From an uncultured virus (IMG/VR IMGVR_UViG_3300017734_000001) (Duplodnaviria > Heunggongvirae > Uroviricota > Caudoviricetes > Crassvirales): DNA of 20,000 bases. Of the stretch, positions 1 to 20,000 are shown in pieces. Below the pieces are notes generated by a model that made no database searches, had not been told where the DNA came from, and worked only from the letters and a program-made list of their open reading frames with translations. Positions within the stretch are counted from its first letter, which is position 1. The number at the start of each line of letters is the position of its first letter. The stretch lies in the IMG/VR virus record IMGVR_UViG_3300017734_000001. One strand, given 5' to 3'. Made by a program: the position numbers and the translations under genes.

Positions 1-1
1 A

Positions 2-646
2 TCTTTATTATGGTTTGATCCAGAAAAAGGTTATCAAAGAGAATTAAGATACGCTACAAACCAAAGCTCACCATTTGTTGATGAGCAAAAAGGTGAAGTT
101 ACATTACAACAAATTGTTTTTAGAGATGGAACTTTATTCGTGCCAAAGGCAAATGTATCACTACAAAAACTATTATCGCTTTATCACCCATTAAATGGTG
201 GTATATATTACGAAGTAGATAATGTTAAACAAGCGAATGATGATTTAGCATATCTTGAAGCTGAAATTGAAGCTTTAAACTCTGCTAAAAACTTAGATAT
301 TGATCATTTAGAAGCTATATTAAGAGTAGAGGTTGGTAGTAAGGTTAATTCTATGACTTCTAAGGAGATTAAAAGAGACGTGCTGTTGTTTGCGCGTAGA
401 AATCCTATTTTATTCTTAGAACTAGCGTCTGATGACAACGTACAATTAAGAAATTTTGGTATAAAAGCCGTAGAAGACGGTATTATTGACTTAAGTCAAG
501 ACCAAAGAAACTTTACTTGGGCATCAACAGGTAGAAAACTGTTATCTGTACCTTTTGAAGAAAACCCTTATTCAGCACTAGCTGCTTGGTTTAAAACAGA
601 TGAAGGAGTAGAGATTTACTCAAGTATTGAAAAAAGATTAAAATAA
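2..646 (+). CDS. Conserved phage structural-module protein, 5'-truncated (possibly the gene that follows the major capsid gene in crAss-like phages)
   Basis: The frame of ORF 140..646 is open back to position 2 (SLLWFDPEKGYQRELRYATNQSSPFVDEQKGEVTLQQIVFRDGTLFVPK...). The GTG at 140 is therefore probably internal and the true start lies upstream of the window. Ends in TAA. Function inferred from position before the ring/tail genes. Confidence 0.7.
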   Translation, partial: SLLWFDPEKGYQRELRYATNQSSPFVDEQKGEVTLQQIVFRDGTLFVPKANVSLQKLLSLYHPLNGGIYYEVDNVKQANDDLAYLEAEIEALNSAKNLDIDHLEAILRVEVGSKVNSMTSKEIKRDVLLFARRNPILFLELASDDNVQLRNFGIKAVEDGIIDLSQDQRNFTWASTGRKLLSVPFEENPYSALAAWFKTDEGVEIYSSIEKRLK

Positions 647-652
647 AGTCAC

Positions 653-693
653 TTATAGCGGTTAGGCCGCTTAACGTGGCCTAACTACTATAA
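653..693 (+). other. Long intergenic RNA stem-loop (processing/stability hairpin or atypical terminator)
   Basis: TTATAGCGGTTAGGCCGC-TTAAC-GTGGCCTAACTACTATAA: 18-position stem with a perfect GTTAGGCC/GGCCTAAC core, two G-U pairs and one C-A mismatch. It is GC-rich in an AT-rich spacer, with no downstream U-tract. Confidence 0.7.
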
Positions 694-703
694 AAAATAT
701 AAA

Positions 704-1420
704 ATGGCAGTAAGTGTAGATACCGTATATCAAAGAGTGCTCGCTGTGTTAAATAAAGAGCAAAGAGGTTATTTAACACCTGAAGAATTTAATTTGTTTG
801 CCAATCAAGTTCAAATGGATATATTTGAGCAGTATTTTTACGATATAAATCAATTTAGCAGATTGCATGGTAATGATACAGAGTATTCAGACGTGTTAAA
901 CATATTGAACGAAAAAATAAATATATTTGAAAAGCAAGCATCACTTGATTATGATGAAAACGCTACACCTCCACACTACGATCTACCTACAGATATATAT
1001 AGGTTAGGCACAGTTATATATAAAAGCTCTGAAGTTGAAAAAGTCAACAGAAACGAGTATTTATATATAAACTCTTCAGCCATAACCAAACCAACAGATG
1101 ATTTTCCTATTTATACTAGAGATGAAAACGGTATAAGAGTTTATGGTACATCAGAAATAACTTCTGATTCAACTGTAACGAATCCAGTAACTATAAACTA
1201 CGTGAAAAGACCTGATAGAGTTATTTGGAACTATAACACTGTTTTAGGTAACGCTCAATATCAAGCTACAGGTAGTAATGATTTTGATCTTCATGATTCA
1301 GAGGAAGTAGAAATTGTAACAAAAATATTAGCTTTAGCTGGTGTTTTAGTTAGAGATTTATCAGTATATCAATTAGCGATGCAAGAAGATATGCTTGCAG
1401 CACAACAAGAAAAACAATAA
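704..1420 (+). CDS. Putative virion ring / head-tail adaptor protein (crAss-like)
   Basis: 238 aa. The N-terminus VDTVYQRVLAVLNKEQRGYLTPEEFNLFANQVQ..IFEQYF and the later 'I.YVKRP' element resemble head-tail connector/ring proteins of Bacteroidota podophages. Synteny with the downstream tail genes agrees. Confidence 0.6.
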   Translation: MAVSVDTVYQRVLAVLNKEQRGYLTPEEFNLFANQVQMDIFEQYFYDINQFSRLHGNDTEYSDVLNILNEKINIFEKQASLDYDENATPPHYDLPTDIYRLGTVIYKSSEVEKVNRNEYLYINSSAITKPTDDFPIYTRDENGIRVYGTSEITSDSTVTNPVTINYVKRPDRVIWNYNTVLGNAQYQATGSNDFDLHDSEEVEIVTKILALAGVLVRDLSVYQLAMQEDMLAAQQEKQ

Positions 1421-1423
1421 TAA

Positions 1424-2335
1424 ATGGCTTTATTTGAAGGAACACAGTATCAATACTATTACGGCCCTGATAATTTATGGGGTACTAACGATGAGGTTTA
1501 TGGAAACTACCAGTTTATAAAGCTAAAAGAGCTAGTTAATAATTTTATTATAGCTTATGTAGGTGAAGATAAAATTATATCTAAAATAAAAAGAACAGAT
1601 GTAGCTTTTCATGTAAAAAGAGCTATGCAAGAGTTTAGCTATGATATATTTAAAAGTGAAAAGTCTCAAGAAATAGAAATACCACCAAGCTTACAAATGC
1701 CACTACCACATGACTATGTTAATTATGTGAAAATTAGTTGGCTAGATCAAAGTGGTGTTGAAAGGCTTTTATATCCTGCTAGAAAAACTAGTAATCCACT
1801 ACCTATACTTCAAGATGACAAATATGAATATTTGTTTGACTATCAAAGTGGTGAGATACTAACAGCCAACGAATCTGAAACTTGGAAGAAATTTAAATCA
1901 GACACTAGTAATGCATCAACTGACAACTTAGATGATTTAGAAAACGATCCTGGGTTGTTACAATTATTTGGCAGAAGATATGGCATGGAGCCAGAAAATT
2001 CACAAACAAACGGTGTTTACTTTATAGATCCACTTAAAAGTAAAATATTCTTTGATTCGTCAATGACTGGCAAAGTTATTACTTTAAAATACATAAGCGA
2101 CGGTTTAGCTGTAGACGCGGATATGATAGTTCACAAGTTTGCTGAAGAAGCCGTGTATCAGCACGTTGCTCACGCTATACTGTCAACAAGAGCTAATGTT
2201 CCAGAATATATAATTCAAAGATTTCAAAAAGGTAAATTTGCAAAAGCTAGACAAGCTAAGTTAAGACTATCTAATTTAAAAATAGAGGAGCTTACTCAAG
2301 TAATGAGAGGTAAGTCTAAAGTTATAAAACACTAA
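1424..2335 (+). CDS. Putative tail tubular / ring protein (P22 gp4 / T7 gp11-like role)
   Basis: 303 aa with an LPHDYVNYVKIS motif and 'ITLKYISDG', typical of tail-tube adaptor/ring proteins. It lies directly upstream of the stabilization protein. Confidence 0.6.
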   Translation: MALFEGTQYQYYYGPDNLWGTNDEVYGNYQFIKLKELVNNFIIAYVGEDKIISKIKRTDVAFHVKRAMQEFSYDIFKSEKSQEIEIPPSLQMPLPHDYVNYVKISWLDQSGVERLLYPARKTSNPLPILQDDKYEYLFDYQSGEILTANESETWKKFKSDTSNASTDNLDDLENDPGLLQLFGRRYGMEPENSQTNGVYFIDPLKSKIFFDSSMTGKVITLKYISDGLAVDADMIVHKFAEEAVYQHVAHAILSTRANVPEYIIQRFQKGKFAKARQAKLRLSNLKIEELTQVMRGKSKVIKH

Positions 2336-2338
2336 TAT

Positions 2339-5300
2339 ATGCCTGAAATTAAAAATGTTTTTTCGGCAGGTAAAATGAATAAAGACCTGGACGAAAGATT
2401 AATTCCCAATGGCCAGTATCGAGATGCTTTGAATATAAAGATATCTAGTTCTGAGGGTGCGGACGTAGGTGCAATTGAAAATATATTAGGTAACACAGCT
2501 ATTTTTAATAGATCTTATAATGAGGTTACTAACTCATACACTCAATGGGGTTTAAACGACTCTGACACAAACTACTATGGTTTTGATAACTGTAAAACAG
2601 TAGGTGTTATAAGATACGATAGAAATGAAAAAATATATTGGCTTCTAAGTGGTAGCAATCAAGATGGTATACTAGAGTTTGATCAAACAACTAAAGTTGT
2701 ATCTCCTGTTGTTATAGATAAAAACAACGTTTTAAAATTTTCATCAAATACTCTTATTACAGGTATAAATATAATCGATGGCTTGTTGTTTTTTACTGAT
2801 GACTTAAATGAGCCAAAATGTATCAACATAGAAAGATTCAAAACTGCAGCAGCAGCCTCAGGAGACACTTCTCACACTGAAATTTACGGTAGAGATTTTA
2901 TAGAATCAGATGTAACCGTAATAAAAAAATCACCTATTACAGCCCCCACTTTGGAGATGTACAGAACAAAGCAGCTTGACGATAATGGCAATGTTACTAA
3001 TGTAGATACAGGTTGGTATGGAGCTTTAGGTAGCAATGTAGATGGTGAACCAACACCATTTGATCCAGGTACTGCTGTTACTATGTATTGGAATCAACCT
3101 TATCCTTTTTATAATGTTGGTGATACTTTAGTTTTAACGGCTTCAAACGGTGAAGATGATGAAGATCATATAGCTAGAGTTAAAGTTTTTGAAGTACCAA
3201 CAGGTAATACTCAAAACTTTGCTAAAGTAAACGTGTTGTCTATTAACACAGCACCAGCAACGAGTACATTTTGGGAGGTAACTTTAGAACAAACTCCACC
3301 CATGTTTGAGTTTAAGTTTGCTAGGTTTGCGTATAGATATATATACAATGATAATCAAGTTTCTTGTTTTTCTCCTTTTTCTGAGCCAGCATTTTTACCT
3401 GACGAAAAAGCTTTTGAATATAACCCAGAGCAAGGTTACAATGTGTTAATGAAAAACACGGTTAGAAATTTAAAAGTAAAAAACTTCGCGTCAAGTGGGA
3501 CAGTTCCATCCGATGTAGAAAAAATAGATATATTATATAAAGATTCTTCAAACCAAAATGTTTATGTTGTAGATACAATTGAAAAAGACTCTTCTGGTAA
3601 CTTTGCTAATCAGTATAGTATAAAATCTGAAATAATAAGCAAGGTTATAGAGTCTAATCAAATACTAAGACCGTTTGATAATGTACCAAGAAAAGCAAAA
3701 TCTCAAGAAATAATTGCCAATAGGCTAGTTTATGCTAATTATTTACAGAACTTTGATATAAAAAATGCAAACGGTGACATTGTAAAACCTAAAGTATCTA
3801 TAAACATTGACAATTACCCAACTTGGAATATTACTAATGAATCAGCTGGTAAATCAATAAAAACTTTAAGAACTTATCAAATTGGCGTTGCTTATAGAGA
3901 TGAACATGGTAGAGAAACACCAGTGTTTTCATCAGAAACAAGTTCTACTGTATTAGGTAAAACATCAGCAAACTTAAATAATAGAATATCTGCGGTAATA
4001 GAATCAGATCCTCCAGAAGGTTTTACTCATTTTAAGTTTTTTGTTAAAGAAAATTCAAACGAGTACTATAATTTATCAATGGATAGATTTTACGTTGAGT
4101 CAGATGATAATGTTTGGATATCTTTTCCATCTTCAGAAAGAAATAAAATAAAAGAAGATGACTTTATTATATTAAAAAAACAACACGATAGCAACAACTT
4201 TGTTGATGAAGAAGCTAGATACAAAATTATAGCTTTAGAAAATGAAGCTCCAGACACAATAAAAACAAAAAATGTAAACAAAGCTAAAATACAAGGTTCG
4301 GGTAATAATAACACCTTTGTATCTGACGGTCAGCCAGTTGAAACTGCTTTAACTTTAAAAATACTAAATCAAGCTTGGGTTGACTCTGGCGCTGATTCTA
4401 GAGACAACGCTTTGTTAGGTGAACCACAGCTTTGTTGTAAAATATTTACAGAAACAAATACAACACCTGTTTTTTATGATATAGAAAGTATACAAAAAGT
4501 TGGATCTGGTAACGATGCTCATTACAAGATTACTTTAAATAAACCACTATCTGGTATGGCTTTTGCTACAAGTAATGGTCAAGAAGCTGTAGGTTTAGGT
4601 ATAAATATATTTCAAAAAGAAATACAAAATAAACCAGAGTTTGCTGGTAGATTTTTTGCAAAAATATATAGTGATAAAGCTTTAGTTGACAGAATAACAT
4701 CGGTAAACGAAAAAGAAGGTTATGCTATAGCTTCTACTCGCACTCTTGGTAAAATGACTAGATTTGGAGATAATGATGATAACTGGAAATCTGGCGATAG
4801 AGGTTGGCATATAGATAATTCACAGCCTCGTTATCATACAGCTGTTCAAGGGGGATTGTTGCCACATAATAGTAATCTTCCTGGAGAAACGCTTAACGTT
4901 GGTGCGAAACGAGGTAGAGGGACTAGAGTGGGCTCAAAATACATAGATATATGTTATTTTAAATGGGGACCTGGTAGTGGTAGCGCGGCAAGAAACGCAT
5001 GGGACGGTTATTGGTGGGGCTTTGAAAATAAAGTTCCAGACGCAGCTGATACAGCTAATTTTTTACAGTCACCTGGACAAAAGATAAGATGGACTGATGA
5101 TCCAGATGGCACTATATATGAAATAGTCGATTATGCTAGAGTTCATTGTGTTACTTATAAAGGCAGCAAAAAAGGAAAGTTCGCTTCATCGAGATTAATA
5201 AGATTTACAATTCAACTAGATAAACCTCTAACTTGGTCACCAGATGACTCTTTACAGTTAACAGAAGTAGGTGGAAGTACTACTACTAATTTAGAGTTTT

Positions 5301-6580
5301 TAAGAATAGTAGATGAAGACTCTGGAACGTACACATCAAAAAACCCTGCTATTTTTGAAACTGAGCCCGATGAAAATGTTGACATTGATATATACTATGA
5401 AGCTAGTGATAATATACCAATCGCTCAACACGGAACTGAAGCGTTGCCATCTACTCACGATTTAGATTGGTTCAACTGCTATTCGTTTAACAATGGTGTA
5501 GAGTCTGACAGAATAAGAGATGATTTTAACGCTGTAAGAATAGGTAAAGGTGTAAAAGTATCTGCAACACTAGATGAGCCATACCAAGAAGAAAGAAGAG
5601 GATCAGGTTTAATATTTTCTCAAATATTCAACTCTTTAACAGGCACAAACAAACTTAATCAGTTTATACAAGCTCAACCTATAACTAAAGACTTAAATCC
5701 AGCAAATGGATCAATACAAAAACTTCACGCTAGAGACACAGATTTAGTTGTAATGTGTGAAGATAAAGTTTTAAAGATTTTAGCTCAGAAAGATGCCTTA
5801 TTTAACGCAGACGGATCTGCTAACGTTACATCTAACGCGGCTGTTTTAGGTCAAGCGATACCTTTTGTTGGTGAATATGGTATATCTAAAAACCCAGAGT
5901 CGTATGCTTATTATGGTTTTAGATCTTACTTCACAGATAAAAATAGAGGTGTTGTTTTAAGGCTATCAAGAGATGGTTTAGAAGAAATATCTTCAAACGG
6001 CATGAGCGATTATTTTTCAGATAAACTTGCTTCAGAAAACACAATGATTGGCAACTACGACGAAGACTCTGGATGCTACAATGTTAGTTTTTCTGATGAA
6101 ACAGTTTCTTTTGAAGAAACAGTTAGAGGTTGGCCAACTAGAAAATCTTTTGTAGCTGAAGCTGGTGTATCTTTAAATAACATATATTACACATTTAAAG
6201 ATGGTGTCATATGGTCACATGACAATCAAACAAGAAATAACTTTTATGGTACTCAATATAAATCAACAGTAAAGCTAGTGTTTAACGAGTCACCATCAAA
6301 AATTAAAAACTTTAAAACAATATTTTACGAAGGAGACTCTGGTTGGACTTGTCCAAAAATATCTACAGATCAACAAGACGGTAGCGTTCCAGGCTTTTCT
6401 AATAAAGAAGGTATATATTATAACTTTATAAAAGGCATTGAAAACACATGGGATAATAACTTTCAAGCTGGTACTCTAGATACTAAAGAGTTTTCAACGC
6501 AAGGTATAGATATACTTGGATCAATAACTGGCACAACTAAGAGTGACTTTATTTTAACAATAGAAGAAGACGGAAATTAA
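2339..6580 (+). CDS. Tail stabilization / muzzle (nozzle) protein (P22 gp10 / crAss muzzle-like)
   Basis: 1413 aa, beta-rich. The N-terminus GKMNKDLDERLIPNGQYRDALNI and the C-terminal EYGISKNPES...YFTDKNRGVVLRLSRDGLEEIS..GMSDYF blocks are characteristic of this family as I recall it. Confidence 0.72.
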   Translation: MPEIKNVFSAGKMNKDLDERLIPNGQYRDALNIKISSSEGADVGAIENILGNTAIFNRSYNEVTNSYTQWGLNDSDTNYYGFDNCKTVGVIRYDRNEKIYWLLSGSNQDGILEFDQTTKVVSPVVIDKNNVLKFSSNTLITGINIIDGLLFFTDDLNEPKCINIERFKTAAAASGDTSHTEIYGRDFIESDVTVIKKSPITAPTLEMYRTKQLDDNGNVTNVDTGWYGALGSNVDGEPTPFDPGTAVTMYWNQPYPFYNVGDTLVLTASNGEDDEDHIARVKVFEVPTGNTQNFAKVNVLSINTAPATSTFWEVTLEQTPPMFEFKFARFAYRYIYNDNQVSCFSPFSEPAFLPDEKAFEYNPEQGYNVLMKNTVRNLKVKNFASSGTVPSDVEKIDILYKDSSNQNVYVVDTIEKDSSGNFANQYSIKSEIISKVIESNQILRPFDNVPRKAKSQEIIANRLVYANYLQNFDIKNANGDIVKPKVSINIDNYPTWNITNESAGKSIKTLRTYQIGVAYRDEHGRETPVFSSETSSTVLGKTSANLNNRISAVIESDPPEGFTHFKFFVKENSNEYYNLSMDRFYVESDDNVWISFPSSERNKIKEDDFIILKKQHDSNNFVDEEARYKIIALENEAPDTIKTKNVNKAKIQGSGNNNTFVSDGQPVETALTLKILNQAWVDSGADSRDNALLGEPQLCCKIFTETNTTPVFYDIESIQKVGSGNDAHYKITLNKPLSGMAFATSNGQEAVGLGINIFQKEIQNKPEFAGRFFAKIYSDKALVDRITSVNEKEGYAIASTRTLGKMTRFGDNDDNWKSGDRGWHIDNSQPRYHTAVQGGLLPHNSNLPGETLNVGAKRGRGTRVGSKYIDICYFKWGPGSGSAARNAWDGYWWGFENKVPDAADTANFLQSPGQKIRWTDDPDGTIYEIVDYARVHCVTYKGSKKGKFASSRLIRFTIQLDKPLTWSPDDSLQLTEVGGSTTTNLEFLRIVDEDSGTYTSKNPAIFETEPDENVDIDIYYEASDNIPIAQHGTEALPSTHDLDWFNCYSFNNGVESDRIRDDFNAVRIGKGVKVSATLDEPYQEERRGSGLIFSQIFNSLTGTNKLNQFIQAQPITKDLNPANGSIQKLHARDTDLVVMCEDKVLKILAQKDALFNADGSANVTSNAAVLGQAIPFVGEYGISKNPESYAYYGFRSYFTDKNRGVVLRLSRDGLEEISSNGMSDYFSDKLASENTMIGNYDEDSGCYNVSFSDETVSFEETVRGWPTRKSFVAEAGVSLNNIYYTFKDGVIWSHDNQTRNNFYGTQYKSTVKLVFNESPSKIKNFKTIFYEGDSGWTCPKISTDQQDGSVPGFSNKEGIYYNFIKGIENTWDNNFQAGTLDTKEFSTQGIDILGSITGTTKSDFILTIEEDGN

Positions 6581-6581
6581 T

Positions 6582-9557
6582 ATGGCACTAATAAATTGTA
6601 GTATAAATTCAGCTTCGTTAACTAAAACAGGCGGTCAAGCTATAGGAAGTGATAATGCGACTTTAACAATAACACCAGCTACAGGTTATGTTGTAAATGC
6701 TGCAGATTTTACTGTTTCTAATGTTTCGTTTTCATCAAACGGTAATAGTTTAACGTTTCAACATGGTCAAAACGGAGTTGTTTTACCCACTGGTGTAACA
6801 AGTGTTACTTTAATAAACACTGGAACTGGTGGCGGTGTTGGAAACACTATCGCGGTTGCTGTAGATTTAACTAATAGTTTTGTCATGCCTTCGTCAGATA
6901 CTACGCTTATTGTAGATATCGATGGATCTGCAACTTTACAAGGTTTTACAGTTCAAGGTACTTTTGAGCAAATAGGTAGCGGTTTATCTGTAGCCAACAC
7001 AACTACAGGCAACTGGGGCCCTGTTTCTGGTCAATTTAATTCTTCATCTACAGTTTTTACCCGCACTATATCAGCTGCAAGTGGTAAGTATTTTCCAACT
7101 GCACCAACTTGTGAAATAGCTATAGGTGATAGTTCTAGATACACCATAAGTAGCTCAGATGCAACTGACAGTGACAACAATATAACAGGTAGAGCTTTTA
7201 CAGTTTCTTACAATTTTCCAAATCAAAACGTAACTGGTGATAAAATAAAAATTACTGGTACAGCTATAGATATACCTTCAACTACAACAGAAATAACAGC
7301 TTATAGTATATCTACTAACAAAATACCAAATTCTGGAGAAACTAGATTGTATAGGGTGTATGGAACACCTGGCGCTACTTTTAGCGTTGCTGTTGTTGAT
7401 TCTAACAATAGTAGTGTTGCAGGAATATCAAATATAACACTAGACAGCACTGGTACTTATGATTATTATATAACTTTTCCAAGTATATCTTCAGGCAGCG
7501 AAACTTATACTATAACAATATCTGGAGACCTGTCTAGTACATTTGGCACGTCAAGTGGCCAACCTACATCAGTTAATATAGTTCAACAATCAAACGTTAT
7601 ATTAACTTTAGGGTTAACATGCTCAGATTCTACAGTAACTGTACCTGCAAATCAAAGCATAAATCTACCTATAGATGAGGTTGACTTTTCTACATCTTAT
7701 ACTAATGAACAATACACTTTCTACTTTACAGTAACACGAACGGTTGCTTTGTATTTAAAAACTATACCTACATCTGCTTTTAACAATCAAAGTCAAACTA
7801 GTGGTATAAATTTTGATGTACAGTCTATAACAATAACTAACAACAACACAACTAGCGTAACACTTGCTGTGCTTGTTAATTTAAACTCCACAGAAGACAC
7901 AAATTTAACTAGTACGCTTAATTTAGATACGTATATAAACAACGTGCCTACTGGATCGCCTTTCACGTTTAATGTTAACCAAGGAGATCCTATAACTTTA
8001 AACTTACAGTCGAGATCTAGCGCTAGTGATCCTGAAGGTGATGGGCTTGCGTTTATAATATCAGGTTTACCAACAAATGGTAAACTTTTTACAGATGCAA
8101 ATAGAACAGATGAAATATTGTCTAATGAGTTGCCAGCTACATTATCTGGTAATACTGTTTATTATGAACATGATAATACCAACACATCTTCAGACACTTT
8201 TACATTTAAAATATCTGATGGTAATTCTACAACAGCAAATATAACAGCTACAGCAAATGTTAATTTAAACCAAGCTCCTACAGCTAGCGGTTTTACTTTT
8301 TCTTTATTAAAAGGAGCATCAAAAGAATTAAACTTAGCAACACTTTCAAGCCCTTCAGATCCAGACGGTGACACTTTAAGTTATAAAATAACAGGTTTAC
8401 CTTCTGCGGGATCAGATGCTAGCGGTCAGCTATTTACAGATTCAGCTTTACAAAACCAAATAACAAGCACACCAACAACACTAAGCAGTTCAACTATATA
8501 CTACAAACACGATAATAGTAATGATTTAACTGACTCTTTTACTTTTAGAGTTAGCGACGGATCTACTGAAACATCTGATTTAACAGCATCGGCAACTATA
8601 GGCGTTGCTCCTGGAGCTGCAATTTCAACATCAGGTAACTCTGGTATTTTCTTAATAGCAGTAACGCTAGGGACTGCTGCTGGAACTTTTAAAGTTCATT
8701 GTGATTCTTTTGATGTTTTTGATAGATTTCAAATATTGTTTGATACAAATGGTAATTCTAATAACATAGCTGACATGGAAGTTGTTGCAGATTCGCTTTA
8801 TGTTGGTGATAACGATTTTGGGAGTAATGATATTCCAAGTAACGGCCAAACGACAGGTTTAAGTGAATACACATACGTTGGATCAGGAGGAAATGCTCCG
8901 GTAGCTGACTTTAACGGGAGTACATCAGCTGCCGATAAGTGGAATAGAACCGGAAACGCTAATCAAACTATAACTATAACAGATGATATAGTTTCTATTG
9001 CTTCTGCTGTAAATAGAAGTAATTTTCCTGCTGACACAAGCGAGTTAGCGCCTTCAAGAGGGTCAAACTCAACAACAATAAAACAAGTTAATGTTCAAAC
9101 TGGTAGAGTTGAATCTACAACTAGTAACAATTACAGTCTTATTACGGGTGGCGCTTTAAACAATGGTAACGTTTGTCTTTATTATACTAAGTCTGCTACT
9201 ACTAACACAGTAGCATATATAAAAATATCTAGTCACCCTACAGAGGGTACAGGTTGGAATATTTTACACACTAGCTTCAATGCTAACTTTGGAACTGCTT
9301 ATGTTCAAACAAATAATGGTTGTGGTGCAACTGCATATCATACTACTTTTTTAGCTTATCCACAGGATAATACATGGGCTAACGGTAAAATAGTGTATTT
9401 AGATCCAGAAGAAACTCAAGTTTTGGTAGGAAATGGTAATACATATAAATTTCACACATATGTAAATGATCCAGACGACATAAGTAGTTATCAAGGTGTT
9501 ACTGCTACTATAAGCAACACCGGTGTTATTAGTTCTAAGTTTACGTGTACAGCATAA
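6582..9557 (+). CDS. Tail fibre / virion adhesin with Ig-like and tandem cadherin-like domains
   Basis: 991 aa, very rich in T/S/G/N with beta-strand patterns. It has two ~110-aa repeats with the pattern N.xP...SDP(E/D)GD.L...I.GLP..G.L...YY.HD....D.FTF.(I/V)SDG, and sits in the tail module. Confidence 0.65.
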   Translation: MALINCSINSASLTKTGGQAIGSDNATLTITPATGYVVNAADFTVSNVSFSSNGNSLTFQHGQNGVVLPTGVTSVTLINTGTGGGVGNTIAVAVDLTNSFVMPSSDTTLIVDIDGSATLQGFTVQGTFEQIGSGLSVANTTTGNWGPVSGQFNSSSTVFTRTISAASGKYFPTAPTCEIAIGDSSRYTISSSDATDSDNNITGRAFTVSYNFPNQNVTGDKIKITGTAIDIPSTTTEITAYSISTNKIPNSGETRLYRVYGTPGATFSVAVVDSNNSSVAGISNITLDSTGTYDYYITFPSISSGSETYTITISGDLSSTFGTSSGQPTSVNIVQQSNVILTLGLTCSDSTVTVPANQSINLPIDEVDFSTSYTNEQYTFYFTVTRTVALYLKTIPTSAFNNQSQTSGINFDVQSITITNNNTTSVTLAVLVNLNSTEDTNLTSTLNLDTYINNVPTGSPFTFNVNQGDPITLNLQSRSSASDPEGDGLAFIISGLPTNGKLFTDANRTDEILSNELPATLSGNTVYYEHDNTNTSSDTFTFKISDGNSTTANITATANVNLNQAPTASGFTFSLLKGASKELNLATLSSPSDPDGDTLSYKITGLPSAGSDASGQLFTDSALQNQITSTPTTLSSSTIYYKHDNSNDLTDSFTFRVSDGSTETSDLTASATIGVAPGAAISTSGNSGIFLIAVTLGTAAGTFKVHCDSFDVFDRFQILFDTNGNSNNIADMEVVADSLYVGDNDFGSNDIPSNGQTTGLSEYTYVGSGGNAPVADFNGSTSAADKWNRTGNANQTITITDDIVSIASAVNRSNFPADTSELAPSRGSNSTTIKQVNVQTGRVESTTSNNYSLITGGALNNGNVCLYYTKSATTNTVAYIKISSHPTEGTGWNILHTSFNANFGTAYVQTNNGCGATAYHTTFLAYPQDNTWANGKIVYLDPEETQVLVGNGNTYKFHTYVNDPDDISSYQGVTATISNTGVISSKFTCTA
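7938..8600 (+). repeat. Two tandem cadherin-like / bacterial Ig-like repeats (about 7938-8267 and 8268-8600)
   Basis: NNVPTGSPFTF...SDPEGDGLAFIISGLP..GKLFTD...YYEHDN...DTFTFKISDG aligns with NQAPTASGFTF...SDPDGDTLSYKITGLP...GQLFTD...YYKHDN...DSFTFRVSDG. Confidence 0.85.
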
Positions 9558-9568
9558 TATAAAAACAT

Positions 9569-9913
9569 ATGGCAACTATAGTATTAAACTTTAACAACCC
9601 AATAAACGTATCTATACAGTCTAACAGCGACTCAAATACTGGTTACGCTGGAGCTGATATAGTTTATTTTAAAAATTCATCAGGTGTATTTCAAATAGGA
9701 CCGTGTATAGGTGTAACTAAAACTTCAGTAACATGTGACACGCCTGACAACGCTTTAAGGCCTTCTAACGGTGATTTTATATTTTTTGCTAAATCACCAG
9801 TAACAAACACGTCAGGTGTTATAGGCTATTACGCAGACGTTGATTTTGAAATAACGTCTACAACTAAAAAAGAGCTTTTCGCTGTTAACTCAGAGATATT
9901 CTTAAGTAGTTAA
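9569..9913 (+). CDS. Small putative tail/virion protein
   Basis: 114 aa, ATG to TAA, A-rich leader, beta-rich (FIFFAK...GYYADVDF...ELFAVNSE). Last gene before the candidate promoter. Confidence 0.6.
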   Translation: MATIVLNFNNPINVSIQSNSDSNTGYAGADIVYFKNSSGVFQIGPCIGVTKTSVTCDTPDNALRPSNGDFIFFAKSPVTNTSGVIGYYADVDFEITSTTKKELFAVNSEIFLSS

Positions 9914-9927
9914 TATTTAGTGATAAA

Positions 9928-9947
9928 GTGTAATAATATTAATATAA
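9928..9947 (+). promoter_or_regulatory. Candidate phage promoter motif GTGTAATA-N7-TATAA (copy 1)
   Basis: GTGTAATA ATATTAA TATAA in the 44-bp spacer before the ejection-protein cluster. The same motif with identical spacing occurs at 19600-19619. Confidence 0.5.
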
Positions 9948-9957
9948 ATAACTTATA

Positions 9958-10599
9958 ATGAATAACAATATGAAACCATCACCGCTAAAAGTGCCAATAG
10001 GAGCCATAATGCAAGGCGTTCAAGGTCTAGCTGGTATAGCTGGAGGCATTATAGGTAGCCGATCAAGAAAACAAGAGCAACGTAATGCACAAGCAGAATA
10101 TGAAAGAAGAAAAGCGGATTATCAAAGTTTAGACACATCTAATCCATACCTAAACCAAGAGAACGTTTATGAAGATTTAACAGTAAACACTCAAGCGGCT
10201 GATTTCGCAGCGCAACAACAACAACAAGCTGCTGCTAACACTATGGATACGATGGCTAGCGCTGCTGGTGGATCTGGTATAGCTGCGTTAGCTCAAGCTA
10301 TGGCTGGTCAACAAGCTCAAAATTTACAAGGTGCATCAGCTAGTATAGCTCAACAAGAGTCTGCTAACGAGATGGCTCAAGCTAACATGGCTGGACAGTT
10401 ACAATCGCAAGAAAGACAAGGTGAGGTTTACTCTAGAAACTTACAAAAGGATAAAGTTGAAACATTGATGGGTATGTCGCAGCAAAGACTAGCGGCTGCA
10501 AATCAAGCTAGACAACAAGCTACGCAATCAATAATGGGTGGTGTAGGTAATTTAGTTGGAGGAGCTGCTCAAGGCTTCGACGCAATGAAAAGAGATTGA
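9958..10599 (+). CDS. Putative DNA ejection / pilot protein (small internal virion protein)
   Basis: 213 aa, rich in Ala/Gln/Gly. Gly-rich hydrophobic ends (GAIMQGVQGLAGIAGGIIG; IMGGVGNLVGGAAQG) flank a Q/A coiled coil, the architecture of P22 gp7 / T7 gp14-type ejection proteins. The start could also be the ATG at 9970. Confidence 0.65.
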   Translation: MNNNMKPSPLKVPIGAIMQGVQGLAGIAGGIIGSRSRKQEQRNAQAEYERRKADYQSLDTSNPYLNQENVYEDLTVNTQAADFAAQQQQQAAANTMDTMASAAGGSGIAALAQAMAGQQAQNLQGASASIAQQESANEMAQANMAGQLQSQERQGEVYSRNLQKDKVETLMGMSQQRLAAANQARQQATQSIMGGVGNLVGGAAQGFDAMKRD

Positions 10600-10601
10600 T
10601 A

Positions 10602-12134
10602 ATGGCAAAACAAAATGAATTAATAGCACAGCAAGGTCTTATCTACAATAGTAGATACTATGACCCTTCTTTGTCCCTAGCACAACCTTTTGCTAGAGCT
10701 GAAAGAGTTATAGATTACAATAACAGACGTAGAAGGGCTAATAAAGCTGCAGCTGAAGCTAAAGTTTCTCAATACGTAGAAAATCTAGCAGGTGATTTGC
10801 CAAACATAAGTAAGATATCTCCAAAGTACAGAAACAAAATAAACGAGTTTTTAGTAAGTAAAAGAAGAGAGTATACTAACGCAAGTAAAGTTATAGGTAG
10901 ATTTGCACCAGGCACAACTGCATATATGGAAGCTGTGTCTAAAATGAACTCCATAAGTGACTCATTTAAAAACCTTAGTAATCAGTTTGATTTATTTAAA
11001 AAACTAAAAACAGAAGAGCTACCTGACTTTCAAAATAGATTATTGTCTGAAGCTAATAATCCAAACAATATAAGTTTAATGTCTAGTATACTTACGGATG
11101 AGCTTGACGTTGAGGTTGGTGAAGGTGGTAGTTTAAGTTTCGTTCAACAGGTTCAAGATGAACTAGGTAACATAAGTTTATCTCAAACTAGTTTAAACGA
11201 TTTACCTAAGTATTTTAATAAAGACTTTGATACAGCCACAAAGATTATAGAAATGAATAAAACTTTGTATAATGGCAGTAAAAAAATGACGCCAGCTATG
11301 GCTAAGTTTGTTGAAATGCAACTTAGAAACCATATGATGCAAGGTGGTAGAGAAACAGTTTTGTCTTTAGCTGTTGATGATTTTATCATACCAGATGGTT
11401 TAGGTTTAGATGACGATCTTCTTTTTAACGAAGAAAGACACGACGAACTTGTTGATGTTGTGGTAGATCAATACTTGAACATGTTAAAACAATCTGCTGA
11501 TACTGGATACGAGTCAAGAAGAGCTGCTGATATTCAGACTATAAAAGACAGAAAAGCTGCAAGTGGAACTAGCAGTACTAGTACTAGCAACGAAGAGACA
11601 GACTTGTTTACACCTGGCCAAAGACAAGATATTATGTTAAACCAACAGTTTGCTCAAAACATAAAAAATAGAGCTAAAGATATGTTTGATAGAATAAACG
11701 ATCCTAGCATGCTAGCAAATTTTGATGGTAGATTTAATGAATTATCAGATTTATACATAAAAACTATAGGCATGAATAGCCCAGACATGGCTAACAGATA
11801 TATAGATAGAAATAGACACTACGAAATGTGGAAACAACAACACAAGGATGTTCCAGATTTTGACGTGCAAGGTGAGTATAACAAAAGATTTGGTGCTGGT
11901 GATAGAATATTTGTAAACCTAACAGGCCAAGGTAGAGATTTAGGTAATGTATTTCAATATCAAGCCGTAGACCCTTTTGTTAACGCTGCCGATTTTGATC
12001 AATTCTACAGAGATTTACTTATAACATCTGGCATGGATCCAAAAACAGCTAACTACTTTGTTTATGGAATAGAAGGCATGACAGGCGGTGAAGACGCTGC
12101 TGATGATGAAGGTGTATTAAACGTATCAAATTAA
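10602..12134 (+). CDS. Putative internal virion (ejection/cargo) protein
   Basis: The ORF track starts at TTG 10596, but ATG 10602 (MAKQ..., 510 aa) just after the upstream TGA is more plausible. Mostly helical, with an acidic C-terminus. It is the middle gene of a small/medium/huge triad typical of podophage ejection proteins. Confidence 0.55.
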   Translation: MAKQNELIAQQGLIYNSRYYDPSLSLAQPFARAERVIDYNNRRRRANKAAAEAKVSQYVENLAGDLPNISKISPKYRNKINEFLVSKRREYTNASKVIGRFAPGTTAYMEAVSKMNSISDSFKNLSNQFDLFKKLKTEELPDFQNRLLSEANNPNNISLMSSILTDELDVEVGEGGSLSFVQQVQDELGNISLSQTSLNDLPKYFNKDFDTATKIIEMNKTLYNGSKKMTPAMAKFVEMQLRNHMMQGGRETVLSLAVDDFIIPDGLGLDDDLLFNEERHDELVDVVVDQYLNMLKQSADTGYESRRAADIQTIKDRKAASGTSSTSTSNEETDLFTPGQRQDIMLNQQFAQNIKNRAKDMFDRINDPSMLANFDGRFNELSDLYIKTIGMNSPDMANRYIDRNRHYEMWKQQHKDVPDFDVQGEYNKRFGAGDRIFVNLTGQGRDLGNVFQYQAVDPFVNAADFDQFYRDLLITSGMDPKTANYFVYGIEGMTGGEDAADDEGVLNVSN

Positions 12135-12145
12135 AATAAAATAAC

Positions 12146-15100
12146 ATGCTAGAAAAACTATACAATGTTTTGTATGATAAAAAATTATTCACACAAGACT
12201 TTGATAAATTTAAACAAGCTTGGAGTAACGAAGAATATAAGAAAAAAGTATACGACGTTGTAAACTCTAAGAAACTTTTCACGCAAGATTATGATGTTTT
12301 TGTAAACGCATATAGCGAGGGAAAGCAACAGGGCGATGTTGCAACGGATGCAGCTGCAGAGCCCGCAGAAGATTTGGCATCCACATCGGCAATTACTTCA
12401 TCGGACTTATCTTTACCAATACCTCAAAGTGAAGGGCCTGCTGATCCTGAAGCATACACTACAGATTTAGGATTAACTTACGGCGATCAAAGAACATCTC
12501 AAGAACAAATAGACGACTTTATGAATAATATGTACCAAGCTTTGTCAGCTACAGGTACATATGAATTTTTAAAAGAAAAAGATTTAGAAGAAAGATACTA
12601 CTACGCTGGTAAACTTATATCAAACCCTACAGGTTCACCTAAAGACATTAAATTATCTTATTACAATTACTTCAAAGACATAAAGATAAAAGGTGTAAAA
12701 GATCCTAAAGCTATACTAGAACCTTTGTTTTTAGATAAAGATCAAATAAAAGAAGATTATTTTAAAATTAAAAACCTTAAAAACGATTTAAATATAAAAG
12801 ACTTTTATGATCAAGGCGGAACAGAAGATGTGTTAATTAAAAACGCTGATGATGCTGTAGATGAATTGATTCACGAAAGTGATTACATGAACAAAGAGTT
12901 TTTACCTTACTTTTTTAAAAAATACGAAGAAGATTTTTACAATAAACAAATAGAAACAATAGAGTCAATGGAAGTAGATTTTATCGGTCAAGATGAACTA
13001 GATAAAATCGAAGCTGAAATGGAGAACTATCAACTAGAGATGCTAAAACAAGAGCTAGCTTCAGATGTTGGTTATAAAGATTTAGTTAGTAAAGTAACGA
13101 GTGTTGTTTCAAATGATTTAGGTATAGATATAAAAGCTTTAAATAAAACTAAAGTAATACCTAATTGGGCTGAAGGCTCTGATTTTTTAGAAGGTATATA
13201 CAGGTTTACTAAGCAATGGGCTAGCGGTGAAGCCGGTGAGAAAATGGCTAATATATCTAAAGAAAATAAAGGTATAGATAACTTTTTAAAAGCTTACCAA
13301 AGCGGAGAATACACGGAGCAAGAATTAGCTGAGATAGCTAAAGAAAATTTAACAGATGCAGACTTAACGCTTTTATATCCATCTAAGTCTGTAGCACTTA
13401 GTAGAGCTCAGTGGATTGGCGCTGATAATTACGAAGAACTGATAGATAAGGCTAGGGCAGGTATAAAAGATCCTGTCTCTTACTTGAAGAAAAAGAAAAA
13501 ATTTCTAAATAAGCAGTTTATTAATAGCATGCAAGACAGCGAAGAGCTTTCTAAAGTGTTATCCATAATGGACAATACTGAGTTTTTTGATGAAGATGGT
13601 GTTACTATTGATGATTTTCAAAGAATGGCAGGTGAACAGCTACCTCAAATGGCTCAAGCTATTCTAACTTTAGGTTACGGTACTTATATGCAGGAAGCTG
13701 GTGGTATATACGTAGAGTCAATGTATAAAATAGCGGAGGCTAAATATGGACCATTAGCTTTAGGTATGGCTAGTAAAGAACAAAAAGAACAAATGTTCTT
13801 AGAGATAATGGAAGCTGGAGAAGATAATCCAGATGCAGCTATTGAAGGTGGTGTTATAAACGCTGGTTTAGATTTTGGTTCATCAATTTTTGTAGTAACA
13901 AAGGCTGGTAAATTTATACCTAAACAAGCCTGGAGATCTTTGCTTAGAGGTGAGTTTAAAAAAGCCTTAAAAAAAGCTGGAGGTAAAGACTTGCTAGAAG
14001 ATGCTTTAAAAATATCTATAGCAGAAAGTATTACAGAGGGTTCTCAAGAGACAGTTTCTATGCTTAAAGTAGGTAAAAGCACAGGTTACTACAATTTTGA
14101 TCCAAAAAGAATAAAAGAAGGTGCAGCTCAAGGTTTTGCTAGTTCATTACTGTTTTTTGGTTTAGGTAAGAGTAGATCTGCTTATAATTATTTAACAGAT
14201 GGCATTGGTTTACAATACTCTAGATTTAAAAATAAAGATCACATATTAAATTTAATTAAACTAGAAAAACAAAAAATAAAACAAGATCTTAAAAATGGCA
14301 ATATAACAAAACAAGAAGCCATTGATAAAGTTAAGAAAGCCAACGCTAAAAGAGATGTTATAGTTGATAACGATGTTTACAATGTTTCTGAAAATAACAG
14401 ACAACAAGCATTTGACGCTACAGAAGCTGTTGTTGATGAACAAGTTAAACTTGACACAGCGCTAGACAACCTAAAGCAAGCAAAAAACAACCCTTCTGCT
14501 ACAGATCAAGATATTGAGTTTAGAGAGGCAGAGGTTAATAATCAAAAAGAAAGACTTGCAGATGCTAAATTTGAACTTAATAAAGCAAAGCAGAAAGACA
14601 ATGCTAGTAAAGATATAAGCAGAGCTTCTAATAGAATTAATCAAACAAAAGAAGGTGAATTAGCTGATAAACAACTTATTACATTTAGAACTAGAAAAGA
14701 AGCAGCTGCATTTGTAAAAAGATACAAAATAAAAGTAGACGCAAATATTGAAGGGTTACTAAATGGTGGGGCCTCAGGAGCAGCTTTAGCGCCTGGACAG
14801 ACTATAAGATACAAAGGTGAAGATATAGTGCCAGCTTTTGTTGTGAAACAAACAATAAATGAGCAAATCGATAATTCTACTAGACAAAACGATTTTAGTT
14901 TACGATCTGCTTTTGCGGCTAGTCACGAGGTTAATCACTTTATATTAGATACCGTTGACCCAAAAGTGTTAGATGGTGTTGTATCTAAGTTAAAAAACGA
15001 CATGCGTAATTCTGGAGACATCGAAACTAATGCGGTTTTAGAGATTGTTGAAACCATGATGGTGGAATATGTAAAAAAAGATCCAAAAATATCTAGAGAC

Positions 15101-18100
15101 TATTTAAACCAAGAGTTTTTAGCTGGTTTAGGTGATGTGCTACAAACTTTTAAAGCTTTAAAACCTAAATCTCCATTTCAAAGAATGTTTATAGACTTTG
15201 GTGAATCTATTTCAAAAATTATAAACGCTAACACAGGATTAAATGTAAACTACAACGATGCTAATTCTGTGCTAGGCTTTCTTAAAAATTATAACAAATT
15301 TTTAGGTAAAAATGCACCTATAGTAATAAAAAGTGGTACTGATATTGATGGCGAGAAAAAGTCTAGAGCTCAAATAAGCTTAGAGCAGCAGAAGAAGCTT
15401 TTAGTAGATGAGAATAAGATTTTAGCACCTATGATGCGTACTAACGCTTCTGCCGCTAAAAAAATACAGGAAAACGTAGATAAGATAAAAGCTATAAGTG
15501 CTCAAATAATAGAAGAAAAAGAGCTAGCAGAAAACTTAAAGTTTGCTCCTGGTTTATCTAAAAAAGCAAAAGATATTACAAGAAAAAATGAGCTCAATTG
15601 GAGTGAGCTTATGGATCCAGCTACTAAAGAATCTGACAAAACAGCTTTAAAAAATAAAATATACGAAGACAATCAAGGTACTATTATAAACATTATAAGA
15701 AAAACATTTAATCCAAATATAGAAAGCAATCTAACAGCTGAAGATTACGCACAAGCAATGCAGCTTGAAGCCTTGAAGATGATCGATTCTTACGAAAAGA
15801 CATATAACAAAAAGAAAGCAGAAGGTACATTAGCACCGTGGAACTTTTATTTAAAAGATAACTTACCTAAGAGACAAGGAGCTATACTTAAAAAACTTAT
15901 AGGTGATAAGTCTATGATGTTTATGGGTGATGCTACAGCTAGTATAGGTAGCGCTCAACTTGGTTATACACCTGATTATGGTAATTTTAGTAATGAAGAA
16001 TACATCGAACAACAAGGTGTAATAGTAGATGAAGTTTTAGCTTTCACACCAGAAATTAAAGCAGAAATAAGAGAGGCTGCTAAAAAAGTTTTATCAACTT
16101 TTAAAGGTGATTCAGGTGTTAATCTTAAAAAACAACTTGGCGATGCTCTTGAAGTAATGCTAAAGCCTTATATTCAAACAAATGTATTGGGTAGTAAGGT
16201 AAAGAAAAACTACAAAGGGCAAACGTATAGAGAGTTTATGCAGCAAAACTGGGAAGATATATATTCTATAATAGGTTTTGACGTTATAAATACCAGACTT
16301 ACATCTAGAACTAAACAAGAGAAAGCGGCTGGCATACCAAATCCTTTTATATTTAAAATAACTAAAGACGGTAAGCAAGTTAGAGATAGTAGATTAGAAG
16401 ACCTAACTGGTAAAGGTAGAGGTAAAGCTAAAAAGAGAATAGTTAATCAAGAAGAGTTTATAAAATTCTTTTTTGGTGAATTAGTAAATCCTTCTACACA
16501 AGGTACTAGAAAAGATACTTTAGCAGAAATAATAGCTAGAGAAGCTGGCTTAGATCAAATAAGCTGGATGCTAGAAAACGATACTGAGTTTTTAGATTTA
16601 TTTAAACAAAAACAAGACTTGTTAGGTACTCTTATAGATAATGATTACATCGAGAGTATACAAAGACAAATTGACAGGTTTGATGGTTCAAGAAGACCAG
16701 GGTCAAGAGCACAGTTAGTCATAGACAGCGCTAACTACAACGGTTTAAGCTCTAGCGCTGCTATGAACGTATTAGAAGACATTAAAAACAACGAGATAAT
16801 AGATTACAAGTCTCAACCATTAAATCGATTTAGAAATGATGTTTTAGACATGATAAGAGTTGGTAATGCTTACGCTGCTATAGATTTATACCATACCCCA
16901 ACAGACGAAGACATTAAGGTTGATGGTAAGTATAAACTTAACAATGAAGGCTTACAACTATCAAATGTTAAATCGGATGGTGATGTTAGTGTAAGAGTTA
17001 AAATTAGCTCAGCTGGAAACTTATTTGTGCCTAAAGAGTTTTCTTGGAATGGTGGATTTAGCATAATGAGATCTTTAGATATAGAGTTAAAAGGTTATGA
17101 TGTTGCTATGTCTAGAATACCAGACGAAGATGGTAGTTATTTTGCTAAATGGTTAGTTGATAATAACATACTAACAAAAAAGCAAGTAGAAAAAGATGCT
17201 AGCGCTAGTGGTATAAGAGAAACTTTAGTGTCTGAAGGTTATACTTCAATAACATATCCTAAAGCTGATGGTAGCTTTGGCTATATAATACTAAACAACG
17301 AAGCTTTTGACTTGTCTTTTGATAATAAAATAAACAATCAAATAAAAAGCTTAATGAGTGATTCAGGCTCAAGAGCTCAGTTGGTTGGTATGAAGGGAAA
17401 AATGAGTGAGATCATTGAGCAGAAATCAAAAGGTAAAATAAAAGCCAATGAAGTATTATCTAACGCTGCTGCAAGAAACATGCGTAGAAAAGCTGGACTT
17501 AACTTTAGCAATCTATATGTTCCTTATCAACTAGAAGACTTTGTAGGTTTAACATATGCTTTCACGCCAGAAGGTAAAAAAGGTGAAGCCGCTCAAGAGT
17601 TTATAAAAGAAAGAGTGATGAATCCTTATTTTGAAGCTAAAGAGCAGTATAGAGTTTTTCAGCAAAACTTAAACGCTAACTTTAATAGATTACTTAGTGA
17701 TGTTGGTATTACAGCTAAAACACTTAAAGAAACAGTAGACATACTAGGTAAACCGTTTACTAAAGATCAAATAGTTAGAGCTTATTTGTTTTCTACACAA
17801 GGAGCTGATATAGATCCTTCTATATTAAGCCCAAAAGAAATACAAGCTTCATTAGACTATATAAAGTCAGATGAAAAGCTTTTGATGCTTGCAGCAATGC
17901 TACCAACAATACTAGATAACAAAGGCGGTTGGGTACGGTATAGAGGTGAAATGCACGAAACTTTATCTATTGATATAGTTAAGTTTGCAGAAGGTAAAAG
18001 AAAAATATTTTTTGAAAGATTTAAAGACAATATAGATATAATATTTGATCCTCAAATAAAAGAAAAGTTAAGAGGTTTGCTAGGTGAAACATACGTTAAA

Positions 18101-19588
18101 GAACTAGAAAGCTCCCTTAAAAGGATGTACACAGGTAGAAATGAAAGCCAAAACGCTAGTCCAATGGTTAACGAGATTATGACTTGGTTTAATGGCTCTG
18201 TTAATACTATAATGTTCTTTAACATGAGATCTGCTAGCTTACAGTTGCTTTCTACAATTAACTTTGTTAACTGGACCGATAACAACCCCATAGCTGCTGG
18301 TGCTGCCTTTTCTAATCAAAAGCAGTTTTGGTCTGACGTGTCTATGCTTATGAATACAAGTTACATAAAAGACAGGATGGGTAACATGAAGTTTGATGTT
18401 GAAGCTGATATTCTTGTTGAAATGGGCAAAACATCAAAAACATATAACGATCTTTTAGCTAAACTTTTTAAGCTAGGTTATGCACCTACAAGACTTGCTG
18501 ACTCGTTTGCTATAACTTTTGGTGGTGCTACTTTTTACAGAAATAGATTCAACACTTACAAAAAACAAGGTATGTCAGACGCTAATGCTAATGCTAAAGC
18601 TTTGGTAGACTTTGAAAGAACGGCTGAGGTTAGCCAGCAGTCTAGTGATCCATCTAAAATAGCAAGTGCGCAGATTGGTAGTTACGGTAGATTCCTTTTT
18701 GCTTTTGCTAACACTCCATTTCAATATGCTAGATTATCAAAGAAAGCTGCTTTAGATATAATAAATAACAGAGGTGATTTAAAAACCAATATATCTAAAC
18801 TAACGTACTACACTTTTGTTCAGTCTATAATATTTTCAGCCTTACAAAACGCCGTGTCTTTAAAAGATTTAATTGATTTGGGAGATGAAGAAGATGATAG
18901 AATGGACGAAACAACTAGAGGGGCTTTATATTTTGGAGTTAATTCTTTGATAGATGGTCAATTGAAAAACTTTGGTGCTAGAGTTGGTATTTCATCTATA
19001 CTAGCAAAAAATGCTTTGTTGCTGCAAATACAAAGAGATCTTTACAGAGAGTTTGGTAAAGATGCTATTGGTGGACCTTTTGATTTAGTTAAAGCTGCTA
19101 GACCTGAAATTGGTCAAATGGTTCTTTTGGCTAGTTCTGTTTCTCCGCCAATGTCAACCAAGACTAGAAAATTATTTGCTATAGACAGAATGGATATCTA
19201 TAATCAAATACGAGAGAAAAAAGAGTTTTACGACTTAACAGATACATGGTATGTATATCCACAAGATCCAACGTGGCAAACATACGCTACATATTTAAAC
19301 GTAGCACTTAATATACCAGCTGATAGATTATTACAAAAATTAGAAAATATATCTTTCGCTATGTATGATGAGTTTGATTATGCCACAAGATTTGCGTTTT
19401 TAGCTGGTTGGAGCAAATGGAACTTACTACCAAAAGATGACTTTAACATACCTTATCCTGAGATGGAAAGTTTAAATTACTACGAAAGTAGACTTAGAAA
19501 AAAAATAAAAGAAAAATCTAAAAACACAGAGACTGATAAAGACTACGAGAAAAGAATGAGAGAAAAAAGACAAGAAAAAAGTAAGTAA
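12146..19588 (+). CDS. Giant multidomain virion cargo / ejection protein (polyvalent-protein-like): zincin HExxH, sigma-region-2-like and ART-like domains, helical C-terminal domain
   Basis: 2480-aa uninterrupted ORF. HEVNH at aa 927-931 with a distal E990; sigma-2-like segment at about aa 1168-1251; ART-like segment at about aa 1581-1717; SRAQ at aa 419, 1073, 1520 and 1742. No RNAP DxDxD motif seen. Confidence 0.65.
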   Translation: MLEKLYNVLYDKKLFTQDFDKFKQAWSNEEYKKKVYDVVNSKKLFTQDYDVFVNAYSEGKQQGDVATDAAAEPAEDLASTSAITSSDLSLPIPQSEGPADPEAYTTDLGLTYGDQRTSQEQIDDFMNNMYQALSATGTYEFLKEKDLEERYYYAGKLISNPTGSPKDIKLSYYNYFKDIKIKGVKDPKAILEPLFLDKDQIKEDYFKIKNLKNDLNIKDFYDQGGTEDVLIKNADDAVDELIHESDYMNKEFLPYFFKKYEEDFYNKQIETIESMEVDFIGQDELDKIEAEMENYQLEMLKQELASDVGYKDLVSKVTSVVSNDLGIDIKALNKTKVIPNWAEGSDFLEGIYRFTKQWASGEAGEKMANISKENKGIDNFLKAYQSGEYTEQELAEIAKENLTDADLTLLYPSKSVALSRAQWIGADNYEELIDKARAGIKDPVSYLKKKKKFLNKQFINSMQDSEELSKVLSIMDNTEFFDEDGVTIDDFQRMAGEQLPQMAQAILTLGYGTYMQEAGGIYVESMYKIAEAKYGPLALGMASKEQKEQMFLEIMEAGEDNPDAAIEGGVINAGLDFGSSIFVVTKAGKFIPKQAWRSLLRGEFKKALKKAGGKDLLEDALKISIAESITEGSQETVSMLKVGKSTGYYNFDPKRIKEGAAQGFASSLLFFGLGKSRSAYNYLTDGIGLQYSRFKNKDHILNLIKLEKQKIKQDLKNGNITKQEAIDKVKKANAKRDVIVDNDVYNVSENNRQQAFDATEAVVDEQVKLDTALDNLKQAKNNPSATDQDIEFREAEVNNQKERLADAKFELNKAKQKDNASKDISRASNRINQTKEGELADKQLITFRTRKEAAAFVKRYKIKVDANIEGLLNGGASGAALAPGQTIRYKGEDIVPAFVVKQTINEQIDNSTRQNDFSLRSAFAASHEVNHFILDTVDPKVLDGVVSKLKNDMRNSGDIETNAVLEIVETMMVEYVKKDPKISRDYLNQEFLAGLGDVLQTFKALKPKSPFQRMFIDFGESISKIINANTGLNVNYNDANSVLGFLKNYNKFLGKNAPIVIKSGTDIDGEKKSRAQISLEQQKKLLVDENKILAPMMRTNASAAKKIQENVDKIKAISAQIIEEKELAENLKFAPGLSKKAKDITRKNELNWSELMDPATKESDKTALKNKIYEDNQGTIINIIRKTFNPNIESNLTAEDYAQAMQLEALKMIDSYEKTYNKKKAEGTLAPWNFYLKDNLPKRQGAILKKLIGDKSMMFMGDATASIGSAQLGYTPDYGNFSNEEYIEQQGVIVDEVLAFTPEIKAEIREAAKKVLSTFKGDSGVNLKKQLGDALEVMLKPYIQTNVLGSKVKKNYKGQTYREFMQQNWEDIYSIIGFDVINTRLTSRTKQEKAAGIPNPFIFKITKDGKQVRDSRLEDLTGKGRGKAKKRIVNQEEFIKFFFGELVNPSTQGTRKDTLAEIIAREAGLDQISWMLENDTEFLDLFKQKQDLLGTLIDNDYIESIQRQIDRFDGSRRPGSRAQLVIDSANYNGLSSSAAMNVLEDIKNNEIIDYKSQPLNRFRNDVLDMIRVGNAYAAIDLYHTPTDEDIKVDGKYKLNNEGLQLSNVKSDGDVSVRVKISSAGNLFVPKEFSWNGGFSIMRSLDIELKGYDVAMSRIPDEDGSYFAKWLVDNNILTKKQVEKDASASGIRETLVSEGYTSITYPKADGSFGYIILNNEAFDLSFDNKINNQIKSLMSDSGSRAQLVGMKGKMSEIIEQKSKGKIKANEVLSNAAARNMRRKAGLNFSNLYVPYQLEDFVGLTYAFTPEGKKGEAAQEFIKERVMNPYFEAKEQYRVFQQNLNANFNRLLSDVGITAKTLKETVDILGKPFTKDQIVRAYLFSTQGADIDPSILSPKEIQASLDYIKSDEKLLMLAAMLPTILDNKGGWVRYRGEMHETLSIDIVKFAEGKRKIFFERFKDNIDIIFDPQIKEKLRGLLGETYVKELESSLKRMYTGRNESQNASPMVNEIMTWFNGSVNTIMFFNMRSASLQLLSTINFVNWTDNNPIAAGAAFSNQKQFWSDVSMLMNTSYIKDRMGNMKFDVEADILVEMGKTSKTYNDLLAKLFKLGYAPTRLADSFAITFGGATFYRNRFNTYKKQGMSDANANAKALVDFERTAEVSQQSSDPSKIASAQIGSYGRFLFAFANTPFQYARLSKKAALDIINNRGDLKTNISKLTYYTFVQSIIFSALQNAVSLKDLIDLGDEEDDRMDETTRGALYFGVNSLIDGQLKNFGARVGISSILAKNALLLQIQRDLYREFGKDAIGGPFDLVKAARPEIGQMVLLASSVSPPMSTKTRKLFAIDRMDIYNQIREKKEFYDLTDTWYVYPQDPTWQTYATYLNVALNIPADRLLQKLENISFAMYDEFDYATRFAFLAGWSKWNLLPKDDFNIPYPEMESLNYYESRLRKKIKEKSKNTETDKDYEKRMREKRQEKSK
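12155..12313 (+). repeat. Two 30-aa-period N-terminal repeats in the giant protein
   Basis: KLYNVLYDKKLFTQDFDKFKQAW (aa 4-26) versus KVYDVVNSKKLFTQDYDVFVNAY (aa 34-56), with an identical KKLFTQD core. Confidence 0.85.
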
Positions 19589-19599
19589 CAAGCAAAAAC

Positions 19600-19619
19600 G
19601 TGTAATATTACACATATAA
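19600..19619 (+). promoter_or_regulatory. Candidate phage promoter motif GTGTAATA-N7-TATAA (copy 2), overlapping a perfect 14-bp palindrome
   Basis: GTGTAATA TTACACA TATAA. GTGTAATATTACAC (19600-19613) is its own reverse complement. The motif ends 13 nt upstream of ATG 19633. Confidence 0.5.
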
Positions 19620-19632
19620 CAACCTACATAAT

Positions 19633-20000
19633 ATGAAAAAAATAATTTTAATACTTTTACTGCTTTTTGCTAGCAATGTAAACGCTCAATTTTTTAAAAG
19701 CATTTATGATGACTTTTTGAAATACGGCACCGTATACGCCGCTGGTAACGTTGGTAATGCTAAGTCAGAGCAAACAAAGTATTTTGTTAGAACAAACTCA
19801 GATAATTTATATGACATACCTCGTGTTATAGACCAAACGACATATCACCCTAACAACTATCGTGTTGGTGTTGGGTTGCGTAAGCTAGCGAGGTTTGGCT
19901 ATGAAAGCAAACCAAATTTTTACAACGGCACAGAAAACAATGTAGGATTATCTGCACCCACAGCTGCAGTAAAAGGTTTAGAGTATTTATTGCACTGGGA
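19633..20000 (+). CDS. Secreted / possible outer-membrane protein with Sec signal peptide, 3'-truncated
   Basis: Not in the ORF track because there is no stop in the window. Manual translation: MKKIILILLLLFASNVNA|QFFKSIYDDFLKYGTVYAAGNVGNAKSEQTKYFVRTNSDNLYDIPRVIDQTTYHPNNYRVGVGLRKLARFGYESKPNFYNGTENNVGLSAPTAAVKGLEYLLHW... It has classic n/h/c regions and a V-N-A cleavage site followed by Gln. Confidence 0.8.
   Translation, partial: MKKIILILLLLFASNVNAQFFKSIYDDFLKYGTVYAAGNVGNAKSEQTKYFVRTNSDNLYDIPRVIDQTTYHPNNYRVGVGLRKLARFGYESKPNFYNGTENNVGLSAPTAAVKGLEYLLHW

Follow-up and report, generated by a model that had tools for sequence, protein, structure and literature searches.

Short peptides at the module boundaries of a giant, zincin-bearing crAss-type phage protein as candidate processing sites

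The giant gene and its modules

The stretch of DNA analysed (the window; 20,000 nucleotides of an uncultured Crassvirales virus, IMG/VR record IMGVR_UViG_3300017734_000001) holds on its plus strand, at 12146..19588, a giant open reading frame of 2,480 aa (P0001), a modular "polyvalent" protein in a block of virion genes. A gene for a crAss-type tail muzzle protein of 1,413 aa (2339..6580, +; PF25729 crAss_MUZ_C, E 5.4e-10; phrog_14478, E 3e-137) sits 5.5 kb upstream, and it is only from the position after this gene that we infer packaging and ejection of P0001. The relatives of the terminase are phages of Flavobacterium, Cellulophaga and Tenacibaculum, the twelve listed records being ~60 kb each. 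Neither the whole of P0001 nor its pieces matched Pfam or PHROG, and tblastn against 50,697 phage records gave zero matches; 111 long homologues were nevertheless found.

The N-terminal region (aa 1-850; 12146..14695, +) has no conserved tag inside it and no strong hydrophobic helix (KD maximum 1.24); among the 112 proteins of the jackhmmer set, aa 1-418 recur in 6 (clade-specific) and aa 419-850 in 14. The zincin-like module that follows (aa 851-1072; 14696..15361, +) carries HEVNH at aa 927-931 (nt 14924-14938) and, as candidate for the third zinc ligand, an invariant Glu 990 (nt 15113-15115). Of the 112 homologues, 107 have HExxH (one copy in 106, two in 1) against an expectation of 0.011 per protein, and in alignment A1 the motif forms H, E and H columns together with E150, the downstream Glu standing in 22 of 22 rows; exceptions are P0011 and P0020 with HDxxH, and P0010 without such a motif. 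The AlphaFold (AF2) model of the module shows strands, then the HExxH helix, then the Glu helix (pLDDT 73-88), so that motif and order of secondary structure both bear out the embedded zincin region of the preliminary description. Pfam, PDB sequence search, Foldseek and VIA-align retrieved no zincin for it.

The S module (aa 1073-1519; 15362..16702, +) is widespread in the family (jackhmmer, 28/112 and 126/374 proteins) and terminates at QI[DNE]R. Its earlier description as sigma-like stands in part: aa 1140-1256 (nt 15563-15913) gave a middling VIA-align match to sigma domain 2 (8vjl_B, Z 9.1, rmsd 2.7, 97 aa), sigma entries making up 13 of 50 rows, and neither Pfam nor hhalign gave the sigma reading any support from sequence, such that a resemblance to sigma domain 2 is suggested tentatively. 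The A module (aa 1520-1741; 16703..17368, +) is clade-specific (6/112 proteins, jackhmmer). Its assignment as an ADP-ribosyltransferase-like (ART) region was not supported; the lead from the Atlas is weak (score 0.89; clusters with ART-PolyVal in 17-22% of members), and the candidate catalytic His of LYH is replaced by Phe in P0004 and P0005, i.e. in two of six homologues. The C-terminal helical module (aa 1742-2480; 17369..19585, +), on the other hand, is the hallmark of the family, found by jackhmmer in 110 of 112 homologues and matching 1,973 clusters (50% identity) at E ≤ 1e-3 and 1,358 at 1e-30. Modelled by AF2 with pLDDT 76.4 and pTM 0.76, this conserved segment of 739 aa has no Pfam family, no Foldseek match at E ≤ 1e-3 and a best VIA score of Z 6.0.

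The modules are clearly shuffled among relatives, in which variable effectors appear (GH108 lysozyme, zeta-toxin-like kinase, LPD38); in L001, a close relative, the N-terminal part is divergent and the C module 100% identical.

The SRAQ copies

The tetrapeptide SRAQ occurs four times in P0001, at aa 419, 1073, 1520 and 1742 (nt 13400, 15362, 16703 and 17369), followed directly by W, I, L and L; a recount returned the positions of the preliminary description as well as its segment lengths of 447, 222 and 739 aa for the spans set by copies 2-4. The four codon sets are distinct (AGT AGA GCT CAG, TCT AGA GCT CAA, TCA AGA GCA CAG and TCA AGA GCT CAG), and the DNA flanking the two GSRAQLV copies is unrelated (29 of 72 positions identical), which places the conservation at the protein level, as had been proposed. 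Composition predicts 0.022 copies per P0001, an expectation indeed well below one, and no other 4-mer reaches three copies. In shuffled P0001 some 4-mer reached four copies in 8 of 500 shuffles and three in 315 of 500; by a best-p statistic over 560 shuffles three copies (score 5.7) were reached in 1.6-13.6% and four (score 8.0) in <0.2%. The count by itself is thus only moderately strong support for the three relevant copies, and the weight of the case lies on their conservation and placement. As also claimed beforehand, SRAQ is missing from other proteins, namely the other nine ORFs of the window and all ORFs ≥ 80 aa of the contig (29,223 bases), and likewise from the plus-strand ORFs of at least 100 aa that flank the giant gene in L001-L003.

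Copy 1 (aa 419; 13400..13411, +), which the preliminary description had suspected of being incidental, is judged to be so, since it is strain-specific, sits in variable sequence flanked by the conserved LYP and DPxxYLK, and is missing even from P0002 (94% identical) as well as from P0003 (LSRVSG there) and L001-L003. Copy 2 (aa 1073; 15362..15373, +) lies at the seam between the zincin and S modules and reads SRAQ in P0002, P0003, P0004 and P0005, and SAAQ or SSAQ in P0006 and P0007. Copy 3 (aa 1520; 16703..16714, +) follows immediately on the QI[DNE]R end of the S module, and copy 4 (aa 1742; 17369..17380, +) precedes the C-terminal module, whose matches in distant proteins begin at residue 2-7 of the segment that this copy opens; both are retained in P0002 and P0004-P0007. 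In P0004-P0007, 43-47% identical to P0001 and varying in the linkers around SRAQ, all three seams are retained in P0004 and P0005 and two of three in P0006 and P0007.

Predicted structure at the seams

In the AF2 models, of which that of aa 841-1800 is mediocre overall (mean pLDDT 58.6), the sites at aa 1073, 1520 and 1742 fall within or border on stretches with pLDDT < 50, as anticipated from the linkers first noted there; better-predicted parts flank the first and third of these seams. Since the A module is low throughout, low pLDDT is unspecific at copy 3, as it is towards the A module at copy 4. Copy 2 comes after a pLDDT < 50 linker (fragment residues 206-231) and opens a helix (234-256), copy 3 lies within such a stretch (673-697), and copy 4, in the model of the C module, ends the disordered residues 1-35 and opens a helix (33-52). 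Domain shuffling among relatives and low-confidence AlphaFold linkers independently delimit the module boundaries at which the three retained copies sit. A predicted helix starts at every SRAQ, and the pattern S-x-x-Q is similar to a helix N-cap box; the conservation of the tag could therefore be partly structural.

Seam peptides across the family

Alignment of the homologues, suggested in the preliminary description, revealed genome-specific short motifs that recur at equivalent junctions. Distant relatives mostly carry [IV]-K-F-S-K at their seams, with ASKDL, KASK and PLS[KR] as further forms; at the end of the S module they have VKFSK, IKRAK, IKLSS or VKMSES where P0001 has SRAQ, and SRAQ 1742 aligns with an [KQR]FSK or ASK seam. 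The seams of a single protein tend to match, as in P0045 (GKFSKG, VKFSKG and VKSSKT), P0075 (IKRAK and IKRSK), P0081 (IKLSS and MKLSQ), P0063 (IKYSK twice), P0009 (FSKS four times), P0037 (ASKDL five times) and P0049 (KASK five times), and P0011, though HDxxH, retains the matched pair VKMSES and VKFSES.

In 23 of 102 proteins a 4-mer of the C-seam window recurred at least twice elsewhere, compared with 4.8% of random windows, as it did in 24 of 111 independent 50%-identity representatives, compared with 6.6%; exact recurrence is limited to 22-23% of family members. When the S-end window was compared with the C-seam window of its own protein in 15 clade representatives, the score was 18.0, against 14.4 ± 0.8 for permuted pairings; none of 20,000 permutations reached the observed score, and the protein's own seam ranked first in 7 of 15. 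The seams within one protein are thus more alike than they are to the seams of other lineages. FSK occurs 2.57-fold above expectation (permuted tripeptides, 0.72-1.13). With positions in 201 proteins counted from HExxH, FSK and ASK together number ~5 per 50-aa bin on the upstream side, 55 at +100..+199 and 82 at +500..+649, which shows that the tags start at the C-terminal edge of the zincin. P0233, an intermediate homologue, mixes two dialects and thereby links them: it has TRFSL aligned with SRAQL of P0001, IRAQ at its C seam and no tag at the zincin/S seam. The equivalence of TRFS and SRAQ makes SRAQ the local dialect of a tag common to the family. The conserved SRAQ is best read as the clade version of a family seam peptide, roughly [S/I/V/T]-[R/K]-[A/F/L/M/Y]-[Q/S]-x.

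Processing sites or uncut tags

On the best reading, which falls just short of an even chance, the seams are proteolytic processing sites, probably cut by the zincin of P0001 itself. Self-processing by the zincin has been proposed for such giant proteins in passages that name no sites (PMC5512222; bioRxiv 10.1101/2020.03.07.982082). It appears rather unlikely that the tag remains uncut and serves as a helix N-cap with hydrophobic staple, as a peptide docking to capsid, portal or chaperone, or as a signal for the order of unfolding and tail threading. The helices opening right after disordered stretches would fit such a role, and N4 virion RNAP, ArdC and TraC1 are described as travelling whole and unprocessed with their zincin domain (PMC5512222), so that the presence of a zincin does not imply cutting; a cargo protein of crAss001 is likewise described as a single chain spanning capsid and tail (PMC10172136). 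An N-cap, however, requires just S/T...E/Q and leaves unexplained why identical R and A, or K-F, stand at unrelated helices and change together between lineages; the commonest form, KFSK then S/T/N, misfits a capping box, and it would be unusual for a multivalent docking peptide to recur at each seam and still be restricted to the region downstream of the zincin.

Unlikely, too, is processing by another protease, either a phage maturation protease encoded elsewhere in the genome, which would measure roughly 60 kb judging by its relatives, or a host enzyme after ejection, the embedded zincin being tasked otherwise (e.g. with host proteins, cell wall peptides or encapsidation). The matched seams of P0011 and the absence of the motif from P0010 speak for it, as does the coverage of ~37 kb of the genome, compared with relatives' contigs of 60-68 kb, and phages are well known to have maturation proteases that recognise short motifs in packaged internal proteins (T4 gp21, phiKZ). 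On the other hand, the flanks of the gene show no prohead-protease family and an M15 endolysin as the sole protease family detected, neither the contig's portal, major capsid and tail proteins nor the neighbouring virion proteins in L011, L006 and L007 contain the tag, the tags begin at the edge of the zincin and not upstream of it, and lineage-private changes are simpler with a partner encoded in cis. That the tags are boundary marks promoting recombination, as at the domain borders of polymorphic toxins, seems very improbable. Module shuffling and the L001 relative would agree with it, but the codons differ among copies in unrelated DNA, 12-21 bases should be too short for homologous exchange, and one tag per seam across lineages is predicted where one tag across seams within a lineage is seen. 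Chance recurrence in a long protein, to which the frequent three-copy 4-mers in shuffles and the incidental copy 1 would lend themselves, is barely credible and already contradicted by the three copies retained at aligned positions in the 43-47% identical homologues, by their match to independently defined borders and by parallel tags at the same seams throughout the family.

Comparison with known systems

Polyproteins with a protease in cis and short seam motifs are experimentally proven for picornavirus 3C, potyvirus NIa and coronavirus Mpro, as are MARTX toxins, whose cysteine protease domain cuts the linkers between effectors. P0001 would work like them, as a chain of modules with one built-in protease and one short peptide repeated at its seams, co-drifting with the protease between lineages; these proteases are, however, of other classes and non-homologous, whereas P0001 is a dsDNA phage virion protein for which cutting is inferred. 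Among head-maturation proteases, encoded as separate genes, T4 gp21 cuts at L/I-x-E and phiKZ gp175 at S/A/G-x-E. The short motif-directed processing of ejection-destined proteins, here proposed, is similar, but their motifs occur also in capsid and scaffold proteins, and the P0001-type tag is confined to the giant protein within the DNA examined.

Among the closest descriptions is that of the polyvalent proteins which carry a zincin-like MPTase in phages and conjugative elements (Iyer, Burroughs, Anand, de Souza, Aravind 2017; PMC5512222), likewise giant and multi-modular, set among virion genes, with embedded HExxH and downstream Glu and with variable effectors in relatives, though P0001 matches no Pfam polyvalent-protein family. 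In the main text of that paper "linker" and "sigma" do not occur, "cleavage site" appears nowhere but in the title of a reference, and the passages cited here name no seam motif. For the Crassvirales cargo/virion-RNAP block, packaging, ejection and cleavage of fused forms have been proposed (bioRxiv 10.1101/2020.03.07.982082; PMC10172136); the accounts include a zincin protein of phi14:2 beside the gp66 RNAP, a "polyprotein likely cleaved" (bioRxiv 10.1101/2020.03.07.982082), and gp45-gp50 as the cargo proteins of crAss001 (PMC10172136). P0001 resembles this block in its gene downstream of the muzzle gene, its size and its zincin motif; by contrast, jackhmmer with all six P0001 segments gave zero matches in GenBank gp078-gp082 of phi14:2, and the downstream DNA in L001 and L002 lacks both a giant RNAP gene and D[FY]DxD. 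In coliphage N4 virion RNAP, an ejected giant protein reported to be packaged unprocessed (PMC5512222), a C1 domain with HExxH precedes C2, which is large, helical and of unknown fold (PMC13434306). P0001 similarly has, beyond its zincin motif, a C-terminal domain that is large and mostly helical and has no structural relatives, and no sequence or fold match between the two was found with a fold library that runs to April 2026 and may exclude the N4 structure.

A possible course of processing

Thermolysin-like zincins prefer a hydrophobic or small residue at P1'. From the family consensus our guess is that the scissile bond joins the basic residue to the A/F residue, and the alignment of SRAQ with TRFS and xKFS makes this cut at least as plausible as one after Gln. 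In this very large family of giant phage proteins, a seam peptide would mark each module boundary downstream of the embedded HExxH...E zincin. P0001, probably packed into a marine phage particle, would first be cut in cis at a site ~146 residues after HExxH, with later cuts at the remaining seams, in the capsid or after ejection; the cutting itself, its timing and the cutter are all putative. The predicted pieces would be aa 1-1072 (the N-terminal part with the zincin), 1073-1519, 1520-1741 and 1742-2480.

A recurring tetrapeptide in the giant protein

The giant open reading frame (12146-19588, plus strand) encodes P0001, a protein of 2,480 amino acids in which the tetrapeptide SRAQ stands at residues 419, 1073, 1520 and 1742, followed by Trp, Ile, Leu and Leu, respectively. 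The codons for Ser, Ala and Gln differ among the copies, exactly as the preliminary description had reported along with their positions and the hydrophobic residue that comes next; a repeat at the DNA level was considered and rejected, the DNA flanks of the two GSRAQLV copies being unrelated. The motif is absent from the other ORFs of the contig and from the plus-strand ORFs of at least 100 amino acids beside the gene in three related loci (L001-L003), in line with its reported confinement to this one protein. From composition, 0.022 copies are expected, and SRAQ is the sole 4-mer of P0001 with at least three copies. The claim of rarity holds in this respect, but for the three copies that matter the count alone is weaker than had been claimed: among 500 shuffles of P0001, 315 contained some 4-mer in three copies and 8 contained one in four. 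On a best-p scale three-copy SRAQ scored 5.7, where 13.6% of 560 shuffles reached 5 and 1.6% reached 6.

Conservation was followed in 111 long homologues obtained from a search of 5.8 billion proteins. The copy at residue 419 is missing in P0002, which is 94% identical to P0001, in P0003 (LSRVSG in its place) and in three IMG/VR relatives, and because it lies in addition within a variable patch, it is regarded as incidental, a possibility that had been allowed for from the beginning. The other three copies are retained in P0004 and P0005, while P0006 and P0007 keep two of them and show SAAQ or SSAQ as the third; these four homologues share 43-47% identity with P0001, and their linker flanks are variable. 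The SRAQ observation is real, and one of its four copies is incidental.

The patch itself (residues 410-445, nucleotides 13370-13480) is hypervariable, is flanked by the conserved motifs LYPxxS and DPxxYLK, and differs both in the 94% homologue and in IMG/VR relatives whose C-terminal module is 96-100% identical, differences that suggest mosaic exchange in the N-terminal part.

Gene neighbourhood

Of a contig of 29,223 bases, the window makes up the right-hand 20 kb, and all its long ORFs lie on the plus strand. Genes for terminase, portal, capsid and virion proteins were recognized 5' of the giant gene by family and sequence matches. The product of the muzzle gene (2339-6580, plus strand) contains PF25729 (E = 5.4e-10), the C-terminal domain of Crassvirus muzzle proteins; next comes a gene (6582-9557, plus strand) for a 991-residue protein with cadherin-like/Big_9 domains (Pfam), probably a fibre or adhesin. 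P0001, searched whole and as six pieces, matched no Pfam (pieces at E ≤ 5) or PHROG family. The crAss-type muzzle gene and the giant gene belong to one gene block, and this muzzle gene is the feature shared with the cargo block of Crassvirales; on the other hand, the giant DFDxD RNA polymerase adjacent to the cargo there has no counterpart in the near-identical IMG/VR contigs L001 and L002. No giant RNA polymerase gene was found 3' of the giant gene in these contigs, where an ORF of 406 residues comes next, then small ORFs and the gene of an M15 endolysin, and D[FY]DxD occurs in none of the plus-strand ORFs of at least 100 amino acids of L001-L003, the giant ORF included. Among the matches listed, the terminase shares 62% identity with its counterpart in an uncultured podovirus of 60.8 kb and 46% with those of Flavobacterium phages; phages of Cellulophaga, Tenacibaculum and Maribacter are matched as well, at less than 60% identity. 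These matches make Flavobacteriia likely hosts, and contigs of relatives measure 60-68 kb. As the genomes of the terminase relatives listed amount to just some 60 kb and the cargo gene is not followed by one for a giant RNA polymerase, the locus combines a crAss-related tail with a smaller type of phage.

Related loci hold further genes around this block, such as a GroES-like co-chaperonin (phrog_13932; L012, 867-1472) encoded 5' of the terminase, and a thioredoxin-like protein together with the M15 peptidase endolysin (L001, 14026-14929) 3' of the giant gene. A tblastn search of P0001 against 50,697 phage records (threshold 1e-5) gave no match, and no cultured phage with a P0001-like protein was found. 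The closest GenBank genome (MW202828.1; L014, 741-12320) encodes at the syntenic place a protein of 3,859 amino acids with two HExxH motifs and Ala/Pro-rich repeats (four AAPA), annotated as 'reticulocyte binding/rhoptry protein'. A jackhmmer comparison of P0001 with this protein gave no match, and since similarity to P0001 is not detectable, the annotation is probably spurious.

Module borders and predicted structure

Iterative searches with each inter-SRAQ segment identified these segments as independent modules. In jackhmmer searches of two sets of 112 and 374 proteins, the zincin module (residues 851-1072) was found in 44 and 159 proteins, the S module (1073-1519) in 28 and 126, the A module (1520-1741) in 6 and 7, and the C module (1742-2480) in 110 and 366, respectively. 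All modules, including the N-terminal part (residues 1-850), differ in their distribution among relatives, and many unrelated modules are encoded with virion and packaging genes, as looked for in polyvalent proteins. The borders coincide closely with the tags: in distant proteins the C-module match starts 2-7 residues into the SRAQ-initiated segment, and the S module closes with QI[DNE]R, which is conserved and lies a few residues ahead of the tag.

An AlphaFold2 (AF2) model of residues 841-1800, built from a 22-row alignment (A1; mean pLDDT 58.6), has its SRAQ sites at fragment residues 233-236, 680-683 and 902-905, at the end of or inside stretches with pLDDT < 50 (206-231, 673-697 and 878-915). 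The expectation that the sites lie in disordered linkers was thereby supported for all three, as linkers of low confidence, with the reservation that low pLDDT around the A module is not specific, because this module is poorly predicted throughout. In the model of residues 1709-2480 (35 rows; pLDDT 76.4, pTM 0.76) the first 35 residues are disordered, and SRAQ (34-37) begins the first confident helix. Membrane-spanning segments in P0001 were rejected, the maximum hydropathy being 1.24. Several of 120 shorter proteins begin at or near a tag (M-QFSK..., M-ASK...); these come mostly from short contigs, in which truncated calls and true splits are indistinguishable.

Seam peptides across the family

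Distant homologues, similar to P0001 by BLAST in the C module only, nevertheless have short peptides of different sequence at these seams, so that the recurrence of a genome-specific motif at equivalent junctions, proposed as a check by alignment, is indeed seen. In P0045 the sequence GKFSKG follows the zincin, VKFSKG follows the S module and VKSSKT precedes the C module; the seams of P0075 read IKRAK and IKRSK, those of P0081 IKLSS and MKLSQ, those of P0011 VKMSES and VKFSES, and P0063 has IKYSK twice. FSKS occurs four times in P0009, ASKDL five times in P0037, KASK five times in P0049 and PLS[KR] three times in P0008, and FSK is present in 58 of 147 distinct C-seam windows. The intermediate relative P0233 presents ...QIDRHEGYQPISTRFSLII... 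opposite ...QIDRFDGSRRPGSRAQLVI... of P0001, and its C seam reads IRAQ; SRAQ is therefore the equivalent of x-K/R-F-S, a local dialect of the pattern [S/I/V/T]-[R/K]-[A/F/L/M/Y]-[Q/S].

In 23 of 102 homologues, a 4-mer from the window ahead of the C module recurs at least twice more in the same chain (random windows of these proteins, 4.8%), and among independent representatives of 50%-identity clusters a recurring C-seam 4-mer was found in 24 of 111, compared with 6.6%; five of these 24 (QQAI, LIDE, IGNS, VQQA and AEAK) look like noise. The majority of family members show no exact 4-mer recurrence at the C seam, their tags being either absent or too degenerate for this crude test. A 4-mer is shared by the post-S and pre-C windows in 9 of 26 proteins, and by 6% of pairs taken across proteins. 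When the set was reduced to 15 clade representatives, the two seams of one protein had a mean best 6-mer similarity of 18.0, a value that none of 20,000 permuted pairings reached (14.4 ± 0.8), and the own seam ranks first in seven of the 15. In 122 representatives FSK is enriched 2.57-fold over the composition expectation, with FKS, SFK, KSF and SKF at 0.72-1.13. What emerges is the same short peptide at successive seams, covarying between lineages, the feature sought in a polyprotein with a cis-acting protease.

The zincin candidate

The motif HEVNH (residues 927-931) lies on a predicted helix (84-94 of the AF2 fragment) preceded by strands within residues 38-60 (pLDDT 73-88). HExxH occurs exactly once in 106 of the 112 homologues and twice in a further one, for an expected 0.011 per protein; the five exceptions are HExxxH in P0099 (residue 929) and P0105 (residue 946), HDxxH in P0011 (residue ≈ 1010) and P0020 (residue ≈ 995), and one protein with none of these. 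Both His residues and the Glu of the motif are nearly invariant in A1, and Glu 990, 59 residues past HExxH and on a predicted helix (144-165), is invariant in all 22 rows, which makes it a candidate for the third ligand of a putative zinc ion. The order of secondary-structure elements, strands, HExxH helix and later Glu helix, is that of the zincin-like peptidases in the accessible text of PMC5512222. A known zincin was retrieved neither by Pfam nor by PDB sequence and profile searches, Foldseek or VIA-align, the lists for the 960-residue model barely testing this part. Membership of the zincins (gluzincin type) rests on motif, ligand and secondary-structure order, and peptidase activity is predicted; the embedded HExxH zincin of the preliminary description is upheld at this level.

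In 201 proteins [FA]SK remains at background upstream of HExxH (103 occurrences in twenty 50-residue bins), peaks past it with 55 occurrences at +100 to +199 and 82 at +500 to +649, and stays high until the C module, while the first conserved tag of P0001 follows HExxH by 146 residues. The architecture is therefore that of an N-terminal part, the zincin, a tag, modules each followed by a tag, and the C module.

The S, A and C modules

The label 'sigma-like' for the S module is tentative. Residues 1140-1256 superimpose on domain 2 of pro-sigma-K (8vjl_B) with Z 9.1 and rmsd 2.7 over 97 residues (VIA-align), a middling match, as Z below about 13 for helical bundles may, by the program's own note, reflect a mere common arrangement; 13 of 50 rows listed come from sigma-factor entries, all on one stretch. 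Against this, no Sigma70 match was obtained by Pfam in the pieces of P0001 or in 30 homologues, a PDB profile search with A1 retrieved no sigma factor, and hhalign of A1 with E. coli RpoE gave a probability of 0.07. The S module is tentatively described as sigma-like from its predicted fold. The label 'ART-like' for the A module was not sustained: there is no ART match in Pfam, and the candidate catalytic His (LYH) is Phe in two of six full-length homologues, the triad of ART-PolyVal being H-Y-D according to the accessible text of PMC5512222. The sole lead to ART-PolyVal is a weak one, from Atlas clusters with 17-22% carriers (score 0.89); a lead to LPD23, weak as well, comes from an Atlas cluster with 18% carriers.

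The helical C module, 739 residues long, marks out a very large unannotated family: 1,973 clusters (50% identity) are reached at E ≤ 1e-3, and no Pfam family covers it. It is nearly always the C-terminus of proteins of 2,000-3,600 residues and has numerous invariant polar positions, such as those in Q-Q-S-S and F-x-N-T-P-x-Q-Y of the consensus. The libraries searched contained no structural relative, the best VIA-align hit being a helical hairpin (Z 6.0); Foldseek against the PDB gave no match at E ≤ 1e-3 for either AF2 model, and PDB sequence searches with P0001 and the A1 profile returned nothing meaningful. None of the curated polyvalent domains (MPTase-PolyVal, LPD families, ART-PolyVal) was detected in P0001 or its six pieces (Pfam, E ≤ 5). 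In the 30 homologues scanned, Pfam recognized only GH108, zeta-toxin/AAA kinases, a weak Reprolysin_5 and LPD38, the last in P0112 alone.

A separate observation concerns the module preceding C in the distant homologues P0074 (residues 1960-2390) and P0025 (1700-2130), where the HAD-phosphatase motifs FDFDDTL ... LTAR ... FADD enclose a P-loop kinase of the zeta-toxin/AAA_33 type (Pfam). The layout resembles that of T4 polynucleotide kinase-phosphatase, and this HAD-kinase module may be an RNA-repair effector.

Proposed processing of the seams

Within one chain every seam bears the same kind of short peptide, which differs from lineage to lineage and first appears at the border of a predicted protease; a polyprotein whose putative cleavage sites co-evolve would show this pattern. 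The earlier interpretation of SRAQ as a cleavage signal is plausible and has been sharpened, cleavage itself being putative. That the seams undergo processing of some kind is considered moderately probable; that the embedded zincin would be the agent falls somewhat short of an even chance. The cut would fall between the basic residue and F, L, M, Y or A, that is, at the Arg-Ala bond of SRAQ. Thermolysin-like zincins prefer hydrophobic P1' residues, and this preference together with the family consensus suggests the bond, as a guess. A complex prediction for the zincin module (fragment residues 1-205) and a seam peptide (660-700) gave a score of 0.00 against a mark of 0.32, which is no evidence either way.

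Counting against the zincin is P0011, which retains matched seams with HDxxH in place of HExxH. Cutting of the seams by another protease is judged unlikely, the tags beginning as they do just past the zincin. The tags may instead be an uncut structural or docking element, and here S-x-x-Q at a helix start, which looks like an N-cap, counts against processing, as does the mixing of dialects in P0233. Moreover, the N4 virion RNA polymerase, ArdC and TraC1 possess a zincin-like domain yet stay whole (PMC5512222, accessible text). With the similarity of a protein's own seams on the other side, this reading is given a minor though appreciable share. A recombination mark could also leave like peptides at module borders, but with synonymous codons that differ and unrelated DNA flanks it is very improbable. 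Chance recurrence, to which the shuffles of P0001 taken singly lend some colour, is hardly credible beside the permuted seam pairings.

The processing reading can be extended to a more specific picture. Marine crAss-related phages of about 60 kb, devoid of the giant virion RNA polymerase that classical crAss-like phages have, would deliver a self-dismantling polyprotein in its place; after ejection, the zincin would cut every private seam tag at the bond that joins its basic residue to the hydrophobic or small one, and among the pieces freed would be a sigma-like factor, the widespread S module, redirecting host RNA polymerase to early phage genes. In well over a thousand protein clusters, the protease would evolve in step with its seam code. 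As a whole, this picture is a long shot.

Relation to known systems and implications

Self-processing of polyvalent proteins by zincins and cleavage of fused crAss polyproteins have been proposed (PMC5512222; bioRxiv 10.1101/2020.03.07.982082; PMC10172136; PMC13434306). That giant polyvalent proteins of phages are cut by a zinc protease of their own is an idea that dates back to 2017, with the sites unnamed; for crAss-like phages the accessible text of these sources explicitly leaves it open. The same portions name no seam motif, and the supplements of PMC5512222 could hold relevant alignments; among the papers that full-text searches on polyvalent proteins, crAss-like zincins and phage cleavage sites listed, no title or abstract opening describes one. 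Six segments of P0001 compared by jackhmmer (four rounds) with the cargo block of phi14:2 (GenBank gp078-gp082) gave no match. In the phi14:2 record (L016, 10360-12141) two HExxH motifs occur in the 593-residue gp081 and not in the 1,797-residue gp078 beside the RNA polymerase; such comparisons need care, since GenBank and the RNA polymerase paper number the genes differently.

For a family that comprises at least 1,358 clusters (50% identity), the present analysis provides residue-level candidate cleavage sites and a family consensus, together with the simple prediction of four products from P0001, so that the hypothesis can be tested with one expression construct or in metaproteomes of marine viruses. 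Were the seams cut, the borders of hundreds of unannotated effector domains could be taken straight from the sequence, and the timing of the cuts would bear on the passage of very large proteins through the phage tail.
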